From: Octopus vulgaris
Taxonomy: Eukaryota
NCBI GenBank assembly: GCA_951406725.2
Contig: OX597815.1
Span: forward strand, 202,802,001 to 202,866,000
Direction of reading: 5' to 3'
DNA: 64,000 bases
The notes under the pieces were generated by a model. That model did not search any database. It was given only the letters and a program-made list of their open reading frames with translations, and had not been told where the DNA came from. Both the position numbers and the translations under genes were made by a program. How positions within the stretch are numbered: the first letter of the stretch is position 1; each line of letters opens with the position of its first letter. Of this stretch, positions 1-64,000 are shown piece by piece.

Positions 1-1755
1 TGTTTTGGACCCCGTCGTGTCTACCACTTCGATTGCTTGGTATTGGCGCAATTTGTCTCTTACTTTATCACGCGCCAATATGCAACCCAACCGATCGCAG
101 CCTTCAAATAAGTCACGTGAGGCAGTATGTTCCAAACAAGCATTTGAACCTATAATCAGCTATAACAGCTCACCTCCTCCTAGTCTCAACGTCAGTTGGT
201 TCCAGACTTTCTAAGGTCTAACCACTGAGCACATTACAGCGACCTCCATCTTCGTCACCACCATAATGTCTTCCACCAACGTTATCAACATCTACACAGC
301 ACCAACACACTGCACTAGTTCTAGCATACCTGTTCGCGAGCTCCCCACCCGGGTTAACAGCTAACATACAACCCACGCAGATGCATGTAGATATATGAAT
401 AAATGTACATCAACCACTTCTATTCAGCTTGTGTGACCACTTCTATTCATACGTGTGACCACAATAAACGTATTTAAGGTTATCACCTTTGTTCCATGTA
501 TTTTCTTTGCCGGGTTACTACCAATAACATTATAGCCTTCTGAGTGGAGTCACATTAGCTGGAACAACAACCTATAACATCTAAAGTAATGAACCGATGT
601 GATGTGGACACTATCCATCTAAAATGACATATTTTTCTGTAACCTATCCTCAATCGTATAAGATTGAATAGATCAACTATCTGTAAACAGATTCAAACAA
701 TGCTTAAAGATTTAGATTTCGAAGAACACTGATGAACATACTGAGTGTTATAGACAATGGTTAAGGTTACGGCATCAGACTACCTTACTCAGAAAATAGC
801 AATCAAGGAACAAAGTATGGGTTTCAGCAACATTCACGCTTGCATCATGTCGATCCACCCTGCTGACTGAAACAATTAAAAGATTAGAACAGTTTCCATT
901 AACACAAAGTTTAGTTGATTTAGTATGGTGGAATTTGAGTTGCTGGGAGGTTATCTGTTATTATTTCGTTAACGTGTTATCATTTTCAAAATAGACAAGT
1001 CTGACTAGTTGTAAATATGTATGTCAAGTTAAAATAATATCTCAATTTTAATGTTAATCCATGGAACCGGTCTAACTTCAGCTAGACGTCTTACACAACA
1101 CGTATTATAAGAAGAAAAATAACCCTTGATCCTCTCCAATATTGTTATATAATTTGTTTTTTCTGCTAAATATAAAGAAAGGAATGTATATTCTGATATA
1201 CTATCGTGTATCATTTAGATTCCAAATATTAAGGGAATTAACACAGATAACAGCTGAAGATACCAGTATCAATGTAGACATGAAAACGTGTTATTTTTTA
1301 TAAAAATAAAATAACATGAGTGAAATAAAGAACTAAACAAAAACTAAACAAAAATCTCAAAGAAAAACAACTGCTATTAGATCAACAGAAACTGAAAAGA
1401 AACATAAATAATAAATCTCTAGTTCAGGAGGAGAAATAGATGTTGTTATCAGTTACTGTAGCATTCTCATGAGCAAAATCTTCTTTCTTCCACGAGGTAT
1501 ACTGTCACCATGGTGTTGTTATCAAATATTTATTGAACTAAATCCGTCTTCCATAGTTCTCTTGTATGCTTCCTCATGCATAGTTTATACAAATATGCCT
1601 TCTCGCTCCTCCTCTCCCCTTCTCTCTCTTTCTCTCGTTATGTGTATCTATATATGGTTGTTTTGATAGACATACCTATATATGTGTGTCTGTGAGCGTG
1701 TGTGTGTGTGTGTGTGTTTATGTGTGTATACATACATATATGTCTGTATGTATGA

Positions 1756-1792
<37 letters not shown>

Positions 1793-1795
<3 letters not shown>

Positions 1796-2010
1796 TTCAA
1801 AATAGAAAATTACCCTTTAACAGGTAATTTTACATGCTAGAAATAGCAGCCAACACAGCAAAAAAACCCCACAATTTTATAGCAAATTTCGAAGTAATTG
1901 AAAAATAAAAACCTTTACCCTGCTATTTTGAAATACGAATATGTTGTCTATTGACTTTTTATACATGCTAGGCCACTGGTGGTGATATTTATAACGTGTA
2001 TTCGCCACCC
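1793..2010. repeat. Short dispersed repeat in (TA)n, same family as 53543-53750 (probable PLE terminal remnant)
   Basis: ATTTCAAAATAGAAAATTACCCTTTAACAGGTAATTTTACATGC...GGCCACTGGTGG...TTCGCCACCC recurs at 53543-53750; both copies are flanked by (TA)n. Confidence 0.6.
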
Positions 2011-2096
<86 letters not shown>

Positions 2097-2098
2097 TA

Positions 2099-2136
2099 CT
2101 GTCTGATGAACGGCAACGAGAAACTCAGAGTAACAG
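2099..2136 (+). ncRNA. Type I minimal hammerhead ribozyme motif
   Basis: CTGT-CTGATGA-A CG GCAA CG A-GAAA-CTCAGAGT-A-ACAG: stem I CTGT/ACAG, intact core, stem III ACTC/GAGT, GUA cleavage triplet. Confidence 0.7.
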
Positions 2137-2232
2137 ATTTTGTTGAATTTTCTGCTGCTTAAAATAAAGCATATTACTCTACCACTGGTATTTGAGTACT
2201 CTTTTTTCCACCTTGTTTCACATTTATGTGTT

Positions 2233-2281
<49 letters not shown>

Positions 2282-2512
2282 ACGTGCTTCTGTCTATAAC
2301 ATTCATTTGCAAGGCATTAGTCGATCTACAGCTATAGATAAGATAGTATTTTCTACAAAACTGACAAATGTGATAGGCATGTGGTGGGACAGAATCCGAA
2401 GATAGCTTCTTTACACGCTATGTCTGCCCCATTTAGTCCCATAAGCAGACCTGTCATATCCCGTCACACCTCTCTTTCTCTCGCTTTCACTCTGATTATA
2501 TATATATATATT

Positions 2513-2908
2513 CAAATATTTCATAATTATAAACATAATTATAATTAGGGTTCAGCTAATTGCTTCACCACATACCGAATTTAGAAATAGGAGTTAAAAT
2601 TCCTTTTCTACTACCATAATAATCTCCATGACGGTAACATACTTATTTACGAAGGCAAAGAGAAAAAACAATGAATCAACACGACCAGGGTTAACTATAT
2701 ACGCGTTTCGAGATTCAAGTGATTTAAATTTTACTTACTTCTCTCTTCAGTACAGTATTTCCAATTATAAAATTTGAAAGTGCTATGGTTAAATATGCAC
2801 ATGGTCGAGCGACATCATGTAACTGATATCCAACAAACACTTCCAAAATGTGCTGAAGCAAATAGCTGAATCGTAATTATAATTATGTTTATAATTATAA
2901 AATATTTG
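2513..2908. mobile_element. PLE remnant with ~60-bp inverted arms enclosing a hammerhead
   Basis: 2513-2573 is the near reverse complement of 2848-2908; (TA)n flanks; hammerhead at 2694-2756. Confidence 0.6.
2694..2756 (-). ncRNA. Type I hammerhead ribozyme motif
   Basis: Minus strand ACTGTA-CTGAAGA-GAGA...TCTC-GAAA-CGCGT-A-TATAGT: canonical core, palindromic stem III ACGCGT, stem I ACTGTA/TATAGT. Confidence 0.75.
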
Positions 2909-3158
2909 TATAATTTTACCTATAAAGGTTATGTTAACGTACCGATCTACTTGGGGAAATTATTAATTAATTGATTGATTAATTAATTAATTTAATTAAT
3001 AAATTTTACCCTTTTATTATAAATATATATATATATACAGATACGTACGTACATACATACATCCATCCATTCATACATACATACATACATACATACATAC
3101 ATACATACATACATACATACATACATACATACATACATACATACATACATGTACTTTG

Positions 3159-3435
3159 ATTAAAGCCGCAAAATTATCACTGAACTGTTACTCATAGTTT
3201 CACGCCCCCGTTCGACGGACAGTTGTGATGAATATTGAATTAAAATCATGATTGTACATGTAATATGTTAAATGATTTTAATTCAAAATTTATCACAAAT
3301 GCCTGACGAACGGGAATGCGAAACTATGAGTAACAGTTCGGGGATAATCTTGCAGCTTTAATAAGAAATGTAATACTGCACCTTTTGTATTCGAGTACTT
3401 TTTCCCACATTGTTTTGAACTTATGTGCTCCCCTG
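3159..3435. mobile_element. Palindromic PLE remnant with two opposed degenerate hammerheads (family of 2099-2236)
   Basis: Imperfect palindrome 3159-3362; CTGACGA...GAAACTATGAGTAACAG at 3303-3336 (+) with a mirror copy at 3185-3222; tail resembles 2160-2236. Confidence 0.6.
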
Positions 3436-3450
3436 TATATATATATATAT

Positions 3451-3665
3451 TCTTTTATTTTTTTTATTTTACTTGTTTCAGTCATTTGACTGCAGCCATG
3501 CTGGAGCACCGCCTTTAGTCGAGCAAATCGACCCCAGGACTTATTCTTTGTAAGCCCAGTACTTATTCTATCGGTCTCTTTTTGCCGAACCGCTAATTGA
3601 CGGGGACCTAAACACACCAGCATCGGTTGTCAAGCAATCCTAGAGGGACAAACACAGACACACAA

Positions 3666-3732
<67 letters not shown>

Positions 3733-3906
3733 TACATATATACGACAGGCTTCTTTCAGTTTCCGTCTACCAAATCCACTCACAAGGCATTGGTCGGCCC
3801 GGGGCTATAGCAGAAGACACTTGCCCAAGTTGCCACGCAGTGGGACTGAACCCGGAACCATGTGGTTGGTTAGCAAGCTACTTACCACACAGCCACTCCT
3901 GCGCCT
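3451..3906 (-). mobile_element. tRNA-derived SINE, family A
   Basis: Head AGGCGCAGGAGTGGCTGTGTGG (A box)...GGTTCAGTCC (B box), internal (TA)n/(TG)n, tail GACTGAAACAAGTAAAA; near-identical copies elsewhere in window. Confidence 0.9.
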
Positions 3907-4149
3907 ATTGCATCGATCTCTCTACTAACATCTCTATTTCCCTATATATATGTGAGTGTAAGAATGTATATTTTAGTTTGTTTTAGCCATGATGATTGAT
4001 GACGTACTGACTCGTTGTATTCGGTGTATACATATCTATGAACAATTTTTTGTAGTCGTATTTTTATTGCTTGCTTTCAGTACACTGCCGCGAGCAGTTC
4101 AGTCTATCTTGGATGTCAGAGAGGATTTGATCAAGTTTTCTCTATCCAA

Positions 4150-5000
4150 CTATCGCATAAAGAGTTCAGTAACTCGTATATATGCAGTACCTAGCAATAC
4201 TATTTTGTTTATGCTGTGCCTTTCTTAACTTCAAGGGATCTGATAGTGCTTATAACTGCAACTTTATAAATAATTCCCAAAACAACTAATTGTATATGGA
4301 TTGCTTCTGTTTCCAAACTCTGCATCAGTGTTATCTTTATTTCCAGATCTCATATTTGGGTAATTTTTCTATTTCAGTTACAATTACGTTTTCAACTCTT
4401 GAGTAATTCTTTCCTGGTTGACCTTGACAACATCCTGAAGTGTATTCTTGATCTCGCTGTCTGTGAGACAAAGCATATCCCAGTGTCCTGTCGATTTGTG
4501 AATTTCTGAGATATTTTACTGGTGTATTCTTATAACACCACATTGATGATATTTCATAATATGGGCGAAATTTATAATTTATTAAGTTGACATATCTGTG
4601 TACTTGTTCTTTCTTGTCTAAGTACCAAACCTTAGAGCAGCCAAAAACAATATGGGAAATTCTTTCCTACCAACTTCTGTATATTCTGTATCAAGTTATT
4701 GCGCCCTGTTTAATTATATAGCCCTGGTGGTCTTCTCTTGGGTAGTCTTGAAACATGTTCTTTACAGTTAGTGCTGTAATCATTATATTTCCCAACCAGT
4801 GCAATTCTATTCAAGCACTGGAAACATAGGAGTCTTTCTTGAGATCATTCTGTAGTCCAATTTTTATATTGGATTTTAGCTTTTTTCACAATTTCTGATG
4901 ACTCATTTCTCTTTACAATTGTCTGTTAATACAAACAGCTGTGTAATTGCTGCTTCCCTTGAAAACAGGTGTTCTAATCTAGCACTGTCAATCAATGAAC
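4150..5000 (-). mobile_element. Highly decayed R4/Dong-type non-LTR fragment
   Basis: Fragmentary minus-strand translation resembles the RLE C-terminus at 22621-23207 (WCYKNTP, ENV...EKLPKY, LLGTAYI). Confidence 0.45.
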
Positions 5001-5674
5001 ATTCATTATCTGTAATGATTCATATTCCCAGCACCGCCTTCATAATATTGATATATTAAATGTTCATCAATAAACTCAGCGAGACGGATAAATGAACAAT
5101 TTGGAAACACAGGTAAATGTTAGTGCGGTTATCTTCAGCAGTCACGGGCTTTCTGACACTGAGAAGACAATAGGACCACAGGCTGCACTAAAAATACTAA
5201 TCTCCGGCTGCAACTACCTGCCAAAGCAAACATTCGTTGAATGACAGAATCGTCGAAGAAAGTGTCCGTGTAAAATACTAAACAACACATGATGTCCCAA
5301 ATACTAGTCTGATGAAATGAATGTGTCTAAATGGGATGCACATACCAAATATTGCACAATGAACCATGTACATGATCTGTTTCTGTACATATAACCTCAA
5401 AAAATAACACTTTGGGGCTGCACTTTCTAGCAAGTGGGACATAACCTAGTACGTGTATGTGAAGTATGAATATCCTTTTTCTGCATATTTAATTAATATT
5501 TTCGCTGCATCTTTTTAAATCATTCATCTTTATCACGATATCAATAAATTAAAATGATGCAATATATATGTTTATATACATACATACATACATACGTACA
5601 TACATACATACATACATACATACATACATACATACATACATACATACATACATACATACATACATACATACATA

Positions 5675-5890
5675 ACGGGAAGGTTTACGAAAATAAACAA
5701 AAGACGAAGGCAGGTGGAGTACAAACAAACAAATGTATTAGTATGGCGCTCAGGAATAGAAATAGAACAAGTGTTTCACGTTTCGATCCTACGCTCTTTG
5801 ACAGAAAGATAAACAGAAAAGAAACAAGGAGAGAAACAAAGAGAGAAAAAAATGCGTGTAGGAGCTAACGGTCTATCATGGCGTTCTGTA
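5675..5890 (-). mobile_element. PLE terminal remnant with degenerate hammerhead (family of 32900-33120)
   Basis: Similar to 32940-33060; minus strand TTT-CTGTCAA-AGAGCGTAGGATC-GAAACGTG-AAA; inserted in (TACA)n. Confidence 0.5.
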
Positions 5891-6064
5891 CATACATACA
5901 TACATGCATACATACATACATACATACATACATACATACATACATACATACACACACACATACATAATACATACATACATACATACATACATACATACAT
6001 ACATACATACATACATACATACATACATACACTTGCATACATAGACATACATATATGTTCCTTG

Positions 6065-8815
6065 TCATGATTTCTGCCTCCTCTGATAATCCGTTCCCAG
6101 CCTTTTTCCACTCAGCCACCCTATACAGGATCATGTCATATGGCTCGTCCAGTTGGGAGCTCATTTATTGGCTAATACAATCCAGTTGGAATCGCGTCAA
6201 ATGAGTTTATTAATAAATGTTCTTCTATCAGCTTTCAGGAGCGAAGTCAGACTTAATTACAGGTCCTGCAATGCCAGGAAATTAAGCAAGCAATAAGTAT
6301 TAAAACGCATATCTATTTTGCAGTATAAGCACTTTGATCAACATTAGAACCCTGCAAACTTATGAGATAAAAAAAAGAAACAATAAGCCTTCTTAACTCC
6401 TAAAAAGAATGAAACTACTTCTGAAAATCACTTCCCTGCAAGAACATTTCGTGAAATAATTATCCTTCATGTTTGCTGCTCAATGTACAAGTGTTATTGA
6501 CATCTGGTAGAGACATCTGCGGTCCAAGTGGCAGAGAAAGCTGATGGCATTGTCGATATTTCTATACCAAATTCGAACTCTCTCACTTTTTGTATACCTT
6601 CGGAAATAAGGCGTTTCGTAAATTTACGGAAGACAAAAATTCAGTTACTCACAGAAAATTCCGGAGCTTTCAGAAAGATTTCATTTCTCTACACTTTCGG
6701 TGTCAGGGTCAAAGAATTTGGTACAGAAACGTCAACCTAATTCTGACAGAAGGCAGTCTTCACAATGTTGCTATCGTCACAGAAATGCCTTAAATGCTCA
6801 TCGCAGTTTACTGCCTTGCTATTTTTAGTATTTTCTTGAGCAAAAGGAAAACGCACTGGCCAGAGAATAAAAGCAACTTCCGTATGTCACTTCTACCGTA
6901 AATATTCATCGGGTGCTCATTTCCTAGAGGATACTGGTGCAGAATGCAATATTTGGCAATCTAGTTTCTCACGGGGCTCAAAGCACCATTTTAGTTTCTT
7001 AGCAGACTTTTTTTAAAAATCAAAAATTTAATGATACTAATTTGTGGTTACGCGGTATTGACGCAAAGTCTGTTATTAGCAATCCTCTTTTTCTTTATCG
7101 CTTTTACATCCCATAAATATACACCCTTCTTAGTTGCATTCTGGACATCATTTACCCGGGGTTACTAACAAAACACCTCCAGATTCAGTAACACATCATA
7201 TTGTTATTACTAGACCTCTTGTTTCTGCTCTGCGTAAACGTCTTATTGCAGCAAAATTGGAAGAAGAATTTAGTCACATGTTGCAGCTCGGAATTATTTG
7301 AATCTCTTCTAGCAACAAGTTTCCTCCCTTACGCATGGGACCCCCAAAACGCCATAGGCGATTGCCATCTTTGCGGGGCCTATTGCATGTTGAATTCTAA
7401 AATTGCTCTATTTCTCACCTTCATATTGTCTTATCCTCTTTAACCGATTTTAGTGCGTTTTTGTTTTTTTAACAATGCTTTGATTCATACGTATATCCCA
7501 TTGATCAGAGTGATATTCCTAGCGCTCTATATGGATTCCTGAAAACGCCTTTCAGGCTCTGAAATTCTGCGAATTGCTTCCAAAGTTTTTTTGATGCACT
7601 TATAAACTGCTTCAAAATCGCTTTTGCTAATATTGTTGACTCAGTTTGAACGCCAGTACTTTGGAAACTGAACGTCATCTAAATAAACACTCCACAAGAT
7701 TCGCGCCTTACAGAATAAATGTCTCTTTTGGTGTTTCGTCTTTTATATTCTTAGATAGCTTCATTGATAGAAGTAATATGCGCTCTATGGCGGAAGTGAT
7801 AGATCTAATTGCGCTGTTTCCAGCTCTCCCTACATAATGACAATTACGTGAGTTTTCTGGCTTAGTGATCTTTTACAGAGGTTTCATTTAACATTGTGTT
7901 CGAACAAATTACTCATTAGCTGCATCGTTACGGAATCAGATGTGATAAAAATGGGAACACCTCCTTTAATACAGGAAGAAATATGGCGTTTAAGGAGACC
8001 AAGGCCTGTTTACTGATTCACTCGACACCTGATACACCTCTTTCTCTGCTAGTAGAAGTTTTAGATATTGGCATCGAAATGTTTTATGTCATTTTAAAAC
8101 TATTCCTGGCAACATTTTTCCTTTATCTTGAAGCGCTTGAAACCGATCGAAACTAGATATACAACTTTCGGTCGAAAAGTAATAGCAGCATATCAATATG
8201 TTAAGCATTTTCGTCCTCTTCTGTAAAAGGAAATTTGTCATATATACTTATCATAAACTTCTAATTTTCGTCTCCAATATCAATTGGAAAAAATCACGAT
8301 AGGCATCTTCACTTCATATTGCATCTTCACTTCATATTGCATCTTCACTTCATATTGCATCTTCACTTCATATTGCATTTTAATATTGATATCCGTTATG
8401 TCAAGTGCTCCAACTGACGCTTTATCTTAAGTGAATTCTCTGCATTGTAACGGTTCTATTGATTTGGACGAAATGATTATAAACGAGGGATAGGAGGACG
8501 AACTATTGCGATGAAACAAACTTTGAGTCATGTACTAGAAGCATATTTTGTGTGACATGTCTACTGGTTATGAACGACCTCTTAAACCTGTTAAACATAA
8601 GATGTTCAGTTGTTCCTGCTTGTTCTATTTGGCAATCTATGACCTGAGAAGTTCATCAATTGACTAAAAAGTGTGTATCCTATCAAAGAGCAAAATTTTA
8701 TCGCCCTACTAAATTTCCAAGGAACTTTCGCTGCACCAGAAGCTCATTTTCAACATAAAGATATATATATTGTTCAGCCTTTATCTCCTACACATGACTA
8801 TACCTATCTGTTGTC
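6065..8815 (+). mobile_element. Decayed Ty3/Gypsy internal region (gag-PR-RT-RH-IN, CsRN1-like)
   Basis: Broken translations in the correct order: gag DHVIWLVQL; knuckle CYRH...AHRSLLPC; protease FLEDTGAEC (~6920); RT VTHHIV...EEEFSHMLQLGII and YGFLKTPFRL..ANCFQ; RNase H FVIYTYHKLL; integrase YQRAK...HFQHKDIYIVQPL...YTYLL. Confidence 0.8.
8303..8374 (+). repeat. 18-bp tandem repeat x4 inside the Gypsy remnant
   Basis: (GCATCTTCACTTCATATT)4. Confidence 0.9.
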
Positions 8816-9021
8816 TTGTACTGATCTCTACTCCTAAATATTTCGACAGCATCGGTAGCCAAATCATTCCTTTTCCAACACAGATAGATAGACAGGACAT
8901 AATATCTTCCTATTATAATATTTGACACCAGAACAAAGAATTTAAGTAGACTCAAATGATCAATGGTGTCTCGATTTCTTCTTGAGTATGAAATCTATAA
9001 CTACACTTTATTAGTTATGAT

Positions 9022-9054
<33 letters not shown>

Positions 9055-9217
9055 TTGTGTGTGTGTTGTTTATGTGCGTGTGTGAGTGTGCATGTGTATG
9101 TATATTTGGGGAGTAAGAGAGAACTGTATGCACAGACATGCACATATACATAAATGTATGTATGCATGTATGTATTTTCTGCATGTATGCATGTATGTAT
9201 GTATGTATATGTATGTA

Positions 9218-9710
9218 TAAAATCAAAATAAGTAACAGGATATCTAGAGATAATGCAGTACGATCGTTTCAAGCGACTCCATTTAATTAAACAATGCAAC
9301 CATTACATCAATTTAAATGCAGAGAAATCCTCAGCTGCACAAATACAGATATTTAAATTAAATTAAAACAGATGGACACATAACTAAAATTTTACCTAAA
9401 ACCTCCAAGAAGGTAAGAAGATAGACAAAGAACATGATGTCTTCACTTCAGCTTAGAAGCTACTAAGGTATCAGGAAGAAAGACTTGAGATCTAGCTTGT
9501 CACTGTTTTTTGGGAGGATCAGTTTTAATTTATAGTCTTGTTTATCAAATCTTTGTATATCAAAATCATGATCATGTTATTATTCTATAATAGCCTCTAT
9601 AAAATAATCTTAATGTTTGATGTAATGGTTGCATTGTTCAATTAAATGGAGTCGCTTGAAACGATCATACTGCATTACCTCTAGATATCCTGTTGCTTAT
9701 TTTGATTTTA
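9218..9710. mobile_element. PLE remnant with ~95-bp inverted arms and a hammerhead motif
   Basis: 9218-9311 is the near reverse complement of 9617-9710; minus strand TGCAG-CTGAGGA-(long insert)-GAAACGATCGT-A-CTGCA at 9254-9339. Confidence 0.6.
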
Positions 9711-9813
9711 ATCATTTTATTTTGAAACTGTATGGATAACACCGTACTAGATTCTGGTGCCTCAACTTAGGTACCTAATTCTCCTGAATCTAAATTTTTG
9801 CTATATGTATGTA

Positions 9814-9870
<57 letters not shown>

Positions 9871-11127
9871 CAATTTTGATAGATTTGTATGTGTACTATG
9901 TATATAAGTGGCATTTTATCATAATATATAAGAAATGTGATATTTGACTTCATAATAAGGGTTATAAAAACACTTAATACAAAGAAATACTCAATAATGA
10001 TTTTTCTTTGTATCTGATGTTTAAGAAAACGTCGAATTTTATAAAAGTTACTTCAATATCCTATTTTTATAAATTTCCTTGTTTCATTAATTCATTCGGG
10101 ATGTACTATGATAATTTGTATATAGCTTCTACATACTTGGCAAGAAAAATTGCACAATATGTCGAAACAACTGTCTATAAATATATTGGAATTAAATGCT
10201 GGTGCTGAATTTAAATTAATTTGTTAAGTGTCAAGAACAATACTCCCGCATGGCTTCTCCCATTTGCGAAAGAAAACGAACGAAAACAACAAAAAATATC
10301 AGCGTACTGAGATGAAATTGCACGCTAAATACTGAGTGACGTTCTTCACTAAGTGCATAGTCTTGTCAAATTTTATTTGAAGTTGACAGTATTATAAAAC
10401 TAGCCGGACTCGCACACAGAAGCCAACGAATGTTTGGTGCACACCTACAAACGAAGGCCGAAATCCAAACGGTTTTTCCTAATTTCAGTAATCCCAGGCG
10501 ATCTAAAAATGTTTTGCAAAACATTTCTGGAGATCCTTAACAGAAAACAAATATAATTTGTTTGTTCTGCTGTTCTCTATATACCCTGTAAATCTGTTTC
10601 TTGCAATTTGTATCAAACTAAGAGCTTAAACATATTCTCGAATATTTTATATGTTTTATATTCAGTTAATCTAATAGTCTGAAAATTATTGCATGGAGAA
10701 TGAAAGAGACAAACTGAAGGAAAAAAGAAATATACGCAAATATGGTGGAAATAATTCTTGCAGTTGAGTTTGAAATATTAAAAATAATTATAACGAAAGA
10801 AATATTTCGCTTTGAAATTGTTATACTACGATTTAGCAGATCATCCAATAAGAGTGAAGCGAATGCAGCAAACATTTGTTTAGGCGCAAGTTAATCGTGC
10901 TAAAAGCAAGGTTGTAAATATTTAGATATTACTGAAACAAATCCACATGACATCTCGATATCGATTGGTTTATAGATTAGTTTATCTTGTCAGTTACCAG
11001 CAGTGGGTGAGGTCTAAGACTGAAGACTTTACAGACTCATTTTGAACGGTTGTACGAGTTAACATTTTGAGTTATTACAAATGTTGTTTACACATATTCA
11101 TCCTAAGGTGTTTATATATATATATAT

Positions 11128-11679
11128 ATATTTATAATAGGATTAGCTCGTATACGAGTAGGTATATATTTGTAAAAAATGAAGTTCGAAAATGCTGCTG
11201 TATTATACAATTTTTAATTTTTATATATATACATTATAACATGTTTCAGTTCCTGAAATGAACTTTATCAAAAAAAGTTATTTATAAAAAAAGACAGCTC
11301 ATGCCGTCAAACACAAGAAATTCATTTATAATACACAACGGAGTCAGACATCTTAGAGTTCATGTATAGTTGATATATAGTTCATGTATAGTTGATATAT
11401 AGTTTGAAGTATATGTTCAAAGTGTTCGATGCAGTGGCCCACGGTGGCGATACGTATTCAATACAAAAAACAGATCAAAGTGGTGGAAAGCGGTCAATAC
11501 AGAAGATTGATGTTTCCGAAAGAGCGAGGAATTCATTTTTACCTTAAGCAAATGTGATGACCCATGGTGGATGTTCGCTGGGTGGTTCTAATGAGTTTTT
11601 GTGAAGTGTTCGGTTTTATAATGCCTGTTAGGTGGTCAATTCAGCGTAGCGTGACGTCATCAACGTTTTGACCAATCGT
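11128..11679 (-). repeat. 3' pseudo-LTR of the PLE
   Basis: Virtually identical to 15938-16489 (offset 4810 bp). Confidence 0.95.
11231..11278 (-). ncRNA. Variant hammerhead candidate (U3-A8 core) in the pseudo-LTR
   Basis: Sense strand TTGATAA-AGTTC ATTTCAG GAACT-GAAA-CATGT-T; perfect 5-bp stem II, palindromic stem III ACATGT, weak stem I. Confidence 0.5.
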
Positions 11680-12078
11680 TTCGTTAGGTGGCTTTAGTCA
11701 AGTAGAACGGGACGTCATCATTATTTTGACCAATCGCTGCATTATAACTGCCTATTGTTTGTTTTCCTGTTTTGACCAGTCGCTTCGTTAGTCAAGTAGA
11801 ACGGGACGTCATCATTATTTTGACCAATCGCTGCATTATAACTGCCTCTTGTTTGTTTCCTGTCCTGACCAGTCGCTTCGTTAGTCAAGCAGAACGGGAC
11901 GTCATGCAGATTCTGCCCAATCACGACTTATAGCTACATTAGATCTGCCCCCTGTCTGTACTTGTTAGGTGACTATTCAAGCAGAAAAGGACGTCATCAA
12001 TATTCTGACTAATGACTGTCCCCTGTTTGTATCCTGTCCATTCTAGCTGAGCTAGACGTCATCAACTTGTTGACCAAT
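11652..12078. promoter_or_regulatory. Array of six GACGTCA-N12-CCAAT modules (CRE/ATF + NF-Y like) in the PLE 3' region
   Basis: GACGTCA at 11653, 11711, 11805, 11898, 11990, 12055, each followed 19 nt later by CCAAT (CTAAT once); includes ~94-bp tandem units. Confidence 0.55.
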
Positions 12079-12248
12079 CAGAATCGGGTCTGACCCTTAG
12101 CTGTATCGTATGTATCAGGGTCAGATTTGCACGAAAGAATTTTTTTCCCTTTTTTACTTAGGTATATTTCCGTCAGAGTGAGTGTCTGTTTGAAGTAGCG
12201 GTCGTGGTGGAATTTTGCTTCTCCTTTTCGGAGGACTTATCTTTTGTT

Positions 12249-14546
12249 TTAGTATTCCTGGCCCAGGGTGTTTAAACTTGGTCTAAATTTTTTTATGAAA
12301 TATAGTTCTTTATTTTGGCGTTGTGTGAAGGTTGCGTTGTCACTGAATTTATAGAGCGGGTTAGTTGTAAATTTCGGATTTACATTTCCAGCACATCTAT
12401 CTATGTGTCCGCTGACCGGTATTTTGCGGTAATCAGGGTTTCTAATTTGTGATTTATGCACCGCCATCCTGTTACGTAAGCTATTTTTTGTATGGCCTAT
12501 ATACTGCCTATTGCAGCCTGCGCATGTTATGACGTAAATTAAGTTTTCTGATGCGCAGGTGAAGTTTGTTCTAATGGTGAACTGGTGGCCTTGTTCCAGT
12601 ATAAATTCTGATCCTTCTTTCAAGATGACACAGATTCCGCAGTTGGGCCTTCCACATTTTCTAACTGCTGGTTTTGTGGTTGATGTTGAGTGCAGTGTAG
12701 CTTGGGTTAAAATCCTTTTCAAGGATTTTGGTTGCCGTTTACTTTTAATGATGGTGTGTGTTTCGAGGATCCGGTTCATCTTTGGGTCTCCCTTTAGTAG
12801 GGCTGTGCTTTGTAGTATGGTGTTGAAGGCCTCATTGTTGAGTGGGTTGTGTGTAGAAATGTAGGGAAGGGTTTTTAATTGTTCTTTCTTTTTTGGTTTT
12901 GTTTGTCTCAGGTCTTCTATACTTAATTTAAGTACCCGTTGGATTGCACTGTCTATTAGGGGCTGTGGATAGTTTCTATTTGTGAGTGTGGTTCTAAGTT
13001 CCTGGAGACGTGTGTGTCGGGTGTTTGTGTCTGATATTATGGTGCAAATCCTTCTAGCTAAACAAAAAGGGACATTCATTCTAGTGTGTCGTGGGTGGAA
13101 TGAATCAAAGGGTAGGTACTGTTTAGAGTCTGTCGGTTTATAGTAGATATCTGTCTCTATTTTGTTGCCGGTTTTCTTAATGAGGATGTCTAAAAATGGT
13201 AATTCTTTTTCGTTGTGGTCCATCGTGAATTGTATATTGTCATTTATTCCATTTAATAGTATTTTAAATTCCTCAAGTTTCTCTATACCTTTGTCCCAGA
13301 TGATGAAACAGTCATCGAGGTATCTTTTCCTGTTGTTATGGATATAGGTGGCGAAGGGGTTTCCATATTTCTCGAGTGTCATCCGGTATAGTATTTTCTC
13401 GAGGTATCCCATCACTAGGTTGGCAAAAGATGGTGCAGTACGCGTGCCCATCGCTATTCCCGATCTTTGCCTGTAGAAATCATTGTCAAAAATAAAATAA
13501 TTGTTCTCTAAAATGAATCTAAGTCCTTCTATTATAAGGTCTTTGTTTATGCGAGTTGGGAGTTCAAAGGGGTAGTTATTCAGCCAGAAGGTGATCGCTT
13601 CTATTCCTAGGTTGTGAGGGATGTTAGAATAAAGATTAACTACGTCGAATGATACTAGAAGGGTTTTCTCATTGACTGTTTTAGGGAGGTGGTTGAGCAT
13701 ATCTATATCGTCTCTTACGTAGCTTTTGATGTGTTTTAGGAAAGGTTTAAGAAGTGTGTCTAAGAAATTGCTGAGGCGGTGAGTTTCACATGCTGGTCCT
13801 GCTATTATCGGTCTTAGTTTAAGATCATTTGGTGAAGGGATTTTGATGAGTGTGTCGGTGGATGTTTTGCACGTTTCTCTAATGGTTTGGCTTTTGTGTA
13901 CCTTAGGGATACCATAGAACAAACTCGATTTGCATTTGAAGTTAGTGATGTATTCATACTCCTTGTTCGTGAGTCCTTCTTGGTATGTGTTGATTAATGT
14001 CCTAAGGTTATGCATTATTTTTTGCTGGTTATACTGTTGGGCCCTTTCATAATACGTTTCATCTCTTAATAGGGATAGCACTAAATTTTTATAATTGTTT
14101 GTATTCATTATTACTATCGCGTTGCCCTTATCTGCCTCCTTAATTGTTATTGTTTTGTCTTCTCTTAGTTTGATGAGGTCGTTCCATTCTCTTTTGTTGA
14201 AGTTAGGGCTGTGTTTTTGTTTCTTGATGAATTGAAACGGGAAATTAGTTATGTAGTCACAATAGCGGTCTAAGGCTTTATTCTTACCTTTGGTGGGGGT
14301 GTAATTGCTCTTGTTTCTAGCTATTGAGTCCTCCTCTATTTGTTTGTCTTGAAATGCCTCGGTGAGTCTTAGTTTTCTGCAAAATTCCGAAATATCATCT
14401 TTCATTTCATAGTAATTAGAACGTTGTGGGGTGGGTGTAAATTTAAGTCCTCTGGAGAGTATGCTTATTTCGTTAGGTGTAAGTTCTTTGTTTGAGAGAT
14501 TGATTATCTTAATTACCTGAGGTTTCTTTTGTTTGTCCTTTGCCAT
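12249..14546 (-). CDS. PLE reverse transcriptase + GIY-YIG endonuclease (765 aa)
   Basis: N-terminal INLS..LT..E..ILSRGLKF.P, ADKGN, FYGIPKVHK, LRPII, SFDVVNLYSNIP, GIAMGT..AP, RYLDD, LPFLDI, YYKPT; CGRPNCGIC linker; LIYVITC..C..QYIG.T..LRNRM..H. Confidence 0.97.
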   Translation of the reverse strand: MAKDKQKKPQVIKIINLSNKELTPNEISILSRGLKFTPTPQRSNYYEMKDDISEFCRKLRLTEAFQDKQIEEDSIARNKSNYTPTKGKNKALDRYCDYITNFPFQFIKKQKHSPNFNKREWNDLIKLREDKTITIKEADKGNAIVIMNTNNYKNLVLSLLRDETYYERAQQYNQQKIMHNLRTLINTYQEGLTNKEYEYITNFKCKSSLFYGIPKVHKSQTIRETCKTSTDTLIKIPSPNDLKLRPIIAGPACETHRLSNFLDTLLKPFLKHIKSYVRDDIDMLNHLPKTVNEKTLLVSFDVVNLYSNIPHNLGIEAITFWLNNYPFELPTRINKDLIIEGLRFILENNYFIFDNDFYRQRSGIAMGTRTAPSFANLVMGYLEKILYRMTLEKYGNPFATYIHNNRKRYLDDCFIIWDKGIEKLEEFKILLNGINDNIQFTMDHNEKELPFLDILIKKTGNKIETDIYYKPTDSKQYLPFDSFHPRHTRMNVPFCLARRICTIISDTNTRHTRLQELRTTLTNRNYPQPLIDSAIQRVLKLSIEDLRQTKPKKKEQLKTLPYISTHNPLNNEAFNTILQSTALLKGDPKMNRILETHTIIKSKRQPKSLKRILTQATLHSTSTTKPAVRKCGRPNCGICVILKEGSEFILEQGHQFTIRTNFTCASENLIYVITCAGCNRQYIGHTKNSLRNRMAVHKSQIRNPDYRKIPVSGHIDRCAGNVNPKFTTNPLYKFSDNATFTQRQNKELYFIKKFRPSLNTLGQEY

Positions 14547-15913
14547 CGTGTGTCCCTGTTCCTGTGTGTGGGGTCTAAAAAATGGTTGGTGTAGTTATGT
14601 TCAAAGCTATTATTTATCTGTATCATGTTGTTATAATTGTCAGAGTGAGTTTGTGGTGCTCTGTTCTGGAGTCTGTTGTTGAACCTAGTGTTCCGTCTTA
14701 GTTCCTCAGGTATATTGTGTTGGTAGTTGTTTCCTCCGTAGTGCATTTGTTGTTTGTTATGGTTGTATGGTTGGTTCCTGGGGTGGATGTTTGGTAGTAG
14801 CGTTTTGGTTTGGTTATGTGGGTTGTATTTTATAGTATTGTATGTTGTGGCTCTTAGGTTCGTGGAATGGTGTGGTGGGACCCTATAAGTGTTTTGGGGT
14901 TGGTGTAGGTAGTGTGGGGTGCGTTTTAAATGCATTTTTCTGGTGTAGAGTGTGTTTGGATTTCTTGGTGGTTGTTCTGCTCTGTTGGTATGTCTATTTT
15001 CGAACTGGTGTGGTGGGCTTCTGTAGGTGTTTTGGGGTTGTTGTAGGTAGTGTGGGGTGTGTTTTAGGTGTACTTTTCTGGTGTAGAGTGTGGTAGGATT
15101 TCTTGGTGGTTGTTCCGTTCTGTTGGTATTTGGTTTTGATTTGCTTAATTTTATGAAGGGGTTGTTGGATATGTGTTAGTTTTTGAAGTTGGTTTCATAA
15201 TCTAGAAACCAGATGGCGCTCTTTTCCCATCGTTGGAGAGACTTAAGTTCCTCTTTTTCACATTCTTCATTCCATAGTGCTGGTAATGTTTCAGTATTGT
15301 TGTCGTCTATTAGTTTGATGACTTCTTCGTTGATTTCCTCGTCTATGGTTTTTACTTTTTCTTCATTCGTTTTAGCTCTCAGCTTAAGTAGTTCTATTTC
15401 CATCTTCATTTTTTCTAATGACATTTTTTCTCTAAGTTTTCTTTGTTCTTCTGGTTCTTCCGAGATGGGTTTGATTTGTAATTTACGGGGTATGACTAGG
15501 GGTGTTGAGTCTAGCCATTTTTGGTAAATCTCTGCTTTATTCTGATTTTGTATCATTTTCCAAAAAGCGAATTTTCTGTTTCGCTGTAGTGTTCTCCATT
15601 GGGGGAGGACTTGGTTCTTTATTTGTAACGTTGAAGTTGCTCGGTTCTTCTCATGTGTTCCTTCTTTTTGTTGCTCTTGTTTCGTAAAGTTTGTGAAGAA
15701 TGTCGTCATTGTATCGCATAGATTTTCAACTTTATCGAATGTTTCGGAGGGTGTTTTATTCGATTCGGTTTCCTCGTTAGTTTGTGTAGAAGGTCGAGGT
15801 GTTAAGTTGAGTTTGTTTAACACTGCTGTTAGGTTTGAATTTATGCTTTTCAATTCTTTCAGTATCTCTTCATTTATTGAGGAGATGTCGTTGGTGTCTT
15901 TTTTAGCAGGCAT
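14513..15913 (-). CDS. PLE ORF1: coiled-coil N-half plus N/Q/H/P-rich C-half, interrupted by one TAA at 15176-15178
   Basis: Track ORFs 15176-15913 and 14513-14935 share a frame, and my hand translation of 15175-14936 has no stop; heptad-like E/K/L segments; overlaps the RT ORF. Confidence 0.75.
14576..14582 (-). other. Candidate -1 programmed ribosomal frameshift site U_UUU_UUA
   Basis: ORF1 reads CAT TTT TTA GAC; the -1 frame continues AGA CCC CAC ACA CAG GAA CAG GGA CAC ACG ATG GCA into the RT ORF. Confidence 0.6.
14860..15130 (-). repeat. 138-bp (46-aa) in-frame tandem duplication in ORF1
   Basis: TNRTEQPPRNPTTLYTRKVHLKHTPHYLQQPQNTYRSPPH followed by TNRAEQPPRNPNTLYTRKMHLKRTPHYLHQPQNTYRVPPH. 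Confidence 0.9.
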
Positions 15914-15937
15914 TTTCGGGAGCTCGTACGTGATATG

Positions 15938-16489
15938 ATATTTATAATAGGATTAGCTCGTATACGAGTAGGTATATATTTGTAAAAAATGAAGTTCGAA
16001 AATGCTGCTGTATTATACAATTTTTAATTTTTATATATATACATTATAACATGTTTCAGTTCCTGAAATGAACTTAATCAAAAAAAGTTATTTATAAAAA
16101 AAGACAGCTCATGCCGTCAAACACAAGAAATTCATTTATAATACACAACGGAGTCAGACATCTTAGAGTTCATGTATAGTTGATATATAGTTCATGTATA
16201 GTTGATATATAGTTTGAAGTATATGTTCAAAGTGTTCGATGCAGTGGCCCACGGTGGCGATACGTATTCAATACAAAAAACAGATCAAAGTGGTGGAAAG
16301 CGGTCAATACAGAAGATTGATGTTTCCGAAAGAGCGAGGAATTCATTTTTACCTTAAGCAAATGTGATGACCCATGGTGGATGTTCGCTGGGTGGTTCTA
16401 ATGAGTTTTTGTGAAGTGTTCGGTTTTATAATGCCTGTTAGGTGGTCAATTCAGCGTAGCGTGACGTCATCAACGTTTTGACCAATCGT
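15938..16489 (-). repeat. 5' pseudo-LTR of the PLE
   Basis: Direct repeat of 11128-11679; ends about 25 nt before the ORF1 ATG. Confidence 0.95.
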
Positions 16490-16720
16490 ATATATCAACT
16501 ATACATGAACTATATATCAACTATACATGAACTCTAAGATGTCTGACTCCGTTGTGTATTATAAATGAATTTCTTGTGTTTGACGGCATGAGCTGTCTTT
16601 GTTTATATATAACTTTTTTTGATAAAGTTCATTTCAGGAACTGAAACATGTTATAATGTATATATATAAAAATTAAAAATTGTATAATACAGCAGCATTT
16701 TCGAACTTCATTTTTTACAA

Positions 16721-16724
<4 letters not shown>
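16490..16724 (+). repeat. Inverted partial pseudo-LTR
   Basis: Reverse complement of ~15976-16210; contains the variant hammerhead at ~16612-16660. Confidence 0.9.
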
Positions 16725-16751
<27 letters not shown>

Positions 16752-17195
16752 CTAGTTGAGGATGCCGTTATTGCCGGGCAATTTTCACAATAGATTGCCT
16801 TGGCGGATTTCGGAATAGCACACCCACATATATTAGATTTCGTTCATTTTGACAGGAATTTTAACATCTTTCTTATTTTTTATCACCACAGATTTGAAAA
16901 TGATGGAGAAAAACATTCTATGAAAAAATATGCTTGGAAATTTATGATTCCCAGTCCCACTTCCCGACCCGTTTTGTCCAATTTTTATTTTGTCCTATGT
17001 ACTTACAAACAATGGGAGACGCCCTTTCGGTAAAAGATGAAAATTAAAAATTAGAAAATTTATGAGTTTTTCAAACACCATCCACCACTTAATACCGCTT
17101 TTGGCTAATTTTTTTTTTGCACGTCGCCCTCATGAAATTCCCAACACACATGCGTACACACACTGACAAACTCTCACACAGTGTGAACGATTTTA
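16752..17195 (-). mobile_element. Non-autonomous Helitron-like element
   Basis: Minus strand ends CCCGGCAATAACGGCATCCTCAACTAG|T (hairpin + CTAG); 5' boundary uncertain. Confidence 0.45.
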
Positions 17196-17199
17196 TGGT

Positions 17200-17790
17200 T
17201 CATTTACGCACAATGAATGAAACTGGACTCCATAATTATGACCTCTAGAACAAGCAGCAATCAAGGAAGTGGTGTCACAGCGGTTCACCACATCACAGAA
17301 TGTTTCGGATCCGGAAGTCAACTAAAAAGATGCTGACTTCAGTGTTCTGTAACAAAGTCGGAGTGCTGCTCATAAAATACCTATCAAAGGGTCACACTAT
17401 CAACGTAGAATACTACACACCTCTGTTGGACGAACTGCGAGAAGCTGTGAAGCAGAAACTCCGTAGAAAGCTGAGCCGTAACGTCCTGTTTTTGCAGGAC
17501 TGTTCACCAGCACACACAGCACTTGAAACTCTACGGAAAATACACGATTTTGTTTTCCAAATGGTAGACCACCCACTTTAATCTCCTGACTTGTATCCCT
17601 CTGACTATCACCTCTTCCCACGACTGAGGAAACATCCCAAGGGAAAGAAATTTCACTCCGCTTCGGAAGTGATCGCTGTTACAAAGATCTGGTTGAAGGC
17701 CCGACCTTCCGAGTTTTTTTACAAGGCTTAGAAAAACTGAAGGACCACTGCAATAAGTTTGTGAATCTGAGAAAGAAATATGTTCAATAA
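17200..17790 (+). pseudogene. Mariner (DD34D) transposase remnant
   Basis: KKMLTSVF...GHTINVEYY...LREAVKQK...VLFLQDCSPAHTA...HPL*SPDLYPSDYHLFP.L. Confidence 0.88.
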
Positions 17791-18111
17791 GACAACCTCA
17801 CACATAGTCGACTACAATCCAGATTCTGGCTAACCACATCGAATTATATGAAATTGTTTAAGGTAAGAAATTACACAGTATTTCACTCGATGGGGAGATT
17901 CCTAGTTTTTAAGAAACTTTTTCTGTTCATTTCAGTTCCTACTCCCTTAATTACTCTTAATCTATCAATATAACCTGAAAATTCTTCTATTAGTATCTTG
18001 CGTGGCATATGGGCGAAAATATCCTGACTCAGTTACTGTTTCTCTAACTACTAATCTCATTGAAAAGCTATTCCCCTTAAAACTTTAACGCCACTCTAGG
18101 TTTAAATGATA

Positions 18112-18331
18112 TATTTCTTCCTTTATTGCCCACAAGGGGCTAAACATAGAGGGGACAGACAAAAGGATTAAGTCAATTACATAGACTCCAGTGCGTACTT
18201 AATTTATCGACCCCGAAAGGATGAAAGGCAAAGTTAACCTCGGCGGAATGTGAACTCACAACGTAACGGCAGACGAAATGCGGCTACGCATTTCGCCCGG
18301 CGTGCTAACGTTTCTGCCAACTCGCCGCCTT
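18112..18331 (-). mobile_element. tRNA-like SINE, family B, with 15-bp TSD
   Basis: Head GGCGGCGAGTTGGCAGAAACGTTAG, core GCCTTTCATCCTTTCGGGGTCGATAAA, tail AATAAAG; TSD TAGGTTTAAATGATA at 18097-18111 and 18332-18346. Confidence 0.9.
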
Positions 18332-18997
18332 TAGGTTTAAATGATAATAGACCTCATTGCTATATCGTATTTCACAACAACCTCTCCTATCTTCTACACT
18401 AAACACACACATCCTCCACCTAAATTGTACCTAGGATAAGTCCATCAATTCACTTCAAAACCTCGTAGCAGTAGCACCTTGGAGAAACCTAAATCGACAC
18501 GTACACCCAGGATGGACTTATAAGCAATTGAACCAACGGGCTGCAACTGGATACAAAATCTTAGAATATCTATGCAGTAGAAACACGTGTCGGACAAAAA
18601 TTTAATAAACAAGATTTTGAGGATGTAAAATTCTCCATTCTTACTTTTAATATGCAGTACACATAAATATACAAACAAACACACATACTCACAAACACAT
18701 AAACACATACATTAGTAACTTTAAAGGCAATATTCGTGAGGAAGTTCCGACCCACAGCTGCTGCTGGATCATATTCATTTATAAGATAATTAATTCAATG
18801 TTATGAGACTGAAAACTCTGGTAAACTGCAGCTGTTGCCACTACCCAGAAACAAATATTTATTTTGTAGTTAAAACCTGTTTATTCTATCTTTTTCTTCA
18901 ATATATATATATATATATATACATATATATAGATGCGCTTGTGCGTATGAATATATATATGTATATATATTTATATATATTATATATGTATATATGT

Positions 18998-19067
<70 letters not shown>

Positions 19068-19824
19068 TCAAATAAGTGGCAGTCCAAATGTACCAAGGAC
19101 TGCGACTCTAGAATTGGACTGTTCAGTCACAGCAGACGCTGCACATCATCAAAGTAGGCCCCACCCTTGGCGCATCCCATTGTCTATCAAGACAGACGGG
19201 GAGAGGAGGAGGATATATATATATATATATATATACAATTCAAATAAGAAACGAGAATTATACATCTACAGAGGTTTTATTATTACAGTCACTTATGAAG
19301 CGTATTCGCTTTGAAACTCTTTCCGAGATATGTTTCTGCTGCACGGATACCTTGCAACTGTATTTCCATTTGCATCTTGTTTGTTCATTTGCATCAAGAT
19401 TTCATTCCGGTTAAAAACGTGTCAATGTGTTGATACTATTAAAGCTTGAAGCCAACTGGAATATTATTGTTTAGATAATCTTACATTTTAGTAGGGTACG
19501 ATTAGTGTTGAAGGCTAATAATAAAGGAGGAAGTAGTTAGAAACATGATATGGCTATAAAGTCCGCTATTAAATCGACTCTGGGATGACTCTAAGATTTG
19601 AATATGGAATCATGAATGTTCGATATTAATATAGGTCAAAATGTTTTGTCCACTAGATTTAAGATAATCTCAGCGTTTATCTGGTAATGAGCTAGCAAAA
19701 TCTTTAGTACGCTGGAATAAATGCTTTGCTATATTTGTTTTCGGGTTGATGCCAATTATTCGGGTTGACTTTCTTCACTTAAAATACTGGCCTTATGATA
19801 GGTGAGAATTATATTTGTGCGTGC

Positions 19825-19898
<74 letters not shown>

Positions 19899-19940
19899 AT
19901 GTGTGTGTGTGTGTGTGTGAATGTAGACAGCTAGACAGGC

Positions 19941-20043
<103 letters not shown>

Positions 20044-20096
20044 CAGAGAGACAGACAGACAGAGAGACAGACAGACAGATAGAGAGATAGATAGAT

Positions 20097-20462
20097 ATGT
20101 TTCTTTATTGGTCACACAGGGCTGACCACAGGGGGTACAAAATACAAAGTAGAGCTTTTCTTTTTGGGATGGAAAGAAAAAAGCGGGGTGGGTTAGGATC
20201 GTGGAAAAAAAAAGGTGAGGAAGCCGATCAATAGGGATCGTGTATCACAGAAATGTCATAGTGCAAAATGGGGAACAGATTAGGTTTATCCGTGGAAAGA
20301 AAAGCCTACGGAAAAGAGCACGGTAACCTTGGGCAATAATGTCAGTGACTTTCTTTTTTCCTTTTTTCTTCTGGTTCATAGGATTATGCTCAAGGTGGCT
20401 GCGTCATTCACGCGTGCCATCCTTGCTATATTCACCCATCTTTTTTTTTTTAAACATTCACT
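20097..20462 (-). mobile_element. 3' end of an L1/Tx1-type LINE inserted in (GATA)n
   Basis: Minus strand ...KRWVNIARMARVNDAATLSIIL*, then a pyrimidine-rich UTR ending CCAATAAAGAAAC; (GATA)n on both sides. Confidence 0.55.
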
Positions 20463-22139
20463 ATAGATAGATAGATAGAGAGATAGAGAGATAGAGAGAT
20501 AGATAGACAGACAGACAGCTAGATAAACACACCATCTTCATAAACCCACTGCCCAGTAGTGTCATACACAGACACAAACATATAAACAGTCATAGCAGCG
20601 TCACATACACCCGTTGATGCATATACACAAACGCGTAGAAACGTTCAATTCCTCCTCCACTAAACCTGGTATACGCTCTTTGCTGTTATTTTATCTCATT
20701 TTTGTGTTTGTATTCTATTTTCCAACTATGTGACCGCGCGCACGCGTGTGTAAGCGTGTGTGTGTGTATAATATGATAGACAGAAGAAGAGTAAATGTAT
20801 GAATTATTGCGTGTTGTGTATTTCGTAGTATCTCAGTATTTTAATGATATGCGTTGTCTGTTGTTCAGGAGTTCAGAATATGTAGAATAAATTAATTTTT
20901 TTCAGATTTCGCAAATGACAACAGTTGCGAATTCATATTGGTTCAACTGATTAAAAGAAGAAAAAAAAAACGCTTGTATTTGACATTTTTAATAAATATG
21001 GAAGGATTCAATTTATTAATCCCGTCTGGTTTCTAACTCCCTAAAGTCATAATCGATTTGGTGAGGATTTTTCTTTATAGAACGGTTTTCTAACGTTCAT
21101 GTGAATAATTACAATACAACCGATCGTTAAGTTATAAGAGTTAATGATCTTTAGTAGGCACTTAATAATTTTAATGTTTTAACACAGCTTATGCTTTGCA
21201 TTATAAATAAATAAAACAAAAAATGAAAATCTCTATGAATATAGAATAACTATTAAAAAAACTGAGATGTAATGTTATATTACAAATATTCTTTTATTAT
21301 AGAAATATTTTTGTCATCCAACTATTCTACTTGATCGCATTATAGCTTTATATTTGCTGACATGACAAAAAATCATTAACAACTAGATTTTGCTTGTGTT
21401 TGTTAATCCCACATGACAACCAATTGAATGAGTGATATCGACTTTACTTAAAATGTTGACGTTTTAAGTAGGTTTCTGATAACATCAGTTCGGACACTAT
21501 TTAATTTTGCTTGCCTCAATACTAGGTGGCGCTGATGTGAGTAGTAAAGGGGGAATCAATAAAATGGTATGTTTTTAAACAGATCTCGGTTCTGTTTTCG
21601 AATAAAACGCATTGTGATCTTTTACTTTTACAATTTACATCTCATGACAGTTGTTTTCATTCGAGTTAATAAATGATTTCTAACGCAGGCTCAAGGTTAG
21701 ATGCTTATTGGGAGAGTAATAATCAATTGTATCAAACCCAACACTTAAGTGGTGCGTTATTTTATCGACTCCTTAAGAGTGAAGACGAAATCGACGTCAC
21801 AAGAATTTGAGAGTAAAGAGTAAATATTTGAAACAAATGATACAGGGGAGTCTTCATGATATTTCAATGATTCTGTCATCTATCGATCTTCAGTAGATAT
21901 CAACAACCGAATTGGCAGGATATTTAAGGCATCAGATCATCACTGCTTTGATTTATTTCTTCCAGTTATCTGCACTCTAAGTTCAAATCAGGCTGAGTTC
22001 AATCCTGTCATTTTATTCACCTGGAATCAAATTGACGATCTTGCGATCGTGAACCGAGTAGTCTAACAATTAGCTACGTGCCTTCACGAGATGAGTCTGG
22101 AGGAAGTATCACTAATAACTCTGCAGAAAGGAAGAAGAC

Positions 22140-22508
22140 TTGAGCAAGAGGCTCTTTTCATAGAAATAATATACTGCAGGACCCACCTTAGCCATGTGTT
22201 GAGAGAATTTTTTTGGAGTGTGGTTAATTTACCTTTGGAAACATGAGTGTTTCGTTCAACATCCTCAAACAAACCTTATTCAGGGACCTTTTGCGCGGAA
22301 TGCGCTACTTGACTTGAAGAAAATTCTAACTGGGCCCCACCTGCAAGTTCATGCGCTGTTTATCTTTACATGAGATCACTATGTCGCGCACATATGGTTG
22401 TGATTGCATGTGCCTGGTGTAGCCTTATCAGGCAGGTATACTGGGTATACTGGGCTTCGTATATTTTGCCCCAGTGTTACTTTGACGGCATGCGCTGCTC
22501 CCTCACTC
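22140..22508 (+). mobile_element. Repeat family D copy (probable R4/Dong-associated 3' UTR or non-autonomous element)
   Basis: Homologous to 23560-23907 and 24320-24575; ends CACTCA followed by (GAT)n(AAT)n. Confidence 0.7.
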
Positions 22509-22566
22509 AGTAATGATGATGACGATGATGATGATGATGATGATGATGATGACGATGATGATGATG

Positions 22567-22620
<54 letters not shown>

Positions 22621-23326
22621 GAAATATTACAAGTAACTGCAGAATATGTGGAGATGGACAAGAAACAATAGATCATATTATCTCTAGCTGCCCAGTCCTG
22701 GCTAAGAAGGAATATATTCACAGACATGACAGAGTTGGAACCTACATACATTGGAAGCTATGCCATCATTATGGAATAACAACAGAAAAAATATGGTATA
22801 GGCACACACCAGAAAAGGTCACAGAAAACGAGAAAGCAACCATACTCTGGGATATGCCGATACACACAGATAGAGAAATTAAGGCCAACAGACCAGATAT
22901 AGTTGTCAGAGATCATGAAGAAAAAAAATGCTTTCTAATTGATGTATCAATACCGGCAGATGACAACGTGTCTCTAAAAGAAATGGAGAAACTCTCAAAA
23001 TACAAAGACCTGGAAATAGAGGTAACTAGAATGTGGAACCTGAAAACAGAAACAATTCCTATCATAGTAGGTGCATTAGGCATGATAAAAAAATATTCAG
23101 ACAAATACATAACAAAAACACCAGGACTTACAAACACATATAACATACAGAAAATTGCACTACTAGGCACTGCACACATCCTACGCAGAACACTTTCCAT
23201 ACAATAACCATCAGAGCATCACAACAAATCACAGCACATACCCAAGGCACACAGAGCTGCGCTCGGTAGTGAAGTGAAAGCACGCTATAAAAATAAAACT
23301 ACTGAATAATAATAATAATAATAATA
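22621..23326 (+). mobile_element. 5'-truncated R4/Dong-clade non-LTR retrotransposon (CCHC knuckle + RLE endonuclease, 3' UTR)
   Basis: CRICGDGQETIDHIISSC, YIHRHD, ILWD...RPDIV...LIDVSIP...EKLSKY; stop at 23207; flanked by (AAT)n on both sides. Confidence 0.92.
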
Positions 23327-23907
23327 AATGCCCTGATGCAGTATAAATACCCTGATGCAGTACCAGGCAGTGGCTCTCATGGCTTCTGATCTTAACTGAC
23401 TGGAAGTGTTATCATGTACATTGTTTTGTCTGGTATAAAAGATGGGCTACAGCAAATATTCTGCTCAATACCACAGATTTGCTTGTCAGTTGTTTGACCA
23501 TAACCAGTTGAGCATGTCTCTTAGTGGCTGACGATATGTGCATCTCTGATCACGAGCAGAAGTAGTGGGGGAGCATCATAGCCATGTGTTGAGAGGGATT
23601 CTTTGGGGTTTGAATAATTCACTTCTGGAAACATGGGTGGTTCTTTCAACATCCTTAAACAACCCTTAATCAGGGACCTTTTGAGCGGGATGGGCTACTC
23701 AACCTGAAGAAAATTCTAACTGGGTCCCACCTGCAAGGTCATGTGCTGTTTATCTGTTTATCTTGATATGGGATCACCATGTCGCGCATATGGTTGTGAT
23801 GCATGTGTCCGGTGTACCCTTATCAGACGGGTAGTCATGATGGGTATATTGGGCTTCGTATATTTTACCCCAGTGTCACTTTGCTGGCATGCACTGCTCT
23901 CTCACTC
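23327..23907 (+). mobile_element. Repeat family D copy between (AAT)n tracts
   Basis: TGATGCAGTACCAGGCAGTGGCTCTCATGG...CTCTCACTC(AAT)n; related to 24108-24575. Confidence 0.75.
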
Positions 23908-23972
<65 letters not shown>

Positions 23973-23977
23973 TGATG

Positions 23978-24100
<123 letters not shown>

Positions 24101-24107
24101 GCCGCAG

Positions 24108-24575
24108 ACGTGATGCAGTTCCAGGCAGTGGCTCTCATGGCTTCTGATCTTAACTGACTGGAAGTATTATCATGTACATTGTTTTATCTTGGTATAAAAA
24201 GATGGGGTACAGCAAATATTCAGCTCAATACCACAGATTTACTTGTCAGTTGCTTGACCGTGACCAGTTGAGCATAACCCTTAATGGCTGATGACATGTG
24301 CATCTCTGATCACGATCAGAAGTAGTGGTGGAGAATCATAGCCATGTGTTGAGAGGAATTCTTTAGGGTTTGGTTAATTCACCTCTGGAAACATGGGTGT
24401 TTTGTTGAACATCTCTAAACAAACCTTAGTCAGGGAACGTTTGAGCGGGATGAGCCATTCGACCTGAAGACGATTCTAACTTGGCCTCACCTCCAAGGTC
24501 ATGCGCCGTTAATCTTGGTATAAGATCAACATGTCACGCACATGTGGTTGTGATGCATGTGCCTGGTATACCCTT
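24108..24575 (+). mobile_element. Repeat family D copy, 3' truncated
   Basis: Aligns with 23333-23820. Confidence 0.75.
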
Positions 24576-25284
24576 TTGGAAAGTTGGAACTTTTCTGGCA
24601 ATTATTCGATTCAAACATAAATAACCACAAAAACATTAGTTAAAAATAACATAACAAATAATATTAGGCTGTACACAGAGTATCCGATTTCGTTTCCCTT
24701 AGAATAATAGAATTTGAGAAAAGTGATTCTAGAGTATATACAAACCCTACAAGCGTACCCAAGTCAGAATAAATCCTACCTTTGCATAAAACTCATGTTA
24801 ATTTCACATGATTAAAGTAGGGAATGTTAAAAGACAATTTAGAATGGAATTAGTAGCTGAGTTGTAACAATATTAGTTATTGACTATACATTATTTCGGT
24901 GGGTGTAATTTAAACTCATTTGACCGTTCCAGGAAAGTATTTATTTTATCGCATTTGATATAATAATCACAAGAGAGTCGGCAACTAAATATACAATATA
25001 GACGTGTGGTATATAAATATGCACATTTGCAATGATTTAATTCCTTTTAGACGCTTTCAACATAAAAGAAATTAATTAAGTCAATGGTAAAATATTTATT
25101 GTAATTGAATTAAAAATGTATGTTAAAATAATTATTCAGTCAGTTAATAATTATTCAGTCAGTGTTATGATTTCAAATAAATACGAGAGACACTTCTATT
25201 AATGGTTCGTAATTATCTTGAACATATTTTCAACATGCTACCTAATTGCGTATGTTAAATCCGATTTAATTTTTGTTTTTCATT

Positions 25285-25395
25285 CAAATGAAAGTGCAAC
25301 GGACCTCTGCAGAATGTGTGGGAAGAGGATCGAAAGTGTGATTCACATTGTTAGTACTTGTAAAAATCTTGCGCAGAGAGAGTACAATGACAAGT
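25285..25395 (+). mobile_element. Small R4/Dong zinc-knuckle fragment
   Basis: LCRMCGKRIESVIHIVSTCKNLAQREY. Confidence 0.65.
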
Positions 25396-27982
25396 CGATG
25401 ACAAGCGCCAGCCTCTTTGCTAACACTTCGGCCAAAATTTTGTAATCTGTATTTAGCAGTTACCGGCCTAAAGTTATCAACAATGTCCCCCTTGTTCGGA
25501 TCCATTTTCAGTTGCGTCACCACACCTCGGCTCACAGATCAGGGAATTCTCCCATTCTGCTGCCAGTTGCGTTAGACGTCTACCAAAAGCTCACCAAATG
25601 AGTCTGGTATATATATGTAAAGCTCGAAGGGCAGGCCATCCAATTTCAAAGATCTCTACCTCGTGCAACAAGCCAATGCTCCTGGAATATCTTCAGCTGT
25701 TATCAGCATTTCTCAGAACACCACGTCCCTGGCCGAAAGCCGAAGCATACCATCACGGCAGGAAGTGAGGTTCCCCTCCGCCTCTGGGCCACCACGCGTC
25801 CCGTACAGTTCAGCACAATCTGCTTCGACTCGTGTAGCATGCGCCCGTCCCGACACCTCAAGACCGTATTGTAGTTTTATTACCACGTTGCGCCTCGGCC
25901 ACCCAGGCGCATCGAACAGCTTTCGTTCCCTCCTGCTTTAGAGCACGCGCCCTAGCTCTCACAATGCAACCTTCATGCTTGGTGCGGAAAAGTTGGCTCA
26001 GAACGAATCTCGCTGCCAGCACGGCGGTTGCTATGTCTCTACTGAGTGTTACTTCTAATTTCCTAACTAGGTCTCCCTCTACTCTAATCTTCTCTATCAC
26101 CAGTTCTCTTTAAATTCTTCAGCTTCTACTCTAATACCTTGTTTTAGGGTCCCCCACAATCGGTTGTTGACGACTGCACCCGTGAACGTTCGATGAACTA
26201 ATTTGCTAAGCCGATCTCTGAAAGCTTGACGCATCGCAAAGGACGCGTTCATCTTCCAGTAGTCGGGTCCCTACATATGGAGCTTATCTAGGTCAACTGT
26301 ACAGAACACAAATTTGTGGTCTGTGTTGCTGACGAATTCAAATTGTGGATACCCTATACTATACCTATCTGCTAGTCTACAAAATACCCTGTCTAGATAA
26401 AATCTTGATGACCCGACACTGTTTGCCCATGTCTACACTGGAGTGTTCGTGAAATTCAGTCTGAACCTGTCCGCCAGTTGGAAACGACTGAGCAGGTTTG
26501 CGAGGCTTGCAATGTCATACAGGAAATTCCGCTTAATGCTCGTATAAGCCTCTAATGTCATTCACACCATCATTAGGCTCTGTGGTACTCAAAAAGTGTT
26601 GGGGCTGCAGATCACTCCCCTTTGTTTCAATGTTCTCGTTTTGTGCTTTGGGAGCCACCAGCTTTTCATCGGCCCTCCTCACTAGCACGAAATTCCGCTG
26701 CTGCGCGAATTGCTGTTGTTGCTGTTGTTGTGGGTGTTTGTAACGGTGTTGGTAATTGCAGTGCTTGTAGTGTGGGTGCTGCCATCAGTGTGTCAGTGTT
26801 TGCCGCTTCTTGGATTTCTCTCATTTTTCTGTGCCTCTTCTTTTTGGTCTTTGTGCTCCTCCTCATCATCACTTGGATGCGCGGAGGAGCCCGTGTTACG
26901 TATGTTGTCTTCTGATGTTGTTTGTTCTGGTTCTCTTGTAGTAGTTATGGTTGCTCCTGCTACTGTAGCTTCCGCCACTGCTGCTGGTGCTACCCCAACT
27001 ACCACCTTTACTGTAATACCTACCTCTTTTGTCTCATTGGTTCAATTTCTGCTTCTATTCCCCTGCCTTTCTGTTGTTGTTGTTTCCGTCGACTCATGGG
27101 ATGAGGGGATTTCGTTTGGACATTTCTTTTTACCCTTCTGTTCTGGTTCTGTGAGCAGAAAAATCTTACGTGGTCCGTTGAACCACAATCGCAACACTTC
27201 GGTTTTCTGCACTCAATGTTCACCCTTAATGCTACTCTATTCGAGTGGAAATCAGGTCTGGGACTTTCTCTAGCTGCTCTGGTTTCACGTGGAGAAGAAC
27301 TGCCAAGGTAGTCCCAACGCAATCCTTCCTCCTTGACCTTTTAATATCCATAAGGTTCTTTCCCCTGTCCGTACAAATACAAGCGAGAATCCACCATCAA
27401 TCCAGGCCTGGTGTGACTCCAGATGCTGTAATTCGCACCACTTTTCTTCCAATGTACGTTGGGAAGAGGGCGATTTCCTCGGTACGACGCGTGGTCACCG
27501 AGCTTTGTATCGACTGCCCCTCGGCCTTAAAAAGGACCTCTACCCCGCCTACTGCCTCGCTGTCGCAATGTAGGGGATATCCTGCCATATGTTTTTCAAG
27601 GCTTGATCGTCCTGGTTACATTTAGCATTTTTCGAGTTTCCTTTTCATTGTGTTCACGCACCTGTAGACAACTATCTGTTTGGCTGTTGCTTCAAGCACA
27701 TCGCTTGGAGGCATCAATTCTACCTTCCTTGCATTCATTTTCATAAAATTTTAAAACTATTTAGTCTTTCTATTTTGTTCTCCAAATTCCATAGCTGCCG
27801 CGATATTTGCAAAGGTCTGTTTCCCGTCGCTAACTCCATTTTTGTTAGACTCTTTGTATCAGCAGCTGCTTTCAATATTCTTCGTGCTACTACAATTTCC
27901 ATGTAGTGAGGAAAATTTTACTTCTTCCTTCTTCTCGTCTTCTTTCTGCTTTTCATCTTGTTTCTTCTTTTCTTGACTCTTC

Positions 27983-28013
<31 letters not shown>

Positions 28014-28416
28014 CTTCTTCTTCTTCTTCTTCTTCTTCTTCTTCTTCTTCTTCTTCTTCTTCTTCTTCTGTTCATTCCTTCTTTTCCTCCTGTTGTCTTC
28101 TGCCAATCATAATGGGGACGAAGAGGAAGTCCTCGTGCAAATGGCTGTACCACCTTACTTCCTTACTTCCGTTTTTCGTCGCCATTTTCAATGTTTACTT
28201 TCTTCGAAGCAAATTTTCGAAGAAACTGGAAAATAAAATGACTTGTATCACCACCAAAATGGGGTTTTGGTTAATAAAAGGCAGCACCCACACACTCGCC
28301 CCAGAAGGGCAACTGGCTTGCAAAACGATTTAAGCAACAAAATGCAGTATAGAACGTTTTAAACAAGTGATTTAGTCATAAACTTACAGTGCTCCAAAAA
28401 CGCACCTCCAGCTACC
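25396..28416 (-). mobile_element. Decayed L1/Tx1-clade LINE (5' UTR, ORF1 with CCHC knuckle, APE endonuclease, start of RT)
   Basis: ORF1 pieces incl. CCDCGSTDHVRFFC; endonuclease YLDRVF...TDHKFV...YWKMNAS; EGCIVRAR; DGLPFELY; GVVT.L...GD.VDNFRPVT...KILAEVLAKRL; many stops and frameshifts. Confidence 0.82.
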
Positions 28417-28484
<68 letters not shown>

Positions 28485-28780
28485 GGTAACTAGAATGTGG
28501 AACCTGAAAACAGAAACAATTCCTATCATAGTAGGTGCATTAGGCATGATAAAAAAATATTCAGACAAATACATAACAAAAACACCAGGACTTACAAACA
28601 CATATAACATACAGAAAATTGCACTACTAGGCACTGCACACATCCTACGCAGAACACTTTCCATACAATAACCATCAGAGCATCACAACAAATCACAGCA
28701 CATACCCAAGGCACACAGAGCTGCGCTCGGTAGTGAAGTGAAAGCACGCTATAAAAATAAAACTACTGAATAATAATAAT
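28485..28780 (+). mobile_element. Short 3' fragment of the same R4/Dong family as 22621-23326
   Basis: Identical by eye to 23021-23316; preceded and followed by (AAT)n. Confidence 0.92.
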
Positions 28781-29326
28781 GATAATGATGATGATGATGA
28801 TGACGATGATGATGAAGAAGAAGAAGAAGAAGAAGAAGAAGAAGAAGAAGAAGAAGAAGAAGAAGAAGAAGAAGAAGAAGAAGAAGAATGTTTTCTATAT
28901 ATTTTTTAAATAATCTTCATTGTTTGTTAGTTTCCACACATGTTTTTTTCATCCCACTCATCCGATATTTGACATTAACCATCTCAAGAACAATACCTAG
29001 CAACCCAGTATATAATATCTACTTCCATTATTCACAATACATCTAATAGCACAATAATCAGTTTATTGTGTCTGACATCAATTAATTAAATAAGTTTAAA
29101 AACATATTTCATCATATTTACGACAATTATCGTAGCATTCATCTTGAGATTTTTTTATGTTCTGCAATCTGCGTGATTACTTATTGAAGAAAATAATATT
29201 TGTAATATGAAAGTTCAACGTATCATAATTATGTACATCCATTTAAGAAAGAAATACTTACGAATCACTAATAGTTATAACTTAAATAGATATGTTATTA
29301 TGAATGAATAAGAAAAAAATATATAC

Positions 29327-29494
29327 AGGAGTGGGGCAGGAGTGGCTGTGTGGTAAGTAGCTTGCTAACCAACCACATGGTTCTGGGTTCAGTCCCACTG
29401 CGTGGCATCTTGGGCATGTGTCTTCTGCTATAGCCCCGGGCTGACCAATGCCTTGTGAGTGGATTTGGTAGACAGAAACTGAAAGAAGCCTGTC

Positions 29495-29570
<76 letters not shown>

Positions 29571-29792
29571 GTGTGTGTGTTTGTGTGTCTGTGTTTGTCC
29601 CCCTAGCATTGCTTGACAACCGATGCTGGTGTGTTTACGTCCCCGTCACTTAGCGGTTCGGCAAAAGACACCGATAGAATAAGTACTGGGCTTACAAAAG
29701 AATAAGTCCCGGGGTCGATTTGCTCGACTAAAGGCGGTGCTCCAGCATGGCCGCAGTCAAATGACTGAAACAAGTAAAAGAGTAAAAGAGAG
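29327..29792 (+). mobile_element. SINE family A
   Basis: Reverse complement of 3451-3906. Confidence 0.9.
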
Positions 29793-30646
29793 TGTACGAA
29801 GATATATGATTTGTTTATTTTCGGTTCTAAACTTTTCGAGATGAAGCCCTGCTGCTATAAACAAAGAAGAAAGAAGATAATCAAGATATACCAGGAACAT
29901 GACATGTTCTATCAAATGTTCCTTCATAACACTTTGACGAGTGTTTCGTCTAGATTCAGCTTTAGGCTTCATTTCTCAATCAAATAATATTAATACGACG
30001 TTGAAATTAACGTCTGTGAACTGGCAGAGTCGCTGGCGCCCCAACCAAATTGTTTAGAGGTATTTCTTTAAGGTTTTACGTTATGAATTCAAATGCGGTC
30101 GTAGTAGATTTCGTATTTCACCCTTTCGGGGTCGATAAAATATTGTGCCCGGTAGTCCGTGGAGACGATGTAATCGATACTCTTGTTTATAAATTTCAGG
30201 CCATGTAGACAGAATTAACAAGATGAATTATGCTTGTATATAAAGAATATTTGTTGACTTCTCTTCAACTCATTCTGTTGCCAATAAATCAAAAATTAAT
30301 GACAACTTTTAGGTTCTCGAACAATTTCGATTTCAGGATTGATTTATTTACCATCACTTATATTGATATTCCACTCGAAAAGAATTAATATGATGTTCTC
30401 ATACAAATTAATTGTCTGTTACTTGAGCATTATACGTTAAGTTCATTTAAACATGAGTGTAACTTATTAGTTAGATATGTTAACATGTCTACAGCAGCAA
30501 TAGTGAATATTGAATGTTGCTTATTGTCATTGTTAATATTAAGCGAGTACGCACAAACAAATGCGTTAAAATGGTAATAATTCTGACTAATTTTGAGTGA
30601 ACTATGTGGCATGCACGGTGTTCCACGGTATACTCATACACATCCA

Positions 30647-30878
30647 GGGCGGCGAGCTGGCAGAAACGTTAGCACGCCGGGCGAAATGCTTAGCGGTATT
30701 TCGTCTGCCGTAACGTTGTGAGTTCAAATTCCGCCGAGGTCGACTTTGCCTTTCATCCTTTCGGAGTCGATAAATTAAGTACCAATTACGCACTGGGGTC
30801 GATGTAATCGACTTAATACCTATGTCTGTCCTTGTTTGTCCCCTCTGTATTTAGCCCCTTGTGGGTAATAAAGAAATA
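30647..30878 (+). mobile_element. SINE family B with 16-bp TSD
   Basis: TSD GGTATACTCATACACA at 30627-30642 and 30879-30894. Confidence 0.9.
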
Positions 30879-31320
30879 GGTATACTCATACACACCCACA
30901 CACATACACGTGTGTGTGTGTGTGTGTGTTTGTGTGTATACGAGTGAGTGCGTATGCCTACATATAGTTATCTATAGTTATCGAACAGTATATGAAATAC
31001 GAAACCGCCTCTTTGCTATTTCGAAAAGATACAAATCACTTTTGACCAGTTCATAAGAACCAATATTGATTTGTGATAATAGCACATAGATATAACTGCA
31101 TGTTTATATCGACTGGAACAGTAAATGTATATGCAATCGATTGAATTAGTCCAATGTATATATAACTTATCAATTCTACGTAATAACGTGAAACATTTCT
31201 GAAAAATTGCTCTCGGCAAGATTTGAATATAAAATGCAAAGCTTGAGATCGACGACAATCAGTCATGATTCACATTTTATAATAACTTCCATCCTGGATC
31301 TATTCGTTGCAGGAAGATGA

Positions 31321-31531
31321 CTCTCTTTACTCTTTTACTTGTTTCAGTCATTTGACTGCGGCCATGCTGGAGCACCGCCTTTAATTGAGCAAATCGACCC
31401 CGGGACTTATTCTTTTGTAAGCCCAGTACTTATTCTATCGGTCTCTTTTGCCGAACCGCTAAGTGACGGGGACATAAACACGCCAGCATCGGTTGTCAAG
31501 CAATGCTAGGGGGACAAACACAGACACACAA

Positions 31532-31578
<47 letters not shown>

Positions 31579-31746
31579 TATACGACGGGCTTCTTTCAGT
31601 TTCCGTCTACCAAATCCACTCACAAGGCTTTGTTAGACAGAGGCTATAGTAGAAGACACTTGCGCAACGTACCACGCAGTGGGACTGAACCCGGAACCAT
31701 GTGGCTGGTAAACAAGCTACTTACCACACAGCCACTCCTGCGCCTA
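31321..31746 (-). mobile_element. SINE family A
   Basis: Near-identical to 3451-3906. Confidence 0.9.
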
Positions 31747-32872
31747 TGACTGAATGCATAAAAAGTAGAAAGTGCGAATCACTCATGACAAAGTCACAGA
31801 TTTTGTTTAAAGTTGCTTTAAAATTACAAGGAATAATTACAGAGTCAAAGAATTATCACTTCATATTGAATAGCAGAGTCACATAGACACGACCAGAAAA
31901 CTGATGATGAATGCATATATAATATACATATCAAGGAATTGCTTTCAGAGATGGATATATGCTTATATATAATGGCTAAAATGTTGAAATATTGATAAGT
32001 TTATAGATGTAGCTAGAGTAAGAAGAGAGTTGAATAAGATCTTCACGCAGTGGTATAGCAACGAAGGGACCCATTTATTTTGGTGTTTGTATATTTAGAC
32101 AATAGCAGCAAGTTCTTTGAAATCACATACCGCTAGCATTAAATGAGTGTAGTATATGTTTGGTTTTGATCATTAGTGTTCTGAATCAAGGCAATCATGT
32201 TGCTAAACAAAAACAACAAAACAACGTGATATGGAAGAAACAAACGAATTATTTCTATATTCAAGCGTCAAATTGCTTCAACGAGTTAATATTTCAATAT
32301 ATTCGTTTGGGAATAAATGTGATTTGAATTATAAACAGTTGCAAGTTTATGATGCAGCCACAGAAATTAGGAATACAATGAAGTTCAGGCAAATAAATGA
32401 ATTTTTTCTAAATATAGTGCTGCCAAAAATAAAGAATAAAACTAACAGAACGACGTGAATAGCGTTTAGATTAACAAAGAAATGTACTTTTTATTCCAAG
32501 GAAAAGTCTTTTAAATTATTGCTTATTTATGTAATATAAACAGAACATGATAGCACTGAATGATTAAGTTTGCAATACATTACATGCTCTGCTACAGCTG
32601 GGCAAGAATAAATTCAAAACAAATACTGAACCAACATAAAATGTCTTTGCGTGGCGACTTCATCGGCAAGAAACAGCAGCCGAATTTCCCTAAAGCTACA
32701 TTAAACTGTCTTACAGAAAATAATAAAAAGAATACATTGGATAACGTACTTAGGGAATGAGTATATTGAAAACAATACAAGAGTAGTTCTTTTATGGAGG
32801 AGTCGAGTTTGATCATAGGTCTAGGTTTCGATTTGAGGTTGCACAATAATACGCTAACACATTCACAAGTAG

Positions 32873-32899
<27 letters not shown>

Positions 32900-32908
<9 letters not shown>

Positions 32909-33188
32909 ATCCAAACAAGAAAACACAGAAAAAAGAGAAAAAACACAGCATCGCAGGACGTGGAACAATTAAAGTATTATTGACGCTCAGGAAAGAAGGG
33001 AAGGAGGGTTTAACGTTTCGAGCGGAGCTCTTCGTCGGAAACAAGGAGAAGGAAAGATCCCAAGAAGGAAAGACAGAGGAAAAAATATTTGAGCTGGTGG
33101 TGCTCAAGAGATCACATGTTGAAAGAACAGAAGTTGGGAGGTAGTCGAATCATGGTTTTTAAAAGCAAGAGAGTTTCAAAAAAGGAAG

Positions 33189-33232
<44 letters not shown>

Positions 33233-33340
33233 AAGGATGACAAGTGTGTTTGTGCGTGCGTGTGTGTGTGTGTGTGTAGTTTTGGTGAATAATAAGCAAT
33301 GACAAAGTCAGCTGTCATAAGGCACTCCTTTATGACTACT
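32900..33340 (-). mobile_element. PLE terminal remnant
   Basis: Starts at (TA)n, carries the hammerhead at 33008-33042, related to 5675-5890. Confidence 0.5.
33008..33042 (-). ncRNA. Minimal hammerhead motif (C4 variant)
   Basis: GTTT-CCGACGA-A-GAGC TCC GCTC-GAAA-CGT-T-AAAC. Confidence 0.55.
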
Positions 33341-35198
33341 AGCTGTTTGTATCAAGCAAGGTCATATATATATATATACATGTATGCATAAAAACATAAA
33401 TATGTAGATAGCTGGACTGACTTGGGCTTAAGGTAGAAAATAGGAAACTCTGAAATGTAATAGAATGAACAATAAGCTTCAAACGAGAATGACTATATAA
33501 TTGGGTGTCTGTCTGTCTGTCTGTCTGTTTGTATGTGTGTGCGCGCGTGTGTAAGCAAGTTATATACACCGTATTTCAGAAAAATAGAAATGAAAATTCA
33601 TTGAACAAATTTGAAATAACCTTTTTTTTATTGTCTGCAAAACTGTAAGTTTTAATTTAATCTACACTGATAATTTTATGAAAGTCTGATAAAACATCTT
33701 GCCAAAAATAAGCACGTCACGTTTTGCCAATTATTTGGTTGTAATGGCTTGAAAAGTCGAATAAAGAACCTATTACATTTAAGTAAAGATATTTCTTGAC
33801 AGCCAGGCTACTTAAATCTGACAAAATGATTGGGGATTTTCTATTCTGTTAGATTTTTTGTTGTTTTTTTAAACATTTTTTCCTAATATAAAAAGAAAAC
33901 ATACTTAAGTTTTATCTAAAATAATACTTCTTAAATGAACTTATTAAGTTGAAGTTCTCTTTTATTTCATGTCTTAAGATGTTTTTTTAAGTCCTAAAAT
34001 TAATACTATTCAATGTGACATTTGGCACTATTTCTGATAAATCCACTTGCAAATTAAAATACATTTTAGTTGAAAAATAAGATTAAACCCACGCCACGGC
34101 AAGATTTTTGTTTAGATAAATAATAGCATATTTTATATGCAAAAAACAAAACTGAAAATCTGATTTATTCAATGCAGTGATTAAGATATGGTATTTAACA
34201 AATGTTTGAGAGAAAAAGGTCGCCAACAATCATTATTTATCAAGCTAAGATATGTTGATACGTTTTCTAAAGAAATGTAGTTTTGTGTTTTCTGATTCAT
34301 TATATTTCTTTTATAACTATTGGTTTTAAATTTTGTCACGATGCCAGTAAAATGGTAGCTTCTCGAGTCTGGGAATGATGGTTCCACAATTTCTTGTTAA
34401 ACAAGCTAATGATTTGTTTGTAGAGATCAAATTGCTTCACATTAGCTCACTTTTTCTATCAAATAGACATTATCTGTACAGGTGTACATCGTGCCACATG
34501 TCAGGTGTCAAAGCGATCGCAGAGCAACGCAAGATGAAGTGGTTTGCTCAAGAACACATTGCACCATCCGGTTTGGAATTCGAACCTATGATGATGAGAG
34601 CAATTCCCATTTTTTTCTAATTATTAAAACACAAAATTTATATTTGATTGCAACTATATTTTTGGAATAACCTTTATGATTCTCAAGTTTGTTCATACAG
34701 AGAACACCGGTGAGGTCATCTCGTTAAGAAATTCGCATCGCTATCAGTATATTTCGTTTATCACCATAACATCTGGTAGAATTAAGTCTGAAACTGGGTA
34801 AAGAGAAATTATGGGAGTCCAATATGTACTGCACATGTATCTTAGAGAACTCGCCTTGCCATATAATGCGTAACGCTGTCTCTACGTGTAGATTAAGCTT
34901 GGGTACAAATGCATATGGAATTCTCAAAACGAACAACTGGAATACTCACCGTCGCGGATCCACTCACATCTGACTGTAGTTTATATATTCATGAAGACTG
35001 GTGGTGGTGAGAACAGTAGAACTCAGATACTCTCATGCAAAGCGAGTAACACAATTATAACAGGAACATTGAGAGGTGCTGCAACTCTCAGTCTCTCTCT
35101 CTCTCGCTCTCTCTCTTCTTTTCAGTACCACTTTCTCTCACCTTCCATCTTTGCGTATACCCACTTATATACATCCTTAGTCACACACACATATACAT

Positions 35199-35257
<59 letters not shown>

Positions 35258-35593
35258 GTGTGTGTGTGTGTGTGTGTGCGCGCGCACACACATACACACA
35301 TATATAAACAAATATAGAACATGTTGCTACTTCAGTTAATCCCACTATTGCGGCATCTATGTGAATCTGGGAGAGCAAACTACTCGCTTTAGTCAATGAT
35401 TGATAAGAAGTGTAGGTAAAATTAGAGTTCGTACCAGTTGTGTTTAGCTGCGATGTTATTACTTTAATAAATATTAATGTAAAGACTGATGTAAAGGTTA
35501 ATGACTTTACTCGTTTTGTTTGGCTAGCATCTATTTCAGCGTTTTGTAGGACTAACAGTCAAACTAGTGACGATTGTGACAATGGTGATAATG

Positions 35594-35987
35594 ATTTATA
35601 TATAAAAGTGAGGTTGTGTGCTGTCTGTCTCCTACGATTTAGATTCCTAACTACTCCCACATTTTGCAGTGCAGTTTAACCAAAACCGGGTATCTTATAG
35701 TCGTGATTCATATCGAGCCCTTCTGGGTATTAGCGCGCGTCTACGACGAGTCTACGATTTAAAAAAAAATTTACCATCAATTTTTCCCATTTTTAATGCT
35801 TTTTTGGCATATATAAGGGAAGTAACTCTCTAAAAATGTATTATTAAATCTCAGAACGTAAAAAGCTACAGTAACCCCCCCCCTTTGTGGTTAGCCATAT
35901 TGAGATGGCTATTATATTTTACATCTCTAAAATGCTTATATAGTTATTTCCCTTACAAACCCGAGCAACGCCGGGCGATACTGCTAG
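35594..35987 (+). mobile_element. Non-autonomous Helitron
   Basis: 3' CCCGAGCAACGCCGGGCGATACTGCTAG|T (hairpin + CTAG); homologous to 36387-36780. Confidence 0.8.
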
Positions 35988-36386
35988 TGATTTATAAAAT
36001 AGAAGGAACGCCTCACAATTTGGTGGAGTATGTAGACGATAATATCAATCCCAGTACTTTATGATTCCATGAAAAATAATGTGAAAATTACCCTCGGTAG
36101 ACTTATAAGTAGAACCATGTATGTGGTGATATAAATGCTAGATGTCAATTAATTCGGCGTCCTAACCTATCCGGTAATAATATACGGAATATATGCGTAT
36201 AAAATCACACTTTATTTTTATGTGTGTATGAATGAAAGCGTTTCTGTTTCAGATAAGCAGCATTTAGCTGTTAATTGTCGTGTTTTATATCTACAAATGT
36301 TGTCTAAGTTAACTGCACTTAGTAGAATCGAATAATATGTCCTACTGACCATCTGTAAGAGTGATAATTAATCAATTTATATGCAA

Positions 36387-36780
36387 CTAGCAGTATCGCC
36401 CGGCGTTGCTCGGGTTTGTAAGGGAAATAACTAGAAAGCATTTTTAGAGAGTTATAGCCAAAAAATAGCAACAAAATGCATTAAAAATGGAAAAAATATG
36501 ATGGTAAATTTTTTTTAAATCGTTGACTCATCGTAGACATTTTTAGAGAGTTACTTCCCTTATATTTAAAAAAATATGCATTAAAATGGAAAACAATTAT
36601 GGTAAATTATTTTAAAAATCGTAGACTCATCGTAGACGCGCGCTAATACCCAGAAGGGCTCGATATGAATCACGACTATAAGATACCCGCTTTTGGTTAA
36701 ACTGCACCGCAAAATGTGGGAGTAGTTAGGAATCTAAATCGTAGGAGACAGACACACAACCTTACTTTTATATATAAAGA
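36387..36780 (-). mobile_element. Non-autonomous Helitron
   Basis: Minus strand A|TCTTTATATATAAAAG...hairpin...CTAG|T, the canonical Helitron termini in an AT target. Confidence 0.85.
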
Positions 36781-37129
36781 TATAGTCGGGTCTGTCCTAA
36801 ATTGTTCAAGTCATAGATTCTACTATGTTTTACAAATGAATATATCTGGGTAATTTCAAAAGGGATTTACATATCCACGTACAGAATGCTGCCATATAAA
36901 TAAGATGCTATTTCGCTTCCTTTTAGCAACTTCAATAGAATATACGCAGAATTCTTATGCGTGAAGACGTCAGGTCGATGTTTACGGTCCATAAACCGAC
37001 AACAGTTTAAAATTGCGGTTTTAACGGGCACCCATTTCCAAAAGCATCAGCCTGTCATTTGATTCTGTGGTATCCTAATTTACTTAGGTTAGAAACCTGT
37101 GTAAAGTAAACCAATTCTATCCGATTGGC

Positions 37130-37207
<78 letters not shown>

Positions 37208-37208
<1 letters not shown>

Positions 37209-37598
37209 TAGCAGTATCACCCGGTGTTGCTTGGGTTTGTTTCGACCCTTTAGAATTGGAAATTTTGAAAAGTAAAAATTTTGCATTATGCAACTTGTTA
37301 TTCTCTTCAAGCGAACATTTTTCCAGTTGAAATACACCGAAAAATGGTGACACAGTAGTCAGAAATTGTAAAAAAACAGGGATTTTCATAGAAAAAAAAA
37401 GCACCTTTTTGATGTAAATAATTTTTGGTGTTAACATGGTCCGATTTTAATTTTATCTTCTACAGAATAAAGAGCAGCCCTTCTTCTATCATACTCTCAA
37501 TTTTGGTCAACTTGCGCTGCAGGGCCTCGAAGGAGATAGTGTTAGTTGAAGGCTACCAAACCTGCCACACACAGACAACTTCAGCTTATATATATAGA
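37208..37598 (-). mobile_element. Non-autonomous Helitron, related 3' end with a different body
   Basis: Minus strand A|TCTATATATATAAG...CCCAAGCAACACCGGGTGATACTGCTAG|T. Confidence 0.8.
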
Positions 37599-38985
37599 TT
37601 TCCTACACACTACTTTCCATCCTTAATAATGAAACTTGGTAGATCCAAAAGTTAAACACACAGACACACACACACACACAGACATACAAGTTGAGTTTTA
37701 TATATATAGATTTCTCAACGGGGATTTCAGGGAAGAGTTTCAGGGAGTCGCTGGCGATGTATCGTGATAATCAAAAATCCGGCCTGCTAAAATTTGTTTA
37801 AAGTGATTCAAACTGCAGACTCAACGCAAAATGGTCACATTTAATTCAAAGCGTTAAAAATGTTATGAAAACAATTGGTATGTGTTCACAAAGTCCAAAC
37901 GATTAATACGAAAAAAAACCTCCAGGCTACATCCCGATAATTCATTTCTTTGCCGAATTTCTACAATGTTTACGGCGATTCGTTTTTATACCTTGATTTG
38001 TTTTTATTTTTCATGCAATTTACGCATGCTTGCACGCGAGGGGAATACAGTTCACGTCAAACAGCTGACTGAGTAAAGTTCACTATTCAATGCATGGGAT
38101 AAGGCCTAAACGAGCACATTATCGATTTTTGCACTTGCGAGATGAATTTCGGAGCAGAAATAGCGCAGTTCAATTTTCATTCGCCTAAACTTTAAGTGAC
38201 CCATTTTTGGTGGTTTTACGATTTGTTGGCTTGGAGGAGATGTGCTGGGAAGTTAAACACACAGACACACACACAGATACACACACAGACACACAAGTTG
38301 AGTTTTATATATATTTATATATAAGCATGTATGTATGTATGTGTGTATGTATGTATCGTTTTCATGATGACAGACTATGACCCTTTCAGATAAGAATGCA
38401 ATGTTTACATAACAATTGCTCTGTAGTTGTTGTATTTCAGAACAACTTAAAAATAAGCCGATCAATAGCAACATTAAGTTAGTGTTTACTCATCATAGAA
38501 AAAAGCAGACAGCATCATTCTTGAAAAAAAGTATGATTGTACAATGACTTAATGATGAATTTGGTTGCTTAGAGACTTAGAGGTTACATTTTGAGAATCC
38601 TTGAAAGCTGATAAAATATACAGACAGATTATATATCATTACGTAGATAGAATTGTCTCTTCTCTTTAGAATCTTTGTAAATTTGACTATATGACATATA
38701 CATATATATATACATACACATGTGCAGATATATATGTATGTATGAATGTATTTATGTATATATGCATGCATGTATGTATGTATGTATGTATGTATGTATG
38801 TATGTATGTATGTATGTATCATGTATTGCAGCAATTAAATATGTGTGGATAGAGCAGTTTTTTGTTGATTCTTTCAAGAGTTTACACAAGCATACCAACC
38901 ACCAGAACTTGATATTATTCTGTTATATATTTTAACACTAACTATTTGCCGAACTTACAGTTTATTCGACATAAACACACACCGA

Positions 38986-39218
38986 GGCGGCGAGCTGGCA
39001 GAGTCGTTAGCACGCCGGGCGAAATGCTTAGCAGTATTTCGTCTGCCGTTACGCTCTGAGTTCAAATTCCGCCGAGGTCGACTTTGCCTTTCATCCTTTC
39101 GGGGTCGATTAAATAAGTACCAGTTATGCACTGGGATCGATGTAATCGACTAAATCCATTTGTCTGTCCTTGTTTGTCCCCTCTGTGTGTAGCTCTTTGT
39201 GGGCAGTAAATAAACAAA
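38986..39218 (+). mobile_element. SINE family B with 15-bp TSD
   Basis: TSD ATAAACACACACCGA at 38971-38985 and 39219-39233. Confidence 0.9.
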
Positions 39219-40069
39219 ATAAACACACACCGACACAGTGAGAGAGAATAGAAAATTTCGTGCCCGCAGAAAGAAATTAATAAACACACATCCAAACCTG
39301 TACCTATACATTTGCGTACACGCGGGGAAAAATATGCTCAACAGGTTGTTAACTATTCGTCTCAATGGATGTGTGTATGTGAGTGTGCGTGCATGTGAAT
39401 GTGTTTCTTCGTTGATGGTGATTTTAACAGATTCAGAGTACTTAACAACCAATGATACAATTTTGTTCCTTCGTTTTCCATTTGCCTCAATAAGCGGGTC
39501 GTCACTGGTCGCTGGCCATTTAAAATTTCTACTGTTTTTCTATAGTAATGCTAAGCAGCTTTTTAGCAGAACCACCCAAGATTCTATCTCATTTGTAGTT
39601 AGGTTCTAGCCACAGATCAACTCCAATGAAACACATTTGTGATCACAAGTATTTGATAGATAACAATCCTTATCTTATATTTAGATGTAGTCAAGTACTG
39701 ATGTCGATGTAACTGATTTCCCCCCTACCTAAACAATTCCAGGCCTTCTGCTTATAGTAGAAAGGTTTATTAGGGCGTTCAACTGGCATAAAGTTTAAAG
39801 CGTCGGACAAATTGTAAAGGGAATATATGTGCAGTGCTTAGTTCTACTAGTTCTTCTACACCGTATATATAAGCTGTAAGAATTTGATTATATTCCAAGT
39901 TCAGTTAAAGATTAACTTCGCTTTCTATCCTTTCAAGGTCGAGAAAACCGAGAAAAAAAATAAATGTCATCTGTTGAGCTCGATATAATGGGATGCTCTT
40001 CTCCCACTAACTTTCTCATCTTGAGCTCTCTAGTAACAGGAATTGCTATTACTATATATACTATAGTTA

Positions 40070-40290
40070 AAGCGGTGAGCTGACTGAATCATTAACATGT
40101 CGGCCGAGAAAATTGCTTTGCAGCATTTTGTTCGTCTCGTCCCTACGTTCTGAACTCAAATTCAACCTAGGTCGTATTTGCCTTTTATTCCTTCCAGGGT
40201 CGCTAAAATAATTACATCAACCCCAACTAAGCACTGGAGTTGACGTAATCAACTTTCCTCTCTCTTGAATTTGCTGGCCTTGTGTCAATA
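40070..40290 (+). mobile_element. Old diverged SINE related to family B
   Basis: GCGGTGAGCTGACTGAATC...TTCAAC..GGTCG..TTTGCCTTTTATTCCTT..GGGTCG. Confidence 0.6.
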
Positions 40291-40294
40291 TATA

Positions 40295-40686
40295 CTCTTT
40301 TACCCTTTTACTCTTTTACTTGTTTCAGTCATTTGACTGCGGCCATGCTGGAGCACCGCCTTTAATCGAGCAACTCGACCCCGGGACTTATTCTTTTGTA
40401 AGCCCAGTACTTATTCTATCGGTCTCTTTTGCCGAACCGCTAGGTAACACGGACATAAATACACCAGCATCGGTTGTCAAGCAATGCTAGGGAGACAAAC
40501 ACAGACACACACACGCATATATATATATATACATATATACGACGGGCTTCTTTCAGTTTCCGTCTACCAAATCCACTCACAAGGCTTTGGTCGGCCCGAG
40601 GCTATAGTAGAAGATACTTGCCCAAGATGCCACGCAGTGGGACTGAAGCCGGAGCCATGTGGTTGGTAAACAAGCTACTTACCACA
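40295..40686 (-). mobile_element. SINE family A
   Basis: Matches 3451-3890. Confidence 0.9.
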
Positions 40687-41610
40687 AATTATTTGTACAT
40701 TAGTAAATTGACAGAACCACTAAACCGTACGAGAAAATACATTGCTCATATTATTTCAGCACTTGATCGTCAGATTTCAAAACCTGTGGGATTCTATCCT
40801 TCCAGAATCAACAAAGTAATACGTGGCAGATAACTTGGCTGTTAGAGAGTCGCAGAAAATAATTTACAGTACCTGATCCAGTTTTTTTTTATATTCTAGA
40901 TTCGATTTTTATTCCGCTAATATCAGCTTTATCTTTCGTCTTCCCATGGGGAAAAAGAGTTGATGTAATATCCGGAGCCACAGTCTAAATTCCTATGAGA
41001 CATGCATGTGACAATGTGCTCATGATCACCTGGGCAGCTAAAGGTATGGTGTATGCAACGACTCAGTCATAAACAGCTGATTTATGAAATTATTAATCAT
41101 GATGCGGATATAAATGATGAAGATGACTACAGTGATGGAGATTGTGATGTAGAGGATAATGCTTGTTACTTAGGTGGAGGTGGGGGAGATGTTATAAAAA
41201 GTAGGAAGGGCAGTAGGCTAGGTATATTATTTTTGAGAAAGAAAGAAAGGATAACGAAAATCTCAATGTACGCGAGCAACGGAGATAACCGCATTATCAT
41301 ACATTTCTAAGATCGAACCACTCACTTCATCATAGCAAGAAATGGTTGGTCATTTGCGTGAGTCGGCATAAGTATATGAAAAAAAGGAAACGAGACAGAG
41401 AAGTGCTTCATATAATAGAATCAATTCTGGTGAGATAGGATGTAGAACATAACTAGAGACAGCCACGCATTATTATTCGGGGCTCAACTGATTGGGAAAA
41501 ATGATGAAAATTTCATCTATACCGATACACTCCTCATCCCACACACACAAATACACTAGCACTAATATTATACATACCTACACTCAAAGAAAAATACACC
41601 TATACGTACA

Positions 41611-42320
<710 letters not shown>

Positions 42321-42491
42321 TAGATATAGATATCTATTTTAAAGAATATGTTTATATTTCAAAAGATTATTTACGTATATTTATGAATTATTTTATTATA
42401 TATTATATATATATATATGTATGTGTGTGTATGTATATCAGTATATACATTTGTGTGTGTGAGCGTGAGTGTGAGTGTGTATGTTTGTGTT

Positions 42492-42524
<33 letters not shown>

Positions 42525-45061
42525 TTGTATGTTAGAGAAAAAGATGAACAAACGGAGAATTGGGGAATACTAATAGCGATGGTCACCTGAGGACAATGAA
42601 TTTAAAATGCAGTCTATTTAAAACTAGTCGCTGGTTTCACAGTTTCTTGCATTTTCTGCAAGATAGTCATAAATATCGAAATGGTGTAATTGAATTTTTT
42701 TTTTCTGAAAGACTTGGCATTTCTTAATAAAATTTAATTAAGTTCTCTCTGTTCGTAATATATACTTATATCTGTGCCAATTGTGGACTTCAAGCTACAA
42801 TGATTATCCAAGCATTCATTTCAACAAGCCATCAAATTCATTTAAGTATATGGAAAACGACTAAATTAGAAAATGTTTCAATTTGAAATTTTATTTTATT
42901 CACCTTGATTTGTTAACCGATTTGTTAACTCTTCTACTAGTTTTAATCATTGGACTGAAACCATGCTGGCCCACTGACTTCGACAATTTTTGACGGTCAT
43001 GACATTTAATATTTCATTCTTGAAAGTATTTTATCAAATCGATAAATTTCACATTCTGGTTAGGCTGCTAGGCAGCGGATCCGTAACTGGATTTGGTTGC
43101 TTTTGGTTTTATTTAGATATTGGTGGCATATTTACTCTCCTTATCACAAGGACAGAGATTAGTGTTGTATTGACATAGGTTGACACTAAACAAGCAGAAA
43201 TATGCTCAAACATTTTATAGCCTTGACGATGTTGTCTGTTTAACATTTTAACCAATATGCTTTCTTTAATAAAGAAATTATTGAGCCTATGTTAATTATT
43301 CGACCATATATGGAGCACAGTCAGAAGCTTGACAATTCACGCCGCTTGTAATTTGTTTATGCAAGTTGATTCGTTAAGTTGAAACTCTTTCAAAAGCATT
43401 ACAGTCAGTTCAAATGACAGATATATACACATAGTACTTACATCAACTGTTACTTAAAACAGCTTGGATCTTAAACAAAGGCACTTTCTAGCAATTCTGC
43501 AAGTCTTCATGAAAGCATTACATCTAATATTCAACTGCTCGTTGGGATTCACCAAAATATTAAATCAATAAATTAAATTATTTAGTCACGGCATTCACAT
43601 TACAGTAAGGTATATAGATGTATTTTTTAAATATAAAATTATTTATATATATATATATTATAGTAAATTAGAGATAAAACCACTATTAGGCAAATCATAT
43701 ATATATATATATATATATATGCCACCATTTCTTTTTCAATAATATAAATATAATTCTGTTAGCATATTCAATGAAGTCGTTATTAGTTTATTTATCTATT
43801 TAGAATGTAAATATTTCTGATAGGATATTATTTCTATACTATTAGATCACATTTACTGTAGCGAAATATTAGATATAGCTGACACAGAAGCTAAAAGCTT
43901 CCATTTTGTCATTGAATATTACGATTCTTTTCGCCTCCTTAGGGAAAAGAGCATATAAGATGCTGTTATGTAGTTTGCAATAGCTTTATTGAAGAGGAAG
44001 ATACACGTCCTTGACTGAAAACCATAAGCGATTAGGAAATGTCTTTCAATCAGAAAAAATAAAACAGCAAATAAAGAGCGATGTACAGGAAATTTCAATA
44101 AGTTAACATTCTATGGAATAACATTTGGATACAATGGAACGTGATGAATCTGAGACGGGAAAGGAGAAATATTAAAGGAGAATTCTTTGTGTTAAAGTAA
44201 GTTTGAGGAAAGCTTGATTTGAAATATTGTTCTAGTACAATGCAAAATGCAGAATGCATGAGACACGTTGGATCTGTAAGCTACCTATTGTAGTATATTG
44301 ATGAAAGAATAACAGTTGGGTACAAAGAATTTTTCGATCCCCATCGAGGCTGTCTGTGAATTACTAGCAGAGACATTCCATTTTGAGTCTTACACGAACA
44401 GATCATGGGTAATGGACACATGATGTGCCTAAGAAGCACTCAAGAGAAAATTTCCACATTGTAGGAAACTATAAACCAGATTATTCAATATAGTTCATTC
44501 CACATCACTAAACGTACCGTATCTTCTTTAAATAAAAAATAAATTCGTTCTTGGACTGCGAGCGAGAAAAATTGTGCTGGTAGTTGACGAAGAGAAGGAA
44601 TACAGAAAAGTATGCCTCTTACAATTCAGTGACGTCATTGAAAGACTAATATGCGTTTCCATTCATGTCTAGGAAGAGAACCTCTAAGAGTACTATCATC
44701 GTAGCGGAGTCTTCTCATTGCCGAATTCACTGGAACGCGTTGAGTATAACATTGCACGAATACAAAGATACATATATACATATTTATAGATACACACACA
44801 CGCAGACACAAACATACAAACACACACACACACATACGCACTCACACATACGCACATACACCTATTGTAGTATTTCGGGATGGCCATTTTCTTTGCCAAA
44901 TAAACACGCGCACGATCCTACATACTATTCTTTGTTCTTTGTACATGAGGGTCTTTTGAATGGATAAGCTCTACAGATCAGGTATTTCATAAGAGTTCTT
45001 GGCATTTCTAATTCAATCCGTAGATTTACCTTATCTAATGTTTTCCTACAAAGATATATGC

Positions 45062-45312
45062 TAGGGAAGCCACCCTTCCCGTCTTCAACCTATGATACAC
45101 ACAGACTCGAGTTTCTGCTTCGTTTATTTTTGCTTGTTTACACATTTTCGATATCAGCGACTTTTCGTCACTGGAAAAAGGATATATATTTGCAAAGGGA
45201 GGCCTTCTTTACATCGACAACCATTGATTGTCACACGCTGATGACGGGTCATTACCCAGAAACTCGAGTCCGTGTGTATCATAGGTTGAAGATGGGAAGG
45301 ATGGCTTCCCTT
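45062..45312. mobile_element. MITE with ~55-bp TIRs
   Basis: AGGGAAGCCACCCTTCCCGTCTTCAACCTATGATACACACAGACTCGAGTTTCTG and its near reverse complement at 45257-45311. Confidence 0.75.
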
Positions 45313-45667
45313 TGCAGATACTGATAGGGCACAGAAAGTGTGTCTATAGCCAGCTGGAGGAGGTGTCTTCCTGGGGATACAAGCTACAGTAGCATCCACT
45401 CTTAGGGGTTAGCCACATTTAGGTGGCAAATATAGTTCACGATATAAATATATATATGTAAGATAGGATAACATTTTTCGAAAAAAATTTTATCAATGGC
45501 CAGCATATTAAAAAAATACCTTTAAAGGTTAAATTTATAAATTTATAAATAATAAAAGAAAAAAAATTCTAATGCCAAATATGCCGAAAATAGACAAATT
45601 GTCAATAACCATTATAATTTATCATTATTAATATGTCTGGATACAAAATCTCTAAAAAATTCCGTTA

Positions 45668-45728
45668 TTACCGTATTCGTCCCAATTTCAGAATTAATTA
45701 ATAAGAATTTTCTCCTCGTCAGCGATAA
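45668..45728 (-). ncRNA. Type I hammerhead motif
   Basis: TTATCG-CTGACGA-GGAG...TTCT-GAAA-TT GGGACG AAT-A-CGGTAA. Confidence 0.55.
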
Positions 45729-45787
45729 ATACGTAAGACATAAATGAAATACCTACTCATGTCCATGTGTGTGTGTGAGTGTGTGTG

Positions 45788-45821
<34 letters not shown>

Positions 45822-48142
45822 GGTAAACCTTGTTTGTTGTTCTTTCACATGTCTCTGTGTCTTTTGTATACGTTTGGAACATAAGTGTATGTAAATATAA
45901 CATTGCACCTAGCGGTACTCCATTTACATATGTTTCAGAGAAAAGAGATACTCGAGTACAGAGCGTAGTAAGAGACAATATAAATGACAAGAAAATATGT
46001 AATGACCTTCATTACCTCACACCGGTTTCTGTGATAAGATGGAATGCTCTCATAGTTTTATATATATATATAGGCTATCAGCAGCAATATTTCAGCATGG
46101 ATTTTCCTTCAAATAATGAACTCCAGGCCAGCCCTCAAGGAAATACAAAGGTCAAATTATTGGCTCTGAAAATGAGAGAAGGGTCAAGTTCACCACAGTC
46201 ATTTCGTTGATGCCCTTACTTTGTATTCAGGTAATATTTATAGCACCAAAAGACAGATCTGGTCTCCAGAGTTTTCACTAAAAATAAGACTGGATTTTAG
46301 TCGGAACAAATGTTCATATTTGGTTGCGAAAGGATAAAAAAAAAACGTTGACTAGGCAAGGAACCAATGACCTGTCTATCTCCAGCGTCACCAGCGATGA
46401 ATGTTGTAAATAATTTAGAATTGACGAGAATATTATATGTTGATGCTGTGAGCACAGCCAGCATGACACAAGAATACTTCAGCGGACTTCGAAAGATATA
46501 GAAGTCAGATCTGTTAGCATTCAATATGAGTATATCTCCAATGCTAATGCCTTTTCAGTGCTAGAAACAACAATATCAGTGAGCTTTATTATCTATATGG
46601 TTGTTCTAAGTAGAAAAACCAATAGGTATTCTGAAATAATTATTCTCGCCCTACTATTTAGAAGTAGAAGGCAACTTTCAAAGCAAAATAGGAAGCTTTA
46701 AATACGATCTTTTCAAGTCAATCAAAAATAAACTTGTGCGAATAAATATAAAAACCAAATAAATTCCTAAATAACTAACCGTTTAATTTACTTTAAGTAT
46801 AATATTACGAATATGAAAGCCCCCTTTTGTCTTGATGCAAGCTACGCCTAATTCAGTGTATCGACTTTTTTTTAGAAATCTGATTAGTTTCATCCTCTGA
46901 AATAGCAAATAACATTTAGATTTAATTGAAACTGTCTGTCGGTTTGTCAATGCAAATTAGTGGTCAATTATAGTCTTCGGAAATATTTACTTTTGCTTTA
47001 CATGAATCGAGTATATTCTATACGTTTTGGGCCGGTTATTTATGTTGGTACAGAATTAAGTTGTCTGACAAGTTTTAAAAGGAAGTTTAAAAATAACTTC
47101 CAAAGGTGGAGAGCCGATTAAATGAAATTTGGCTCAGTTACCTACAAGGCTTACTTCCTGAAAACCGTCCTGTCAAATAGAGTTGGCAGCCATTATTAAC
47201 CCAATGGTAAAATAAGATGCAATAGAAACAAAACGAAAATAAATACAATGATAATATGAATATATAAGCCAAAACAAGTAGGAATTTGGTCTAAAGCCAA
47301 CCGTACGGAATTTAAACAGTGACCTACAAAATAATATTCCATGGAAAGCACGTCTAATAGTCCCCAGAAAGAAGCAATTATAGATTATATGAAGTTTTGT
47401 TTATATACTATCTTTTTAAACAAGTTATTCAATTGTTTGGTAGTTAAATATATTCTATGGATTATTTCCTACTCTTTTATAAATATGCAGACCACGTCTT
47501 TAGAAATATACGAGGCTGAATGTATAGATATTATTTCTAGAAGCCATAAAATATTTAAATTTGTAACATACAACTAAACTCAATACTTTTGTGATTTGTT
47601 TTACTGATGAAACAGAGAGGAAGTCTGAAGGGCTTTGTTAGAATGCTATAAATTAACGCAAAATTCTTACAACTTCCTTGACACACATGTGCAGATACAC
47701 ATTGACATATACAAGCAGACTAATATACACGTATACACACGCATAATGTGTTTTTATGTACATGCGTGTGTTTCTGTGTGCGTATTACTAGGAGGAAGGG
47801 ACAGTGCCCATATCTTTTACAGCGTCTTCTTGAACAGTGAATTTGATGCAATGAAGTTTGAATTTGAAACAGTGAGAGTAAAAATCTGTGGAAGAGATAT
47901 TAGAAGGTAGGAAATCCCAGAATGTCAATGTTCTGGGATGGAATATTTTGATGTTGGGATTAGTGCAGATCCTGAAAATGGCCACACGACTGTTAAAGGA
48001 ATGGGAAACTAATAAGGTATGACTGAGAGGAACCTAGGTCTTTATAGCCGCACTACATAAAGCTGAAGGAGAGAGAAAGAGATAGAGCGGGAAAGAGAGA
48101 GAAATAGATAGACAGAGAAAGAGATAGTTTGGATTTCCACAG

Positions 48143-48330
48143 ACGGCATAGCTGTGTGGTAAGAAGTTTGCTTTTTAACAACATATTTTCAGTTTCAAAT
48201 CCATTGTGAGATACGGTAGATAGAATCTTCTGCTATAGCTCAGAGCTGACCAAAGACTTGTAAATGGGTTTGGTAGACAGAAATTAAAAGAAGCCCATCA
48301 TATACATGTACATATATATATGTGTATGTC
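48143..48330 (+). mobile_element. Diverged SINE family A 5' part
   Basis: TAGCTGTGTGGTAAGAAGTTTGCT...TCTTCTGCTATAGC...TTGGTAGACAGAAATTAAAAGAAGCCC. Confidence 0.7.
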
Positions 48331-49683
48331 TGCGTTTCTTACGTATAAATACACATAGTATTTATAATTAACTTTTACACACCTCACAGAAATATGTCCC
48401 TTTTCTTTCCAGCACTTTAGCATTTAACTCCCTAATATGTGAATTCATTCACCCTTCCTCTCCTAACTGATCTCTGTTTATAATTTGATTTTCAAATATA
48501 TACGACTTGCTTTTCCATGTGTTTCACTCCTCTGATAAAAAAAATACGTTTACATGGGGGGTATTTGCATGGAGAAATTCTTTGAATTTTTCTTCATAAT
48601 AATTTTGTCACAACCGTTTTACAATGAAATTTTCCTAATTTAGTTTCAAACGTAATACTACACATTCAGAAGATGAGAGAACTAGCTTCGGTACTTCTCG
48701 TCTCAGATTCATCACGCTCCATTGTATCCAAATGTTATTCCATAGAATGTTAACTTGCTGAAATTTCCTGTATGTTGCTCTTTATTTGCTATTTTATTTT
48801 TCTGATTGAAAAAAGCTTTGTGTTTCTTTGTTAGTTAAACTATGCCAGAACGATTCAGTTATAGAGGGCAGTGCACACTAAAACAATAACCACTTTACGC
48901 AAAGCAGTTCTGTTACCAAGCAATATCCACTTTTTTTTTCGATTTTCCTCATTTCAGGCTCGCAAATTTTATCATGCTTTCAGTGGAGATGATACTCCTA
49001 CGCATAGCGTATTATCTCCATCAGTGAATCACAAATGGATTTTAGAAGGTAGTTAGAGGCTTCAATGGCGAAAGATCATAGTGCTAAAAAGGAGCCACAT
49101 GTATACACGCAAATTTAAGGACTAAAGAATTGCATTTTTATTGAATTGAGCAACTACAAAATCATCTGCTGGTGCAAGAAATTGCGTGGGGTTATGATGA
49201 AACCTTTTATCCAACTGCGATCATGTAACAACGTCAGTGGTGTAGAAAAAAAACTTCTACTGCCGAGAGAGGTACATGGGCCGTAAGAATTTGGAGCTAG
49301 TTTAAGATTGACTTTGAGTGGGTAAGACTGTTTGCTATAGACAGCGCTTCAACGGAGAATCGTTCCATTCGGGAGGAGATTAAATGACCTAACTAAAAGT
49401 AAAGAGCTCCGATTATCACAACTGAAGATGAAACTGGATTGTATTGGATATCATTACTGCGGAATACTTAAAGTTTTAAAAGTAAAATCTCCGTATCTTG
49501 TCTTAAATTAGGTAAAGAATATTTGTAGATGTTGTTTTACTGAATGAAAACCTTCTTCAGATGAGATGAAAACACTCTTAATTAATATCAATGCAGCCTC
49601 TCATTCAGGTGCTCACCGTTTTAACAATGATGATGGGAAAACAAGGTGTATTTTCTTACCACTTAGTGTTTCCTTCGCAAATC

Positions 49684-50062
49684 GTGGAGGCGCAATGGCC
49701 CAGTGGTTAGGGCAGCGGACTCGCGGTCATAGGATCGCGGTTTCGATTCCCAGACCGGACGTTGTGAGTGTTTATTGAGCGAAAACACCTAAAAGCTCCA
49801 CTATGCTCCGGCAGGGGATGGTGGTGATCCCTGCGTAGTCTTTCACCACAACTTTCTCTTACTTCCTGTTTCTGTTGTACCTGTATTTCAAGGGGCCGGC
49901 CTTGTCACTCTCTGTGTCATGCTGAATATCCCCGAGAACTACGTTAAGGGTACACGTGTCTGTGGAGTGCTCAGCCACTTACACGTTAATTTCACGAGCA
50001 GGCTGTTCCGTTGATTCGGATCAACCGGAACCCTCATCGTCGTAACCGACGGAGTGCTTCCA
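49684..50062 (+). mobile_element. tRNA-derived SINE, family C (tRNA-Arg-like head), 11-bp TSD
   Basis: GGCGCAATGGCCCAGTGGTTAGGGCAGCGGACTCGCGGTC...GGTTTCGATTCC; TSD TCCTTCGCAAA at 49671-49681 and 50063-50073. Confidence 0.85.
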
Positions 50063-50944
50063 TCCTTCGCAAACCAGGTTATAACTGTATTCTGCAAACG
50101 ATTGTACCAACGATGATATTCGAATGCAGTCTCCATGGTTACAGAAGCGCAAAACGCACGAGGGGCACGAATTCTCAATTACATCAAGAACTATAACTTC
50201 AAGTCATGCGGGGACGAAAATCACTCAATAAATATAAATAATATAACCTCAAGACTGCAATAATCAGTAGTATCAACTAGTGAAGAAAGGCATTCAAATC
50301 AAAGTTTGGGAAAGAAATAAACTTGTGGAAAGTCGTATGCATTTAGTGGAGTTCATCGTGTTCCGAAAATTCATGTTAGGTTTCCAGTTTGAGGACAAAA
50401 GTACAGCCTATGCCTGACGCTAAAATTAACAGGACAGACATATCCTTATTTCAAAACTTAGCTTTCATAAGCATATTTTAAGCAAGCATTCCTATCTGGC
50501 AGCGAAAACGTAATTGATAAATTTACAGTGCAATAGGAATGCTAGTGGTGACATACACTACATCGTGTTAACCAGTGCGTTTATTCTCATCGACTGTGTA
50601 AGTTGAATAAAAATAAGTAGTTAATATATATATGCATGAATAAATATGTATACTACTAGATAGATAGTCAACTATGTTTTATTATTAGCATAAAACTTCA
50701 TAATGTCAGCAACATCGATAAACAGAGCAGCCTATTATGGACTGTAAATGGGTGTAACGCAATTCCTAACATAGACAAAAGATAGGGATCCAAATAAATT
50801 GCCTAAATTCAGCAACTGGTACATTCTCTGCAGAAGAAGCAAGAAATATTTCATACACATCATTAAGTAGTTGTCTGAAAATCATACTAATGTAATACCA
50901 TACCTATGGCCTGATGTCCTGGTTATAAGAAAACTGTTAATGCT

Positions 50945-51082
50945 ACCACCCCCTGCCGGAGCTTCGTGGATCCTAAGGTGTTTTCGCTCAATAAACACTC
51001 ACAACGCCCGGTCTAGGAATCGAAACTGCGATCCTACGACCGTGAGTCCGCTGCCCTAACCACTGGGCTATTGCGCCTCCAC
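50945..51082 (-). mobile_element. SINE family C 5' part
   Basis: Reverse complement of 49684-49825. Confidence 0.85.
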
Positions 51083-51289
51083 AATATATATATTCTGGCA
51101 AGAACATCTACACACCCCGTGCCCTCACCCACCGAAATGACCGCTGCCTGACCCGTTAAAATCTTCAACGCACCCACCACCCTTTTTCAACATACACTGA
51201 TAAACAGTTTGGCCATGGGCTCTTAGGAGCCTAGTTCGATTTGTTTTGCTCCGCTTCTGTTCTGTTTTTGTTTTTTCCAACGGATTTCC

Positions 51290-51382
51290 TATTTCTTCCT
51301 GAAGAGAAAGACACAATATGGTCTCATTATTCAATCGGAATTTGGTAAATTGTGCCTTTCGAAACACGTGTAGAATGAAATA
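51290..51382 (+). ncRNA. Type I hammerhead ribozyme motif with long stem II
   Basis: TTC-CTGAAGA-GAAAGACACAAT...ATTGTGCCTTTC-GAAA-CACGTGT-A-GAA; canonical core, 11/12-bp stem II, palindromic stem III. Confidence 0.8.
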
Positions 51383-51425
51383 AAACGATTTCTGTTCAAT
51401 CTTCGTTCAACTCCATTTCTTCAAT

Positions 51426-51470
<45 letters not shown>

Positions 51471-51471
51471 G

Positions 51472-51509
<38 letters not shown>

Positions 51510-51510
51510 G

Positions 51511-51565
<55 letters not shown>

Positions 51566-52261
51566 GCATACATATATGTTTGTATGTATACATACATAAT
51601 TTCATACTTGACTACGTCATTGATGTTGTCAAAATTCCAATGGAACAGGGAATGGTTAACGTTATAGCTTTTTCAACAGTTCTTCATGTAACTCCAGCTT
51701 CACAAACCATTTTCTTTCGTTATTCAGATGGCATTGATCAAATAATTACCCTTTATATGCTTAGGTGTTCTCTCCCACAATTACCTTGTCCATAATATAA
51801 GATTATGCATTATCAAACACACTCTGTGTTATATAATAGATTCACCATATTCTTCTAAAAATAAACTCAGAGCTTAGGGGATGATGAAGAAGACCACTGA
51901 ATATTGATTGTTCCACAAAAGAAATGGGGAAAAATATAATTCTAGCTCTTAGTAAGCTTATTGATAAATCTAAATCTTTTGAGGAAATTTGAATGTCGTT
52001 ACAACTTCATAAAATACATGTATGACTGAATCGAAGTATTTCTGCTTTTGATGTCAGATCATAATATGATCTTATAATAACACGGCTAGCACGAACATCT
52101 GTCAATTAGTTTTCTTGAATAGCTATTGAAGAAGATACCGCATTTGAAAGGAAACGTTACAGGAAGAACGATACAGTTTTCTATTCAGTAATACATTTCG
52201 AAAACAGAAGAGTGATAAGCGTTACTGGGCATGGAATTAGTTGTATGTGGTTTCCATATGG

Positions 52262-52440
52262 AATAGCTGTCTGGTAAGAAGTTTGCTTTCCAACAATATA
52301 TTTTCGGTATCAGACCCATTGTGAGATTCCGTAGATAAAATTTTCTGCTATAGCCCTGGGCTGACCAACGATTTGTAAGTGGGTTTGTTAGACAGAAATT
52401 AAATGAAGCCCATCATATACATACGCACATATATACACAC

Positions 52441-52473
<33 letters not shown>

Positions 52474-52710
52474 AGTGTGTGTGTGTGAGTGTGTGTGTGA
52501 GTGTGTGTGTGTGGGGGGGTGTTTGGGTGGGTGCGTATGACTTTGCATTCCTTTACGTCACCGTAACTTCACAGATTGAAGAAAGAAACCAATTGAATGG
52601 AAGACCAGGTTTTAAAGACAGGTTCTGGTGTCCATTTGTTCAATTAAACCCTTCAAGACGTGGCCCCAGATTGGCCGCAGTTCAATGGCTGCTGAAAACA
52701 AGTGAAAGAT
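52262..52710 (+). mobile_element. Diverged SINE family A
   Basis: Head and tail (TGGCCGCAGTTCAATGGCTGCTGAAAACAAGTGAAAG) recognisable. Confidence 0.7.
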
Positions 52711-53542
52711 ACATATTACTGGAATCATAGATAAGTCTGTCCGCTACAAATGTATCTTTCTTTGTTTCTTTTTTTGTTTTAAATTATACCCAAGAAGTTT
52801 AGTCGATTTCTAAGACAAAAAAAAAAAAACAAAGAAGAGAAAAGAAAAACCTGCTACCTGCGCAATAGATATGAATGATATTCTTGAAACTTGATGTCAG
52901 CCTTTCAAAAAACCGTTCTCTTTTCCACGGAAGACAACACGGTGATAGAAATCATTATTGGAATGATAACCCCTGAGGAAACTAATTCTCCGATAGCTCT
53001 TCTCAATTCAGAATGCCCACACTGATTCCAATCGGAAATTGTAAACTGCCCTTAGTAGTTAACATATTGGAAAAGTTCATGCCGCGAGAACTTGGCTTCA
53101 TGAAGTAAGCCAGTTGCACTTTCTTTTTCACTCAACATCTACAAGCACTGCTCGTTCAAAAATAATGTGAATAATGTTGTGTGTAACCCGGATATAGGAG
53201 TCAATTTCTCTTGTCCAGATTATCTCATACTCTTAAACATGCAGGCACTCATACACACACAGACACCAAAACAGGCGCATTCATACACATACACACACGT
53301 GTGTGTTGTGTATTTTCATGTGTATGTACATGTGTGCATGCGTGTGCATGTGTGTGTGTACATGTATACATATGTATATGAACGCACACGTGTATATATG
53401 GATGTCATTATTCAGTTTTATTTCAATATTTCTTGCCAATAGAGAAAGAGTCGTTTTCTAACATAGATCCAAGGCTCCTTCGTTGGAATTTCAACAATAT
53501 CAACAGGCTATTCTTTGCATATATATATATATATATATATAT

Positions 53543-53755
53543 ATTTCAAAGTAGAAAATTACCCTTTAACAGGTAATTTTTACATGCAAGAAATAGCAGC
53601 CAACACGGCCACAAACAACAATTGTGGAGCATGTAAAAATTACCTGTTAAAGGGTAATTTTCTACTTTGAAATATGAATATGTTATCTATTGACTTTTTA
53701 TAAATGCTGGGCCACTGGTGGGGATATTTATAACGAATATTCGCCACCCATAAAT
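53543..53755. repeat. Short repeat with ~55-bp inverted arms in (TA)n (family of 1793-2010)
   Basis: ATTTCAAAGTAGAAAATTACCCTTTAACAGGTAATTTTTACATGC and its reverse complement at 53629-53673. Confidence 0.7.
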
Positions 53756-53811
<56 letters not shown>

Positions 53812-54852
53812 GTGTGTGTGTGTGTTCGTTGATTCTGTAGTCTTCCAATCAGCTTTATCTATTCTGGTTATGAGAACTCTAATTTCTCAAGATTGTTACT
53901 TAAGCAATATGTTACATATTTCAGTGCTGCACTAATTACAGGTATAATCCTGAACTTTTAATCTAGGTAGAGTAACTGTCAGTTTATCAATAGTTCAGCG
54001 TAGGTATTCTATTTCTCACTGATCTTCAGCTTTATGTCAACATCTGCTGGGCAGCTGATTTCCACAACTGTACACAGTTTCTCTTCACATACTCAAATTA
54101 CCGTGTATGTATGTATGTATGTATGTATGTATGTATGTATGTATGTATGTATGTATGTATGTACGTACGTACGTAGGATGGATGGATGGATGGATGAATG
54201 GATGGATGAATGTATGGATTGATGGCAGAATTTGCGACATCCAACAATATCAACAAAGGGAACATGGTTGGAATTGTATATTCGCTGGTTCCCTCGGAAG
54301 ATCGCCTGTCGGAACACGTCTCAAAACAAAGGTATACACAAACACACACGCACACACACGCACATACTCACACATACACACACACTCGCACACACACACA
54401 TACAAGCATGCACACACATACATATGCGTGTGTATGTGTACGTGTCTGTGTATATGTTTGGTCCCCGCCACTGTGTCAGAATCGGTATTGGTCTGTTTAT
54501 GTACCCGTAACGTAGGGTGTTGACAAAAGAAAATGAAAAGATAAATACCAGGCTTAAAATTATAAGTATTCAGATAGATTCATTTGCCTAAGACTCTTTC
54601 AAGGTGATGCCCCAGTATGGCCGCAGTCTATTGAAACAAATGGCAACAGTCGATTGAAACAATTTTAAAAAATTAGAAGTAAATTTCTTGCGTTATTACA
54701 GCAATTTTATCGGCTCCCGACTAATCACATAAATAATTAGTTTCAGTTTAAGTTAGGTATACTTAGAAAGTAAAACTTGACAAATAAATGACAGGAACAG
54801 TGATTTGTGAAACAGAAGTGTTATTTGATTAGTTCGCGTCTTGCTGGCAGAA

Positions 54853-55068
54853 GGCGGCGAGCTGGCAGAAACGTTAGCACGCCGGGCGAAATGCGTAGCC
54901 GTATTTCGTCTGTCGTTACGTTCTGAGGTCGACTTTGCCTTTCATCCTTTCAGGGGTCGATAAATTAAGTACCAGTTTCGCACTGGGGTCGATGTACTCG
55001 ACTTAATCCGTTTGTCTGTCCTTGTTTGTCCCCTCTATGTTTAGCCCCTTGTGGGTAATAAAGAAACA
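54853..55068 (+). mobile_element. SINE family B
   Basis: Matches 30647-30878 with a small deletion. Confidence 0.9.
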
Positions 55069-57181
55069 GATACTTATATCACAGCTACATGCAGAGGATT
55101 AATTGTAATCAAGTGAGACACCCCTAGAATATCAAAAGTAGTATTTTTATATATTCTGCACAAATGAAAGAAAAACTAGGCCCCACAGGATTCGAACTAA
55201 GGTTTAGCCCCATGAAACTATAGCTATATAGTAGAGTACATCACCAGTTCTGCTGTATTTACGTTTTCATCAGTCAGCCTCTTTGAGAACACTATCATGT
55301 CTGGGATGCCTTCAGCGAAATCCACTGTTTTGAAAATTTATAGACGTCTCGAATCTGATGATAATTTTGATATCTTCACCCATTACTTCTGTACGCGAAA
55401 TGCGGTCGATTTTCCTCGCGCCCTCTAACATTCTCGGATGAACAGAAAAAAAATTGCGTCCCTTTTTTTCATCTAAATTCATAATAATAAAAGACGAATC
55501 GCAGGTGTATCTCTGTGTTTAAGAAGTTCGCTTTGGAACGGATAGGTATTGATATCCGTCCCATTGCTCGGTATCTTGAGCAATGTCTTGTACAATAATC
55601 TTGGGCCAGCAAATATTTGTGAACAGGTTTGATAGACGGAAATTGTGCGGAAGCTCGCGTTTAATATGCATGTTTTGTTTGCGCCTAGTCTCTCAGTATT
55701 GTTTGCATCCCCGAAGCACTGTAATCGATTTTATGGGCTAGAGATTTTAAGGAGCTACCCCCCAGCAGAGTAGTAGTCTTAAGGTTGAGACGAGTAACAT
55801 GAGAAAATATAATGCCTTGATACTTCTGATTTATTAAACATTGAACATACTTCTAAAATAAGGTAAATCTGCAGTTATTAGAAAACAGCATAAGTTTTCA
55901 AAATGTAAAGTCACGTGAACTCAACAAAATGAAAGTTCGACAAACTTCCAAATCTCAAGTGAGTAATACAAATCGGTGCCAAGAAACACTATTGCTTTTA
56001 ATAAGAGGCGGAGAGAAGCCAATTAGAATCTCATTGATATGATATATATATAGGCTGCTTATCTATTCTTCACGTTCTTTCGCTTTTTTGTTTTTGTTTC
56101 CTTTTTTTTGCTTTCTTCTTCTTTAACTGTCAGCATTGATAGGACTATCAAATAATCCGGTTCAAACATAATCACGTGAACAATATCCACAGAATCTTCT
56201 ACCACCTCAGATTTATTTCCTTTATTTTAACAATCACAGTAAAAATAATATTTTTTTCTGTACAGAACACGTTGAATGAATCTGCGTTCTTGTCTATTGA
56301 ATATAAGCTTTTGCAAACGACTCCAGGAGAGGATTTACTCCAGTAACCAACAAGTAAGTTGTCTGCGTTATTTCTTGTTTCATTACATTTCCTGATTTAT
56401 TTCACACTATAGTACATTTAATGTGATTTCATTAGTTGTATTGTTCAGATTATTTAATAATGAAAACAATATTTAATTACAATTATCACAAATGGTTATT
56501 TAATTAATACATTTGTTTACGACAAAAACAACTTTCATAAACAAATCTACATCAGAAAATTCTATATTGACTTCTTTATTGATTTAGTTTTCGCATAAAC
56601 ATAAATAAAACATCCAAAATTTCAGAAATACTGTTCATTTGCTTTCTGAAAAATACCGTTTTGGTATTGATTCTGTGTTCTTCTGTGGGTCATAAATAAT
56701 TCAATATGTTTTTTGAAAATTATAAAATAACTGAACTAACAGACTAATTTAATTTTATTTATATATTTAAAGTTTTGTAATGTTATAAGCAAAACTATTT
56801 TTAAATAAATGAGTTGACGGGAAGAACAAGAAAAGAAAAAAACATAATTCTTAGCAATATTGTTGGTGATAGTACAATGGTAATAACTTTTATTAGACTG
56901 TATTATATATATATATATATATATATATAGATGTATATATGTATGTATGTAAGTATGTATGTATGTATGTATGTATGTATGTATGTATGTATGTATGTAT
57001 GTATTTATGTATATATGTATGTATATATTCGTACGAATGTATATATGTTTAAATTTAATTGTTTCAGACTGCGGCCAGGTTGGGGTATTTAAATATATAT
57101 ATATATATATGTATTATATATGTTTATGTATATAAGTGTATAATATGTGTGGGTATGTGGGTGTAGATGGGGGTGTGTCTA

Positions 57182-57219
<38 letters not shown>

Positions 57220-57633
57220 TATATATTTATATATACATAGATGCACGCACTTATACACAGCGATTAGTGATTAGGAAGGGAGGAAATGTTAATGCAGTGC
57301 CAGCGGAATGCCAATTAAGTATATAAATAACACGTGACAAAATATTCACCATACAATTTACATTTAACACTGACATCTCTGCTCTCCATATCACTGCATG
57401 ACTCAGTTCCTACATATAAATCTGCAGAATAAACTAAAGAAAATAAAAATACTAGGGAATATTTACCCAAATTCTTTGATGCTCATCTAAATCGAACAAA
57501 TTAATAAATAATTAATGTTTTCAAATATAGGAACATTGTCTCGATATTTTTAAAAGTAAAGCAATACAAATATACATTACGCTAAAATATAACATCTTAC
57601 ACAAACTTCATAAAGGATCATATATATATATTA

Positions 57634-57714
<81 letters not shown>

Positions 57715-57717
57715 CAC

Positions 57718-57885
<168 letters not shown>

Positions 57886-57922
57886 GTATGTGTATATATA
57901 TGCTTGTGTGTATGTATGTGTG

Positions 57923-57953
<31 letters not shown>

Positions 57954-59399
57954 ATATGTATATTAATATACACAAGTTCTGAGGAAATTTACGAAAGTCT
58001 ATTCAGTATGTCATGTGTTTCTTTGTCAAAAATACAAGTAGAATTTAATGAAGGATGATTAAAAAGCATGAGGCTTTGAGATAATTAATAATAAGTAGAA
58101 AGAATTGGAGTTCAAAATTTTAAATCAATTATTTAAAATATTTAAGCGAAAAGTGTAAAAGAAATTTTCTTAGGAACTTGTTGGTGACCTGTTATTTATT
58201 TTTTGTCATATCCATTATATTTTATATGAATCGAGAGCCAGTTGTATGATATTACTAGTAGTCATACTACTGATTTCAGAATATACTCAAAATAATCTAG
58301 TCTATACAAACTTTGAGAATCGGATGTACAGATTTTTATGGCTATAAATCTCAAATACCTTCAAATTTTGAGGAAATTCAAATAGAAATTTATCATTTTG
58401 TTTTATTGTTGTACTCTTATTAATCGAGTGTAAGCCAGGCCTGTCGAAGATAAAATTATTATGACATCCGTTGCATATAGTTGTTGAAGAATTCTAATTG
58501 ACTCTAGAACTGAATTGATAGCTGCTCTATAAATTTAAATGTAAAACACAATATAATTTCACAAATTCAAAAACAATTATTGTGCATTTACATGTTAAAT
58601 ATATGCAGTGATCTTATGAGCCCACTTAAATAACGTACAAGGAAATTCTAAAAGTGACATTTCTGATATTAGAAAGTTATACAAAGTTTTAAAGATAATT
58701 GTAATTATACAAAATCTATAGAGTTTTACGTTATATCATTTTTATATAATATTCTCTTACTAAAGTATTTTGTCCGCCGAGGAATTATGTATTAAATAAT
58801 ATACATGACGGGTTATGAATGACGGTCCTTACATAATTTTCTTTAGTAAACCTATCAATAACGAACCTGTAATAACTACTGGAAACAGTTGTAAGTCAAC
58901 TTTATTGCAACAAGGAAGAATATGCAATGAGCATTATTTATGCATTGTCTTGTATATAACTTTGAGTAAAAGCCAGTATAACTTGAGCACAGCCACGGGT
59001 TACAATATGGAATGGTGATGAAGTATAATCTAGGAGCTTCCTAAAAGTATACGCAGAATTCTTTATAAATCTAAAAAATATTGCTAACCTAGTGTACTAA
59101 CAGAGAGCTTAAATGCGTATTTTAAGTTCAGATTAACTGTTACACCATGAGGATGGAGGAAGAGAATTGTTTGCATCCACATTGAAAAAAAAAACTTTGG
59201 TGGACAGATAAGGTGGATCCAACAGGAATGAAAATAAAATCATATAAAATGTCTAAAAAATTATAAAATTATAAACAAAATTAAAAACGTATGCACTTTT
59301 AACACACATCAAATATAACAAATAAATAAAAGTGGATTTTTAAAAATACTGTCCGATTTCATTTAAATAGACTGTTAATTCTAGGACATTCTGTATATA

Positions 59400-59437
<38 letters not shown>

Positions 59438-59552
59438 GGTCCCGGGTTGATTCGGGGTTAACCACAGTAAATAAGGTACTCAATACATAGCAGAGTAAAA
59501 TTAATTTATTATATAGAAATATATAATATAGAAATATATATATATATACATG

Positions 59553-59596
<44 letters not shown>

Positions 59597-59999
59597 TGTT
59601 ATATTCTATTAACAACATAGTAGAGTACAGTATAAAGTTTTATCCTGTGCTATTCAGTAGTAGTATTACACGAACTTCCAGGTTTGCTTTTAGGCATCTG
59701 TCGTGGCCTGAATTTAGTAGTAGTCACTGAGCTTATCAGGGCTTGTTGCCGCTGAATGGCCGTTGACAAACCGCTTTGGATGGTGATTCTGATACTGTTA
59801 AAGTGGTTGTTGTTGTAAAGGGATTGGCATTTGATTTCTATGCACTGTTGAGTTGTACTTTATGGTTGGTTACACAAGAATTGTCCTTAGCTGACCTATA
59901 AGATTTGGCCAATACGTACAGATAAGAGTTGGTTCACATATACGTACTAACGCTCCGACACAGATACATACACACATATATAAATATATACATATATTC

Positions 60000-60772
<773 letters not shown>

Positions 60773-60773
60773 G

Positions 60774-60884
<111 letters not shown>

Positions 60885-61089
60885 CAATTGTAATATTGGA
60901 CAAGCATAAATAAGCTCTTGCATCTCTTATCTACCATTTATAAAATTATTTTACTTTGTCTAGAATCTTCCTCAGTTTTGAATATCTTTATATTTCCTAG
61001 TTTGTTTCTTTGGGAGATGTGTGCTACAGAAAATATATATCTTCAACATCTGCATATATTTTTCTCTTGGTTAATATAACTTGAAAGGA

Positions 61090-61302
61090 AGGCTGCGACC
61101 CGGCAGAATCGTTAGCACGCAGAACAAACTGCTTAGTGACATTCTTCCCCCTTTTCGTTCTGGGTTCAAATTCCGCCGAGACTGACTTCGCCCTTAATCC
61201 TTTAGGAGTTGATAAAATAATTACTAGTCGAGCACCGGTGTTGATGTAATCGACCTTCCCACTCCCCTGAAATTGCTGGCCTTGTGCCAACATTTCAAAC
61301 CA
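61090..61302 (+). mobile_element. Old diverged SINE related to family B
   Basis: GGCAGAATCGTTAGCACG...GGTTCAAATTCCGCCGAG..TGACTTCGCC. Confidence 0.65.
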
Positions 61303-61307
61303 ATATA

Positions 61308-63152
61308 CACAGGACAAAATAAGTTTAAGACCTTCATTAAATTTAAAGTATACTAGCCATCTCAATATGGCTAACCACTAAGGGTGGGTGTTACTGTAGC
61401 TTTTAGCCCCAGGAGATCATCGTCTCCAGCTGGCTTTAGGCACACCATACGCGCACAGAAAGTGTGCCTAAAGCCAGCTGGAGACGATGATCTCCTGGGG
61501 CTAAATGCTACAGTAACACCCACCCTTAGTGGTTAGCCATATTGAGATGGCTAGTATACTTTACGTTGTCGAGCGGTTACTATTTACATCTCATTCAGAG
61601 ATTTATTATTGCCTTCATTAAAATATTTTTGACAAAACTGTATAAAATTATTTTACTTTTTACAGTTTATGTAGAATTTTTTCTCTTTCTCTTTCTACAA
61701 TTTTAATGTGTAATTAATTCAAATGATTGAAATTTGTCGACAAAAGAAGATTAAGACCGTACCAACATTATTTTGTTTAAATTGAGAATTTACGGTACAA
61801 ATGATCAGCGAGCAAAAATTTATTAGTATCAATTTTCATAGCCATTATTTTCAATTACGTCATTACAACGTTGGGACGTGGAGTTCGATGAGCACAGAAA
61901 CCTCTTGGAATGTTCGGTCATTTTTCTTCGATAAAATTATATAATTGGGACAAATTTGTTGGTTTTTAGCACGAGCTCTTTTTGAAACATAATTCCATAA
62001 ATTTTGTATCGGATTCAAATCCAAGTCTCTGCGGAGGCCTCTCAATAACCACCAAATTATTGCGCTCAAAATATTTTAAAACTTTCTTAGTCTTATGAAA
62101 AAGGCAATTGTTTTGCTGGAAAATAGATCCCGGTGGCATCTGATTATTTAAATATGGCAGCAGAGTTTCATTTCATAACTGCAGATAGCCTACATTGTTC
62201 ACTCTGCCATCGACCGTAACAATTGGACCCGTACCTAAGCTGCTGAACGCGGCCCACGGTATAACCCCTCACCTCCCGCTTGCGCTGCTTTCTTGACACT
62301 TAGGATGGAATTATTCAGTTGGACGGCGCCTAACATAAGTCTTTCCGTCTAATCCAAAGATGCAGAAGTGGGATTCGTCGCTCCAAAGTACTTTTGACCA
62401 GTCTTCGGTTGCTCATTCAATATGGGCTTTTATCCAACTTGATCCGCTTCCACCGGTTCGTCTCAGAAATTATCGGGTTCTCTCGAGTGATACGGTTGAA
62501 CAGTCCAAATTCTTTTAGGCAGTTTCTGACAGTTTGTGGTGTAAAGCTGATGTCAGTTTCATAAGATAATTGCTTGCAAATGTCCACTGCTGTTATCATT
62601 CGGTTACCCACAAAGAGTCTATGAATTCGCTGATCCATCTGTACTGTTGTTTTTCTCGGAGCGCCTGTTCTTTGCTGATCTTTGTATTGGCCAGTGACTT
62701 GCTAAAGCTTCCGTGCTTGAACACAAGGCGTTTTGCTGTATCCTAATTGCTTGTTCATGAAGGACACATTTTGCTGATGAAGCAATGCGATCTTTGATCT
62801 AGTTACTGGGCTGATATCAGACGCTTTCTCATAGCGAATTAATGTGTAAATGCTCGATTATTAAATAAAACAGTGAAGTACGACCAGCCATATGACCAGA
62901 CATTTGGTTTATAAATTTGCATAATTTTGGTATGGTCTTAAACTAATTTTGCCGACAATTTCTAATCATTTGAATTAATTGCGCATTAAAATCATTTGAA
63001 TTGCAAAAAGATGTATAACGCCTTTATCATTCGAAAGAGAAAAAATTCTACATAAACCGTCAAAAGAAAATAATTTTATACAGTTTTGTTCAAAATATAT
63101 TAATGGGGGAATCGAAATGTCATCATCGGTCTTAAACATATTTCGACCAGAG
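61308..63152 (-). mobile_element. Decayed Tc1-family transposon with long IR/DR-type TIRs and TA flanks
   Basis: Ends TA|CACAGGACAAAATAAGTTTAAGACC and GGTCTTAAACATATTTCGACCAGAG|TA; inner arms 61615-61770 / 62922-63105; transposase pieces KVLWSDESHF, IFQQNN, DLNPIQNLW. Confidence 0.85.
61344..61563. mobile_element. Near-perfect palindromic MITE inserted in the Tc1 left TIR
   Basis: ~102-bp arms with one mismatch and a 16-nt loop. Confidence 0.9.
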
Positions 63153-63530
63153 TAGCTCGAAAGCACAAATTACTTTGCCATATTATATACAGTGTACACA
63201 AATCTTCATTTATTTGTAATTAACAATATTTGATGAAGTCGTTTATATAATTTTTTTCTTTTTGTGTTAAGTCGTTTCTTATTTTGCTGCTCATTTTCAC
63301 GTTGAAGTATATTATATGCTACAGAAAATACATGCAACGTACCCATTGAAGAGTTGCAAAGGCACGCTACACATTGGAATACTAACTTTTTATGATGAGT
63401 TTTATTTACTTTTGTTGATAGAACTCTTTGTTCGACATGCTTTACCTTCGTATAACTTTGCGTCCTTCTGTTCATGCATTTGTACAAATATTATGTATGA
63501 CTTCATTATATACAACTCTACGTACTCACA

Positions 63531-63593
<63 letters not shown>

Positions 63594-63677
63594 ACACACT
63601 CACACACATACACACATACACACACACACACATATATATAACTTTTCATATGAGTATATATATATACTCATATATAC

Positions 63678-64000
63678 TCTTTGAAAATCAAAGAGCTGTG
63701 GAGGAACAATGGGTAATCAAAAACATCAAACAGAACCCAAAAGTGTTCTATTCTTATGCAAATAAGCATAGAACCACTGTCTCACCCATTGGGCCATTGA
63801 TTGATGATAACGGCATTCCCCAACACAATGCTAAAGAAATGGCAGAAATACTGCGGAAACAATACTGCTCTGTCTTTAGTGTTCCCACTGATATTGACGT
63901 AAGGGAAACGAACGAAGTTGACTCCCAACACAAAATCTCAGACATAACCTTCAGTGCCACCGACATCGTAGCAGCAATAAATGAGGTCAAACATTACTCT
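63678..64000 (+). mobile_element. CR1-group LINE ORF2 fragment (EN-RT linker), runs off the window
   Basis: Open frame IKNIKQNPKVFYSYANK...IGPLID..G......KEMAEILRKQYCSVFS...ISDITF...DIVAAI. Confidence 0.82.

Follow-up and report, generated by a model that had tools for sequence, protein, structure and literature searches.

The window, a 64,000-nt stretch of Octopus vulgaris contig OX597815.1 (positions 202,802,001 to 202,866,000), contains a two-gene, endonuclease-containing (EN+) Penelope-like retrotransposon (PLE), here termed a young element. Its reverse transcriptase (RT) frame occupies 12249-14594 on the minus strand and is open over 781 codons from stop to stop. The frame encodes RVT_1 and, C-terminally, a GIY-YIG endonuclease at residues 685-772 of 781; in the Pfam search the GIY-YIG match (E 3.1e-06) lies above the curated cut-off and the RVT_1 match (E 8.7e-06) under it. 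The GIY-YIG core is found at 12495-12542 (minus strand) with two cysteines between the motifs, and the endonuclease carries the CCHH motif that marks EN+ PLEs. The linker contains a C-x4-C-x2-C motif (12630-12656, minus strand), an instance of the CX2-5CxxC signature by which a passage of PMC8557442 defines the Neptune/Nematis type. Two pseudo-LTRs (pLTRs) on the minus strand, the 5' copy at 15938-16489 and the 3' copy at 11128-11679, form a direct repeat with a spacing of 4810, and a (TA)n target lies at the end of the latter. An inverted pLTR fragment of 239 nt (16489-16727, plus strand) lies at the 5' end of the element and adjoins (TA)n at 16728-16752. Furthermore, a minimal hammerhead-like motif with a U3-A8 core variant was recognised by eye at 11236-11280 on the minus strand, and a second, with one core change, at about 16046-16090. 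The motif had no match in an Rfam search; a U3-A8 hammerhead variant is on record in a section of PMC4209133.

With Neptune and Nematis, as portrayed by Craig et al. 2021 in parts of PMC8557442, the element has in common the RT with C-terminal GIY-YIG, the linker motif, the DKG motif, the pLTRs with the inverted 5' fragment, the (TA)n target, and possibly the hammerhead-like motif. Membership of Athena/Terminon was rejected, as a GIY-YIG domain is present and the insertion is in (TA)n rather than in telomeric repeats. Naiad/Chlamys, in which the endonuclease is N-terminal to the RT, was rejected on the C-terminal position of the domain. In a quick, midpoint-rooted RT tree built without named Neptune/Nematis references, eight two-ORF rows and L140/L141 form one branch (SH 99). 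The canonical EN+ PLE is single-ORF according to a passage of PMC8557442, whereas the octopus element has a 466-aa ORF1 that overlaps the RT in the -1 frame, and two overlapping ORFs are present in all copies.

ORF1 extends over 14513-15913 on the minus strand and comprises 466 codons in intact copies; seven distinct copies carry it open. The copy in the window has a premature stop at 15176-15178, which is private to it, as the codon is a sense codon in all 21 other copies covering the position. Near its end, ORF1 reads CAT TTT TTA GAC at 14584-14573, so the slippery heptamer T_TTT_TTA (14576-14582, minus strand) encodes Phe-Leu and stands in the X_XXY_YYZ phase of ORF1, as the earlier note had claimed. 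The note also held up in naming the -1 frame as that of RT and endonuclease, opening after a TAA (14595-14597) four codons above the heptamer, and in deriving a fusion of 1221 codons (446+775). The T run, which had been said to stand out, is the sole six-T run in the 3665-nt sense coding strand, where the T fraction is 0.19 (0.15 in ORF1). ORF1 contains seven X_XXY_YYZ heptamers, two of them in phase, the slippery heptamer being one of these and located within the -1 overlap, as expected for programmed -1 frameshifting. A G follows the heptamer, so that the same bases can also be read as a pyrimidine tract and AG. An ATG in the RT frame (14544-14546) overlaps ORF1 codon 13 after Phe, and the ORF1 stop TAA (14513-14515) lies 20 codons past Phe-Leu.

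The protein encoded by ORF1 consists of N-terminal helices, a three-helix core (about aa 87-246), and a disordered tail rich in N, Q, H, P, and R. No specific Pfam family was found for it, a Foldseek search gave no match at E 0.001, no Atlas match was obtained, and structure comparison returned only generic helical bundles (Z up to 9) and no specific PDB match. Relatives are absent from the viral contigs searched. The layout of the core (helix, IP loop, helix, helix) is that of the domain fused to the RT in single-ORF PLEs, and HHalign relates the two weakly (P 0.005, probability 7%). ORF1 is probably related to this N-terminal domain; fusion of ORF1 to the RT would then restore the single-ORF architecture.

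Copies of the window's family were drawn from 687 candidates, of which 40 were scored and the best 30 fetched. In these best 30 of 40, the junction (14605-14540) is free of indels in every copy and the heptamer is intact in 29; genome-wide, the motif was counted 139 times with six T and once with seven. The earlier note had named a single-frame family consensus and a non-conserved heptamer as outcomes that would speak against it. Neither was observed: ORF1 and RT lie in separate frames within the family, and the phased heptamer is kept far beyond it. Four further families in the genome (B, C, D, and E), the first of which is 67% identical to the window's family at the RT N-terminus, retain a phased T_TTT_TT(A/G/T) and have no ATG. 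The same phased motif ends the upstream ORF at 12 external loci, among them all six loci that match the ORF1 profile and also L150 and L151, where ORF1 is an unrelated esterase-like protein. This conservation spans proteins that are about 25-50% identical. A further phased heptamer, in L163, was rejected as a chance match inside a single ORF.

The protein relatives of ORF1 carry the same signature. Among 91 relatives of at least 290 aa, 73 have Phe-Leu within the last 45 aa, against 5 and 7 in upstream control windows, and in none of the 73 is the preceding residue one that lacks a codon ending in T (K, E, Q, M, or W). Phe-Leu is missing in 18 of the 91, four of which have Phe-Phe, and in P0125 the match falls in the ORF1 core. 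Shorter relatives have Phe-Leu less than 12 residues from the end in 2 of 61 cases.

Since even very distant relatives retain the signal in precise phase, a backward slip of ribosomes by one base at this point is likely. The site is a probable -1 programmed frameshift: some of the ribosomes reaching the phase-locked U_UUU_UUA on which ORF1 ends would probably move into the -1 frame and yield an ORF1-RT-endonuclease fusion. Most ribosomes would terminate at the ORF1 stop to give ORF1 protein alone, while a minority would slip on the heptamer. The ratio of the two products may be gag-pol-like, with ORF1 serving as a structural protein of the ribonucleoprotein.

It is hardly credible that the frame offset reflects an indel, or a T run arisen by chance, in a broken element of the single-ORF type. 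The copy in the window does carry another lesion, the stop at 15178, but the same offset and phased heptamer recur in all copies and in distant families, which already refutes this explanation. Transcriptional slippage, by which RNA polymerase would stutter on the T run and add a base to give some fused-frame mRNAs, is very improbable. It could draw on the homopolymer run itself and on fused single-frame copies in family E; however, these fusions arose by a deletion or by indels within A runs, and the T run is not their source. The family E copies have no private changes in common and hence give no sign of an active fused lineage. Moreover, cis-preference would be expected to enrich new copies for a longer T run, whereas the count given above is 139 with six T to 1 with seven, and codon phase would not be required. 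Fused ORF1-RT proteins were not found at E 0.001 among 449 long database candidates, which is weak evidence.

Another route to the RT would be separate initiation at the ATG at 14546, used either internally or by ribosomes that reinitiate after ending ORF1 31 nt downstream, with the heptamer as a relic in this lineage. The good Kozak context that had been raised as a caveat is there (ACGATGG), and the ATG is present in 29 of the 30 copies fetched (best 30 of 40 scored) and in L074. It also seems to be common to close relatives, judged from their protein sequences: they have Trp at the same ORF1 codon and RT calls that start with Met. In P0167-P0171 this Met lies 9-11 residues before the first RT motif, although gene callers also write Met for GTG and TTG. 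Yet an ATG before the first RT motif is absent from 15 of 18 junctions, so that a separate start cannot serve as the general route, and members of the same lineage keep the in-phase Phe-Leu (P0001, P0003, P0005, P0007, and P0012). ORF1 codon 13 after Phe is Trp in the window's copy and a stop in most relatives with a 10-codon spacer, and this stop-to-Trp change could account for the ATG as its by-product. Separate initiation in place of frameshifting is therefore considered improbable.

The window's family is an exception among the relatives in having a stop at 20 codons, an ATG, and an open in-frame splice route. Upstream on the minus strand, a TATA-like box (16430-16424), a strong-Kozak ATG (16375), and a GT donor (16352-16351) were identified by eye within 16351-16430. 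It is plausible that in this family the heptamer bases also form a 3' splice site. In the stronger form of this explanation, which is unlikely, though a little less so than a separate start, T6-AG serves as the 3' splice site, an intron from 16352 to 14575 removes ORF1 and joins an exon of eight codons with the Kozak ATG to the RT, and the unspliced RNA gives ORF1. A branch-like motif, the pyrimidine run, and the AG are discernible by eye, and splicing from the donor to AG 14576-14575 would keep the RT frame, a join with a chance of one in three. The pLTR ATG and GT are present in all ten full 5' pLTRs examined, one of which is altered just before the donor; a contig of X9 leaves the element at the 16352 donor, and PLEs retain pLTR introns according to a passage of PMC8557442. 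Against this, contigs of six runs (X1, X2, X4, X9, X10, and X3) show no joint or loose end at 14574-14576, a weak negative, as the runs are only guessed to be RNA, none is recorded as such, and contigs drop rare forms. A single 1529-nt contig of X3 spans the site, and an X9 branch is unbroken over 14540-14601; a seventh run, X13, gave no coverage. Contig ends at 14572 and 14576 were rejected as signs of splicing, being due to copy variants at 14571 and 14606. Among the genomic copies, none has a non-T base before the AG and none is spliced. An in-phase ATG with a donor is missing upstream of ORF1 in families B and E, and the AG needed for an acceptor is absent from 6 of the 18 junctions. Splicing also leaves the phase lock to ORF1 unexplained, as an acceptor would not need phase.

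A heptamer without a stimulator usually slips little. The hairpin or pseudoknot 5-9 nt downstream that classical -1 frameshifting involves was not detected: as the earlier note had cautioned, no strong hairpin lies 3' of the heptamer in the window's copy (z +1.3 to +1.7), and across 13 junctions no hairpin or pseudoknot rose above shuffles (best z -2.05, in L132), in predictions with a simple H-type pseudoknot search. By sequence comparison, the conserved co-signal would be the position of the ORF1 stop, not an HIV-like stem-loop. The stop lies exactly 10 codons past Phe-Leu in 25 of 73 relatives, as it does in families B, C, and D, and 11 codons past it in seven; it is never closer than 10 codons (0 of 73) and is more than 11 codons away in 41, which include a large clade with G-rich tails. 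Spacer identity is 10%, compared with 33% for the core. A C directly follows the stop in seven of nine 10-codon loci, as against none of nine other loci. Relatives with the 10-codon stop cluster on the tree (10 changes versus 20.9 when shuffled), so p-values that ignore kinship overstate the case, and further peaks at a 10-codon period (tails of 22 and 33) were not clear.

In E. coli reporters described in passages of PMC6815119, a ribosome stalled on a slow stop increased -1 slippage when the heptad lay 8-10 codons upstream, with a peak at 9. Yeast collisions with a periodicity of about 30 nt are described in part of PMC12852954, and a section of PMC13341110 states that in mammalian cells collisions are rarely set off by pausing at termination. 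A terminating ribosome might likewise hold the next one on the heptamer in relatives with the 10-codon stop. We suggest tentatively, at somewhat under an even chance, that in about a third to half of the relatives a ribosome terminating 10 codons downstream stimulates the slip. The 20-codon spacer of the window's family would call for a two-ribosome queue, an unstimulated slip at a low rate, or a contribution by the ATG or splice route.

PLEs that combine ORF1 with a frameshift and a pseudoknot are reportedly Athena/Terminons. HIV-1 gag-pol, in which a structural ORF is fused to the polymerase, uses U_UUU_UUA with a 3' stem-loop. The octopus element has this heptamer and a predicted fusion of the same kind, but lacks the 3' stem-loop, LTR, protease, and integrase. 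The Fig. 1 legend of PMC8557442 mentions PLEs in which a frameshift with a pseudoknot sets ORF1 apart, and the figure may mark ORF1 and a frameshift on Neptune too. These PLEs and the octopus element have in common a coiled-coil ORF1 upstream of the RT and a frameshift, a probable one in the octopus element; the latter differs in its endonuclease, in having no detectable pseudoknot, and in the stop distance as co-signal. The reporters of Smith et al. 2019 (passages of PMC6815119) likewise have a slow stop one ribosome length downstream of a heptad and no RNA stimulator, but they are engineered and bacterial with a peak at 9 codons, whereas the PLE signal is natural, eukaryotic, putative, and spaced at 10 codons. 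In coronavirus, too, the stop position after the slippery site matters for shifting (Bhatt et al. 2021, parts of PMC8168617); there, a stop only 5 codons away is accounted for by helping the pseudoknot refold, while the PLE stop is 10 codons away or more. An extra upstream ORF is also found in a killifish Neptune, whose two ORFs are reported as non-overlapping (PMC12602865), and in esterase-bearing Neptune-like PLEs (PMC5408684); the relevant passages of these two papers do not describe a slippery site. None of the papers listed in literature searches describes an EN+ PLE with a slippery site or a naturally occurring -1 signal spaced by a stop, though an earlier description may exist.

Because EN+ PLEs are described as having a single ORF, ORF1 would go unnoticed in consensus models and gene calls, and the RT would be given a wrong start. 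With 551 ORF1 relatives at 50% clustering, this oversight would affect a large invertebrate group. It is conceivable, though we hold it as slightly the less probable view, that an old and widespread group of EN+ PLEs makes its RT by a -1 frameshift stimulated by a ribosome on a weak stop one ribosome length downstream, rather than by RNA structure, and has kept this signal despite the exchange of ORF1 for an esterase. If true, this structure-free, stop-spaced signal of about 45 nt would be a natural test of collisions as a programmed stimulator in eukaryotes. It would represent natural collision-programmed frameshifting in a eukaryote, with RT output tied to ribosome load and collision surveillance, and it suggests how PLEs may balance structural protein against RT.

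The window contains one full Penelope-like element (PLE), located on the minus strand and inserted in a (TA)n target of the 2.8-Gb host genome. Its 5' pseudo-LTR (pLTR; 16489-15938), which is accompanied by an inverted fragment, is followed by ORF1 (15913-14513), the RT-GIY-YIG frame (14594-12249) and a 3' pLTR (11679-11128), all on the minus strand. The named relatives of the reverse transcriptase (RT) are bivalve. The RT-EN linker carries a C-x4-C-x2-C motif, a kind that the available text of PMC8557442 assigns to Neptune and Nematis; this likeness is one of motif rather than of named reference sequences. The family, with copies ~99% identical, is young. The window copy is defective in ORF1, with an internal stop at 15178 that is private (sense in 21 of 21 other covering copies), and an open 466-aa ORF1 is present in seven copies of the family. 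An in-frame 138-nt tandem duplication (14868-15129) extends the ORF1 tail, with one unit missing in copy L026. The 3' UTR (11633-12078) contains tandem repeats of ~93 nt, in each of which a CCAAT-like box is accompanied by a CRE-like site (TGACGTC); they lie directly upstream of the TATA box of the next tandem copy. A 110-aa frame adjoining the element (17249-17581, plus strand) resembles, by eye, a mariner transposase fragment.

The earlier note had proposed that an HIV-type -1 slippery site, T_TTT_TTA (14582-14576, minus strand), joins ORF1 to the RT-GIY-YIG frame. Upon re-reading of the sequence, the heptamer, its ORF1 phase, the upstream TAA, the ATG and the sum of 1221 codons all matched. 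Among the best 30 of 40 scored copies, 29 have the heptamer intact and none has a junction indel; thus, the frame offset is the state of the family and not an indel artefact. Genome-wide, the six-T motif was counted 139 times and the seven-T motif once. Judged from the sequence, -1 frameshifting at the heptamer is the best reading for the window element, and a probable one.

The conservation test suggested in the same note also favoured the site. The same ORF1/RT overlap occurs in four further families of the genome, B (L067), C (L113), D (L123) and E (L243), with the phased heptamer as T_TTT_TTA-G in B, C and D and as T_TTT_TTT-AC in E; no ATG was found upstream of the first RT motif in any of them. 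Among 52 external loci matching the RT N-terminus, 13 carry a phased heptamer, in 12 cases at the end of the upstream ORF, while the other 39 are mostly broken or single-ORF elements. Two of the 12 (L150:1-975 and L151:1917-3845), which stand apart on the RT tree, have an ORF1 resembling an SGNH esterase (DGxH motif) and share the phased heptamer; their ORF1 stops 11 and 10 codons past the heptamer, respectively. In a set of 18 junctions selected for presence of the heptamer, six have no AG and 15 have no ATG ahead of the first RT motif.

In seven family E copies (L233, L234, L236, L247, L235, L237 and L238), ORF1 and RT share a frame owing to A-run indels close to the junction or to a deletion of 17 nt; no private substitutions common to the seven were found. 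Divergent long-branch PLE-like RTs with basic N-terminal extensions of 270-300 aa were seen in L161, L168, L178, L197, L204 and L208, in which no endonuclease motif was detected. PLE contigs within bacterial MAGs of the genome collection (L211-L220) are probably host contamination, and some MAG-borne PLE proteins are labelled bacterial GIY-YIG (P0208).

At the protein level, a search with ORF1 gave 551 relatives at E 0.001, of which 150 were listed and compared together with the matches of one further search; the heptamer was not a selection criterion. Among the matches listed, 73 of 91 relatives of at least 290 aa have Phe-Leu, the residues coded by the phased heptamer, within their last 45 residues (one match, P0125, sits in the ORF1 core), versus 5 and 7 in upstream control windows. 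The tail bearing Phe-Leu is otherwise unalignable. In these 73 relatives, Phe-Leu is preceded by H, S, R, P, N, Y, D, L or G, with no case of K, E, Q, M or W, since a T-ending codon is required there; the following codon begins with G in 53 and otherwise in 20. Phase lock to ORF1 is a requirement of a slippery site and superfluous for a splice acceptor. On these comparative grounds, the slippery site is real, ancient and phase-locked in a widespread two-ORF group of endonuclease-bearing (EN+) PLEs.

Canonical EN+ PLEs are described as single-ORF in the abstract of PMC8557442, whose Fig. 1 legend states that in PLEs, with the clade unspecified, ORF1 can be split off by pseudoknot frameshift. 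Additional ORFs in Neptune-like elements are reported in PMC5408684 and PMC12602865, with no slippery site mentioned in the available text. The accessible portions of PMC3846280, PMC6431247, PMC5537684 and PMC7544508 contain nothing decisive on such a signal, and no prior description was found in a literature search with incomplete coverage of key papers.

The window family is the least clean case of the slippery-site group. At codon 13 after the Phe it has Trp in place of a stop, as do its close relatives, and the ORF1 stop lies 20 codons past Phe-Leu. This exchange created the ATG at 14546, which may act as RT start in this family, supplementing or replacing the slip. Splicing may do the same: the pLTR has a Kozak ATG and a donor whose join to the AG directly 3' of the T run is in frame, and one contig of sequencing run X9 departs from the element at this donor. 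However, the donor-to-14574 joint is absent from the contigs of six runs that are presumably RNA and from all genomic copies, and families B and E are without a comparable ATG and donor exon, with scattered weak candidates only in C and D. The donor lies within an 8-codon upstream ORF in the pLTR 5' UTR (16375-16349, minus strand), whose ATG has an ideal Kozak context and which is expected to dampen translation of ORF1. In X9, this 8-codon exon is joined to sequence external to the element, so solo pLTRs may act as promoters of chimeric transcripts.

Regarding a stimulator of -1 frameshifting, the earlier caveat that no strong hairpin follows the site proved apt: predicted 3' folds never beat shuffles in families A (the window's own) and B, and none did so consistently across 13 junctions. 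The distance to the ORF1 stop is more constrained. It is exactly 10 codons past Phe-Leu in 25 of the 73 relatives, 11 in seven and nearer in none, where a geometric null expects 43.6 nearer than 10 codons and 2.6 at 10; this null overstates significance, as relatives with ten-codon spacing cluster on the tree (10 changes versus 20.9 shuffled). Core identity among the 25 proteins is 33%, spacer identity 10%, and the set is spread over 15 of 49 clusters. Nor is the ten-codon stop a by-product of the RT motif, since the motif lies anywhere from 51 to 195 nt from the heptamer in ten-codon loci. A C following the stop codon weakens termination, and this base is C in 7/9 ten-codon loci versus 0/9 others (Fisher p 0.002, with non-independent loci). 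A ribosome terminating 10 codons downstream of the heptamer could collide with the following ribosome and thereby stimulate its -1 slip. In E. coli reporters, according to the available text of PMC6815119 (Smith et al.), -1 slipping at a heptad is boosted when a ribosome is held up at a slow stop 8-10 codons downstream, with a peak at 9, and PMC12852954 reports, in the part available, yeast ribosome collisions with ~30 nt periodicity. Against such a stimulator, tails are longer in 41 of 73 relatives, collisions are seldom caused by termination pausing in mammalian cells (PMC13341110), and a near stop has been accounted for by pseudoknot refolding (PMC8168617), both as far as the accessible text goes. 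A stop-spaced collision as stimulator is a bold extension of the frameshift reading, somewhat less likely than not. One ORF1 clade (P0021, P0026, P0029, P0030, P0044, P0047, P0071 and kin) has longer Gly/Arg-rich tails past Phe-Leu, encoded by G-rich RNA, where RNA structure may stimulate in place of the stop.

The AlphaFold model of ORF1 comprises high-confidence helices at 87-135, 155-201 and 204-246 and a disordered tail, and structure comparison gave no specific fold match; we infer a structural, RNA-binding protein. In 11 single-ORF PLEs, the N-terminal extension is predicted to have the same layout as ORF1 (helix / IP loop / helix / helix), and the two align in register, albeit weakly (P 0.005, probability 7%). 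If they are homologous, the slip would restore the arrangement of domains that is encoded in one continuous frame in single-ORF PLEs.
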